A stretch of 61,790 bases of DNA, counting the filler, from Rhabdomonas costata (lineage: Eukaryota): assembly GCA_019059605.1 (NCBI GenBank). It is 20 parts of 20 records of this genome, joined end to end, with 100 filler letters (N's around TTAATTAATTAA, not from the genome) between each part and the next. Parts side by side here need not be neighbours in the genome. Positions count along the whole stretch, not along the records: positions 3,106 to 6,100 come from JAHMHO010001578.1; 19 more parts are not named here. One strand, 5' to 3'. The translations under genes were made by a program, and so were the position numbers. How positions within the stretch are numbered: position 1 is the first letter of the stretch; each line of letters opens with the position of its first letter. Shown piece by piece: positions 1 through 61,790 of this stretch. The notes under the pieces were generated by a model, which made no database searches, was not told where the DNA came from, and saw only the letters and a program-made list of their open reading frames with translations.

Positions 1-1539
1 GGTGGGGTGGGGGACAGGCCAAGCCCCCTGAACCCGTCTTTAGACATGAAGCTTTCACTTACCGAAGCGCGAAAAGAAAAAATGAGCTAAGTGAAGAAGG
101 GTTAATTTGAGAACCGAGGAACCTTTCAGCGAAAATGCTAACAAAGCGCACGCATGATGACAGAGGTTTACTGTGCGGGTCGACAATCAAACGAGGTCTG
201 TGAGCGCAAAGGTATGTGAAACCTCAGCTGCAAAGGAAAGGAGGGCCAGAGAAAAAGCGGGCACAAAAATATGCAATTTTTTCTTCAAAATTATGCAAAA
301 CTGTGCACAAATACGCGTTTTCAACAGAAAATATGGACCTGCCGGAAATGCTGGTTTTTTGGGTACAGAACAGAAGCGACTGTAACGAAACAGAATTTGT
401 TGTAAATGAGGCATCCATACAAGTCAACCAAGTCCAGTGTTCAAAGTCCGGCGCACACAACAACCGCACAGATGCAAAGACGAGAGAACGTGAGTGCGGG
501 AAAACAATACATTTGTTGTAAATTCTATGAATCCAATTCATTGGAACACAAGGTAGCACCAAGAAACTGCGCGGTTCGAGCTAAGGATAAAAGGAGTTAA
601 GGATAAAAACTGTCAAGTATTTTGGTACAGGTGCCCTCATCCTCCAGGGCACAAATCAAAGTTTTGTCGAGTTAGGGAGCGGTTTGCCCTGTTTTCTGTT
701 TTCGGATGTCAGCTTTCCAGATTTTCAAACCGGGAGAAAAAATTCCCATTCTATGTCGATACACGACACATGAGATACACCACACAACTGAGCATTTTCA
801 AAAAATAAAATATCTGAGTTGAAATCCTGAAGCATTTGGACTCGAACCAACACCGCTCTTCAGGCCGAAAATTAGCACCACGGTTTACCCGTTGCCCCTC
901 CACAGCTGAATCGGATGGAACATTCGCATCGATGAGCACAAGCGGAGTCACATGCAAAATCACGGCAAAACACCCTGCCCGTTGGTAGCAAGAGGTGCGT
1001 GCAACATGCCATATCGTACAAAGGGCGAAATGTTTCTCAGCAAAGGTGAGAAACCACTCCGCTTTTGCTAAGGTCGAGGACAAACGACAACTTCGCCCGG
1101 GTGCCACTTCACCCTGGAGAACGTTCGCAGGCGCAAACTGTATGAAATATCACCACGCCCCGTTCGCTTCCTTTTGATCCAGGAACTGAATAGCCACAGC
1201 GAATTGGCGGGAATTCTACAGAAGCACAAAAAGGGAGAGCTATCCGGGAAAATTCAAGGTTGCTTTCTCCTCACAATCGTCTCGGGGCTCTCCATCTAAC
1301 GGATTTCTGTATACCTCGCTGTGCCACACCATTCTCCTAGTCACAAAGGGTGGGTCATCCCCTCGCGACATAGGACCCATGGCGCGCAGACCCACAAAAA
1401 AGACGGGGAACCAAAAAATAAAACAGGCACTAAAAATCATACTCTTAAAAGAGAAAGCTCCAGAAAAGAGAAGTCGGACAGGCACACGGTTTAGCTTGTC
1501 AGCTTGCCACTAAGTGGCCAAGCACGCTGCAAAGGTCAG

Positions 1540-2110
1540 CACCCAGAGCTGGGGAATCCCCACCAGCGAAAACCTTGGGTGTTTCCGAGGAACCCTCTTC
1601 CAATTTGGAGAAGGACTGCTGATCATTTAAAGGCACTGACGGCGGGGCGGTCCTGGAATAAGACGACGCCCATAAGGCTTCCCACCTTCGAGTGGGAACG
1701 AGAGCTTGGTTTGGCTCTTCCGAGGACAGGGCGTCTGCGCACGCTAGCGCCAAGAGGCTCGAGTGCCGCTGGATGACGCTGTGGCTGTGTTGGCTTGAGC
1801 ATGGGCGTTGACCTGGTTCCTCCGACGCTCCTCTCGAGGTGGAAGCTCCGCCGCTCGAGGGGGTGGGGCAGTGCACATCACCCTCAAGGGAGGTATCACT
1901 GAGATCCAGGAACAGGCTGTGCGCTTGCCGGAGCTGCCCAGAACGAAACAAGGCAAACGCAGACCGGTAACAATGCAGGTATTGGTCTTCAAAGCGCGCA
2001 GAAGCGGGGTTGGAGGGTGCATCTGAGGTGTCACGGGGAAGGATCTCAAATACAACGTCCGGAGAAGAGCCGACTGCGCCGAATTGAACGACATCGGCAG
2101 GAAGAACGTC
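1540..2110 (+). mobile_element. Possible decayed non-LTR retrotransposon RT C-terminal remnant
   Basis: Frame-broken peptides (..VPLDDAVAVL / GLSMGVD.. and EIQEQAVRLPELPRTKQGKRRPVTMQVL) loosely resemble the YLG motif and thumb region of LINE RTs. Several stops and frameshifts; no YxDD seen. Confidence 0.25.
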
Positions 2111-2967
2111 GAAGTGCTCATTGACCTGTGCATTAAATTTGAAATGAAGTCGTTTGGAAAAGGAAACTTTTGAACAGAATGGTGAATGGGGGCCGAAGTT
2201 GAGAGTGATTATCGCAAGAGAAGGAAAGTTTTTTTTGCCAAGAGTTAAAAGAGAGTGATTAGAGGCTAACGCCGCGCGGACGAGGAGTGGAGAACATGGT
2301 TGGTGATGAGATTATAATCGGCAGAGTTAGGACATGCCGCTGGGGAGACACGACGAACATCCAATATGACTGTGGCTTACAGGCTGACCATTGACAAACT
2401 ATAAAATGGTAAGGCGTTGCACAGTACTGAGACTCACAGATGTGGCGGAATGGGGGCGCTTGTGTGGTTGGGGAATCCCTCTGATGCTAGATCCCCTAGA
2501 TTCGACCTGTCCGACTCCAAAGGGGGTAAGCTGAGATTTTCGGATGAAGCACAGCAGAAGCCACCAAAAACACACTAATACTTCAAACCCACTGCCAACT
2601 AAGATGCTCTTGGTTCTCCCAACAGCTCTGTCTGAACACATAGGAGAGGTCTCCGTCTCTGCCTGCCGTCGACCCCTCGTCATCCCGCACCCCCCCCCCC
2701 CAAAGGTCATTTGTCAGGGAAACAAGAAATGGAAAAAAGCAAAGCGGCAGCCACCTCTACGGCAGTTGTGGACTCGACCAAAACTGTCGCTCGGAGGAGG
2801 CCACACAGCGAATTGAGCTGCAGTGCCGTTGCCTGTTGTTGCAGAAGCAAAGAGTTCGAAGGACTACTTGAGATGCCGTGTATAAACCTCTGAATGATTC
2901 TGAACCAGGTCTAACAGCAGCTCGTTCGAAGTTTTCCTCGAGGCGGGCTTCTGATCACACACTGATC

Positions 2968-2993
2968 CACACACACACACACACACACACACA
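2968..2993. repeat. (CA)n microsatellite
   Basis: Direct reading. Confidence 0.95.
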
Positions 2994-3005
2994 TGACCAC
3001 CCCCC

Positions 3006-3105
3006 NNNNNNNNNNNNNNNNNNNNNNNNNNNNNNNNNNNNNNNNNNNNTTAATTAATTAANNNNNNNNNNNNNNNNNNNNNNNNNNNNNNNNNNNNNNN
3101 NNNNN
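3006..3105. other. Artificial contig spacer (N44-TTAATTAATTAA-N44); first of 19
   Basis: Identical 100-nt spacers start at 3006, 6101, 9196, 12288, 15382, 18475, 21566, 24653, 27743, 30903, 33994, 37082, 40166, 43254, 46341, 49427, 52533, 55619 and 58705. TTAATTAATTAA places stops in all six frames. Confidence 0.99.
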
Positions 3106-3765
3106 GTTGGTTGTTCTAAATTGAAAAGATAATTCTGTTAAAGTTATAGGAGGATTATAAATATTGGTAACATTTTTATCAATAATTCCAAAAGGAATAT
3201 CATAATTTATATTTGTGATATAGATGTAAATATTTTTATGTGCAAGAGAGAAAGGTTCTTCAGCTGTATATGTTTTTTGTCCATAATAATGTTCTTTTTT
3301 AAATCCTAATAAACAATGAATTGTATTTTCTGTATTAATAATTTCAAAATCATCATCACAAGATATAGTTATTAATCCATCTTTTATTGTAATATCAAGA
3401 TTATCGCAAATTTCAGTAAATGCATTTCTTAAAGATGATAAAAGATCGTCAATAGTATAATATCCTTCATAAAGTTCAATAATTTTTGAATCTTTATTTT
3501 TAAATTTAATGATAAAACGATTTTCATTTTTTGTGACATTATGAGGACAATTCGGAAATTTAAAATTATGTAATTTGATGACATTAACATTTTCATATGG
3601 TTTTTTTAGAGTAACAGAATAATTATTATAACTATCTGATTTAGCATGTTCTGATGAATCAATATGTATTGTAAGAAAATTTTGTATTTGTTCCATTTGT
3701 TTAGGAACTTTAAACTGATTTATAATATCATAAAGTTCTTTTTTTGTTGCATTAATTGAAGTCAA
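3106..3765 (-). CDS. C-terminal penton/minor-capsid-like domain of a viral protein (3' truncated; probably frameshifted continuation of the upstream ORF)
   Basis: IHIDSSEH...YSVTLKKPYENVNVIKLHNFKFP...NVTKNENRF...IELYEGYYTIDDLL...LLGF...YNPPITLTELSFQF. The ORF begins at TTG, not ATG. Confidence 0.7.
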
Positions 3766-5123
3766 CGCACTATCAAGAGTTTTTTATCAACAATTTGTGT
3801 ATTTAAAGAATTTTTACTAATTTTATATTGCAAATGTTCCATCAAATCATTAATAATTTGTTTTATTTGAGAAGATGAGAAATTATTCATAATATTTGAG
3901 TATTTATTGTCTAACGAATGATCGCAGTTTATAGAATCGAAATTAGATTCTTTATAAATAGGTTTATCGTTATTATTTGATTTATGTTTTATATTTGGAG
4001 TATTATTAATATTTTTAAATAATAAATCAAGTTCATCATTTGATATTTTTTTGTTTGAAATTGAATTATTTTCAACCATTTGAGAATATACTTTATTAAG
4101 TGTATCACTTGGGATATTAGATGAATAATTTTTTTTATTTATGTTATCTAATTTAGGACGTTGTGAATTTAAATTATTATATAAATCATTATTTGTATCA
4201 ATAGTTATATTTTCAGTTGTGATTTCATCTTTAAAAACAGAAGGTGAAATCATAGGATCGAAATTAACTTTTTTAGTTTGTTTAGTAGCATAATCCATAT
4301 TTTTACGTTCTTCAACAAGTTTATTTAATTTTGCAGTAAATGGCATATTATCATTAATAACTTCTTTTTGAACATTGCTTATATTTTCAAAACATGCATC
4401 AAAATCAGTTCCTATATTATCATTACTTAATGGACAAGTTAAACCAGTAATAACATCATCATTAGTATTTAAATCATTCATAGCACTAGTAGTTAAATTA
4501 GGTGAATTAATAGATGCTTGTTTAAATCCTCGTGTATAATCTCTTTCTGAAGCTAATTTAAACATTTTTTCTTCAAGATCATCACGTTTATTATCACAAA
4601 ATTGTGATGATTGAATGGTTGAGATATCTTGTTCAATACCAAGGGCAGAAATATATTTTTTTTGATTTTTGAAATCAGTAGACAATTCATTATGACGACT
4701 ATATAAATTACGTACATCTTGATTATCTGAATTTTTATTTAAAGAAGGAAAATCAGGTCTATCATCAATAGTACATTTAGCAGATGTACCATAAACTTCT
4801 TGATCACGTAAACGTTTCCATTCATCAATGGTAGATTTATGACATTTTTCATTATAATTTTTTTTATGAATTTTATCTTTATACAAACGAATACAAGTAA
4901 TTAAACTTTTTTTATTTAATAACTCAACATACTTCATAACATTCATTTTAGCAGGAGGTCTACCATAATTTTTATAAATATCGTTCATCTTATTAACCAA
5001 AAACTGTTTACATTTATATTGAGTATCAAGATCTCGTTTTATATTTAGATATAAATTTAACTTATCTTGAATTTTGTTAATGTTACTTTCTGAAAAAAAA
5101 ATTTTCCATATATTATAATGCAT
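3762..5123 (-). CDS. N-terminal part of a large Asn/Lys-rich giant-virus-like protein
   Basis: About 450-codon stop-free ORF in very AT-rich DNA. First in-frame ATG is at 5123; an alternative ATG at 5109 would need a 1-nt indel in a T9 run. Confidence 0.75.
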   Translation of the reverse strand: MHYNIWKIFFSESNINKIQDKLNLYLNIKRDLDTQYKCKQFLVNKMNDIYKNYGRPPAKMNVMKYVELLNKKSLITCIRLYKDKIHKKNYNEKCHKSTIDEWKRLRDQEVYGTSAKCTIDDRPDFPSLNKNSDNQDVRNLYSRHNELSTDFKNQKKYISALGIEQDISTIQSSQFCDNKRDDLEEKMFKLASERDYTRGFKQASINSPNLTTSAMNDLNTNDDVITGLTCPLSNDNIGTDFDACFENISNVQKEVINDNMPFTAKLNKLVEERKNMDYATKQTKKVNFDPMISPSVFKDEITTENITIDTNNDLYNNLNSQRPKLDNINKKNYSSNIPSDTLNKVYSQMVENNSISNKKISNDELDLLFKNINNTPNIKHKSNNNDKPIYKESNFDSINCDHSLDNKYSNIMNNFSSSQIKQIINDLMEHLQYKISKNSLNTQIVDKKLLIVR

Positions 5124-5284
5124 TTTATTTTTACTTTGTAAAAACACACTTGATTCATAAATATAAAAAAAATAATAAGTATCAACAAAATATTAGCATA
5201 AATGCGTTTAGAAATATAAAAAAAATAATAAATAACAAATAAACAACGCATAAATGAATTATTATTTTATTATTGTAAATATAG

Positions 5285-6100
5285 ATGAATAATTTTGACA
5301 AGATAAATGCGGCAAATCCAATGGATATGTTTAAAAGTTCTACATTTACATATCCTGATAAATCAGAAGTAATGCATGGATTATTAGATAAATGTTATGA
5401 ACCCAATCGTCCTATAATAGATCAATATGTACCAGCAAATCTAAGTGAGACATTACATAATAATTTATCAAGCAATCTTCAAAATGAGAATGTAACAGAA
5501 TATAAAGTTAATATAGATAGTAAAGATAGAGATGCGAATGTATATAATAATTCATTAAAATATACAGTTACATTTGGAGCTGTATCTGCATCATATATAA
5601 AAAGTGAAGTATGGATAGATCCAAATAAAAAGGAATTGGGAAAGAAAATGAAAAATATGTTAATAGATGGTTCAGTAGGACCATGTGTAAGCAAGACTTT
5701 TAAAAATGTAAAATTTATAAAATTTGATACTTTTATTCTCCCAAAATATACACGTATAGTATATGATACAGACGATAATGTATATAAGTTTGATCCATCA
5801 TCATCTATAATGAGAAATAAATATGTAATCATGAAAATTAAAGAATTTTCAAACACAACAACATTAGGAACAAATTCACTATTAGAAACAGGAATATTAG
5901 TATTTCCGAATAGTAACATGGGAGATTATTTTTGCAGCGTAACACCAATGTGGAGTAAAGTATATAATTTTTCACAATTAGGAAATTTAGATCGTTTTAG
6001 TATTGAATTTTATACAGAAACAGGAGAACCTTTATTAGTAAAAGTATATAATGCAGAAGGGAAAGAAGAGAAATTAGATATAAATAAGGCAAAAACACAC
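5285..6100 (+). CDS. Giant-virus-like protein with IDSxDRD penton-like domain (3' truncated)
   Basis: ATG after AT-rich ...aatatag; LHNNL...EYKVNIDSKDRD..VY...YTVTFG...KTFKNVKFIKFDTFILP...QLGNLDRFSIEFYTETGEPL. Confidence 0.8.
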
Positions 6101-6845
6101 NNNNNNNNNNNNNNNNNNNNNNNNNNNNNNNNNNNNNNNNNNNNTTAATTAATTAANNNNNNNNNNNNNNNNNNNNNNNNNNNNNNNNNNNNNNNNNNNN
6201 TGTTGTGGGTCCTGTTGCGACGACACAAGCGAGTTTTCTAAAGAAACGAAAGTGGAAATTGTACCAACCGATTCTATGGACGGGCTTCTCCTTCTTCTTT
6301 TTGAAAACTCGCTTGTGTCGTCGCAACAGGACCCATAAACTTTGCGAGCTTTGGGATAAACCATGTACACAAAAGGGTCTCTATTTCCACTTCCAAAAGT
6401 GTACCGTAAAGGAGAAAAACACAAAAAACTGTTACTGCTTATCTTCTTATCTTTAGGTAAACTTGACGACGAAGGCGAAGACAAAGCAAAGCAAAGTCCC
6501 AAGGCCAGTTCAACAGTTCTACGGTAAAGAGAAAGCAGCAACGTGTGACACGCTCTGCGATCACCTCTTTTATTCCGTTTTATTCCGTTTTCGCAAATGC
6601 CGTCTATTTGCCTTAAACAATATAATATCCCTCCAGGGGGAACGTTGGAGCTCCCCGCGGCCCCCGGAAAAAAATGTTGGGGCCACTGGTGGCGGCGGCG
6701 CGGGGGGACCCCCCCGAAATGCTGAAGACCACCAGTGCACCGATTTTTACTTGCACTTCCCTCTACGTCAGAAGAAAAAGCCTTCACAATACACCCCTCT
6801 CGTACAAAAGCAACATAAAAAGCAAAAAAAAATACCAGAAGTCAC

Positions 6846-7105
6846 CTCGTCGTTCAGCGCCCGAAGTTGGGCCAACTGTTGCTTAAGGGCCTCCGTGTGC
6901 TTCTTTTCGACAGCGAGCCGACGACTCACAGATTTCTCAGATTCCAACCGGCCGAAGAGTTGAACCTTTGGAAAGAGAACACGCGCGAAAGAGAAGGCAG
7001 AGTCACGTCAAATTAACAGAAACATTTCGAGAAAAAAAGGAGGGAGAACCTTCAATGTGTCACTCAGTGTCTTTAACAGCGCCAACGGATCAGCAAAAAG
7101 CGCTC
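6846..7105 (-). CDS. Exons of a hypothetical coiled-coil protein
   Basis: AG/GT-bounded exons 7050-7105 (ALFADPLALLKTLSDTLK) and 6846-6965 (VQLFGRLESEKSVSRRLAVEKKHTEALKQQLAQLRALNDE) join in phase 0. Confidence 0.55.
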
Positions 7106-8028
7106 CTGTAGTGAAAAAAGACCTCCTTTAACATGAAATTCAGGGATGTACCGTCTCACAAGTTCTCCCGTGGGCGAGGAAGCATAGGTAAAATAAGGGA
7201 AAACGTGACGACAAAGTTTTTGCGTGATTTTACGTGAATCTTTTCAGGGTGGCGGTTGCTCTCGAGCTTTCACTTCGAACCCCCGTCGCAAGAGACAACA
7301 AGAGAGCAAAGGGCGCCTGCCAAAACGCCACTCTACCAAAAAAAAAAGACGACACAAGGCCACATCTAGGGGTGTTACTACCCGACACGGGATGATGTTT
7401 TCAGACCGTCGGGACAAAAGAAGGACAACGGATAACAAAAACGATAGCTGTGGCTGCGACGCAGGCCTGCTTAGTAGATTGAGATGGCGTCCGATAGCGA
7501 CAGAAGGCAAGAGACGTACACCCCAAAGGGGACGCGGTCGGTGAAACAACCCGCAAGTGAAGACAGCAGCAAAGTGTGTTATGAGAGGGAGGGAGGAAGA
7601 CGGTGAAGTTAGTTTTTTCACGTGCCCGTTCGTGTTCGATAGAAGCAAGATGTCAACGACCATGAAACCACACATTTACAGACTCAATTCCTTCGCTGCA
7701 AAAACCACCCTACTTGATTCTCCTGTTTGCTCTGTTTCGCCTTTTGTATTTCACCCAGTGCTGTCGTTTTTCGCAGCTTGCTGGGGCATTTTGGGGACCC
7801 AGCAGGGTGAACGCCTCGTCCACCTTTCAAAACACGACAGAAGACCTCGCACGGGGTTAGAAGGCGATTCACAGGCCCTTTAGGATGTCTCGCATGTGTG
7901 TGCCCGATACTTTGGGAGCCCTTCATTGCTCTGCGCGTGACTTTGTCTCGGCGCTCATATCGAAAAAGATTGGGGAAGGGACCGCTGCACAAACAGGCCG
8001 CGGTTTCTGGAGCGCAGTGCCTGATTAG

Positions 8029-8210
8029 TCGGCACAGCGTCATTGACCGCCCGCTGGGCGCCAAAACGAGCCTCCTTGACCTCATCACGGCACGTCAATT
8101 GATGAACGTGTCCGCCCCGCTCACTGTCACCGACCCCGTGCAGCTGCTGGTGCTGGTGTCTGGCGAAGCCAATCTGGTGCTGGACACGCACCTGGACGAT
8201 GCTCAGCCGT
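8029..8210 (+). CDS. Probable exon of a hypothetical protein
   Basis: GC3-rich stretch after an AG (RHSVIDRPLGAKTSLLDLITARQLMNVSAPLTVTDPVQLLVLVSGEANLVLDTHLDDAQ). The donor site is uncertain. Confidence 0.35.
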
Positions 8211-11200
8211 GTCCAGACCCTGTTTCGGGTGAAGTGTGGCCTTTTGGAAGCACACCAGGAGCTACTATACAATGGCGCACTCCTTGTACCCACTTGGACC
8301 CTTCGGGCTTGAGGAGTGGAAGCGCATAGCGGTGGAACGACGAACTACCACATTACGAACGAAGTGAGTGGAGCGTAGCGGAACGAACGTAGTGAGAGCG
8401 TCGCCGGAGGCGGTCTTCTTCTTACCGGTCGGCCTTCGCTACACGCTCAGACCTCCATCTCTCTCACTCTCTCAATCCCCCTGTAGCCTCAGCCCTCCAT
8501 GGCATCGAGGTCACGAGATGGCATGGAGGGATGAGAGGTGAACGAGCGTAGGCGCATAGCGGTGGAGCGAGTGAACCACCATGCATAGGGAGGAACGACC
8601 GGCAGGGAGTGACGACCGGCAAAGAACACAAAATACCCCTAGCCTCAGAATCCCAACATCCCTTTCACCCTTAAAGCCCCTCAGTCAGCGAGCCATGCGT
8701 AGTAGTGAGTGGAAGGGTAAGTGTCCCCGAGTCGAGGAAGAATGCATCGGAGTAAAGCATCAGGGTTGAAGGCATGCGTAGGTTTAGGCATCTTGGCATC
8801 TTCTTCCACTATAGTCATGCTGAGTTACTGCATTCTTCACTTATAGTCATGCTGATACCCTTACACCTCATGCCCCCAACCACCACACCCCTCGACCCTC
8901 GAACCCCAGACCTCCACAGACACCCCAAGAACACCAAGACACACTGACACACACAAGCACTGTAGAAGCGTAGAACATGAACCCACACAGAAACACTGAA
9001 GACGTAAATCCCACGAACCACCACACCTCGAAATCCACACACGTAACCCCTCCAACACACTCTGACACAGAAGCACAGTACACAGTAGAAGCAGTAACAC
9101 CACACAGACCCTCCATCCAACACGAAACCTCAGACCTCGAGACGCAAAACACACCCCACGCATCCTCCAACCCAACAACGTCACACCAACACACANNNNN
9201 NNNNNNNNNNNNNNNNNNNNNNNNNNNNNNNNNNNNNNNTTAATTAATTAANNNNNNNNNNNNNNNNNNNNNNNNNNNNNNNNNNNNNNNNNNNNGGTTT
9301 GTGGTCGGCCTTCGCATTCTGGGTTCGGGGTTGCTTCTCTCGGCCTTCAGTCTCCGTTGTGTTTTGGTCTCCTTCGCTACCATTTATTCCTATTCCGCGT
9401 TGTTGGCCATTGCGGCAGGGTGGTGTTGGAACGCGTGGTGATGGAGTCGGGTGCTACAGGTGCGGTGGGTTCGGTGGTGGGTGGTGATTGTGGTGGTGCA
9501 GGTGCTTCGTGTGCAGTGGGTGGTGTTCAGGGGTTCGGGTGTCCGCTGCTGGGGGTTTGGGCTCATCCGTCCAGTGTTGCCGAGGTAGTGTTGATGGTGG
9601 GATCGAAGGTGCAGAATGGTTGTGTGGCTTCTACAGGTGCTCATGGGGGTTCGAAGGGTGGTGTGGGTGCTGGCGCAGCCCCACACCCACACCTTCGTAC
9701 AGCCTGCCCCCACTTGTGTGTGGGGGGGGTCTACCTCGTCCAGAGCCTACTTCACGCAAAGCACCACAAAGACCCCCCCCACACACACCTCAAGGCACAG
9801 ACCTAACAGACAAAACAAAACCCAGTGTCCCTTGCAAGCCTCTGCGGCAAACTCACAAACCTTTGCAAACAACCACAACAACAGTACCAGGTGTGCATTT
9901 AATGCCAGGACGTCTCGGGGCTTCCGTACCGGGCCCCTAGGGGTATGGAGCCTCAGAGAAAGCGCCCACCAGACACGTCCCGGCTTCGCGACACCTCCGC
10001 ATAACTCTTTGTAGAGTGCACCGTGACACATGCGCCGCCAGTAGGTCTACATAGTAGCCCAACACACGCTTACTGCAACGGTGTTGCAGGGGCTGAGTTT
10101 TTTCAGCTCGTTTTCCCGTTTGAATAATGCAGTCCAGAAATCTCTGAGCGGCAAATCGGAACTTCTTTCGGGGTCTGCTTGGCCCGCTTTGCGTCCCCCG
10201 TGAGGAAAGGGGGTTTCTTTCTCTTTCGCACGGCACTCCTAGAGCACCCCAAGAAATCTTGGCTGCGATGTAGCGACCAACGGGAATCAAGCGACGCACC
10301 CGGGCGAAGAGTCACGTCACCGAGGCAGCCCCTTGGTAGAGGAGATTCAGCCGAAGTGGGCAAGCCTAGTTTCAGTTTCGTCCCTTCCAATGTTCAACAT
10401 TGTAACGCACCCCCTCCCGAGCCGTTGCGAGAACCCTGAACTATTTTGGCAGGCATTTGCAAAAGGCCCTTCCTGTGGGTGCCTCCTTTTTGCACCGCGG
10501 GGCACGAGAGTACGGTCTGGATTAAGTGGGAATGACAATGAAGAATGAGCTGCTAAGAGCGCGCTGTAGGTTATCACGCATGAGTGCACTTGTACTGTGG
10601 GAAACCGTTAGACAACCGCTTTGATGTGAGGTTGGCACGGGTCACAAAAAGAATCGCACCTGCAGAGAAGCCAGAGAAGGGGGGGGGGGGAGCAAGCTCG
10701 TCGGCAGTGCTTCTTGCCCTTCTTGTGAGGGATTTTTGTTAGCTTTGCTTTTTCCATTCCGGTGCCTTCAGGTTGCCCTACTTGTCTCTCTATATTGCCC
10801 GTTTCACCTCTGAGAGGTGGAAAAACGTCTCAAAAAAGGAGACATTTCGGACTTACAGAGGTTTGTGAGTGTTTCCTGATGAATTTGGGTGGGTGAGTTG
10901 GGCACTGTTTTTGTACCAGAAAAACACCCCTGCTTCTTAGAATTGCCGACAATTGGTGACAGTCGTTGCTGCAAGGCAATTGAACTATTAATGCGCATCC
11001 TTCCTCGGAGTTCTGACAGTTTGATGTTCGTGTGGGAAACTCTCACTTTTGACATGAAACGGCCATATTTCCACTTCCTCCGTCCTCGAAACCGCCGCCC
11101 GTCCAGCCGCGGCATACCGGTCTACTTCACTCCTCTCACACACTCTTTGACCTTCTGGTGCTGCCGACTTCGGTGGGACTGGCGGTCACTTTCTTTTTCG

Positions 11201-11789
11201 TCCCTCAAAACACCGAAGCGGCTTCCCAATGCTTCGGGGTGAGGGCGCCTTTTCATTCCATATCTGCTGAAGTAAATGTTGTGAAAAGGTTTCTTTGTTG
11301 TGCGCTTTTTTTTCCATACCCATGTCTCGCCCACCACCACCACTCCCAACCCTACCTCTACCCCACCCCCAAAAAAAAGAATATGCCGGTCCCCTGGTTG
11401 GTTTTTTAGCCTGCATTCGCGGCTTTGCATTGCGCTGTTGTCTGTTTTACAGCTTTCCTTTCTTTTCATTTCCTTCCTTTTCTTGCTCTTCGTTGTTTTG
11501 TTTCACTTTTTGTCACCGAAAATAGAAAATGGGATGCGCTCCCTTTTGCCGTCTCGCCGACTCTGTGGAGTCTTCGCCGCAGCCCTCGCAACTGTCGCGT
11601 GACCCGCAGAGGGTTTATACCCTCTCTCTGCCGACGGTAACGCACTATCAGCCGACGCTCCCATCTTACCCCTACAAATCTCTTCGCATGAATATCTCTC
11701 AGTCAAGAAGGCTCATAGGTGGAATCTCCGTCCCTGGGCCGCCTGGGGGCTGTCTGCACGATTTGAGGAAGTTTACGGCGTGGTCGCCA

Positions 11790-11845
11790 CTAAGAATGCT
11801 TTGTACTTTCAGTCATTCTAAGAGTGCTTTGTACTTTCAGTCATT
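11790..11845. repeat. 28-bp tandem duplication
   Basis: ctaagaatgctttgtactttcagtcatt / ctaagagtgctttgtactttcagtcatt, 1 mismatch. Confidence 0.9.
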
Positions 11846-12461
11846 TGGAGTCCAGGGAGTTCTTGGAAGTGGGCGTTTTTAGAGTTAGTTTCTTCTTCTG
11901 TTCACGTTTTCTCGGCTTCCTTACAAAAAAGGCTTCCGCCGGGCCTGTGGGGGGAGGGCATGGCACCCTTCCCTCTCCCAAAGAGGAGCTTCCCCCTGGC
12001 GGAGGCGGTAGCGGCGTAGAGACAATGGTTTTCCCCACAACCCCTGCATTGCTGCATTGGACGCAGTTCTTTCGCCATATCTCCGCTGCTTGCCCTTGTG
12101 CTCAGGCCTCAGGCTAAAGCAGGGCTAAAGGCAAAAGTGCGAGGGCTCCCAATCGCGTCAAAGAGTGTCTTAGAAGTGCAAGAGCCGCAAAGGGCGCATG
12201 CTTTGAAGTGGTGTGAGCAGAGATCTGAGAAATGGCCCAAACGGCGGAAATGCGCAAGTGAGGGCTCGTTTTTTTCCCCACCCACAANNNNNNNNNNNNN
12301 NNNNNNNNNNNNNNNNNNNNNNNNNNNNNNNTTAATTAATTAANNNNNNNNNNNNNNNNNNNNNNNNNNNNNNNNNNNNNNNNNNNNGGGGTTTTGTGTC
12401 TGTATCCCCCCCCCTCCTGAAAGAGTAGCAGGCAACACCGGCAAAGGCAAACGCAACCAAC

Positions 12462-14603
12462 CATGGAAGGCTCCCACACTCCCAAGTTCGAGCGGTGTTG
12501 GGTGAGGCTGCCTGAGACAACGAAACCGATCATCCCCACCCCAGCTGCACAGGATGAATCGGAAGACAAAAACATTCTATCGAAAGAATGATTCACCCGC
12601 CCCCACGATAAAACAAAGAAGCCACTCAGCGCAACGCACACTCCAGCTCGTCAAAAGCGAGAGAAGCAATTGTCAGGTCCAGATAGCACTCCACCGCGCT
12701 CACCCCGACGCATTTTCTCTGGCTTGGGAGATGAGCAGTCAGCAGCATGAATTGACACCTGGGAGTTGTTCGCGTTGACGGAGTACGTGCTCATGGGCTC
12801 CCCGGCTCGGGTGACGATGAGCGCGATCGGGGCGTAGTCCGTCGATCCCAAGCAAACCATCACCACCCCGCTTACCGGGCCCAGCAGCGTCAGGCTGCTG
12901 GTCCGTTCAGAGGGGAGGATAGAAAAGGCCTGTGGACAGTGGGCAAGCCCGTAGGAGGACCCCAAGGAGAGAAGAAGGGGAGGACGGAGGATGCCGAGAG
13001 ATTACTGTCCCGCTGTTTGGGATTCGTAAGCAGATTCCAACCCCCCGTCAGGGATTTTTTGAGGCCATGAAAAGCCATCGTGCATAGTTTCGTCCACAAA
13101 CACACACAAATGCGAACCAACAGACACATCTATCTAAGCCAAAGAAGAAATCGACCGCGAAAAGCACAATGCAATCACTGGTGCGAACGAAAGAAAGCCA
13201 TAATTGATAGCAACCCTGCTTCCGTAGCACAGTGCTTTCTTTTCGAACTCAACAAAACGCCGCGAAAAGATTACTGGCACACCCGGGACAAGGCGCACTC
13301 GCAAAAACCAAATTGAAGCCTAAATAACTGAAAAGAAACGCGAACCCATGATCCATCAATCAATTTTATGCCCTAAATTTGAGTCGTTAATTTTTTGCAA
13401 AAGAAAAAATTCGGGAAAAAGATTTAAAAAAAACAGTTTTTCAGAATACCTGACCAGTGACCAAAAAACCACAGCAAAGGGACAAAATCAGAGAAAAGTA
13501 CGAACGTAGGGTGCGAGGGAGAGCATTTCGTCCAGGTTGTTCAGGTCGAGACCCATGCTGGTGGTGAACCGAACCACCGATTGCACCGCTTTTTGCACGG
13601 ACTCCAGGAAGTCGTGCACACTGCTCACAAACTGGGCGGGTGGAGACCCACAGGCCAGTGAGCGATCACACAGCGGAAAAATCCCTTTCAAAGCTGAACC
13701 CGAATTGCTACCACAACGATCAAACGGTCAAATGATCTTCACGTTCCTTGCTGCAGTCGGGGGACACTAAAATTGAAAGGCGAAACAGATGGCCGAGACT
13801 TTTGGAATATCTAACCCCAAAATAATTCCGGACAGCGGAGAGGAACAGGAACATCGCAGATACACTTGGCTTTCTCCGCCTCAAAATTTGATCCGCTGCA
13901 TCGCGAGCCTTACAGAGCGACAGCGCCATTATCGCTGCAGCTCGTCTGCGCGCAGGTCTTTTCTGGGTTTCCTCTTGGAAACGTGTTGCAGACATAAGGA
14001 ATGAAATGCCGCGTAAGTTCACAAGCTGCGCAGAGGGCAGAGAGGGTTCTTAGGCTCTGGACCAAAGTATGGGGGAGCGGACAGGTTGTCAAAGAAAAAC
14101 ACAAACGTCAAGGACACAGGGTAACAAAAAACCTCAGAACCTCGGTGCCCCAGTCATCGCTCCCAAAGGAATGCGGCAAAGAGGTGGACGCGCGGGAGGC
14201 CTACCTGGGCCAGGCCCTTCTCCAGAAGCTCCGCACTCATTGCCAGGACCTGCTCCTGAGAGGCCCCAAACGCCGCCATCATGGACACCTCCGAGACCTC
14301 CACGGAGCGCTGCAATGCCGCCGCGGACTCGGAGGTGATGTTCATCGTGATCTCGGTGGTTCGGGAGGAGATGTCCAGCATAGAGGCCGCGGAGGCGTCC
14401 TTGAGCTCGGTGAGGGCATGAGTGGAGTAGGCCACCATAACCAGCACCACGCACCCCGTGGTCAGCACCAGGGCGGCCACGAAGAAGCTGAGGCTGCAGA
14501 CCCGGATCGAGGTCAGCCTCTGAAGGGTGGTCTCCTGCCGCGGGGGCTCAAACGGCATCACCCGAGAGTGCATCATGGCGATGTGGTCACCTTCTATAGC
14601 CAT
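12462..14603 (-). CDS. 5' exons of a membrane-anchored receptor-type protein (adenylate/guanylate cyclase-like N-terminus)
   Basis: GT-AG exons 14205-14603, 13506-13631, 12759-12929 and 12462-12511 splice in frame. SIRVCSLSFFVAALVLTTGCVVLVMVAY is a TM helix followed by a long helical ectodomain. No catalytic domain on this contig, so the product is inferred. Confidence 0.55.
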
Positions 14604-16286
14604 TTCGACAGATGAACCAGAAAAGCAGACATGAGAATGAAATGAAAAGTGGGCGGGGGCACACCAGAAAGGAAGAAGGAAGAAAAGGCACGAGAAAGCA
14701 GCAACAAGGAAGCAAAGAAAAGGTGAGGGGTTGGGCACTGCATGACAAATAGAGCAGAGATAGGGGGGTAGTCCGTTTCTGGCACATGAGCTTGCCCTGG
14801 TAATGTTTCCAAGCAAAAGTGGGGGAAGCGTCAAAAAACTAGCGGTCACTGCAACAGTGGAAGATGGCTCCAGAATTCACAGCTAATGGAGCATGCCCAA
14901 TGGAGCATGCGCACACGCTCATTCTACCACGTCTATCCATCCAACCGCCAACCGCCTTGCATCCCTGCACCTCATTTTCGCCTCCACATCTTTCTTCCCC
15001 CGTTGCAAAGGTACTCTTGTGCTTTCGCCTCTGTTTTACCAATCAAAAAAACCACAGCATGTCCAGAGCAGTGTTTTCAAGGCGGCATAATCAAGGCTGC
15101 AGCGTTGCAACCCTGCGCTCTCGCGAACCTCTTCGTTAGGTTTTGGCTGAGGTGTTTTGCCAAGCTGCTCCGAAAACACCCGCATTTCCGCTTCAATCCC
15201 ATTCCAAACACTGTCAAGCTGCAGGGTACAGACAAAAACTCTTCTAGTGCAATGCCTTCCAGGTCATCCACACGCCACACGCCTATAACACACGAAAGCA
15301 GTCCACGCCATTCCAGCCCAGGCCTAAGGCCTTTCTACGGAGATGCCAGGACTCCGGACACACACTCAACCCCCACCCCCCNNNNNNNNNNNNNNNNNNN
15401 NNNNNNNNNNNNNNNNNNNNNNNNNTTAATTAATTAANNNNNNNNNNNNNNNNNNNNNNNNNNNNNNNNNNNNNNNNNNNNTCGAGGGTTTGTGTGGGAG
15501 TCGCGGGGTTGGGTGTCGAAGGGTGGATGTTGCTGCTGTTGTTGAAGGTGCTGGTGCTTTATCGCCCCTGGTGGGGCAAGGAGACACGGCCACCGCTGGC
15601 AGCAGATTTATCGTGAGTACTCGGTGTCTCGTGGAACTCCTGCCGGAGCCACTGTTTTGTCACACCCGGGGCAGTTGAGGTACGCGGCTGTTCCTCCCGC
15701 GTTTTGCTTCTCGATTGCTGCTTGGGAATTCCACCATCAGCGCATAGTACATCTGCTCTGGCGACGCCACCACTTTCGAGCACTCGGGCATTCTCCTGTC
15801 GTTCTTTGTGCTATCTTGCACTCTTGCATATGTCCGGCTCTGCTGCTTCACTGAGAGCGTTCCAGAGATGCCGCAAGTCGGACTGGGCATCCCGCGTGGC
15901 TTCCACGGGCCCTATGTCCTTCAGAGCGGCGTAGCCTTCTTTCACAGCCGACGGCAGCGGTGGGCGTCCAGCTGCCAACTCTGATAGAGCTGGAAGAAAT
16001 TTTTCTGCGAGGGGCGTTTTTCTTTGAGCCAGGCTGTTTCGAAGGCTTGTCAGGAGCTCGGCATCCGCGGCCATAGCTGAAGCACGGCGTTAAGCCCAAA
16101 GTTCTCGTCATCGTTGTCCATTCGCGGAGGCTGCGGGTGGGGAGGGACCGTGGAGTCATGTAGTACATGCTCTGGATGGTGCGGGGCGCTGAGGTTTGAA
16201 CAGCTGGCTCGTGGAGGGGAATTGGCTAGGCTCTTTCGCCCGAGGGGCGAAACAACACAACGTGGACACACGGTTTCCTCAGCGCT

Positions 16287-17412
16287 TCAGGCCCTCAATT
16301 TCTTTGAATCTCGCTCACTCGCAGAGGTCGAACTTTGCGCCGAGGGGGAACCTCTCCTCCAGCTTGGAGTTGATCGCGCAGGGAGCTGTCGGGGCGTCCC
16401 TGGCAGAGCCCACTTCCAGAAAGGTATTCCAGCGCTTTTGGTCCACGAAAGGTGGAGTCCAGAATGTGTTCTCATCGTCACGGTAAACCAGTGGGTGCCC
16501 AGCTTCCGCCTACAAAATATGATATCAATTTTATATTGCAGAAATATCGTTTCATGACAATTTTCATGACGATGAAGAAGATGAGGCATACCCGGGGCAG
16601 TGTGCGCACGCCTTCTTGTCCTTGAAGTTGTGCATGGCTTCGCACTTGGGGTTGCCGCAGCTGTTGTAGCTTCGGGTCTGCCCAGATATGAAATCCATTA
16701 CTTCGCAGGACAACAGGATTGCTCCGCACATCTCTTGTCCATCGGGGGAAAGCCCATCTTTCACCGCTCCCCGGAAATGGTGAAACGGATTGTAAGTCGG
16801 AATAAAGGCAGCCAGGGGGCATGGCGTGTCGTGCATGTCCACGTCGAGGATATGGACGTTGGTTGCGGTCGATACCATTCCGGAGGGACGGAAGAAGGAC
16901 ACAAACCCAACTGGATTCACGCACACATACATACGCACGAAAACACAGTGTCATTCAGACAGGTTTTTTGGTCATGTGATTGCAGTTGCAGTTTGGAAGG
17001 ATGTGTGGGAGTGTGCTCGCGCGCGTAGAATACCTTGTCCCGCATGGAACATTTCAGGTGTGGAAGTGAGAAGCGCCGAGGCCGTGGGCATGTCCAGGGT
17101 GATGCCGCCGATGGAACCCTTCGTGTCCATAACGAAAACCATTTTTGGCACACTTTTCTTTGATGTGCCACTGGGAAGCTTCTTTGCCGCCTTGTACGAC
17201 TGGGGCACCAGGCGGCTGTAGGTCGTGTCCATCTCGACGGGCTCTTCGTGAACATGAAGAATCAGCGCATCAAGGCCGTAATTTGTATGCGACTTTCGCT
17301 GGGTTGGGTCAGGGTTCGCGCTGCTGTACTGACGCATAACCCCGTCCTCGATGGAGATGTATTCGAACTTCGTTGCCTGCTCCGTACGATCATTGTAACT
17401 TTCGCTGGACAT
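16287..17412 (-). CDS. Three-exon gene for a C4 zinc-ribbon, possibly RPA/OB-fold-like protein
   Basis: Exons 17034-17412, 16592-16910 and 16287-16509 splice in frame through GT-AG introns. YNSCGNPKC-x11-CAHC followed by WFTVTMRTHSG. Confidence 0.55.
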
Positions 17413-18729
17413 TTTCGCGGAAGCAATAACCCAACAAAAGCGGCAGGCTGAGGGAAAATTTACCCACCTATGTAACGCTGCTCTTCTTTTTCCCTTTTGG
17501 CAGGGAAAAAGAAGAGCAGCCGCATGAAGCTCAAAGTTGATATATTTTTTGTTTTTGTGTGCTTTTTGGCTTTTTTGTAAAAAGAGCATTGTTCTGTACC
17601 ATGTTTGTTTCTCCAAACACCTTAACTGCAATTTCAATTGGTGGGAACGAAAATTAGCTTAGTTTTATGTGAATACTGTTCGAATTAGCTGTACCAACCC
17701 TATTTAGTGCCATGTCATCGTCTCCTCGATGCAGACATATTCTGCGACCCAGCCAACTGACTTTATCCACCCATTTTTGGAATATTCAACACTCTCAGTC
17801 GTCTAGTCTTGCAGAGAAATTGATTCTGAGTTACCGAAGTGTAAACTATTGGTAGGAACGCACGCATGTATTCTCTTCAAATGGATGGTGCGCGTGCCAC
17901 CATCCACCACCAAGTAAAATGGCATGGATTTAGATTGCGGAACACCAAAATGCGGAATGACGACAGAGCAAGGCACGACACACCTTTTTTTGTTGAAGGT
18001 TCGTTTGCAAAGCCTTTTTTTTTGCAAAGCCTTGTTTGTGCTGCTGGGTCTTTTGTTTGTTGACTGTTTGTTTTTTCGTCCCTCCTTTCACTCCGCCGAA
18101 CCCCCCCACGACACACACACACACCCATCCGCTGATGTGTTGTTGATGTCTTGGAATAGCATCAGGACCACGTTGGATGAACCGAAATTAAATGGAAGCA
18201 GCTGACGGAAAGCTAGGACAACCACACTCCAGCGGAATTAGCTTTTAGCCTCACGAGCAATGAGCGAGGTACTGTAAATGAAAGGAAAGCCTTCTGTATG
18301 AGCTATTCTTCTGTGCGGAACAGATAAATGGCAAAAAAAAACCATTGTGGAGGGTTTAAACAGAAATTGCATATCATGTGCCTTTGAACAACCATGTTCC
18401 ATTAATCACGGGGGAACTGAATTGTCAAGTCGAATTTTGAAGATAAACATGTCAAATGTCAATAAAAACAAACCNNNNNNNNNNNNNNNNNNNNNNNNNN
18501 NNNNNNNNNNNNNNNNNNTTAATTAATTAANNNNNNNNNNNNNNNNNNNNNNNNNNNNNNNNNNNNNNNNNNNNGTTTTGGGGGGCAACGCTCCGTGGTT
18601 AGGGAGCAATGCACAGGTACTTCTTGTCGTTCGTTGCAGACAATGTTTACTATTTTGACCTCGAAACACTTTGTAGCACTTTGTAGTTCTGAATTTTTTC
18701 TTTTTATGCTTTTTTGAAGAAAAGTGGCA

Positions 18730-21028
18730 TGTTATGTGAACCTCCTGACTGTTGCTCTAGCTGTGGTGGCCATGTTACTCGGGATTTCAGAAGCAAGCCG
18801 GCTGTGAAGTGCAAGAGGAAGGAGGTGCCAGATATGGATCACTTGCTCCATGAACTCAAATTTGGAAGGCCGTAGACTCTATCATAAGCAAGTTCTGTAC
18901 TTTTTCTACTACTGGGCTCATGACTCGGATGAACAACGTGCTGTGAATATGCTAGGGTTGGTGTACCACACTGTCGCTGAGTAGAGGCTCAGATTATGTG
19001 TGGCAAATGCTGAGAAGGCCCGTGAATAGCGCTTGGGTTGGAAGGGAATAGTTGTGGAATGTGACGAATGTGAAGTTGGAATGGCTCATAATGGCCTTGA
19101 TGCTCTTCCCGAAGGTAGGTACATTAGTGCAGTTATGCCAATTTAACTTATTCGGTGATTAGATATGACTTAGGAAGATGTGATGGATGAAGTTCGTCCT
19201 TTGCAAACGGCTTCGCGGGGTTATGGTGGGCAGATTAACAAGTTGAGTACTGACTTGACAGCGGTGACGGACCGACTTGACCCTTTGGAAATGGCTTTGC
19301 GGGACACGTATGGCCCACCTGGGTGGCTTATCAACGTACATGCTCGACTGGAAAAGGCAAATGAGGACCTTGCCGGCGCAGCAGCAGTGCCTGGAGGTCG
19401 TCTGTCTTTGCCAGCAGAGATACACGATGGGATGTTAGATGATGCGGAGCAAGATCGAAAGCAAATTAAGGAGTTGACCGACACATTGAAGGATGCTAGG
19501 GGGCAGATTATCGACGTTAATGCTCGACTGGAAAAGGCAAACGAGGACCTTGCCGCCGTAACGGCAGTGCCTGGAGGTCGTCTGGGTGAGTTAGAAAAGG
19601 CACGTATTGAGATGTTAGACGATGCGTGGAAAGATTGGAAGCAAATTAAGAACTTGACCGACGCCTTGAAAGATGCCCAGAGGAAGTTTATCGACTTACA
19701 TGCTATGGAAAAAGTAAATAAGAAACTTTCTGCCGTGGGAGAGCAGGGGAAAACGCTGGGATGTTGGAGAGACATCGAAAGCAAATCAATGACTTGACAA
19801 CGGCCTTGGAAAATCGTGAGTGGCATCTTGCTGTGGTGCACAGCACTATAAAGGCCATGGAAAACGAGTTGGAGCTTTGGAAACCGCCTCTGGGTCTTTT
19901 AAGTGGTGGTCTTGGATGAGTAGCAACGCTAGAACGACAGGATGTGGAGGAGTGATCTCCGGCTTTAAGTACTATGATGACCAGCTTACTAGTGTGCGCA
20001 GCGCCTAGCGAGCATAGTGGAACGAGTTGGAGGTTTGGCAACTACCTTGAATAACCATGGAGAGCAGCTTACCAATCTAAATTTACGTACTGTACTAGAG
20101 AGATCTGAGCTCGGCTGAATGAACCTCAGGTTACGGGTATGATGTTGCAGGAGGATGTAGAGAAGGATCGAGGGCAAGTTAATTTGATGGATGGATGGGG
20201 GCAGCCTATATGGGCAGGCAAGGATCAAGGGACCATATAGGGGCAGACTAGCACGTTTTGTACGGACGTGTCAACGGTACATGGCCAATTTTATGCTCCT
20301 CAGGGTGTTTTGCAGGACCCACCACAGGGCCATAACGTACGCGCTGAACTGGAAAGGGTAAAAAGAGAGCTTGCAGAGCTTAGGGATGAGTTGTCCTCAC
20401 AGAGGACTTCCGATCTAACATAAATGGATCGCTAGAATGCCGAAAGGACAAAGGCAATGGAACAAGAACTGCAAGCATCTAAAGAGGAGATTTCCAATAT
20501 GCGCAATTTAAACCGGTCAGTGACATTGCCTGTGCAAGCAGTACTGGGCTAATGCAGCCAAACCAGAAAGGGGAGTTTGATGTACTCACCAACAGCACTG
20601 ATAGTTGCTTGTGCCGGAAGATAGCAGGAAGCATCCCTCCAGTGGTATTGGGTCATTCCGAAGAGAGTCCCACTGATGGTGGCGCAACCTCTAGTGATAG
20701 TGGAGAGTGTATCGAACCTGAACGGATTCATCCACCGTGGTGCCCATTGCTCCTCATTGATGGGATCGTGGCTGGTGCTGATGGCATCGGGGTGCCCGTT
20801 GCCCCCGATGTCGTAGGTATTCTTGGACAATGTAGTACGCTAATGAGAAGCCCAGGAGAAAGCAAACGATCAAGTGCCGTTCAATTGGTCCCGGTATCCA
20901 CAGAAGTGATTTCTACTACGGCCTCAAAAGGAAGAGCCGGACCACAAAGCCCAAGAATCACGAATTCGAGGAACCAAAGAAGCAGCACAAGACAGCAGCA
21001 GCAGCAGCAGAATAACAAGAAGAGATAG
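18730..21028 (+). pseudogene. Decayed intronless coiled-coil repeat protein gene
   Basis: Heptad-like ORF 19180-19797 with internal repeats. Homologous peptide continues in a shifted frame after about 19750. Many stops on both sides; signal-peptide-like VNLLTVALAVVAMLLGISEA near 18740. Confidence 0.5.
19321..19810 (+). repeat. 180-bp tandem repeat (2 full copies plus a degraded third)
   Basis: 19321-19500 and 19501-19680 align (tgctcgactggaaaaggcaaa...cagtgcctggaggtcgtctg...gcaaattaag...ttgaccgac); the third copy starts at 19681. Confidence 0.9.
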
Positions 21029-22257
21029 ACTTTACGACCCACGAATGTTGCGCCGTTGTAGCCAGACCCAGTTTTGCGGACCTTTTGGTGCAGACTCCTG
21101 TTGTTTCCCATTTTGCGTTCCTTATAATCTGATTTGATGTTTTTGTGCTCAGGCTTTCTAGTTAGGTGTGGGTGTGTGTAAGTGTTGAAATCTCATTTAT
21201 ATAACTTAAGTGTTTGTATATTATTTCTTTCGGTTACACACCTCCACTGAATCCTCTAATCGGCTGCTTCAACCCGCCGGGGTCCCCATTTTTCACACAA
21301 AGCAAGGACCTTGTGGTGGCGGATGTGTAGCCTCAACCACCTGGAGGTACCCTGCGGACTATGGTTAATTCCTTTTTAATAATTGCTTTTTACAAACCAT
21401 TTGGTCTCCGATTAGAGAATTGTTAATTTCAAAGCTAACCCATTAGCATATTAAAACCAGTGATGTAACCATATTTTGTAGTTAATGTTCTCTCCTGATG
21501 GCCAAAAGGTATGCATACACAAAAACATATAAATTAATCATGAGAATCCACTAACAATGGTATGANNNNNNNNNNNNNNNNNNNNNNNNNNNNNNNNNNN
21601 NNNNNNNNNTTAATTAATTAANNNNNNNNNNNNNNNNNNNNNNNNNNNNNNNNNNNNNNNNNNNNTGTTGTTTGTGATGTTTGCTTGTGGCGACTCTTTC
21701 ATCGTGCGCCTTTTCTTGGGGAGGGTTCGTACCATATAATCTGCGGCTTAGAGAGACCCCAGGATGCAGTACAGTTATGAAGTTGCTTTCTGGGTGTGCA
21801 AGCAGTACCTCCTCCCCAACCTTCACACATATACCCCCCCCCGTAGGGAGTGTAGTTTATCTTTTAAATTGTGGCTTCGCTCGATCACGTGATGAATTGA
21901 GCGATGGACGCGTTGGCAGGTCGAGGGGTGCGAGGAGCCGATAGCCAGGTGCGTATGACTGAACTGTTGCAGGTATTGGTACTCCCCCCCCCTTCCAGCG
22001 TTCTGATGTTTCTCGCAGACTGCTCTTTCTTGTTACTGACGTGGTACTTTCTTGTCCTGGTCCAGAAATTTCGCCTCTGTTCTCTCTACGTTTGTGAAAA
22101 GTTGGAAGTTAGACTTTCTGCCCGTCCGTTGAGTTCCCACACCACTGCACTTGCTGCTTTTCCAAATTCCCGGCGTCGCGTGGGAGGCGCCGCAGCAGTT
22201 TTAGACATTAAGCGCAGGCGGCGGGAAGGCTTGTTGGTGGGGGAAGCCTGCAGTGCG

Positions 22258-24628
22258 ATGGAGCCTTGGGTAGGTCATGTGCGGGCTCTTATGATGGGGT
22301 TCCCCAAACTGAGAGCTGGCCAAAGGAGGGCGGCGATCCACCGCCTTCTGAGCAAAGTGGCCCTGCAGGAGCTGCCAGAGGCGAGGAGCCAGCTTCTGCA
22401 GCTTACTGAGCAAGTTTGTCCCCTCTCCACACCCCATCCATACCAAATCTCGGGCGAAGTGAGCGTAAATTGTCCTTCCTTATTTGCTTTGGTGGGGGCC
22501 AGCTGCAACTCCTCGCAGCTTGCCTGCTGGGGATCTGCACCCAGAGCTGGGACTGACGATGTCCCTACTCTGGGGAACGATGGTTGCCATTTCACAACGA
22601 CAAAGCTGAATTTGATCTGAGCCAAAGCTGCATCGCTTCTCTGAATTGGGGATTGGGACACTGTGCTGACGCTGGTGGACTGTGTACCACCTGCAATAAC
22701 AGCACTATCGTTTCTGCTTTCTTTATCTGAATGCTTGAAACACGTGTGTTGTGCATTGTGGCTTGGCTTTGCTTGTCCCCTGGCGATTGTCAAGCTAGTG
22801 TTGACCAGCCTCAGGGCTCCTTCTTTGTCTCGCAGGCCTATGGTTGCCGGGTGGACCCTTTCGCTCTGGACCCCATCTTCTGTAGTATGGCTGCCGCCGC
22901 CCCTGCAGAGCTGGCGCAGTTCTGGGCGTTGCCAAAGCTGCTGCCTGGACTGGCCCCAGAGCAGGCCTCAGTGTACTCCCTGAGCTTCCTGGGGGTCCTG
23001 CTGCCCCACCTGCCCCTCTCTCCCACCACAGGCATGTCCCTTGGCGGAGCTGCGAGCATGCGTCAGTTGAACGGGGAGGTTTTATATGGCACCTTTTTTG
23101 AGGATTTTTCTTTATCTTTGGTTTTTTTTCCTTATTCCTGATTTCCCCGATGGCGTAACATTTGGTTTTTCCCTGGTTTTGGGAGTGCATATGACCGCCG
23201 GGCTTGTGCTCGCAGTGCAGCGTCAACCGAAGGATCAGAAGGAGCGCTTGGATCGACACCAAGGCTCGGCGCTTTGTAATGCGAGGGAGAGTTGGCACGG
23301 CCTTCTTTTGCTTCTTTGTTTTTTATGTGGAGCGTGCTGCTGATAGTCAGCGTGAAGTGCACGGAGCGGAATTCTCTGAAACGGAATTGCAACCGCTTCA
23401 AACCGCAGCTGGAAACTCGCCTTGAACGGCACAGGTGGTGCGGTGCGCGCCGCGGTGCTCAAGCTCGCGCAGGGTAGCCGCACCTCCACTGACCTCACCT
23501 TCGCTCTGAGCGTGCTTCTCCTGCGCAACCCCCGGCTGTGCTGTGAGAGGTGGGTTGCACTTTTACCTACTTGCGCTCGTGTTATTTTGCTCTCTTTCTC
23601 AGCATAGCGAGGTTTTGCCGGCGAAAGAGAACGAGATGATGCCTGTGAATGCTGTGGATACTGGAGGGGCGCTGCTACTGCTCTGCTGCACTGTTTTAAT
23701 TTCCACGGCGTAAAAGTTGTAGCACCGCTTTCCATTCAATAACTTCCACTTACCTTGTACCTCTGAAACTTTCTATCGAAAACACTCGGTTTTTGCTTTT
23801 CAGGCATCTGCGAAGTTGCACTTTAGCTTTGTGATGCGTCTTGAATCATCATATTTCGCGGTGGGGCACTGCCTTTCTCAATTTACCACAATGCCTGAAT
23901 GAAGACCGTCATGCCCGGTGGTCAGCTTTACGTCTCGATAGCGGCTTCTGTCCGCTCTGTCAGGCTGGCTTTGGCAAGCCAGGTCTTGGGATGGCTCGGC
24001 AGCCTAAGGGAGAATTCCAGTTGTGGTGGCCGCCCCACCACTGGCGGCAGTTGCAGCAGCGGCAGCAGCTCCAGCAGCGCCGCCCTCAACAGCTGTGAAG
24101 GGTATAGCGACTGCTCTGGGGAGGCCACCTCTGTTTTGGCGGACACCTACGCCGCAGTCGTCGCGCTCTGCTGGAACACCGGCACGGGCATCGACGAGGT
24201 TGCCTTCCCCCATTCCGCACTCCCAGTCCAATAATTCCACAGTTCCTTCGAAGTGATGCAACCCTCAGCTTCTTTATCTTCCTGTGCGGATTTTTGAACC
24301 AATTTCCTCTTTCTGGTTTCCCCCCTACTCTCAGAAATGCGTGCAGTGTATGATGGGTTTCTTGAAATTTGTTTGGTTTTACCATTCCGAAAAGAGAGGG
24401 TACTGCAACACGACAGCACTTGTAGTGAAGCAGAATTTGTACCCGAAGTTGAGCACGTGAGGTTGAGGGATGGGTCCGCGCTTCGTGCGAAGATAATTGC
24501 GTTTCTCGGTTTCACCGCCAAAAAGTGTTCTTCTTTGCCGTTTCTGTGCTTCTCAGACCATTGTGTACTCCGTCCTGCACAAGGTACTGGAACTGCTGAA
24601 AGTCAGCTCCGGACCTGGCTGTGTGCTG
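22258..24628 (+). CDS. Multi-exon hypothetical protein (Leu/Ala-rich, helical-repeat-like)
   Basis: GC-rich blocks (MEPWVGHVRALMMGFPKL.., AYGCRVDPFALDPIF.., AVRAAVLKLAQG..LLLRNPRLCCER, LALASQVLGWL..NTGTGIDE) separated by T-rich introns. Exact model not resolved. Confidence 0.45.
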
Positions 24629-25239
24629 CACAATGGTCTGAGAACCACAAACNNNNNNNNNNNNNNNNNNNNNNNNNNNNNNNNNNNNNNNNNNNNTTAA
24701 TTAATTAANNNNNNNNNNNNNNNNNNNNNNNNNNNNNNNNNNNNNNNNNNNNTTGTTGTGTGACAAAATGATAAAAACATTGTCACGCAGACATCTGACA
24801 CCCAGTGCAATTATTTCGGCAGCAACAGCTATTGCTCATTGTCCAATGATCCACGTGACAGAGAAGCCGAGGAGCCGAGAGAGAGTGAGAGAGAGTGAGA
24901 TTCGAAAGTTCTGTATTCCAAAAGAAAAAGAGCACGGAAAGCTGTGTGTGCGCAGGATGCCAGAGGAAAGCTTCTCTCCGGATCTATTTCGGTTGTCCTG
25001 GGAAAATTGCATGCCGAAGCAATGTGGTGAAATTTTCTGTCGTCTTGGAGTCAGTAATTTGGGGAACAGGGAGGGCTCAAAGATGAAAGGAAGAAACCAG
25101 TGACCGAATGAATGATGCGCAGCTGTCATCCTCGTGCAATATTGCATGCGCATGACAGCGTATACAAGGGATGCATTCACAGAGGCACCCATCCAGCTAA
25201 AAATATCCGATAACCAACAGCAAACCCCACGGCGCATAC

Positions 25240-26196
25240 CAGCGCGTTGGGCGCGCTGCACAAGTCTGAGCTGTGCCTCGAAGTGGTCCTGCATGATGGT
25301 CAGAAAGTCCTGTGCCCCATTCAGACAACAGCAGAGGACAGACTGGGAACCCCCCCCCCCATCTTTCCAGGCAGAAGCGAAAGAAAAGAAGGGACAACGC
25401 CTCAGTATTCGCACATGAGCACAACACACCGAAACACTCAAGACACCCAGTACATCACAGATAATTGGACGCCACACAGTCTCGTAGACAGGTTTTGGTT
25501 CAGGAGGATTTTTACAAACGCTATTGGCTCGAATCTGGTGCCGATGAAATGGATTTCGTGAATACTTTGGCAAGCTGAACATGGACAGTCGGAAACAGAT
25601 TTTTGGACTCCAGAATGGATTTTTCTGTGCTTCATAACTTTGTTTCATAACAAGAAGCGTTCCCTCTTGGATATATATACCGTTGTAAACACGACCATTT
25701 TTCCAAAAAAAAAATAATCTGTTTTCGAGGACTCTGCTTCCATTCCACTTGGACATCCTAACTTATCATACCAAACTCTTTCGGGTGCATGTACACCTGG
25801 TACCTGTTTCATGGGGCAGGCGGTGGACCTTGTGTGGTCCCAACAGTGATATGGAGTTCATCGTCCAGCACCCAGGGAACGTGTGTGTTTTAGAGACATT
25901 TCTGTTTCCATCATTTCATTCACGCCTGAATGCATCCAAGTCAAAAATTCGATTCAGCCAGTCAATATGTTAATTTAAGAAGGACGCTGGCTCCGCAAAA
26001 ACAGTTCCCTGCGCACAATTGCTACAGAGGTTCGCGACCCAAGAGCGGGCGAGCAGCAGACCTGATTTTCGTGGTACAGCAAGAGGGTCCGCGTGCGCTC
26101 CTCAAGGCTCAGAAGGTTCCGCAATCGGGACCCACGGTGCTTCACGTCCTCAGAGACCGCCCGCCGCATCCACCGATACTCTGCGGCGACCACAAC
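25240..26196 (-). CDS. Exons of a hypothetical coiled-coil protein
   Basis: AG/GT-bounded exons 26062-26196 (VVVAAEYRW...LEERTRTLLLYHENQ) and 25240-25309 (DFLTIMQDHFEAQLRLVQRAQRA). Confidence 0.5.
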
Positions 26197-27906
26197 CTGC
26201 GAGAGCCGGCAAAGAAAGGTGACCTGCGCAGTGAAAGCAGTGAAAGCTTATTGAGCAAATGAAGACGCATACGCTAAAATGCAAGGGACGTGGGCGCCTC
26301 CGTAAACGCGACGTGGATGAGTGGCCAATATTTCATGGAAAAGGCAACAAAGCCGAAAGATTTCAATACCAAACTCCCAAAAGCGCAAAAACGACAGAAG
26401 CCTTGGAAAAAGCGCTAATAATAGAAACTCCCTGTATACTGATGTTTTCGAGACTTTCTGCAGCAAACTGTTTATTTCAATCTATTGTTTGGTCACGGGT
26501 CAATGGGGCCTCCCTAACCCCCACCGGAGCGCGGCACCAAGTCCGCAGGAAAACTGTAAAACTGAGAGACCTTCACTCCTCAGCCCTGCTTGTCCGAGGC
26601 AAAGCGCCATTTCCTCTCTAGCGCGTCTCGTGCGTCCTACCCTCACGCCCGCCACAGACATGCCCACCCGCAGTTTTCTCACACTCCCGACTCACGTCCG
26701 AATCATTTCAGTTACTTTCGGTTTTCCCTTTTCTTTTGCCGTTTCTGTGCGGTTCCCTTGTGCTTGCGGGGAGAAACAACAGGTTCTGAAGGAAACTTGG
26801 AGCATCATTGTAGGAATTTAGAAGAGTGCATTTTGGCAAATTCCCAAGCAGGCGGAATAAAAGTGGTGGAGGCCCATTATCCACTGATCTCATCGTACAG
26901 AAACAAAACAGCCACCCAGTGTACAGGGGGGTACGTACGGAAAGACTCTTCCACGAGGCCGCCTCCTGATCCAGTACTTGCTTTCGGCTCGCAGAGTCGG
27001 CATTGTACAGCTCCTGAAAGGTCTGCACGAGCAGAGCCAAACCGTGGGTAACCAAAGAAAATTTCCCCAGAACTCACAACAGCAGACCACAACAGTAAAC
27101 AAGGTCGAGTGTCGAGTCGAAGCAGATGGCGAGGGTCGTGAACGTTTGCTGGGTTTGGAGGACCCACCCGTATCGCAAGTACTGAGAAAGACATGAATGT
27201 ATCGACTTTTAGATATGAGAATTTTCGTAAGCGTAAAGCTGGCTTCCTTGAAAGCAGAAAACTGCACACCGCATCGACGTAAGACTTCTCGAAATCCACA
27301 CGGAGGGCATCTGAAATAAAATAAGGCACCCCTCCACAACATCGGCAACCAAAGGACAACATCATGTCGCTCAATCCTAGCTGGAACACCGGCAGTGATC
27401 TGCACTTGTTCAAAATGTCCAAAAAAAAATCTACCTGGAATATGCAGGAGGGAATGAGGGAATAAACTTCAGCTGAGGAGGGTGAGGGCAAGGGAAAGGG
27501 TGAGCTATCGGCGGCGTAGTGCGGTGCACATTCCTGCGATCTTGTCCTGCTCAGCAGACAACCGCCGCCGGCCTCGACTCTGAAAAGAAAGAACGAGAGC
27601 ATTATGGGTACCCGCGTGAAAAAAGGAGTAAACGGGGTGCATCAAGAGACAGGTTTCCGTTTTTGGACGGCTTTCACATCACCCAAGAAAAAGCTTCGTC
27701 AAGGTACCAAACCTGCAGTCACAATGAAAGAAAGGTAGTTCGNNNNNNNNNNNNNNNNNNNNNNNNNNNNNNNNNNNNNNNNNNNNTTAATTAATTAANN
27801 NNNNNNNNNNNNNNNNNNNNNNNNNNNNNNNNNNNNNNNNNNGTTTTTTGGTTCATTTGGACCCTTCGGCCACCTCTGGTTGTTTGATAGTTGTGTGACT
27901 GAGTGA

Positions 27907-27910
<4 letters not shown>

Positions 27911-27937
<27 letters not shown>
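27911..27937. repeat. (GT)n microsatellite
   Basis: Direct reading. Confidence 0.95.
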
Positions 27938-28339
27938 GATGGGCACGGCGCACACTCTCACCCCAATGCCCGTCGTGTTGTCCAGCACGAACAGCAGCAC
28001 CGTGAACGCGCCAAAAAACCAACAGGTGTGCAGAACAAGCAGCACAAGGACACGCCACAGCACACCGCGCCAAGGCGCCCTGTGTGTGCACGTGTGATTC
28101 AGAAACCACAACACTGCTCTTCCTGTGTAGAGGCATCTTTTGCTATTTGCCTGCTGCGCTGAGCTCGTTTTAGGGCTCATGGTTTGATTATAAATAAAAG
28201 GTGAAACAACTTCCTGTGTTTTCTGTGTGATTTGTTTTGCAAGAACGCGTGTCGTTGACCCAGGGGAAACCCCTAATCCTTTTTCAGGATTTGAGGACAG
28301 TTGCATGCGATAGCTCCTGTTTAATCGCAGACACCCATA

Positions 28340-28412
28340 GATAAGCTCACATGCCGCGCGGCACCTTGGGGATAAGCTCATGGGGATAAGCTCACATGCC
28401 GTGCGGCACCTT
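28340..28412. repeat. Short direct repeats
   Basis: gataagctcacatgccgYgcggcaccttg occurs twice, with an extra gataagctca between the copies. Confidence 0.85.
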
Positions 28413-28909
28413 GCGGTTGAAGCTTGCCGCCATGTTTTCGACAGATAGACAGACAGAGCCTGCCTGCTTTTTTGTCCCAACAATTGCGGTGCTTCTCAGA
28501 TCAGAGACGACGAGTTTGAGGCCATTTTTCGCAATCACGGGCCGACTTCTTGTGAGATCAAACGTCTGCCCAGTGGTGAATCCAGAGGTTTGTTAACCCC
28601 CCTCCACACACACCACCACCTTGCAGGGTTTTCGCCTTTCTTTCTCGAAGAAGAAGGAAGAAAAACAGGAACAAACACTCTTCAGAGCTTGTCTGCGCAC
28701 AGGGCAGAAACCGTTGTGCGCAAACACCGATTTCGGCTGTTCCAAGCCGAGCAGTATATATTATGAGAACAATACATGGTACCACCACCACCACCACCAC
28801 CCAGCGCCACCGTCAACCCCTTCGTTTACGTGCTGCTGGGTTGCGACTTTCTTGAACGGGGTACGCCCCTCCCCGTCCTTGTCAACTTTCCTCCCTTTGG
28901 CCTGTGCAG

Positions 28910-29037
28910 GGTTCGGGTTTGTATTCTTCGCGAGCCCAGAAGACGCTGCCCGGGCACGTGTCTCGCTGGCAGGCAGTGCGCTGGCCGGCCGGCCCATGGT
29001 GATAAAGTACGCCGACGACAAGGGCAGCGGGGCAGCG
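28910..29037 (+). CDS. Exon of an RNA recognition motif (RRM) protein
   Basis: cag|G-F-G-F-V-F-F (RNP1) ASPEDAARARVSLAGSALAGRPMVIKYADD..|gt. Confidence 0.85.
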
Positions 29038-29650
29038 GTGACCTGTGCTTCCCCCCCCCCCCTTCTCTCTCCGTGGTACTGGGGAAGAGGAACTGGAGGC
29101 TTCCCCAAGAAAATGTCCCTTTCCCTTGTACACTAGGCGTGTATGCTCGCAGCGACTTTTTTCCGTTGGAAGGTGTTTACCCCCTTTTTGTATTCTTCTT
29201 TCTTGGTTTCGCCCGAGTGAAGCCAGTTCTCTATTCAGGTTTATCTTTTGCCAAGCTTTTTGACTTTTTAACTCTGTAAGCACAGGGTTCCCAGCAGCAC
29301 ACGTGCACCCAGAAGGGAAGAGGTCAGACCGCACAAAAACAGAAGAGCAAGTCTACTGCACAACGCAGAACAATGAGAGAGAGAGAGAGCGGTTCCAATC
29401 GAGAAAGAGGTCTTCCCCATCGACGAACTGATGGGGACATCCTGCAGGCCATCAGCACCTGCACTTCATGAGGCGCGTCCCCACCTACCTGGCACCGTGC
29501 TGATGCACATGACGCGCATCCCCGCGAGCTCGGTAAGTGGAACGGGCTCGCTTTTTTCACAGGTGTGACCTGTTCTCCGTGTTCCTCCTACAGCGTGCCT
29601 GCGTCCCCCCTGCACTGCACTACACTCACACCGAGGACATCCATCGAGAT

Positions 29651-29677
29651 GAGAGAGAGAGAGAGAGAGAGAGAGAG
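29651..29677. repeat. (GA)n microsatellite
   Basis: Direct reading; another copy at 36924-36946. Confidence 0.95.
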
Positions 29678-31613
29678 CCGTCGTTAATCCAGGCCGAGAT
29701 CACCGAAGTTCTGGGGAAGCTTTCTTCACTGAGGCGCCTGGAGGCCTGTTGTATATGCAAAAGACCCCTGGCCTGCTTCGGCGTAGCCCTCCTCAAATCC
29801 GACTTGTTGCTCCTTGACCTTTCGTCGATTGTTGGGGATTCCCGCTACGATCTCTGGGCTCTCCAGAAGTCCTGGGCAAAGAGCTCGATCAAGCAGCCTC
29901 CGTGTTTGACAACGACTGTTCCAGTGTTTCCTTCGTCGCCTTCGGTGTGCCGGACATTCCGGCAGTTGGATTGAGGCCCTTCCTGGAGGTGCGGACACCC
30001 TCTCAGCCCTTTCATCTTCGGAGTGGCAAGCTCGCTGCGGCGTTTCATTCGGTCCTGGGGAGAATTGCGGTGGATGGGCATCCTCCTCCATCCTCTCGGG
30101 TAGCATGCTGCGGTTGCGCCTCGTGTGCGCCACGCCCGACAGAAGCGGCTTAGGGACGCTTGCTGACGAGTGCCGACTTGCCGGCTTGCCGGCGACCACA
30201 GAGGTCGCCACCCCAGGCTCCTCGGAGCGACCTCATCTCTTTCTCAGACGACACCAGCCCCGCCGCCCCGGACACCTCGGCGGGCCAGTGGCTATAGAAG
30301 CTTTTGGTTCCTTTCCGTGAAAGCATAAGACACACCTGCTCTCCTGGCTTCGTTGTGGCCCTCTGAACCGGCGTGCAACTCCTCGTTTGCGGGCAAGCCA
30401 TGTTGCTGCCGTGAACATTTCCTTCAAAAAATCGTTTCCTTTGCGTTTCCATTGTTCCAAACTGTCCCTGTCAAAGAATAAACACTGCACGTAAAATTCT
30501 ACAGTCCAGACTTTCCCTTTGTCCCCAAAAAATATAAACGCCCATTCAAACTTTTCCAGCGAAATGCATTTTTTTTAGCTTTAGTTTAACAAACGCCTTC
30601 ACCTATTTGTCAAACCTACACCACACTTCAAGGGATACCGAGGAACACACCTGCATCCCATGAAAGGAGACCAAGCGGCCAGTAGCGCCCACGTCCTTAT
30701 CCCAACTCAAAGAACCAAAAAGAAGAAGCCTTACCCCGTTCATGGCACTCCCTATGCACTCTGACGGATGACGGAGAAAAGGGAACAGGGCCACCAACGG
30801 CAATCGTACCAACCACAATGCTTTAATTTACAGTCTGACAATTGAGTTACTCCCAGACGACCTCGAAAGACGATATGCAAGGGCAAGCCCACACAAACAA
30901 ACNNNNNNNNNNNNNNNNNNNNNNNNNNNNNNNNNNNNNNNNNNNNTTAATTAATTAANNNNNNNNNNNNNNNNNNNNNNNNNNNNNNNNNNNNNNNNNN
31001 NNTTGGGGTTGTCGGCTGATGTTATATGTTGAAGGTGCACGCCGTCCATCCGAAACACGCCTATATCATCTTCAAAACGACTGTTCTTGAGGCCGAAGCT
31101 TCGCCTTTGCACTGTGTACCTAAAAAGTCTGAAAGGACTGGAGATTTACTCCTAAAAATCCTTCCCATACCGTATTTTGCCTCCCAGGCCAAACCCTCAT
31201 CTACGGGCTGCGCTCATCTCCACGTACACTACATTTTCGAGACCAGCGGCATAAAACAGGGTAAAAAGACTTCGTTCGGAATGTTACAGACTAATCTCTC
31301 AGTTTTCGGGTGGAGCTAGCCTTATCTTTAAATCGGTTGTAAAGATGGTGACGGAGGTGTTTTGAGGAGGTAATGGACCACACACTTTAACAGGATGCGC
31401 TTCGTCGATTTCATGCCCAAAACATCTGCACGGCGCTGGAAGGGGCTTGAAGGCGTTTTGACAGAACTCCCTCTTCATTTGAGCCATTCACCACCCCCCA
31501 CTCTCCAAACACACAGCCCTCCACCTTCACTCCCTTTCAGAGAAATCATCCAAGGCAGCTGCAGGAAGGAAATCACCAACACAGGCAGTACTTCTCTGTA
31601 ATTCAAGATTCAC

Positions 31614-33013
31614 CCGGGCCTGAACATCTTCTCGCTGCTTCTCTTGCTTTGCGCCGCTTCAGTCCGTCGCTTACCTCCCACTACTCCAGATATAGAAATA
31701 CGAGCCCAGGAAGATCGGCAGACAATAGGAGAGGGCAGCCCGTTCACCTCGCGCCAGAACGGCGTCAGTAGCGGGACCTTCTCCAGCACGGCGTGCAGAA
31801 GCATCTCCTTGAACGGCTTGCCCTCGAACTTCATCATCCGCGCCGCCTCGTACTCCGACAGCGTCACTCGGCTCCAGTGCTGGCTCACCTTTCCATATGC
31901 ACACACCCGTAACCGCACACTAAGTGAGGTGCGAAGGGTTGTGGGCCACTGGTACAGATACAGTAAGGCAGAAAATCGGTTGGAATCCAAATTCCCAATC
32001 CAAGTGCTGATGAAAAAACGAAAACAGATCTTGCATGCAGAAAGAAAAGGTGCCAAGGGTTCTGCCTCCAATACATCTAATTCACTTCCAAATAACTTTC
32101 CCAACGAAAGCAAAATAAACATGGGTGAGACCTTCCACTTCATGATCAGCACCAGCCCAGGCCACTGCGGGCACTCGTAGTTCTTATCCAGCACGAACAC
32201 CGACACCGCGCTGCCCCCCGCCGCGGCCTCCCCTTGCTTGCCCTTCAGTACACCGAGGACGTTGCTGAAGCACTGCGTGTGGGTTTCCAGCTGTTCATGG
32301 CCCCCAAACCACCGCGGCAGAAGCACCCAGCACACGCACAGCAGCAGGATCAGCCCAAACACCGTTAGCATCGTCCCCACCAGCTCCGGGATCGACCCCG
32401 AGGCGAACGCCAGGATCAGGAACTTGAAGCCCTGGTCGAACCCAGACACCAGAGTGCCCTTGAACGCCGAGATGTACGAGAACACCGCCATCTGCTGGAT
32501 GTTCGCCATGTAGATGTTCATGCTGGACACCGTCGGGGAGTTCCCTGAGCAGTGGGCACCACCACCAAAGAAGAACCTCACGAGAAGACCAGTAGCGGGC
32601 TGGTAAGTATGCCACGATGCGAATCCTTATCGCTACACACTGATCGCCAACTATATTAATAAAACTTCATTACATGCGCTGTCCCATGTACCAGGGGTGT
32701 ACGCAGGTGTGTCCGGACAACAAACGGGTGAAAAGCTGGGCCGAAATCCGTCCGCTTGACGCCGGTCTGCGGGCGAACGACTGTCTTCCCCATGCAACCC
32801 CTTCCTGGCCATGCCGGCCTACCTGGTGGCGAGGCCGACGAGGATGCCGAGGTTGTGGCACCCATCGCCGTGGTCGCCGTGGAGCCCGCCAGCACCACCA
32901 CAGACACCACCGCAGCGGTCACCCCAAAGCCGTACCCCACGGCATTGTTGAGACACTTCGAGAGGTCAATGTCGAATTGGGACATGGGCGGGTCACAAGT
33001 GATGATAACGTAC
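31614..33013 (-). CDS. Internal exons of a multi-pass membrane/surface protein
   Basis: Exons 32823-33013 and 32132-32544, and one starting at 31888, splice in frame. VTAAVVSVVVLAGSTATT...MANIQQMAVFSYI...GFDQGFKFLILAF..TM resembles the C-terminal TM modules of large protist surface proteins. Confidence 0.7.
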
Positions 33014-34866
33014 CTAAGAGGAGGCACCCCCTCAGTGCCAAAAACAAAAACGTAAGCTGACCCTGGCGGTAAGGTTCACCGGATTCTCGTGCCCACCCCT
33101 TCACATCTCAATCTTGACCCCAATCATCATCCTCACCCAAAACATGGGCAATCACTCTCTCGGGTTTCCCGAGCGTGTTGGCAGCCGGTTGTGCCGGGAA
33201 ATGGAAAATGGTAATAATTCAATTTCTCTGCACACCCATCAAAACCATGGAAAAAACATCGGGAAGGAGAAGGTGTCGGTACTCTGGGACGTTGCATTTG
33301 AAAAGAGATTAATTGGGATTTTCCAATTGAACACCGCGTCTCCTGCAAAGGAAAGGGAAGAGCAGCTGCTTCAAGCGTTCTGAAAGCTTTTGAAGTGGTT
33401 CCCTCTGGATTTTCGCGGAGGGGAAGAACGGCAGCCCCGTTACCCATTTTGAATATGCATTGTAGCCTATGCCTTTCCCGGCTATATTAGATCAAGGTCT
33501 CCCTCAACCAACATTTCCACTCTGCTGTGTTCCATTATTTCCACTTCCCGCGCCTTTTGACCCACTGTATTCATTACTTGCTTCTCAAAACCAATGCTTT
33601 GCTTTTTGGGGTGATTGCCCCAACTCTCAGTGCGCCAGTTTCGCGCCTGTTTTCCTTTGTGCCATTTCCCTGGCTCACCAACATCCCAACATTGTTGTGC
33701 AGCTGTTCTTTTTCCGGTGCTTTAGACCGGTTACCAATTCCAATACAGCTGGCAAGAGATGACAATGCGAGAAAGAAAAAGAGCCTGAGAGCGCAATTCC
33801 CGTCCCAACCTTAACCGACCCACAGCCCTCTGACAGCTAAGCTGTAAGCTCCGTCACAAAGGGCAACAACGGAACGCCTGTGCCCCATAAAACCCGTGAA
33901 CAAGTCCCCTGGAAAATCATCACCATCATCCCATCCTTCCAAGCCCTCCAGAATCTGACCACCAAAAAATTGGAGAAGGCAACCCACAACACCNNNNNNN
34001 NNNNNNNNNNNNNNNNNNNNNNNNNNNNNNNNNNNNNTTAATTAATTAANNNNNNNNNNNNNNNNNNNNNNNNNNNNNNNNNNNNNNNNNNNNGGACCTT
34101 GTAATTATGCATAAAAACCGCAAACCAGGCTGAGTTTGCCAAATTTAGGTGAAGGAGTGAGGAGAATCCAAAGCAAACTCGTTTCCCTGAGCCACCAAGC
34201 TGGCAGAAAAGGCAAAGACCTCACCAACCCAGGACACTGTTGAGGCTGACAACAGGCAACGCAACCGACGCACGAGAAACTAGCGGAAAGGCATGCCCAC
34301 GTAGCAGTGCACCCTAAATACAGTGCCAGTGTTTCAGCACGATTCGCTGTATTGGAAGAACCATCCGTAAAAAATCAAGAGAAAAGGAAAAAGGGCCCAG
34401 TAACAAAATACTTCTGTGGATCATGTAGGTTGAGCCTTGTAGGAGTGAGACAAAAGGTCTCTGGTACAGCACAAAAACAGCCCACATAAACACAAGTCAA
34501 CAAGGAATGATTCAGAAAGAAAGGACCTTGCATAAAGAGAGGTCAAAGTGAAGCACAAAGAGACAAGGTGGGATCGAAAAACTGGACCTTCACACGAGAA
34601 ATGCTGAAAAGGGCACATTTGCTGGTCACGTGTGCAAAAACCGCACCGTGGCGAAAAGTGAAAAGAATAAAAAAGACAAGGACACAACAAAAAATCTACG
34701 TGAGGCACGCGGCCAAGGGTAGCGCCGCGGCATTGTTAGAAAAGGGCAAAAGGGTTGGAGTTGGGAATGTTCAGACGAGAGAGCATGGTTTCTTGGCACA
34801 CCCCCATCACCAAACATGGAAAAAGCCTCCGGTACAGGGCGAATGGAAGCTGGAGCGAGGTTTTAC

Positions 34867-35580
34867 AGCTCAACGCTCTGGCCCGCAAGCGGCGGGGACA
34901 GAGCAGGCAGAGATATGCGGTGGGCGCCCTCCTTGCGGGCAGGGGAGGTGAAGGACTGGCACGGGATGGCCAGAGTCACACGTCTCGAATGTGCCTGAGG
35001 TGAAGCAACCCCAAAACTACCACTGCCTGGAGATGCTCTGCTGTGAGTAAATGGGTGTCAGTAAATGCTTCAACTACCCAAGTTTGACTGTATCCTTGCC
35101 ACGGCACTACCCAGAACATACTACATACTGGTGGGGGGCAAGTGGTTAATAAATTGGCAATCTGGTGTGACCCACTGCAATCCAAACACTGACCTCACCT
35201 ATAATCCATAAGTGTGCATGAGTTTTGCAGGGTTTGTAATTCTTAAGTTTAAAGCTGATGTACCATGGGTTACCCTGGCCTACCATGAAAACCTTTTTCC
35301 TTGGAGCCTCGACTCATGCTGTCCAAGGGTCAATAAACCGGAATTTCACGAGAGAGATTGCCAATTGGGAAGAAGTGGGGAGCGGGTGAAGTGTACACGC
35401 TGGGGTGATGGTCATACGGTTGCTTACTGTGGGTGGAAATACGATACTATATCGAGATGCGGCATCAATCACGCAACCACACACGAGCAACGCACCATCA
35501 ACCCATACTTGCACATCAGGAAAGGAGAGCGGGCTCGGTCGGCTGCGGGCGATCTTCGGCACGGGGGGTGGCCGGGGAAC
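34867..35580 (-). CDS. Exons of a Pro/Ser-rich hypothetical protein
   Basis: AG/GT-bounded segments 35509-35580 and 34867-34955 join in phase 0. No recognisable domain. Confidence 0.3.
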
Positions 35581-37213
35581 CTAATCGAACAAGACGAGGG
35601 TTAGGGCATACAGAGCAATTGTAGGCAGCTGGGAGGACATATCACATAGCACAGAGCAAAGACATCACAATCAAAGCGAAAGAAAAAAGTTAACACGCTT
35701 ACACAGCAGCAAGGAAGTTAAGAGCAAACCATACGTACTTCGCTCTGCACAGCAGTGCTTCCCAACTCACTGAATGTATGAAGCTTGTCGCCATTTTGAT
35801 GTGGAGCCATTTTGACGTGGAGACCACCGCGTCCCTAAGCCTTCAAGGTATCCGCCTGCATTACGGCAACCTTTGCAGGAGAGCACCGCCGCTAGGGACG
35901 CTGATAGCAGATCATTTGGTGAAACGAAAGAAGGTTCTACTGAATACAGTGCACGGGGGCTCACCGAGGTGGATCCCAGCTGCACCGCAGCTGACGCGGG
36001 GACCCGCTCTCTGCACGTTTGGGGCGTCTGTTGGCTGACGCTGCTCAGCCCTAGCTCGCAAGATTTCTACATTGACGGCTGCTCTACTTCTACTTGCTTG
36101 AAGCAGCAATATAAAATTCTTTCTCAATTCCACGGTATACAGTCACGATGTACAGCTGGGAGCAGGGAATCCAGCAGCCGGATAACGCGAGACCTCACGT
36201 TGGTAATACCAACAGAAACCTGGCTCTCAAAACATGACTTTCCTCGACCGTACACAGCCGTTGTATCGAATAGAAACCAAACCCTTCCTGTGAAAGTCGG
36301 TCGTGGAAATGTCGACTTTCATACTTCTTCGGTCGAGTTCCCCATTCTCAAAAGCGGGTTGAAAAGGGACTTGCGTTTTGCGAGCTCTACCCGCTCCTTG
36401 TACACTCCACCCCAACTCTCCATTTGTAAACAGCGGCCTAGCTGCGCTGGGGTTGTATTCGCCCCAAGCTCATCAATGGAGACAAATAAGAAATGAGCGA
36501 CCGCACGGTGACGCACCACAATGGGTGTCCCATTTTGAAGAAAAAAAAAAAAAAGACAATCGCTCAAAAGCAGAAAGTTGAACGGGTCTTCACTCCGAAA
36601 TATAGAAGTGTCAAGACCGGGCGAAAAAGCAGTGGATTGAAATCCCTGTTTGCAGGCGCACTGGAGTTTTTCACTTTTGCGATTAAGGGGGACAGGAAGG
36701 GCATTGTGCCTTATATGCATATCCGTCGAACACTGAACATTCGTGTCCTGGACAAGGGTGAGGCATTGCCGAGAAAGAAAGGTCTATTCGAAAGTACACC
36801 GCCGTTCCGCCCAAAAGATATCAGGTCAGGAAACAAAAAAGGCGGGAGGAAAACTGTGACGCTTCAGAGAACCACGCGCCACGAGGGCCAGAAGAAGCAA
36901 CTTCACATTTAAATCGCGGTACAAGAGAGAGAGAGAGAGAGAGAGAATCCTCGCTGTGACCGCAGCAAGGTCAATTCCGTGGGAGACACCAATAGCACAC
37001 CAGAAAAAGGCGTGGGGGCAGGGCCTGCAGCATCAGCTTCTCCTCGAACCAGGCCGCTGCCCCTGAGCGGCACACAAACACNNNNNNNNNNNNNNNNNNN
37101 NNNNNNNNNNNNNNNNNNNNNNNNNTTAATTAATTAANNNNNNNNNNNNNNNNNNNNNNNNNNNNNNNNNNNNNNNNNNNNGGGGGTTTGTGATTACAAT
37201 GAAGATGGGCTTC

Positions 37214-37758
37214 TGGTTGTATGCCACGGCGTACAGCAGTGGGGTGAATCTATTCAATGACAGACACAAGGGAAGCCCATCTTCATTGTAATCACAGACC
37301 CATCCTTGAGCGTCCTCAACAAAAAGCAAAACGGAAGCACCACAAAGTCATACGGGGCTTTGCATTGACGCAATCGCAAATTAAACGCAAACGTTTCCTT
37401 TCAACTTTTTGTTATTGTATTAAAGTGTCATTGCGCAAGAAATCTCATCTTAGAGAGAAAATCAGACTTCCAAGAAAAATCATCTTAATCAGAAAAACGC
37501 CATTATAATACATTATAATACGATACCTCGGCTTTCAAATTTTTTCAGTGACTCTGAAGGAAACGAAACGCCTGTACAACTCAACAGCACAACAGCGCAC
37601 CCGAAGTGGTTGGGTTGCTCCAGCAGTCCGGGCTCGCCACGGTCCAGCAGGGTGCGGACCTGCGACAGATCCCCCAGGCGGATACTCTCGAACAGCGCGT
37701 TGGGCTCCACGGCAAGCCTCCCCTGCTCCATAGAACTGCGCGCCCGCTGCGCAGCCAT
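37214..37758 (-). CDS. Ankyrin repeat protein, 5' exons
   Basis: Exon 37601-37758 (ALFESIRLGDLSQVRTLLDRG...NHFG) splices to 37249 (FTPLLYAVAYNQ), restoring the G-x-TPL ankyrin motif. Confidence 0.85.
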
Positions 37759-39130
37759 TTATTCTTTTGGAGGACGACGAGGACACAGCAGCAATTACTG
37801 GTGGGCCTGCAAACCTACCTCTCCTCACCTCAACTCCCCTCAGGCCCCTTCGATGTTCGGTCGAACTCCTCAAAACTGAATCCTCACTAAATCAAAAGAA
37901 GGAAGTAGCCCCTTCTTCAGTCGTCTACTGCGAGGAAGGCGGGGGAAGCTGTAGGCGGGTGTGGGGATGGCAGAAATTATTCTGTCAGGGGTGCGTGACA
38001 GCAGATAAAAGTGAACACCCTCAGAGAAGATGACCACTGATGTTTCCCCACAAGTAGAGGACGTGGATGACAGGAGCCTTCTTTTGCCGCCCATTTACAA
38101 AAGCATCCATTTATCTGGAAAAAAGGGTTCATCCATTTTTCTGCTCGCAGAGGCTCTAAGAAACAGAGATTTGCGCGGCACTTTTCAGGTCATTACAAAG
38201 TACAATGACAAGAACGAGCATCAGAACGCCCCAGTCGCTTTACTTATGCTTGAACAAAGACCGTACTCATAATCCTTTTCGTTTTCGGGAACATTTGCAC
38301 CTGCATTCTGAGGAAGGGAGCCTTTGGGACCTTGGAGAAGCAAAAGAACAGCTCCCGTCCACCAAACCTTCTGTGCAGTGGGACCACAATTGAGACGGAG
38401 GTTAAGAGAGATGCAGCGAACGAGCCAAGGGAACTGGAGGAAAAGGCCGAAAAACCCGCCTTGCTGGAAAACCACCCCCACACTTACGAATAATAAGGAC
38501 GCTGCTGTGGGTGTGAGAAGAAGCAGATAAGAAGCGAGAGCAAAAAAAAAACAAGGAAACGCACTGAAATCGGATAGCTGGGCAAGAGGTCAAATCAAGA
38601 TGGAAACCGCACACTCAGATGGTCGACTCAGAACGTTCGGGTGCATATAAAAGCTGTTTCAAGTTTGGAAGGTCATCGCCAACTTCTTTTTTCTCCAGAA
38701 AAAGCTTGAAAAACACTTATAAAACAGCTTGCGTGCTTCCAGTTTTGGTTGGGTGTCCGATGTGAAAAAAAGGAACACAAGGACTGGCCCTGGGGCTTTA
38801 GCAATGTCTGGCTTCAACGGCTCTCCACAGCAAGACATCAATATGTTATCGTATCCGAAGATTTTTCCAAGGACAACCGTACCTCAACAAAAAGTTGTAC
38901 AGATCCAATCGCATGCACAAAAAAACCAGACAAGGCCATCAACTAGAAGTCAGTGATACCGACGAGATGCCCAAACTACCAGGAAGGTTTCTGCGTCTGA
39001 CCAGGTCATGACAGCTTGACCGCCTTCGCTTGAGCTACTGCGACGGAATGGGACATCTCGCCCCTCAGCTCCCCTCTGCAGAAAAAGAACCTCATTCCTC
39101 TTCACTGGCACCACGCTGCGCTTCCCCGAG

Positions 39131-39739
39131 TTAAGTAGACTTTTTGGTAGCCTCCAATGGTGCGACATACTCACTAGGCGTTGCGGGTAGTGAGGTTAAA
39201 GGTGCTCCTTCGACTCCCGCTGAAGGGAAAGAAGCACCCTCAGCGGCACTGCTCTTGCCCTCGCTCTGCCGAGAACCTTCGTCCGGCGCCAGCGGAACAG
39301 CAAACCATGAAGCCTGCACGGGTTGAGGTGCTTGAAGCGGCGGCGGAGGCACCACATACTGATCCGTCGTGGAAGGGCCTGCCACTGGATAAGCAGTAGT
39401 AGTCCACTGCTTGTCGACGGATGCAGTCTCCAAAGAGAGTGGAGGTGTGGCCGACAGAGACGGTGACGGTGGAGCTGCGCCCCCGACTAGGTACCCTATC
39501 ATGCACGAGGCGAGGACAACCTCCTCGCTGACCCAGCGGTGGGCTCTGCGGTAGGCCACTGTGGCGTCAGTACCGGCATGGGCAAGGACGACCTTCCGGC
39601 CCCCAGGGTGGAACCGCGCGAACTCGCTGACGTCGTACACCACACCCGCCAAAGCCATCCACAGCGTGGCAGGGGGCTGGCGGTGTTGCGAGAGTTCCGC
39701 AGCGGTGACCCGCCGGGAGGGAGGGAGGCAACGGAGAGA
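39131..39739 (-). CDS. Cytochrome b5-like heme-binding domain protein (CYB5R4/NCB5OR-type b5)
   Basis: VTAAELSQH...LWMALAGVVYDVSEFARFHPGG...AGTDAT..YRRAHRWVS....SCMIGYL. Both heme His are present; the HRWV motif is typical of this subfamily. Confidence 0.85.
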   Translation of the reverse strand, partial: SLRCLPPSRRVTAAELSQHRQPPATLWMALAGVVYDVSEFARFHPGGRKVVLAHAGTDATVAYRRAHRWVSEEVVLASCMIGYLVGGAAPPSPSLSATPPLSLETASVDKQWTTTAYPVAGPSTTDQYVVPPPPLQAPQPVQASWFAVPLAPDEGSRQSEGKSSAAEGASFPSAGVEGAPLTSLPATPSEYVAPLEATKKST

Positions 39740-40478
39740 TCACAGTGCACTATAAGGGGAAGGCACAGTTCAGAGGAGTGAAGAGATCAAGTTAGACCTG
39801 GTTACACGATAATCATCTTACGTCTTTTTCCCGAACTTTCTACGAATCACCTTGAACACCTAAGTCTCAATCTATCCAAGCCGCAAGGGCTGCTGGGTGT
39901 TTACCAATGAATTTGTTTGCGCGTCAGCCAGACATGTCCCCAGAACTGCTTCCAAAGCTGGCCAACTGGACCCCATAGACCTGGTTTGAAACGGTGAGGT
40001 TGGAATACTGCGACGCATCCCATCCCCCAAGGTGAACCAACCCCTCAACGAAGCTGGGAAGCGGCGCCCCAGGAGAAATATGCCCTAATCACCTTGGGGG
40101 ATGAGAGAGTGTGACGCAAAGTGTACTTGCTGGGGTTCAGAAAAAATGGACACCCCACACCCCCCNNNNNNNNNNNNNNNNNNNNNNNNNNNNNNNNNNN
40201 NNNNNNNNNTTAATTAATTAANNNNNNNNNNNNNNNNNNNNNNNNNNNNNNNNNNNNNNNNNNNNGGGGTGAGATTGAAGGGCAGAAGGTTCCTCTGTGT
40301 CGAGCGCCAAGGGTTTGGTGAGCAAATACGTGATTCCAGAGGTTAGAGGATATGAAGCTCGAAAAGGTTCGCGAGGTCAGCCAGAGTCGTGTGAATATGG
40401 TTGACGAGATTGAAAACACAGGAGGGGGATGCAGTCTTCGCAAGTTTCCAGGACTACGAGAGAATCTAGCTTGAGCCT

Positions 40479-41473
40479 ATGGAAGAGATGTCGCGGCACA
40501 GGTTGCATTATGAACAGAAAGTGGCTGGCCTAGAGGAGAAGTTCTGCAGGCTTGGGTCAGAATTGATCGAACTCAATGTTAGGGGAGAAATCAGGGTCAG
40601 CACTGGGCACACCCCAACAAAGCACGAGGTCAGCATGCTTGTCTTGATGTTCGGTGGATCCCTTCCCGTTGACCGAGATGTGGAGAATAGTGTGATTATT
40701 GACCCTCAATTATCTAAGCTCGTGCTGGACTTCTCCGTCACGGGAAAAGAGCGGAGCCCTGCGTCCTGAACTTGGTGGAGCGCCTCTGCGAATTCAGCGA
40801 GGACGTGGGTTTCTTCTGCCTCACTGACGCATATGGAGATCTGAGCAAGGTATTTATCTTTGGGCAGCTTTCTGAAACTTAAATTGATTTGTTTGAAGCC
40901 TTTTATCGGGTTTCTGGCTTGCTTTTTTTTTCGCTCAGGCGGATATTCGCGTAGGATTTGCTGATCGAGATATACACGTTCCTTCTCCACATATTCACAG
41001 AGGATCTGTTTTGGACTGTCAACGAAACCAGCGGTGTATGCGTCAGTGCTGGAGGAAACGTGGCAATGAGAGTGACGAAGAGCAAAAAGAAGAAGAAGAG
41101 CGACCCGGTGCTCTTCACGACCTGTGACTCCTGGGTCGTACCCGAAAGAGCTTGCTGCTGCGCAACGGTGGTGGTGCTTGCCCCGAAAAGCTCCATGGTT
41201 ATTGGTGTGTTTTCCAGCTCTGATACGCACTTAGACAAATCCCTTCCGGGGTTTCAGGGGGTTGGATACTGCAATGAAGGGAGCATTGTTGGCAACTGGA
41301 CCTCTTCGACAACGAGGTGGTCGTGCTTTTGCAGGGGCGATAAAATCAAGGTGGTGGTTGACCGCCGCAGTAGTCGCAGTAATATTGAGTTCTGGAACAA
41401 TGTCTTTGTTATTGGCAGCTCTCGTCGGGACTCTGGGCTGGGTTTTTCCATTGCCGCCTCTCTTTTTGGATGA
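40479..41473 (+). pseudogene. Degenerate KCTD-type BTB/POZ plus SPRY-like gene
   Basis: IELNVRG...SMLVLMFGG...DRD...IIDP..KLVLDF, then a frameshift to LRHG...FSEDVGFFCL. Downstream MVIGV...GVGYCNEG...FCRGDKIKVVVD...IEFWNN, then a stop. Confidence 0.65.
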
Positions 41474-42241
41474 ATGCGATGCTGTGGAACTTGAACTCTC
41501 GTCGCCGCTGCGTTGATCTGGGCTCGCGTGCGTGGACTGCACGCGGACCGACATCTCACATAAACCCTCGACCCTCAGGGCTGTGGAGGAGGTGGATCAC
41601 GGCTGCTTATTGGTGGAAGAGAATTCGGCGGGTGAATGGGACGGCTTCCTGCTGGCCATCCATGTCACCTTTTCATTTGCCTTGCACCTTTTCGCCATTC
41701 CTTATCTGAGGGATCTGAGGATGATTTTGTCGCTGTTGCTGAAAACCCGGCTGCCCAATCCAAAACAGCGGCTCGCACGCGTTTTCTGATTGAATCGAAA
41801 GGATATGTGCCAAGGGGGTGACATTAACACTTTCTTTTTGCCCGCGGTTGATTCAACGCAATTGTTTTTCTCCTGTTTCGGGGGATGGGCCTTGCAAAGG
41901 AGTGGAAATACCCTTTTCCGGTGGTATTCTGGCACCCTTTCCCAAAATGAAAGCCCAAACTTAATTACATATTCCACCAAAAAACACCTGTAATCTTGGG
42001 CCGCGGAGCATCCTGAAATCCTCTGCTTCTGCAAAAATATCAGGGGAAACGTGTATGGCCACCTAACCCCCAGCAAAAGGAGGCGAACCCGGGAACCGGT
42101 GGTACCATGGTACCCCACCCACCCACACCAGCTGGCTGAAAGGAGAGAACTGGCTAAGTGTGTTTGGTTTTCATTTGATCCCTGCGTTTGTGGACAGCAT
42201 TGCTCTTGTTTTGAAACCCCCAAAAATTATGTTTTCTCGAG

Positions 42242-42986
42242 GATCCCCGCCTTGGATTTGGGTTCACGGCCGGTTGGACGGCAAGGTGGCAGTGGTTACA
42301 GGCTCCAACACGGGTGTGGGCAAGCAGACGGCCAGGGCACTGTATGCCTCAGTATGTGTTCTGCGTTGTCTGCATTTCCGATATTCTCATCTTGGATGGG
42401 GTTGACATGAATGGCGTTGGTATGGCATGCTTGCTGACGTTGTTTAGGAAGCCTCTGAAATCGCATTTCGGCCCGATGATGGATGGCATTTTTTCCTTTC
42501 TTAGGGACAGTGGCGTCTGTTTGTTCACGTTTGCAAATGCTTGTTCGATTTGATAAATAAACGTCTCCATTTGCCAACTTTTTTTGTTTTTCAGAAATGA
42601 CTTCAACTTTGTTTGTGCTCTGTCATCCTGCTAAAATCCTACCCCGTTGAACTTCACATCCCAACGATTTGACGTACTTCTCTGTTCTTTCATAACTTTT
42701 TCCCTTCACTGTGTCCATTGCCAGCAACCAGTTTCCAAACTCGTAGTACTGCTGTTCTTTTGTGCCAACTGAATAGTTAGAAGATGCTACCCTGCAAGAT
42801 GGACTCCATGATGGAATCAGATGGGATTAGGTGATGAAAGCTCCTCTTTCCCGAGAAAAAGCTCAGTAAGGCCTCTCTACACTCTCTCACTTGTCCGGTA
42901 GGGCGCCACGGTGATTTTGGCGTGCCGCTCAAGGGACCGCGCTCAAGCCGCGGTGCAGGAGATCCAGCGCACCAGCCCACCCACGG
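42242..42986 (+). CDS. Short-chain dehydrogenase/reductase (RDH11/12-like), N-terminal exons
   Basis: LDGKVAVVTGSNTGVGKQTARALYAS (42242-42351; TGxxxGxG) spliced to GATVILACRSRDRAQAAVQEI (42902-42986). Confidence 0.9.
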
Positions 42987-43627
42987 GTTGCGGCTCCCTT
43001 GAGGCGAACATTTTCCCTTCTCCCACCCGTCTCTTTGACCTTTCCTTTCCGACGTTCCTTTTGTTTGAGGTTGAGCCGGCACCGAAGTGGGAATATTGAT
43101 GTCCCCCACCAAAAAAAGCACTTATCAATACAATGCCTTGTCAGTGATTTTGAAGCCGGTTTCATTATTTTTTGCAGTGGGTACCTGCTTCACAAACCTT
43201 AGGTATCTGCTTCTGCTTTGAGTCACAAGTTACTGTGCCAAGTCCACACCACCNNNNNNNNNNNNNNNNNNNNNNNNNNNNNNNNNNNNNNNNNNNNTTA
43301 ATTAATTAANNNNNNNNNNNNNNNNNNNNNNNNNNNNNNNNNNNNNNNNNNNNGTTTTGTTGTGTTTTTGCTGCAAGTCTTCCATTGTGTTCCTTTCCTA
43401 CCGCGCAGATCACTCGCTCCCGTGGGAACTTAAATCCTTCGTGCCCCGTCCCCCCTGCACCAATTTTATCCTTCCGGATTCCAATGCTGAGGGCTTGCCG
43501 TTATTGTCGGCAGTTCTGATGCCAGTATTGATGGAGTAAGTAGGTAATAAAGGGATGTTGGTTATGGTCCGAGATTAGTGAGGAATTTAAAGTATGGTTC
43601 CTGATCTGTTTAGTCTAGCACCACCCT

Positions 43628-43830
43628 TTTATTTAAGGTATTTAAGGTTTAGGTTATTTAAGGTTTTAAGTTGCTGGCTTTGAATAAAGGTCGGCTCAGC
43701 GAATGTTTGCCTTAGTTCCGAAAAATTTCCCCAATTCATTCCCAGCTCATTCCAGAACGTTCCCAGATCATTCCAGATCATTTTCAGATCATTTTCAAAT
43801 CTTTCCAGAACTTTTCTAGATCGTTTCTGG
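43628..43830. repeat. Degenerate short-period tandem repeats
   Basis: TTTAAGGT-like units (43628-43672), then ~10-11-nt ttccagatca-like units (43725-43830). Confidence 0.75.
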
Positions 43831-44931
43831 TCTGGGTTAGTTGATACCCGTACTAACCCCAGTGTGGGATGCTTTATCCTAAACATTGGTTTGAGGTTCC
43901 CGTCCTAAACCTTTGTTTGAGTTGCCTTTTCGCCTTTGTTTCCTTTCCCATTGCCTTCTCGTCCCTCTCCTCAAACAACAAAGCCAGCATTTGCGCGGTT
44001 GTAGGTCATCTATCTTATTTTGGAGCGTGTCAACCTCGACGTCTACGCTCTGGCCAAACGCCAATACAATCTTAAATTCATATATGCTTCCATGCTCCTC
44101 TATCGGATGTTCTTCACGGAGGATGACGACGCCGAGAAGGAAGAGGAGAGAAACAGGAGACCCAGGAGGAAGATCTGCATCTTCCTTCCGAAAGGAAGCC
44201 CCCAAAAAGACCCCACCCAGTCCATCACACTGGGAAAGAAAATGCTGAATTCATTATTCAGGGTGGTCAAGGGAGACGACGAATTCTTTCCAATGTTGCC
44301 CACTTTGCGTGCGGCTCTTGGTTGCAAAAGCAGCTAATCAAGTCAGATGGTGGCGGAAAAGAAAGGATGTAGCCCGAAAAAAGGAGATTGATAATGTTGC
44401 TGACTGACTTGGATTTCGGGGACATGGTGTGGGGCTGTTGTTCAGCCTTACCATCCCATTGCCAATCCCAAGGGTGCTTCGGGCCATCCCATCGCTCTCA
44501 CAACCGTGAACATGATCTTGTCTGAAGATCTAAGTTTAGTTTACGTCAACTTAATCCCGACGTATCCCTTTCTGGGGCTGCGAAGGTTGAAATTAAAACT
44601 GGAGGAATACCCGCTGCTTCTGAGGGGATGATGATTGTAGAATGGGCTCTGCTGAGGAGTTGGACGCCGTACTGGCATACTTTTGTTTGCAAGCAATCAA
44701 TGCCCGTAAGATGATTTTTTGCATAGCAGCTGCAAAATGTTGTTGCTGTTTGAGGACTCACTAATGGCTGGGGCTATTTTACTCGGCCAGGCTTATAGTT
44801 TCTGTGTTCGTTCATTTTCCTGCAGTGTCTTTCTTTCGCGTCCTTTTTTCCTCTTGCCCTGCACCGCCAAATTGTAAAACGGTCAGCACTGGTGCATGTT
44901 TTTCATGGCGGCTGCGGAATTTTTTTGGTAT

Positions 44932-44961
44932 GGGTTGGGTTGGGTTGGGTTGGGTTGGGTT
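44932..44961. repeat. (GGGTT)6 microsatellite
   Basis: Direct reading. Confidence 0.95.
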
Positions 44962-45121
44962 GTTTTTTACCTTCCCTTCCCTTCTTTGTTTGCCCTAACT
45001 TTTTTATCCTTTGCTTTGGGAGGTGAAGAGGGGAACCTGTCGCTGTTGCCCCTTCTCTCAGGTCGTTTTTTCGTAACCTCACACTTTATTTTCTTTTCCT
45101 GTTTTTTATCCGCAGCTACGA

Positions 45122-46340
45122 ATGGAAAAGCTGCTCCAACGGGTCTCAGCAGTTGACCCTTCCCTAAGACGAGTCCTGTTTTGGTCACTGTTTCCCACCC
45201 TTTTGACCATATTGTTCACCACCACCGCGGAAACCGCCCTCCCGCTTTCCCTTGCTGTTGCTGCGAATGTTGTTGTGGGTGGGCTATGCCTGTCCGCGGT
45301 GTGGCTGCAGTGGGCCGGCTGCCGGACATTTGCTGACCTGCTGGCGACTTCAGCCCACCTGGTGTGCCTGAGTATGTACGGGGTCACCCGCCGAAACTAT
45401 GGCCTTCAGACGTATCCTTGTCTACCCGCAGCTCTGCATTTATTGCACCGCTCCACGGTCTCCTCGATGCCCATTCAGCTCTGCGCGATAGTGGGCTGGG
45501 TTGTGGTTCCCTCTGTGTGCCTTTCCAGCGAATTTTTCGCTCCGGTGCCCATTGCGATCACCGTGTTCTCAGTCATTATCCCCATCGCTTCGGGGAGCTG
45601 GACTGGCTGGGCATGGGCGGGGACTCCCAATCCGCAGCCTGAGCTGGGCTGCTGCCCCTCCCTGGACATGCAGGCGAGCCATTCCCAGACAAGCCGGCTG
45701 TTTTGCAATGGGTATCCCTCCGCCATAGGGCTTTCCACGGCTCTTCCCGTCGGTACTCATCCCTCTGCGAGCGGATGTCTTGCAGGTTCCTCGGAGATTG
45801 CAATCAGTATACTGGAGGTAGCCAAGCTTCCCATGCGATCCGCAGTCGATAAGGAGTGTGCTCCTCCTGGTGAGCTACCGGTGTCCTCGGGGGGTACTGG
45901 GATGTCCCTGGAGCAAATCTCACTGCAACCAGCCATGAACCATTCTGTCCAAGGAGACCCTGATGCTGCTCACAATATACAAAGGTCCTGTGTGCCGCAG
46001 AGCGGCTCCACCGGCTCCGCCTTTGGCAGCGGCTACGCTTTGGAAAGCAGCAGGGCCCCCTCCTCTACCTCCTCTGTGATGCTCTCCAGAGCCCACCACC
46101 CAGTCTCCCTCTCCTGTGACTTCTCCAAGTTCCGGATCACGACCTCTGCATCGGACTTCCGGCGGAGCAGGACCCCAGATGCAAGCGGTGGGACATCCTA
46201 CCGCCCACTTACCTTCAGCCCGTGCAGTTTCCAACCGGTTGAGGCTCTGCAAAGAACTTTCGGGGGCACCTCTCAGGCCAGCACCCCCGGGGCGGAACGC
46301 CAGTGCTTCCTGGAGGGCCAGGGCCTTTGCCCAACCACCC
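45122..46340 (+). CDS. Multi-pass membrane protein, N-terminal exon (3' truncated)
   Basis: ATG just after a polypyrimidine tract and cag. About 400 open codons with several hydrophobic helices, then a Ser/Pro-rich region. Confidence 0.65.
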
Positions 46341-46855
46341 NNNNNNNNNNNNNNNNNNNNNNNNNNNNNNNNNNNNNNNNNNNNTTAATTAATTAANNNN
46401 NNNNNNNNNNNNNNNNNNNNNNNNNNNNNNNNNNNNNNNNTGTGGTGTGTAAAGTTCCTTATATGAGGGTTTATGGAATTATGAACTTCGTGGGAAGCAG
46501 CCTCCTTAGAGTTGCTGCACGCAAAGTGATCCCACGTTGGTTGTGGGTTTGCTAAATTCCCTTCCACGGGCTACTCGAACGCAATACTTTTCTTTAATTG
46601 CTGATGATCGCCACCTCAGCGCAGCACTTCGGCATCCGAATGAGTTTACGTTCCCTCTGCGTGGATGTGTCCCCGTGCTTATCGTCGTCATCGCCAAGAG
46701 TATACTTCGCCCGAACACATATTCATATTTCCTCAATTCTTCCGCTTGCTCGTCGACTTCCACACCCGCATCCACACCACATGTCCAAGGATTCCCTAAG
46801 TGAGTTGTAACGCTCGTTCTGGGCCGATGGAACTTGGGCGACCTGGGAGGGGGCA

Positions 46856-49426
46856 GTGTACCAGGTCGCTCCCCTCGCGGCAGCTACAGCCTTGAGCCTT
46901 CATATTACAGTCGATGGTGAAACACACAAACACACCTTCATAATCGATCATCGATGTTGCCAAATATCCGCAGTCTCCGTTTTGTCCTGCCCTTTGGGTG
47001 CTTCTTCGTCTGTATCGGGATCGGTTTCCTCTAGTTTTTCGTGTTCTGTTTCATCCGTTTCCTGTTCTTCGACCTTGACACCAACAGCTACGGTGTCGGG
47101 GACGAGTTCCGCGTCGATTTCGCGGAGCGAATTTGTAACTCGTTCTGAAAGCACTTCGCGCTCTGCGTCGCAGTCAGGTAGTTTGACATTCTCAAACAGC
47201 CTTTCTGACTCTTTGACGTCTCGTTCTGTGACGCTCTCCCAGACCTTTTCGCCGAGTTTCAGCAGGAGCTTCACGTTTTCCTCGGTTTCTCGGAGCGTGA
47301 GTCTGAGCACCAGCATTACACTTTCACGTTCCATGTCACGTACTTGCAGCAGGAGGAAAAGTTTGTCTTTGTCAACTTCACTCTCTGAAAGCCAGAGTGT
47401 AAGCTCCGCGTCAATCTCCGAATCTCCTACCCTCAGCCCTTCACCAACCTTGAGCTCTTGGACACTCAGCACATCCAATTCAGAGTCGCGGTCTGTGTCT
47501 CGGTCACCATCGTTCACTCCATCAAATTCCATTTCCAGTACCGTGTCCTCTACTTCTTCTTGTTCGACGTCACCATCTGCATCTTGCTCTGTTATTGAGT
47601 CAGCTACACTTAGCACTTCTGGCAGCTCCACCCCTTCAAATACTTACTCGCCGTCACGAAGCTTTTCCTCGCCTTCTTTTACGGCATCATCCACCCGATC
47701 ACATTCCTCCCAGACGCTCACTCGTACCGTTTCTTGGTCGGGAACATCGGCGACGACTTCGCCCTCAGCTTCTCTTTCTCTTTCGCGGTCACTCTCGGAA
47801 CCCGTAACTTGGACAACCTCTGGCACGCGGTCAATGTCTTTGAGTTCTTCGGGAAGCTTTTCGCGAAGCACAGCGACCACCTCGTTGTCTTCATCTCCGA
47901 GTACTTCACCTTCCTGCACTGAATCTGAAAGTCGTAGTTTCAGCACCCGCAGTTGCACCTGCTCCATCTCCTCTTCGTTGTCGGGCTCGCCTTCTTTCTC
48001 CGCGTCCACAGCATTATCTGTGACACACTCGCCTTCTCTGTCGGCTTCACGTTCCTCGTCCTATTCCCATGTCCAAACAAGATCTTCGAGCCAAACACTG
48101 TCTCAAACTCACTCTCAGACTGTTTCTCTGTCTTCCAGCTTCATTGCCACTCTAACCGCCTCCCTTTCCTCTTCACTCTCTTCTTCGGCCTCGCACTCAA
48201 TAAGCCTGTCGTTGTCTCCCACTACTACTATCTCGATATCTCTCACAAGAACCCCCATATTATCCGCCAGCTCAAGCAAAAGTGATTCATCCACTCCGAC
48301 CGCCACTGTTTCTTCGTCAACCACACCTACATATACTATCACCCCAACGAAAACCCTGACCTTGTCAAGCTCGTTCACCGCCACCCCCACTCGCTTTCAC
48401 AGCCGTTCAGCAACTCTTTCTCAAACTCTCTCATCTTTTTCTCGAAGTGCTTCTGGAAGTCCGACGGCTTCTGAAACTTCGTCCCCTTCTTTTTCGAACT
48501 CCCCCACCTGGTTACAAAGCTCCTCACTGTCTTCATCGGGAAGCTGGTCACTGTCCCCCACCATGACCTTCTCGCAGTCCTGCTCATTTTCCTGCTCTAC
48601 GTTGTCTGCCACTCCGACGATTTCACGTTCGTCTTCCCCGTCTTCAACTGTGAGTATTTCTCGATCCGCCACTGTATCTTTTTCTTCAACACTGTCTCCC
48701 TCCTCAACCAAGTCTCCGTCGGTATCTTCCACTTTCAGTAGTTCCAGAACTGCTTCTTTTTCAAGATCCCCAACTGCTTCCTTGTCGGCCACAAAAAGCG
48801 AGACAGTTTCTCATTCGTGCTCCTCAGTCTCCACCACCTCAACATGCACAGGTTCTTCTACGCCATCCATTATATGGTCAAAATCTTCTTCCATCACAGC
48901 AACCCGAACCTTGAGTGGCAGTGCCTCGACTGTGACGAGGACTGCGTCCCAAAGCTGTTCCATGAGTTCAACTCTAACAAACAGCAACACCGCTTCCGGG
49001 ACTGACTCCTGTTCCACACTAACTACTTCGATGAGCAGCTCTGGTGCTCGCAGTTTAACCCGGACATTCACGGCAACCTGCTCGTGGTCACAGGGCGTCA
49101 CACGTACGTTGACTCCTTCCACGACTTCTTCTATTCAAACATCGAGTACAATTACCACCAGCCTGACAACCACGACTTCTAAAATGACTTCTCGGTCTCG
49201 GTCTTATACGAAGTCCATATCTCCTAGTATCTCACCGAGCCGCAGTTTGACCCTTTCTGCGTCCCCTTCCTGCTCTCCGTCTTGCTCTAGCTTTACGCAG
49301 TCCGCCACGTTTTCCCCCTTCCCTTCTCCTACACCCACGGATTCATTGAGCAAGTCCCGTTCGTTGAGTGTAACGCCTTCGTCTTTGACAACTTCTGAAA
49401 GCGCGTCATGGATTCTTACAACCAAC
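46856..49426 (+). CDS. Ser/Thr-rich mucin-like surface protein fragment
   Basis: Over 850 open codons dominated by alternating S/T-x (SxSxSxTxT) with mixed Ser codons. True start unknown; 3' truncated. Confidence 0.85.
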
Positions 49427-49541
49427 NNNNNNNNNNNNNNNNNNNNNNNNNNNNNNNNNNNNNNNNNNNNTTAATTAATTAANNNNNNNNNNNNNNNNNN
49501 NNNNNNNNNNNNNNNNNNNNNNNNNNGGTGGTGGTAATTGA

Positions 49542-49830
49542 GCAGGTACTATTCAGCTGATCCGGAGGACCGGCAGGCCGAGGGCTACAATGTATTCAAT
49601 TACCACTGGCTACCGGACCAAATCCTTTTTGCAAATACTCCGCGGTCGTTGTGGGACGAGGTACTTGACAAAATCCTCGCTGACCGGAGCATGGTACTGT
49701 TGTTTGCACAGTACTGGCCGGATGCCTCGGGGTATAAAAAGCTGAAAAGACTGAGGCAAGATCTGCATTACTGGAAGCAACCTCTGTTCTTGGAAGACAA
49801 TGGCACGTTGAGGCTCCGACCTCAGCCGAT
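49542..49830 (+). mobile_element. Retrotransposon-type (DIRS-like) N6-adenine methyltransferase-like domain, degenerate
   Basis: RYYS.DP....EGYNVFNYHW....LFANTPRSLWDEVLDKI......LLFAQYWP...YKKL follows the DAF..xW...YANPP..L..VL.K....P.WP pattern. The catalytic NPP reads NTP. Confidence 0.65.
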
Positions 49831-52800
49831 CAACTGTCTTCTCATGGATCAATTCATGAATTCATGAAAGAATTAAGAGTACCCCTTAATTGAGCAAGAT
49901 GGCGCCGTTCGCCATTTGGGGTAAGGCATTTGAAGCTCATACGTTCCACCCGACCAGTTAATGGAATCAATTTAGACTGGATTGGATGTTGTTATTTGCT
50001 GCATTTTTATCACCCTTCGAGACAATTGACCATCCTGCTTCGGGTGGCCACAAAAACGTCAAGGCCTTTTGCGGCAATTTCAGCCGAAACAAAATAGCTC
50101 CATGGTCAGCAGATTTGGCATTTTGGTGACAAAATAACGTCAGATTTGCCCATAAATGTGGGTACAAGACCTTTTGGAGGCAGTTCCAGGGAAATATTGG
50201 TCACATGATGTGTTAAATGCCCTTTTCTTTGACAAGACCTTCTGGGCTTCGACAATAAGACCGCAAGGACACTTTATCCCATTTTCTCTCTATATCGTGT
50301 TGATGGCTGGACACAGCAGCGTTCCAAATCCATTGGTCCTAATATCCGGGTTTCAAAGCAGCCATCACGGTAGCCGGTTTACAAGACGTTTTGGAACACA
50401 CGCGAAGGCCTTCGTGTGCCTAATCAATCGCCCTAGCTCATAAAAAACAAAACTTGCTGCCATTTTAAGACTAAAAGTTTCCGAACGGGGATGTGAAAAA
50501 ATGAATCCTGTAAGCTGGAAAGAGGTTAATGGTACAACAAATGGTAAAGTTCCGTGTCTGATTGTGCATCAGGTGGTCTCCCGGCGCGCGCGCAAACACA
50601 CACACATACAGCGTGCTGGAGGGCGGTTTACAGCCGGATGCGTACCGCAGGAGCTGCTTCTTGGAGGGGTTATTGGACGTAAACTGTTTTCCGCAAAGGC
50701 AATCGAAGAAATAATTAAAAGTATACCAGGGGTCCGCAAAACACGCCTCTTCGCAAAGGTGATAAATGGAGGACACGTGGTGTGTGAGAGAAAAGTGGTC
50801 AGCCATTGTTTTTGTATGCCGGGTTAGGGGGAGATTGTTGGAGTCCGGTCTCCCGGGTCTACTCTGTGTTTTTACCCCTCTGATTTTAGTTAACAAACCC
50901 ACCTCGAGAAGTTCTGGGTATGATCTAAGTTTGCTTTCTCTCTTCCACTGAAGTTAAGAATCATCGGTGGAAGCTTTCACCGGTAGGGAATCACAGTTCA
51001 CACGGTAAGTTCAACACATGAAGATGGAAAGAAGGAGAAGGGACTAACGGGAAAAAAAGCACGCCGCCTGATTCCGAGACGACGGTTGGCGGTTGGGATT
51101 TTGGACGCTCAGAAAGAGGAAAAAGAAGGCCAAGTGGGAATTTACAAGTAAAGCATTGGAAAACTCTCAAAAAAGCAAAAGCTTTGATGGAGATTGATTC
51201 TAAAGCCTGATGGTTAATTTGGAAAACACGGTAGGAAATTTCCGACAAATTTCAGCGGTAGACTTGCATTTTTAATAAACATAAAACCAGTCAGGGGAAA
51301 ACACGCAAGTGGTATGAGGGGATGAAAAGTGCAATGTAACGCAAGGGGACTCGAACCAAGGTGCGTGTTGAGGTCACTGAGCAGCACAAATGTGAGGAAA
51401 AGAAACATTCTGTCAAAAGAACTGTTTTGTGCCAAAGGTAGTGGGTTGTCCAGCTATGATTTGGCCCACAAGATGGATGATGGAAGAATGATCTAGAGAA
51501 TTGGCCACAAAATTCGACTGGAGTGGAGGAGAACCGTGTCACACTCCAACGATATTGCGGGAACACGTACGTGGCTCCTACTTCTGGAGGTGGTGATGCA
51601 TCTGGATCCTGCGCGCTTTGGACGTTATCCAGACATTGCTTGTACAAGGTGGGCGCTGCCTCGACTTACCTAGGTGACTTCCATTCTTCACTTTCCGGGG
51701 GTCGCTGTGGAGCTTCTTTCGTCGAGCGTCGCCTTCCTGAAATGGTGGGGGCGCCGACCACGCCTTCACCAAGCCGGTTTGGAGTCTGGAAACCTTTGGG
51801 GAACGGCTTCTGCAAATGACGTGGTGGGGTGAGATGCACGTGTGGCTCTGGGGGGGTGCTATGGACACAGGTGGTGTCGAATTGTTGGTCCTTATGGCTC
51901 ACACCTTCTGGGCTGTGGAGTGGTTCCGCTGGGCGGGTCTCGCCGCTTATGCCTTTCCACAATCTCCCAACCAAAGCGAAGGATGTGGAAGGGGCACACA
52001 ACTACACGCACCCTGTCCTGTGTAACTCCGCAGCGTTCCCACCCCCACACGCTCTGCAAACCCACCGCCTCTGTATTCTCTGCAGGGCCCTCCTGGTATC
52101 CGCTCGGCTCTGGACTGCGGCTCTGCTGTGGTTCTTTTAGGGCACCTCTGTAACAACAAAAGGCGAAAATAACGAGAAAAACACTCTGGAAAACAAAGCG
52201 ACCTGACGATTTCTGGATTTCTTCAATCCTACCGTAAATTTTAAAATCCTAGACAAAAGAAGGGACCATAACCTTTTCAAACCGCCGCTGTGTAACACAC
52301 CACACTGTCCGTCTTCTCCGCCTGCATCCCCTGAGGCCTTGTCTGTGAAAATTCTCTGAAATCTCGGCCTCCTCGTCTCTTTCACCTGTGAAAACTCTGG
52401 AAAAACGCTGTGGATGCATCCTTCTTCCTCTGAAAAACTCCGAAAACATACCACCTGAATCGCTGCAGTCGGGTCGTGTGCACGCATTCCCCTTCCATGC
52501 GGCCTCCCTCCCGTGGACTGGCTCTCCGTCTANNNNNNNNNNNNNNNNNNNNNNNNNNNNNNNNNNNNNNNNNNNNTTAATTAATTAANNNNNNNNNNNN
52601 NNNNNNNNNNNNNNNNNNNNNNNNNNNNNNNNTTGTCGTTGATGGAGCTACTAGGCCCCCTTTCGCTTCCTTCAGCTGTTTTTATGCTTTGATAACATTA
52701 CTTTCTTTGTGAGAAAAAAGGAAGAAGGGGAAGGTTTCAAGAACATTTCAAGAACATTCGAAAAGTGTGGGTTGTCGATCCCTATGTTTTTTGGTGGTGC

Positions 52801-53350
52801 AATACACTTGAATGTCGGAACAGTGTGTTTGTCTTGTGTAATGGTTGATCGCCTGGATTGCTCGGACATCCTTCAGGTGCTAGGTGTGTTACATCGGGAC
52901 TCTGGGTGTGGTGTGCATTTATCGATATAACGTTGTGATTCGAATCTTCATGGGCAAAGATTTGAATCAAAATTTTGTTGTCATTTTGGGTATTCTCATT
53001 CAGCACTTGCAAATCGTTTTTTCCAGACAGTTATGGAACAGTGGGACAGCTTTTAATTGGAGGAAGGAGGTCATTCATAGCACGGCTGGAATGCAAATTT
53101 AGTTTTCCTGTGACGACGATCATGACAAAAACATATGCATGCGTAGTGGGGTTGGGGTTCGCGGAGCCCCAAAGACTAGTTTCTAGTTGTGTGGCAACAT
53201 TATACTTTGTAACGTTTAGCACCTCCCAAAAAATGCCCCGCATCCCACCGAGCAGTTGTGTGCCATGTTAACACCAGCCCAGAGGTCGCTGTGTACCATA
53301 CTCATTGGTTTCGCAGCCAGACCGGTTGCCCTTTGCGCGACGGTGTGCAG

Positions 53351-54602
53351 GTGTCCAACGGAGGGCTGCTGTCCTCGTGGGGCTGGACGGAGGTGCTGAG
53401 CCAGGCCAGTGGCCTGACCTCGCTCCACCTCAGCGGGTGCCGCTCGCTCTCTGACCAAGCGGTCGAGGTACTGGGAACCGTGAACTCCTCCCTGACTTCC
53501 CTAACCTTGACCCAGAGCTGCAGGTGCGTGTTGCCTTTTTGTGCCTTCTCATCTCTCCGTTCGAGCTTTCGGCTCACTTTCTGTTTCTTCTCTAGGGTGG
53601 GTTGAGAATGACTTACGAATTCGTGAAGTACCCACCTCTTTTGTGCGCATCCACGCATTTGTGCTGTCGCTGTTGCTTTGGTTTCATTGGTTTCATTGCA
53701 GTGGTTCCCATGCTTCCTGCGTCTGATCGACGAGTCGTCATCCTACCACCACACCTTTTTCTCTGTCCTCGGTAGGCAGGTGCATTGTTTCAGGCTTACG
53801 GACGAATCGCTTCGTCGGCTCCGAGCTCCCAGGCTGAAGACTTTGGCTCTGTCGGAGTGCCGCATGGTTGGCCCCGGTGTGGCAGACCTTGCCTGCTCCG
53901 GCGTCTTAGCACACATTGACCTCAGCCACTGCCCACTAGTTGACGGTGTGTTGCGTTCGGATAACCTGGTTTCTTCTTTGTGCAGGTGGATGGAGGCCGT
54001 TCTGTTTAATCTTTCCAAGTTGCTTGCTTTTTTCATGTAGGGGCTCATCTCACCTTCCCTTGTAGAAATTTATTGCCTTTCGTTTCGGTACTATTGGTCC
54101 CGTAGATATTCCAATTCCCTCTGTTTAGCTGCATTCTCTTCGGTTAATCTCACATGCTTCAAAGACCTTCATTTGAACCTGGAGAATTGCATTGAGGCCA
54201 TAACCATGCACCGCCAAAGGTCAACTGCCCCTGTGGAACGCGCTCGACTGAGGATTGTGATTGACCCTTTCCGCAGGCTACACTGTCCGCTGCATTGCCA
54301 CTCGATCTGGGCCTTCGCTTCGCACCGCGATCCTCTGTGGGCTTCCTCTTCTCACGGACGACGCTCTGCTCTCACTTGCGCAGCACGCGACGGGGCTTCG
54401 GGAGCTCTCTGTGCAGGGATGCCCCCAGCTCACGGGCCGCGGGGTCATCTCGGTGCTTCATATAAAGAGCCTAACTTACCTGAACCTTAGCAACTGTGTT
54501 GGATGCCCCGAAGTGGTTGCGCAGGATGTGGAGCGGGAGCTGCGGTGGCGAAGGGCAGAGTCCACCGAAGGGGCTCGGGTCGCAGAGGGCATCTTTCAGT
54601 GA
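53351..54602 (+). CDS. Cysteine-containing LRR (FBXL/AMN1-like) protein, last three exons
   Basis: Exons 53351-53523, 53794-53945 and 54277-54602 splice in frame: LTSLHLSGCRSLSD, LKTLALSECRMV, IDLSHCPLVD, LRELSVQGCPQLT, LTYLNLSNC; ends in TGA. Confidence 0.9.
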
Positions 54603-56955
54603 GCCTCCTCGCTGGGCTTCCCGTATGATATTCCCATAATGGGTAATACTAGAGAGAAAAAGCTCAGTCGCTGGTGTGCTGGCTTTTTTTCTGCTCTGGA
54701 GGTTGTCTTCACTTTGCTTGTGAATTGTGTGTTTTGTGTTTTCCTGATGGTGGTGATGGATGTGTTAATACTCGTTATCGCTGTGCCTTTAGTGCTGTTG
54801 CTTTTGGTCCTTATTTGAAACTCTCATTGAACTCTCGTTGGTTTTTGCTCCTCTTTCCCGTGCTTCTCACGTCCGCGCGAGGCATCAGCTGGTGCCACTA
54901 CTGCCGACGAAATGTTTCAGCGTTTTTCTCGTGGCCAATCGTTGAACTTTTTGGTGGCTTCCTTGTTGTCCTGGCTTTCATGGCTTCCTGGACCTGAAAA
55001 GTCACGAAGTATTTCGAAGACAAAATCCCGCATCTTTGTATGCAGAAACGAGGTTGCACAGTTGGGCCTGTGGCTAAGCTTTCCTGCGTGCAACTCCGTC
55101 ATATGCCACTTCTGACCCGCATAGCAGCAATCTGCTCAATCACAGTTGTCTTCAAGCAGGCCGTCCGCTTAAGGGCACAGGGCTTATATTCCTTTTTATG
55201 TGTTTGGCAAATTAGATTCTCTCACGCACTGGTTGTTCGCTCAGCTTTGTTCTTTTCTTGCGCTCAAAATTCCTTTGAACTTTCCCACCCAGCCACCTCA
55301 TTTTTTGCCACCTCCCTTATTACCAGCAAATGAAAGACGCTCCCTTTTATCCCGTTGATGGATTTGAGGTTGTCGAGAAGAAGGTCTCCCTGTCCGCCCT
55401 TTTTGCCCGATTCTTTTTCTGCCCCTGCACTTTGCTTTCTCTGAATACGAACGGCGCGAAACATCCTCTTCAGTTTGAATTGTGATGGTACACCACACGA
55501 CACACACACACACAGCGAGTGCTTGTAAGAGTCTTTGCACAAGAACAGCAGCTTTGCCCTTCGTACCGGGCCGCGTTTTGCCTCAGGTGATTGATCCCTA
55601 TGAAGCGGAAGAGCCCCGNNNNNNNNNNNNNNNNNNNNNNNNNNNNNNNNNNNNNNNNNNNNTTAATTAATTAANNNNNNNNNNNNNNNNNNNNNNNNNN
55701 NNNNNNNNNNNNNNNNNNCCACCCTTATCCTGTTTTTCCTTGCTCAGGAATCCATCTGCTCCGCGAAATGACTTGAGTTCCCGTCAGATTCCGACGCGAG
55801 TTTCTGGACCTTTGACCCCTCGTCGGTGCCAGCCGTTGATGTTGCTCTCAGTTCAACAGGAACAAGTCAACCTCTGCTGCCGCAACGTCGGCAACAGATC
55901 TGAATATCGTGAGCTCAGTGATGCTGGTTGCCGATTCTCTCTCGCTCTACCCCATCTGCGACAGCGCTGCGATTACACCAGAGGTTTTCGCTACCTTGTC
56001 CCAACTGTGTGTGAAGGTCAGCCAACAGTATGCGGAACCTGCGCTGAGACGGAGCTGAGCCTGCGCTATGGGTTATTGGATTATGTGCCCCCCGATTGAC
56101 ACTCGTTGAGTGTATTATGCAAACTGAGCTGTTTGCCCGAGTATTGTTTGTTCGCTTGTAAATGTTTTTTCAGCTGGGGGAGAGGATAGTGCTTTCAGGT
56201 TCACAGTGTGAGACGCCTGCTTCAGGGAAGTTCTGTGAAAGTATCCTTTGAACGGGAGGCAGTGCTTGATATTTCGATTTGCATTGCGTTCATCTGCGGT
56301 CATCTGAAGTATGGTTGAACAAAAGTGGCCAGAATCCGTGACTTGAACTGAGAAATCATATTTCATTTGGCGTGCGTGACCACGTGCATGACACACTCAG
56401 CATGCCTTGGCAGTAAACTGCTATTTGTTTTCTTCAGCCCATCGTTATTTGACTTTTATTTGAATGTGCTTGTAGCTGCATGCCAGTTTTGTGCCGTCTA
56501 TTCAGGTTTGTCCAGAGCGAATTTGCTTCCATTTGCCTGCATCTGTATTTTTTTGCACTGATGCGTGATAAACGCTCATTCAAATGGAATTTTACCAACT
56601 TCCTGGCTCTGTTACTTTGCTCTTTTGCGGGTTGCAGAAATTAGGTGCGGTGGAGGTCGAAGGTCAGGAAACACTGGCCCCAAGGACCGGCCACGAAGCG
56701 TTTTGGAGGCCTGTTGTGTAAACAAAAGACCTTAGGCCTAGCCATCAGGAATGCTGCTCAGGGGGCGTGCCCAGTGTTGCAGGAATTCTCGTCCGCCATA
56801 TCTGTACTTTCATATTTTTTATATGATTTTATGATTATATATGGTTTTCAAGGTGGCGAAGGAAGATGGTGGTTACTGCCCTTCGTTAGGCATGTCCTTT
56901 GAGTGAAGGCGTGACTTTCTTGCCATTAGCGTGTTACTTTTATTTTCACTCACAG

Positions 56956-57531
56956 ATCCGGGTAACCCTGTGGTTGGTGAGGCATCTAGTTGAAAGATGC
57001 CTTCCGACCTCGACGCTCGGATGGCCACTGTGGTGGGTACGTTCCGTCGGTACAACAGACGCCCGCCAGGTCGTGATGAGCGGAAGATGGCTTGGGTATT
57101 TGCGCACTGCTCATGCCTACCCACCCGTTCCTGTGCAGCCGCAAGCGACCTCTCTGAACTCAACCTCAATGTCTTTCTGCTGTCTAACCCGTCCTGGTCT
57201 TTTCTTTCTGAACGCGGCAGGCTTCGGACTCACCTCACTGAACACCCGGCTAAAAAGAATTTCTGGTGGATATGCATGGATATGCTTTGTCTCGGGCGTT
57301 TCGCCAAAATCGCGCTCAGGTGTGGAGACGGGCCCTCAACGGCTCAATGAACGAACGTGGCGGCTTTTTTTTTTGTGGGTTTTTCGACGTAATCTGAATC
57401 CCTTTCCGCATTTAGAGTCATTTTGCCTGTGTTGGTTGGTGGTCCTTCAGGATGCTCGGGCAGGGCTGCTGACGGGGATTTTCTCCACCACCTCGGTGTA
57501 CGTGCCTGCGGAGGTGGAAGAAAAGCTCAAG
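56956..57531 (+). CDS. Probable exons of a hypothetical protein
   Basis: AG/GT-bounded 81-nt segments 56956-57036 and 57451-57531 (DARAGLLTGIFSTTSVYVPAEVEEKLK). Confidence 0.35.
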
Positions 57532-58866
57532 GTTTGGGTTGGTGTGGCTTGCTTGCTTATTATCCCCCAAAAAAATTCTGTGCACAATGCTGTCAAGCCA
57601 TCTGAGATTTCGCCTTTATGAACCCTCGGTGTATGCATTGCATTTCCAGGATATTTTCGGATGTTGGAGCAGATTGTCAGCCGTTAACGGGTCTTCGAGC
57701 TGCTGTAGCCCAACTTTGAGAGCGAAAAAATGAATATGTGGAGCATGCACCTGTTCACACGCGGGTGCCCCAGCTCTGTCTCGAAACCCGAACACAACCA
57801 AAGTTTCCGTCTTGGTCTTGCTTCAGGACTGGAGACCCACGCAGGGGGACTGCGGCGGAGACTCGATGTCCTCAAAAAAGGTTTCAGCTGGATTTCGTCT
57901 TGAAGTTTTTCTTCCTTACATTCCCTGCCCCCCTTAATTTATAAAAATTCAATTTAATAAATAGAAATAACTTAATTTCATTCATGTCCACCACCGACAA
58001 CCGCGGCAGCATCTAAAGCAACGACTACACATCGCGGGCTGAGCCTTCGCGCCCAGCTCAAGTTATTCGGTCGATGTCAGGTGTCCGGCTCCGCATGTAG
58101 GGGCAAGGGCCAAGACGAGGTAGGACCAAAATTGAGTCCCCCTATCCCTTTGTATTGGCGCAAGTCCGAAGACCGCAGGAGTGTATTGGTGGGTGCTCCC
58201 GGGGGCTTCAGAACAAAAAGAAAGGTTACCAAGGAAAAGAGAGCCAAGTAAACTTACAAATGGGAAGGAGACGGATGTTAAATCCAGCTCGGCATCGTCC
58301 CTGTGCTAAAACTTGTGCGTGCTCGTGCTCAAGCTGTCAACGTGCATGTTTGCTGTTTGCCCACATTGGACGCAAAATGCTTGGCACCCCCGTATGTGCC
58401 TCCACGCATGTCTCCAAAACTCAACAAGCGATTATGTTTTTGAAATGCCTTATATACAGAAAGCTTGGCATATGTGCGTCTCTATATGGAAGCACTCAGG
58501 AGTGGTGTTTAAGTATATCAGAGCTCGAATAAATTGCATTTCGCTGCCCAAAGCAGAAGCGGTACCGAGACGGAATTTGGTTTTTGCACCTCGGAGTTGC
58601 AGTTTGTGAGCGGTTTTCGGGCGTCTGGAAGGTTGCAGCCCAATTTGCACATGCGGAGGGGGGGGGAGACAATTGGGCTGCAACCTTCCAGACACCCCAA
58701 AACCNNNNNNNNNNNNNNNNNNNNNNNNNNNNNNNNNNNNNNNNNNNNTTAATTAATTAANNNNNNNNNNNNNNNNNNNNNNNNNNNNNNNNNNNNNNNN
58801 NNNNTGTGTGTGTGCAGGCATTGCAATTTATTAAGCAATTCAAGCATATTTTTTCGTCTGAGATAC

Positions 58867-60634
58867 CTTGCCTTTCATGGAGGGGGTGCAGGCCTTTTGT
58901 ATGTAGAGCCGGCCTCCCGAAACGCTGCGTGACCGGTCCTTGGGGTAAGAGTTTCCTGCCTCCTCATAGGTGAGTTGGAAAAGCGGTTTCAAAGAGTGAC
59001 CATTTGGACTTCCAGGGACTACAGGGAGTACAGGGATGGTAAAAAAGTCCATTGAAACGCTTTGCTTCCTGACCTCTCACCGTCCACCGGTGGTGGTGCC
59101 CCTTGGCGGTTGTTTCCAAACATTTGATTGATTTTTGGTCCACAGGGACAAACTGAATCAGCGATGCAGCTGACAAACCTCGCCAAGCGCCCCAGCAAAG
59201 GGGAAAGGATGCACCGCAAGTCGATGGGGAGGTTCACCACATCCTGCAGGTGGGTGCCGATGTGACTCAGGGCCTTCTGGGTCAGTTCCCTCATCTGAAC
59301 ACACACATGGACATCGACAAGTCCAAGCGAATGAGGTGAACCGAGTTGGGGAGACTTCCAGATTGACGAGTGAAAGTGCATCTGCATCGGCTCGCGGAAA
59401 TAGTTGAAGGCATTCACACAACAATACTTCACCGGTGGTCCTACTCCGGAGGAAACTGAAGCCAACCGAACTTCATGATAAACACGAGAACGACAAACAG
59501 GACTGAATGGGTTGTAGGCTAGGCTGCTTATGAGAGAATGCTTCCTGCGCCAAGTGGCCCATTGGTCCTCTGTCCCGGGACACCAGTCATGTGTTGGAGG
59601 ATGTGAGCGAGTGGTGGAGGATGAGGATTGCAGAATACGTACACTAAGATTGGGGGACGATGAGCGCCCCCTCCGAACAACTATTGCGAAGCTATTCTGC
59701 TTAATGCTGAGACTGGACCTCAGGAGTACATTGAATCTCATTCGTGATGCATCACGTCATCCGCGTCAATCATGTGATCGCGTTGGATTTGTTGAGCGTT
59801 TAACGCGCCTACCCCACCCACCCGAAAAGAAAACTACAAGCCCGATTCATGTGACAGGATCTGGGTTTCAACTGCTTAACGAACAAGAAACTCTTCGGTC
59901 CCAGAACTTGGACAGGAATGGTTTCGGAAAGTTCCGTGGCAGTGAATTGGGCCGCTTTCCGATGATACTTGCCTCATTTTTCTCTGAAAAAGCCCAACTA
60001 CGACAACACCAAAGCCGCAAAAGCAAAAAAAATTTTCACCCTTGTTCGCGTCAAAATGGAAAGCGGGCACCACCTGCAGGAACTCCGCCGAGAGCAGGAA
60101 GGACACGCTCATCCTGGTGCTCATCGTGGGTCGCTTGCAGAACGAGCGCAGCCGAGGACTGGTCTCACTGTGGGCGTACTCCATCAGCCACTGGAACACC
60201 GCTGGGTCGCACTGCACCTGTTTGGGGTCGCGCAGGCCTGAAAGTCCACTCCGCCGCACAGAAGCAACACAATGGCAGCCTCGTGCTTTTGGCAACAATG
60301 CTGGATCTTCACAATTTTGTGAGGGAATTTCTCCGTTGCCAAGAGACTGTAATATGCGCTTGTCAGTGCATGAAATCAAAATTTACCCACCCCCGAGAAA
60401 TCTTCCGCGGAGCCCCTACTGTCAAAAATACAGCAGAAGCCGAATTTCTCAGCTGCATCCCTCTCCCGCACACACCGAGATCTCACCCCTCGGGGGCCCA
60501 TGAGAGCCGTGCCTGACAACACCGCCTGTTCGGACGTGCCCCCGGAAGTAGGGCACGGCGTGCAAAAGGTTCTCCCGGCGGCACACAAAGTCTCGGCGGG
60601 CGTGGGTGAACGCGTCCGTACAGTGCACGACAAC
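58867..60634 (-). CDS. SANBR: SANBR/KIAA1841-type BTB domain (DUF3342) protein exons
   Basis: Exons 60476-60634, 60074-60217, 59179-59294 and 58867-59068 give VVVHCTDAFTHARRDFVCRRENLLHAVPYF...EISVQCDPAVFQWLMEY...VSFLLSAEFLQMRELTQKAL...LPIDLRCILSPLLGRLAR. This matches the remembered IHVCD..DF.C.RDLL..M.YF / ISVHCD..IF.WL / SILISSEFL.M pattern. Low-complexity upstream exons probably extend to about 61780. Confidence 0.8.
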
Positions 60635-61790
60635 CTGGGCACGTCCCACCAAACCTCAACGATCACTCGCCTACTGTGCACGGGAACAACCTCACCAAGT
60701 TGGCTCACTCAGGTAGCAGAGTCATTGAAATCCAAGAAGCTCACCGAAGTCGGGCCCCTGAGGCACGGAAAAGCTGCATTTGCAGGGGTCACACCACCAC
60801 AAGCATAAAAACACGCATCGTCAAACAACCAAACGAGAGGGAGAACGATTGCGGAGGGTCATACAGAGAGTGCGGAGCAGGCAGTGGTTGGAAGATAGTG
60901 TTCACCAGTCATTAGCTTCATTTACTCGGTCACATTGCTGTTTTAGGTCTTCCAAACAATTAATGGTTGGCTCTAACGAGTGAGTAGCTTTGGTTACAGG
61001 ATCAACTGAGCAGGCGAATGAGAGGTGGTGGTGGAATGTTACACCTCATGGCCGGATTTAGCGGACGGTTGGTGGTGTATTCCCAGGCAGAAGCAAGAGG
61101 CAGAGGCACTACTGAGGAGCAGGGCACTGCGTCTGGAGCGAGGAGCGGACTGCTGCTGCTGCTGCTGCTGGCTTTGTGTGCGGTAACTGACCGTGGTGAA
61201 GGCTCCGCCTCCGCTGCTGGAAAGAAAGCGAGTCTTGCAAAAGGAAACTGAATCCGTGCCCTATGCTTGATTCGGACAAAGAGTGAGGGGGCTACCGCCC
61301 TCCAGCATACTGGACGAAAAATACACATTATCTTCCGTGTAGATTTAAAGTTCTCTTTTGAATAGGAGAGGGGAGACGTTGCGTTTCCGTGAATTGTCAG
61401 TTTAGGTGAGCTTTTCATTCCTTCCTGGCCTTTGCAGTGAGTGCGCCGTACCTTTCAATTGCTAGCAAGAGACCCATTGAGAAACCTGGACGACGATCCA
61501 GTCTCCTGTCGTCTATGACGCCTGCTTCCGCACCCCAAAGAGATCTGCACGTACGCACACGCACCCGCTGGCATGGCCACCGCGGGTGCACTTCTGTGAA
61601 AGTCCCGCAAGCTGAAGTGCCGGCCTGTGACGCTCAGCCCCTCTCGAGGCTTGCCTGTCGCAGGAATGGCCTCGGCATTACAGGTTTTGGTGCAAGACCG
61701 CCGCAGGGGCTCGGAAGACGCCGAGCTGAGCCTGAGCTGCTCTGCGAGGAGATGGCTTGCGGCCTTAACCGGTGAGCCTGGAAAGAACAA

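Follow-up and report, generated by a model that had tools for sequence, protein, structure and literature searches.

Does a single AT-rich contig in an assembly of the protist Rhabdomonas costata come from a giant virus and, if it does, what do its genes encode? The window analysed here is a stretch of 61,790 nucleotides from assembly GCA_019059605.1, in which 20 contigs of approximately 3 kb are joined via N runs and TTAATTAATTAA linkers. One of them (JAHMHO010001578.1, positions 3106-6100) was singled out in an earlier note for its sharply different composition and was read as a giant-virus structural-gene contig. Gene families, gene order, and predicted protein folds bear out this reading: the contig is very probably a genome fragment of a Mimiviridae-type giant virus (Imitervirales) not yet described, and it carries a conserved divergent pair of penton-fold genes. 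As a find, such a contig is of an ordinary kind. It ties a divergent mimivirus-like virus to a protist sample. The virus may have infected the protist, served it as food, or become integrated in its genome; should the remaining contigs of the assembly confirm the association, a host-virus lead would result.

Composition and coding content of the contig

The GC content is 0.233 in the contig versus 0.47-0.54 in the remaining 19 contigs. G/T makes up 92% of its first 12 bases, and A/C makes up 92% of its last 12. Measured across all 20 contigs, a G/T head of at least 83% is present in 18 and an A/C tail of at least 83% in 15, with interiors averaging 50%; the end tails that had been described as common to this contig and the host contigs are thus real. 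Virus DNA was very probably amplified together with that of a eukaryote whose GC content is about 50%. A search of the whole window for Rfam families, tRNA and rRNA included, found none, and among the ORFs of the host contigs the longest two matched no Pfam family.

Coding is dense, with long unbroken ORFs on both strands, and about 2.8 kb of coding sequence contains no stop codons except for one homopolymer frame shift (Table 1). Both genes are truncated at the contig ends, so that each end lies in the interior of a gene. Searches of the three ORFs against Pfam and PHROGs returned nothing significant, and a word-based homolog search found none for ORF2 among 7362 candidates and none for ORF1 among 75. 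Among hallmark genes, MCP, PolB, A32, VLTF3, and RNAP are all absent from the 3-kb contig. When 354 ORFs of the related loci described below were compared with the window by tblastn, 44 matches were obtained, all within this contig.

Table 1. Features of the AT-rich contig, in window coordinates
Feature	Position	Strand	Remark
Contig	3106..6100	.	2995 bases; the only AT-rich one of the 20 in the window; N/TTAATTAATTAA linkers on both sides
ORF1, predicted C-terminal penton-type domain	3109..3783	-	last ~25-37 aa lost at contig end
Crown-like insertion inside the predicted jelly roll, ORF1 residues 73-177	3235..3549	-	aligned separately to adenovirus-type chains
Frame-change zone	3765..3785	-	T6 run at 3780-3785 (A6 on coding strand)
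ORF2, N-terminal part of long gene	3765..5123	-	first base of ATG at 5123; frame stop at 3762-3764
Conserved N-terminal domain, residues 7-79	4887..5105	-	weak likeness to central region of PBCV-1 minor capsid protein P8
Intergenic spacer	5124..5284	.	~160 nt between the two divergent genes
ORF3, predicted short penton-type protein	5285..6100	+	272 aa present; C-terminal 35-60 aa including last strand lost at contig end
Predicted jelly-roll core, ORF3 residues 68-252	5486..6040	+	range aligned to P1, P1v1, EhV-201, Sputnik, and mavirus pentons
IDSKDRD motif, ORF3 residues 77-83	5513..5533	+	best-conserved stretch of the ORF3 family

A divergent gene pair in related viral loci

A scan of IMG/VR with ORF3 as a single protein found nothing. 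With a four-sequence ORF3 alignment (A1) as the query, 20 loci with ORF3 relatives were obtained, with a GC content of 0.20-0.32 and three of them named GVMAG. In 19 of the 20, a single ORF of 754-1271 aa lies on the opposite strand and diverges from the ORF3 homolog; the N-terminus of this long ORF corresponds to ORF2 and its C-terminus to ORF1. Four more contigs were located via the N-terminus of the long gene, and all four have an ORF3 relative divergently upstream. The IMG/VR contigs of the relatives are AT-rich and up to 481 kb in length. Among 75 neighbouring proteins from six loci were an APMV-type poly(A) polymerase, RNase III, TFIIS, an SNF2 helicase, a Ulp1 protease, a YqaJ exonuclease, prolyl-tRNA synthetase, and collagen repeats, and no capsid family was detected among these 75. 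Four related records gave no match to the NCLDV capsid family either, a result of no weight, as the records are only 4-7% complete and the control genomes were silent too. Short and long penton-fold genes form a conserved divergent pair across Mimiviridae-type genomes, inside a block with transcription genes and a capsid protease.

The family of the short protein is large. An ORF3 profile matched 472 representative clusters at E <= 0.001, including 132 at E <= 1e-30; homologs are 280-360 aa long, and the nearest relative of ORF3 is 47% identical. The best named match in BFVD is a Terrestrivirus protein (E 1e-16), followed by proteins of Gaeavirus, Yasminevirus, Hokovirus, and Bodo saltans virus. 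These five uncharacterized proteins (A0A3G4ZM63, A0A3G4ZZ25, A0A5K0U7K0, A0A1V0SGH7, and A0A2H4UVP0, respectively) are listed here as Klosneuvirinae, an assignment confirmed for three of the best named matches. They belong to the family and length class of ORF3 and match it at E 1e-16 to 1.5e-11, with a low identity of 20-26%. Lower matches include ChoanoV1, AaV, PoV, and TetV, as well as ASFV H240R at 0.02. The earlier note had held that best hits to cellular organisms would speak against a viral origin; at E <= 0.001, all 15 named BFVD relatives are giant-virus proteins. Homologs in giant-virus genomes, together with the conserved gene order, place the contig in Imitervirales by sequence comparison, and the virus behind it is probably near Klosneuvirinae. 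A quick tree places ORF3 in a small clade with only three other proteins (SH-aLRT 98), to the exclusion of all 18 IMG/VR loci included.

The related loci also bear on the number of genes. The coding character of the three ORFs listed in the earlier note is confirmed, but their count as genes falls to two: judged by homology, a single gene has ORF2 as its N-terminal and ORF1 as its C-terminal part, because relatives carry both parts in a single uninterrupted ORF. The first approximately 140 residues of ORF2 match the N-terminus of the long ORF at 15 loci with E <= 2e-6 and at two more with E 0.05, and ORF1 matches its C-terminal part in 19 of 19 loci (E 1e-23 to 0.009). The frame change is confined to 3765-3783, as the ORF2 frame stops just beyond this interval and that of ORF1 opens only at 3783, reading downwards. 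Errors of amplification or sequencing commonly shift the frame at a run such as T6, and an error of this kind is a likelier cause here than decay. Complete, the long protein would have about 700 aa and comprise an N-terminal helical domain, a low-complexity linker, and a C-terminal crowned jelly roll of the penton type.

If the shift were instead a real inactivating mutation, the contig could be a viral fragment that was endogenized in the protist genome and has started to decay. The long gene is indeed broken here and intact in 19 of 19 relatives, and this contig and those of the host were amplified in a single library. We nevertheless regard endogenization as unlikely: the GC content has not been ameliorated towards the value of about 0.50 in the host, the coding sequence is otherwise free of stops over its whole length, the shift is of the common homopolymer kind, and no host-virus junction is present on the contig, both ends of which are gene interiors.

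Predicted folds of the two proteins

The earlier note had proposed a structural comparison by Foldseek, and the comparisons made here returned penton folds for both ORF1 and ORF3, with a jelly roll predicted in each. The AlphaFold2 model of ORF3 (pLDDT 86.3) was compared with 48,161 PDB chains. The best match was PBCV-1 P1 (Z 10.8), followed by PBCV-1 P1v1 (9.6), the EhV-201 penton (7.3), Sputnik (6.4), the mavirus penton (6.1), an SGIV capsid chain (5.7), and a fowl adenovirus chain (5.2). All of these top seven are capsid vertex proteins, and the eighth match has a Z of 4.0. ORF3 is therefore modelled as the single eight-stranded jelly roll of the P1-type penton of NCLDVs, with the last strand lost at the contig end; according to this model, it belongs with PBCV-1 P1 among the penton proteins built of one jelly roll.

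Superposition on P1 (6NCL chain a6), itself an eight-stranded single jelly roll, gave an rmsd of 2.7 over 124 residues at 15% identity. Relative to P1, ORF3 is extended at the N-terminus by about 65 residues, and about 27 residues are inserted behind the first strand pair, an insert absent in some family members; P1 has 167 aa, whereas members of the ORF3 family have about 300-350 aa. At the sequence level, P1 was the only match of the ORF3-family profile A2 among PDB sequences (E 0.21), and profile A1 gave chance-level matches only. Within the conserved motif, I77, D78, S79, D81, R82, and D83 are invariant in alignment A1, as is R82 in A2.

Self-association of ORF3 was also predicted. With four copies of residues 66-272, the prediction scored 0.50 versus 0.00 for the best of three controls, with head-to-tail contacts as in a ring, a contact agreement of at least 73% between runs, and a partner pLDDT of at least 58; residues 71-78 and 81 fall in the predicted subunit interface. 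In calibration, the self-association mark was reached by 20 of 30 same-chain pairs and by one of 23 proteins solved as single chains, but the ORF3 run is unlike the calibration in its four copies and its own alignment and, as solved penton pentamers exist, its pass may reflect memory.

For ORF1, the model (pLDDT 79.8) matched the EhV-201 penton with Z 11.8 and P1v1 with 11.5, ahead of mavirus (5.7), P1 (4.9), and Sputnik (4.6). Foldseek also placed the EhV-201 penton first (E 8e-4), and the ORF1-family profile A3 matched P1v1 at E 2e-5 and an EhV 'Penton protein' at E 0.023. The crown-like insertion contains the NxxxNxNxF...I.L..G.Y.I.DL pattern and, in the family-profile comparison, its stretch aligns to P1v1 residues 35-166. 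On its own, the insertion matched the fowl adenovirus capsid chain 8roq_M (Z 7.5, rmsd 2.5 over 104 residues) and an adenovirus-derived ADDobody (Z 7.3). As modelled, ORF1 has the fold of the crowned penton variant, in which a large beta-rich domain is inserted between strands of the jelly roll, and P1v1 (8H2I chain bG) and the EhV-201 penton (8RBS/8RBT) carry such an insertion at the same place of the jelly roll. In PBCV-1, the crowned penton gene is accompanied in the genome by a short paralog, as here. The long protein differs from P1v1 and the EhV-201 penton in that the penton domain makes up the C-terminal third of its 750-1270 aa; a conserved domain at the N-terminus and a long linker of low complexity, collagen-like in locus L008, come before it. 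[quoted passage not shown]

Both products are thus predicted to fold as penton-type single jelly rolls, and only for this reason is the IDS...NV..IK signature, previously described as shared by the two genes, credible. Their sequence likeness itself is at chance level: BLASTP gave E 0.71 for ORF1 versus ORF3, and profile comparisons gave probabilities of 2.6%, 0.4%, and 0.85%, yet aligned the IDS and NVxxIK motifs. A link to DUF5901 (PF19254) had also been proposed. It fails as a direct match, since neither window protein matched the family at E <= 1, but it persists indirectly, as relatives of both genes reach the first third of its model of 533 positions. In the ORF3 family, 15 of 150 members match the first approximately 50 positions, all under the gathering cut-off of 26.4 bits, and the source of these matches is the IDSKDRD stretch. 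Five of 17 C-terminal relatives of the long protein also match, one above the cut-off (30.4 bits) and four under it. A literature search for DUF5901 found no paper.

The N-terminal domain of the long protein matched the Pfam family P8_CR (PF19065) at E 6.5e-4 with 20.1 bits, under the gathering cut-off of 26.9. Matches in the same register were present in 5 of 18 homologs, all under the cut-off, and profile A4, from the N-terminal part, did not recover PBCV-1 P8 among PDB sequences. A remote relation to P8, rather than membership of P8_CR, is likely. A literature search for minor capsid protein P8 found no paper.

Since virophages and Polinton-like elements also encode jelly-roll pentons, the structural matches raise the question of whether the contig derives from one of these, as the earlier note's mention of Polinton and virophage proteins might imply. 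The fold class, and the presumed role at the five-fold vertex, are common to the window proteins and the pentons of Sputnik (3J26 chain N), mavirus (6G41), and Polintons (PX; PMC4028283), and a Parabasalia cluster is among the language-model neighbours of ORF1, a lead only, with recognition below the mark. Yet the matches to Sputnik and mavirus cited above are far exceeded by those to giant-virus pentons (Z 10.8-11.8). Moreover, the penton gene of virophages and Polintons typically adjoins the MCP gene (PMC4028283), and an element of this kind with an adjacent MCP measures 15-40 kb, whereas every relative of known context lies in a giant-virus contig, the largest far beyond that size, amid Mimiviridae genes and with no capsid neighbour. 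What stands of the comparison is the shared fold class, and an origin from such an element is very improbable beside that from a giant virus. An AT-rich cellular contaminant (ciliate, amoeba, bacterium, or organelle), to which only the low GC content and the absent Pfam matches would point, is ruled out to near certainty by the giant-virus structural relatives, the synteny located in giant-virus contigs, and the lack of any Rfam family in the window.

Possible vertex roles and the shared spacer

With an origin from a Mimiviridae-type giant virus preferred, the predicted folds of the pair, along with the predicted self-association of the short protein, suggest that both products may act at capsid vertices. 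The short protein, about 310-330 aa when complete, would most likely form pentamers at the ordinary five-fold vertices. The long one would most likely be a second, specialised vertex protein, and labour would then be split between ordinary vertices and a special vertex. For the special place of the long protein, the precedent is PBCV-1, in which P1 occupies eleven vertices and P1v1 the unique vertex according to PMC9617893; by analogy with this case alone, a unique vertex can be suggested for the long protein.

Penton paralogs are known from other viruses. According to PMC13196603 and PMC11043551, mimivirid penton paralogs were detected via fold or remote homology and some were found in virions; of the four penton candidates with a jelly roll that PMC13196603 reports for ChlorV-1, two are in the virion proteome. 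The ChlorV-1 candidates and that of Naegleriavirus (CDS 654) are likened to the window pair by their published descriptions only. Among the texts accessible in part, a literature search found no paper assigning the short and long pair as vertex proteins. The pair therefore offers concrete candidates for the ordinary and special vertex proteins of Mimiviridae-type viruses.

A fuller scheme can be drawn by analogy, although as a whole it is doubtful. The long gene would encode a previously unassigned special-vertex protein in which one polypeptide unites a P8-like pentasymmetron cement domain, a flexible linker, and a crowned penton domain, and which would correspond to P1v1 at the unique vertex on the stargate side; the eleven ordinary pentons would come from the short gene, and the pair would be co-regulated from a conserved bidirectional spacer.

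Both genes may be expressed from this shared spacer. The octamer AAAATTGA, which we take to be the mimivirus early promoter element, has four matches in the window and none in the contig, which is not above chance. In related loci, the spacer measures 64-118 bp (17 loci measured). The spacer of the contig has AAACAC at 5142-5147 and a direct repeat (D1) of 37 nt, at 5154-5190 and 5207-5243, the two copies being 84% identical. Of 18 spacers, 14 contain the pattern [AG]AAC[AT]C, picked after inspection, in a single orientation.

Gene content of the AT-rich contig

The AT-rich contig at 3106-6100 comes from a mimivirus-like genome and holds two divergently arranged penton-fold genes whose pairing is conserved: a short gene, ORF3, and a long gene on the opposite strand. 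The earlier note had spoken of three ORFs, but by sequence comparison ORF2 and ORF1 are one gene, because they match opposite ends of a single long ORF in related giant-virus loci.

Open reading frames of the AT-rich contig
Feature	Position	Strand	Remark
ORF1	3109-3765	-	runs off contig end
ORF2	3765-5147	-	first ATG at 5123
ORF3	5285-6100	+	runs off opposite contig end

Scanned with an ORF3 alignment of four sequences, IMG/VR gave 20 loci (two pairs of them near-duplicates; GC 0.20-0.32), three of which bear GVMAG names. In 19 of the 20, a single ORF of 754-1271 aa lies on the strand opposite to the ORF3 relative, and the spacer between the two is 64-118 bp (17 loci measured). In 15 loci the N-terminus of this long ORF is matched by the first ~140 residues of ORF2 at E <= 2e-6, and two more loci reach E 0.05; at loci L018 and L019 the likeness appears only in a multiple alignment. 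For ORF1, the match is to the C-terminal part of this ORF, at 19/19 loci (E 1e-23 to 0.009). A second scan, seeded with the N-terminus of the long gene, yielded four further contigs, one of 481 kb, and the ORF3 relative lies divergently upstream in all four. The frame of ORF2 meets its stop at 3762-3764, and that of ORF1 is open only from 3783 downwards; the frame change therefore falls within 3765-3783, a zone that a T6 homopolymer (3780-3785) overlaps. Each gene is cut short where the contig ends, with ~25-37 residues of the long protein and ~35-60 of the short protein missing.

The spacer of the window is ~160 nt, compared with 64-118 nt in relatives, because it contains a 37-nt direct repeat (5154-5190 and 5207-5243, 84% identical). 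An [AG]AAC[AT]C motif that may be part of a shared promoter is present in one orientation in 14 of 18 spacers (5142-5147 in the window; relatives from L001-L019), mostly around the centre. With the spacers shuffled, the mean was only 0.6 and the maximum 4, a contrast that is inflated by the choice of the pattern after looking.

Predicted folds and possible relationship of the two proteins

The window proteins alone matched no Pfam or PHROGs family. A word-based search gave three homologs of ORF3, with identity of up to 47%; a profile of these homologs reached 472 representative clusters at E <= 0.001, 132 of them at E <= 1e-30, and most are ~300 aa long. The AlphaFold2 model of ORF3 (92 family sequences, mean pLDDT 86.3) was aligned against 48,161 representative PDB chains. 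The best match was P1, the penton of PBCV-1 (Z 10.8, rmsd 2.7, 124 residues), followed by the penton variant P1v1 (Z 9.6) and the pentons of the Emiliania huxleyi virus EhV-201 (Z 7.3) and mavirus (Z 6.1); further matches, named by entry title only, were Sputnik (Z 6.4), a Singapore grouper iridovirus capsid (5.7), and fowl adenovirus (5.2). Below these seven, all other chains were at Z <= 4.0. Foldseek likewise placed P1 first (probability 0.99, E 0.078), and P1 was the sole match of the 92-sequence profile among PDB sequences (E 0.21).

Four copies of ORF3 residues 66-272 folded together scored 0.50 (runs 0.51, 0.50, and 0.48), and the best of three controls scored 0.00. The self-association mark is reached by 20/30 proteins solved as pairs of one chain and by 1/23 solved as single chains, a calibration unlike this job, which used four copies and its own alignment. 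Contact agreement between the runs was at least 73% and partner pLDDT at least 58. The predicted contacts are head to tail and ring-like, with residues 71-78, 81, 95, 133-137, and 148-151 against 176-180, 192-201, and 205-211, and the conserved IDSKDRD motif lies within the first of these faces. This pass may reflect likeness to solved penton pentamers and not be independent evidence.

The C-terminal domain of the long protein was aligned as ORF1 plus the matching parts of 17 locus ORFs. This profile matches P1v1 by sequence (E 2e-5), and an EhV 'Penton protein' at 0.023. The ORF1 model (pLDDT 79.8) matches the EhV-201 penton (Z 11.8) and P1v1 (Z 11.5), with a large rmsd because two domains are aligned together, and more weakly the mavirus penton (5.7), P1 (4.9), and Sputnik (4.6). 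Penton jelly-roll structures top the lists for both ORF3 and ORF1. Residues 73-177 of ORF1 alone match adenovirus-derived crown-like domains (Z 7.3-7.5), and this insertion holds the previously recorded NxxxNxNxF...I.L..G.Y.I.DL pattern.

At the N-terminus of the long protein, ~90 residues are conserved across all 18 aligned sequences and are followed by a variable low-complexity linker. At locus L008 (4814-7075, minus strand) the linker contains collagen triple-helix repeats (residues 201-249), where other homologs are asparagine-rich. When the window N-terminal domain was cut to 110 residues, its top Pfam match was P8_CR, the central region of the PBCV-1 minor capsid protein P8 (E 6.5e-4, 20.1 bits). 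P8_CR is also the top match of 4/17 other N-terminal domains, all five in the same register and below the 26.9-bit cut-off; a profile of the domain did not retrieve P8 from PDB sequences. A remote relationship to P8, described in the available text of PMC6344570 as a helical wedge binding capsomers b-e of the pentasymmetron, is plausible on these matches.

Paralogy of the two genes, noted earlier to share an IDS/NVxxIK signature, is not supported by BLASTP of ORF1 against ORF3 (E 0.71), and profile comparisons of the two families gave probabilities of 2.6%, 0.4%, and 0.85%. The last does align the IDS and NVxxIK(L/F) motifs, so the motifs line up but lack sequence significance. Common ancestry is instead argued from predicted structure, because the two models have their matches among the same penton structures, and because relatives of both genes match DUF5901. 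In the ORF3 family, 15/150 members match its first ~50 positions, all below the cut-off (best 25.0 vs 26.4 bits); for the long-protein C-terminal domain, 5/17 relatives match positions ~17-164, with one clearing the cut-off (30.4 bits). The DUF5901/penton link drawn earlier was thus a good lead through relatives and folds, but the window proteins are not themselves Pfam-level members. A language-model atlas pointed to clusters of Nucleocytoviricota, a minority of whose members carry DUF5901 and Adeno_Penton_B; recognition was below the tool's mark, and this is a lead only. The earlier note was largely right in what it observed; the exceptions are the number of genes and how much statistical weight the shared motif carries.

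Proposed roles at the capsid vertex

The short protein would form the ordinary pentameric vertex capsomers, and the long protein would be a specialised vertex component. The precedent for this split is PBCV-1, in which, according to the available text of PMC9617893, P1 fills eleven vertices and P1v1 the unique one, a large insertion in P1v1 forming a crown that holds the spike. The crowned jelly roll of the long protein would sit in the shell, and its N-terminal part might reach under neighbouring capsomers. Among mimivirids, ChlorV-1 has four jelly-roll penton candidates, two of them in the virion proteome (PMC13196603, available text), and Naegleriavirus has one annotated candidate (PMC11043551, available text). 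No paper in which a gene is assigned to the special vertex of a mimivirid came up in the literature search; supplementary tables may hold such an assignment. The contig is useful as a pointer to a conserved pair of penton paralogs, though it will not surprise a specialist.

Viral affiliation and relation to the host contigs

The genes around the pair in related loci are of Mimiviridae type. Among 75 neighbouring proteins from six loci are an APMV-type poly(A) polymerase, RNase III, TFIIS, a SNF2-type helicase, a Ulp1/adenovirus-type protease, a YqaJ exonuclease, prolyl-tRNA synthetase, collagen-repeat proteins, and an EF-Tu-like GTPase interrupted by an intein-like element. The GTPase gene (L012:512-3209, minus strand) contains homing-endonuclease and Hint domains. 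Against predicted viral structures, the best named matches of ORF3 were Terrestrivirus, Gaeavirus, Yasminevirus, Hokovirus, and Bodo saltans virus (E 1e-16 to 1.5e-11); the three of these five that were checked belong to Klosneuvirinae, Mimiviridae, Imitervirales. ChoanoV1 and the Aureococcus, Pyramimonas, and Tetraselmis viruses came next, and ASFV H240R was at 0.02. A quick maximum-likelihood tree built from 49 family members groups ORF3 with three unnamed proteins (SH-aLRT 98 for this clade), apart from all 18 IMG/VR loci that it included; the lineage is therefore divergent, without a close sequenced relative in the collections reached. Penton folds, synteny with related loci, and Mimiviridae-type neighbours together support the original description of a giant-virus structural-gene contig.

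The window is an artificial join of 20 assembly contigs of 2984-3060 bases, apparently size-ordered and separated by N runs around a TTAATTAATTAA linker. Because 3106-6100 is exactly one such contig, its adjacency to the 'host' contigs has no physical meaning, and neighbours need not be linked in the genome. Its sharply different composition was confirmed (GC 0.233 vs 0.47-0.54 in the other 19), and when 354 ORFs from related loci were compared with the window, all 44 matches fell inside it and none in any other contig. G/T makes up 92% of its first 12 bases and A/C 92% of its last 12; such tails (>=83%) occur at 18/20 starts and 15/20 ends, while interiors average 50%. The shared tails mean that the contig was amplified together with the rest, in line with the earlier view. 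Such tails probably derive from degenerate whole-genome-amplification primers.

The virus may have infected the protist cell, been ingested by it, or be integrated in the host genome. As had been noted, the contig shows no host-virus junction. Each of its ends lies inside a gene, and the lone frame change, at a homopolymer, offers weak evidence in either direction. As a host-virus lead the contig is useful. The two longest host-contig ORFs (46811-49426, 872 aa; 45077-46339, 421 aa) matched no Pfam family at E <= 0.001 and so give no easy taxonomic handle on the host, and no Rfam family was found anywhere in the window. The contig that follows starts with a 40-nt inverted repeat (6203-6242 and 6299-6338, 95% complementary, 56 nt between arms), which may be a genuine hairpin or a chimera produced by amplification. 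Near its end the first contig has a (CA)n microsatellite (2966-2994), directly before the C-rich tail.
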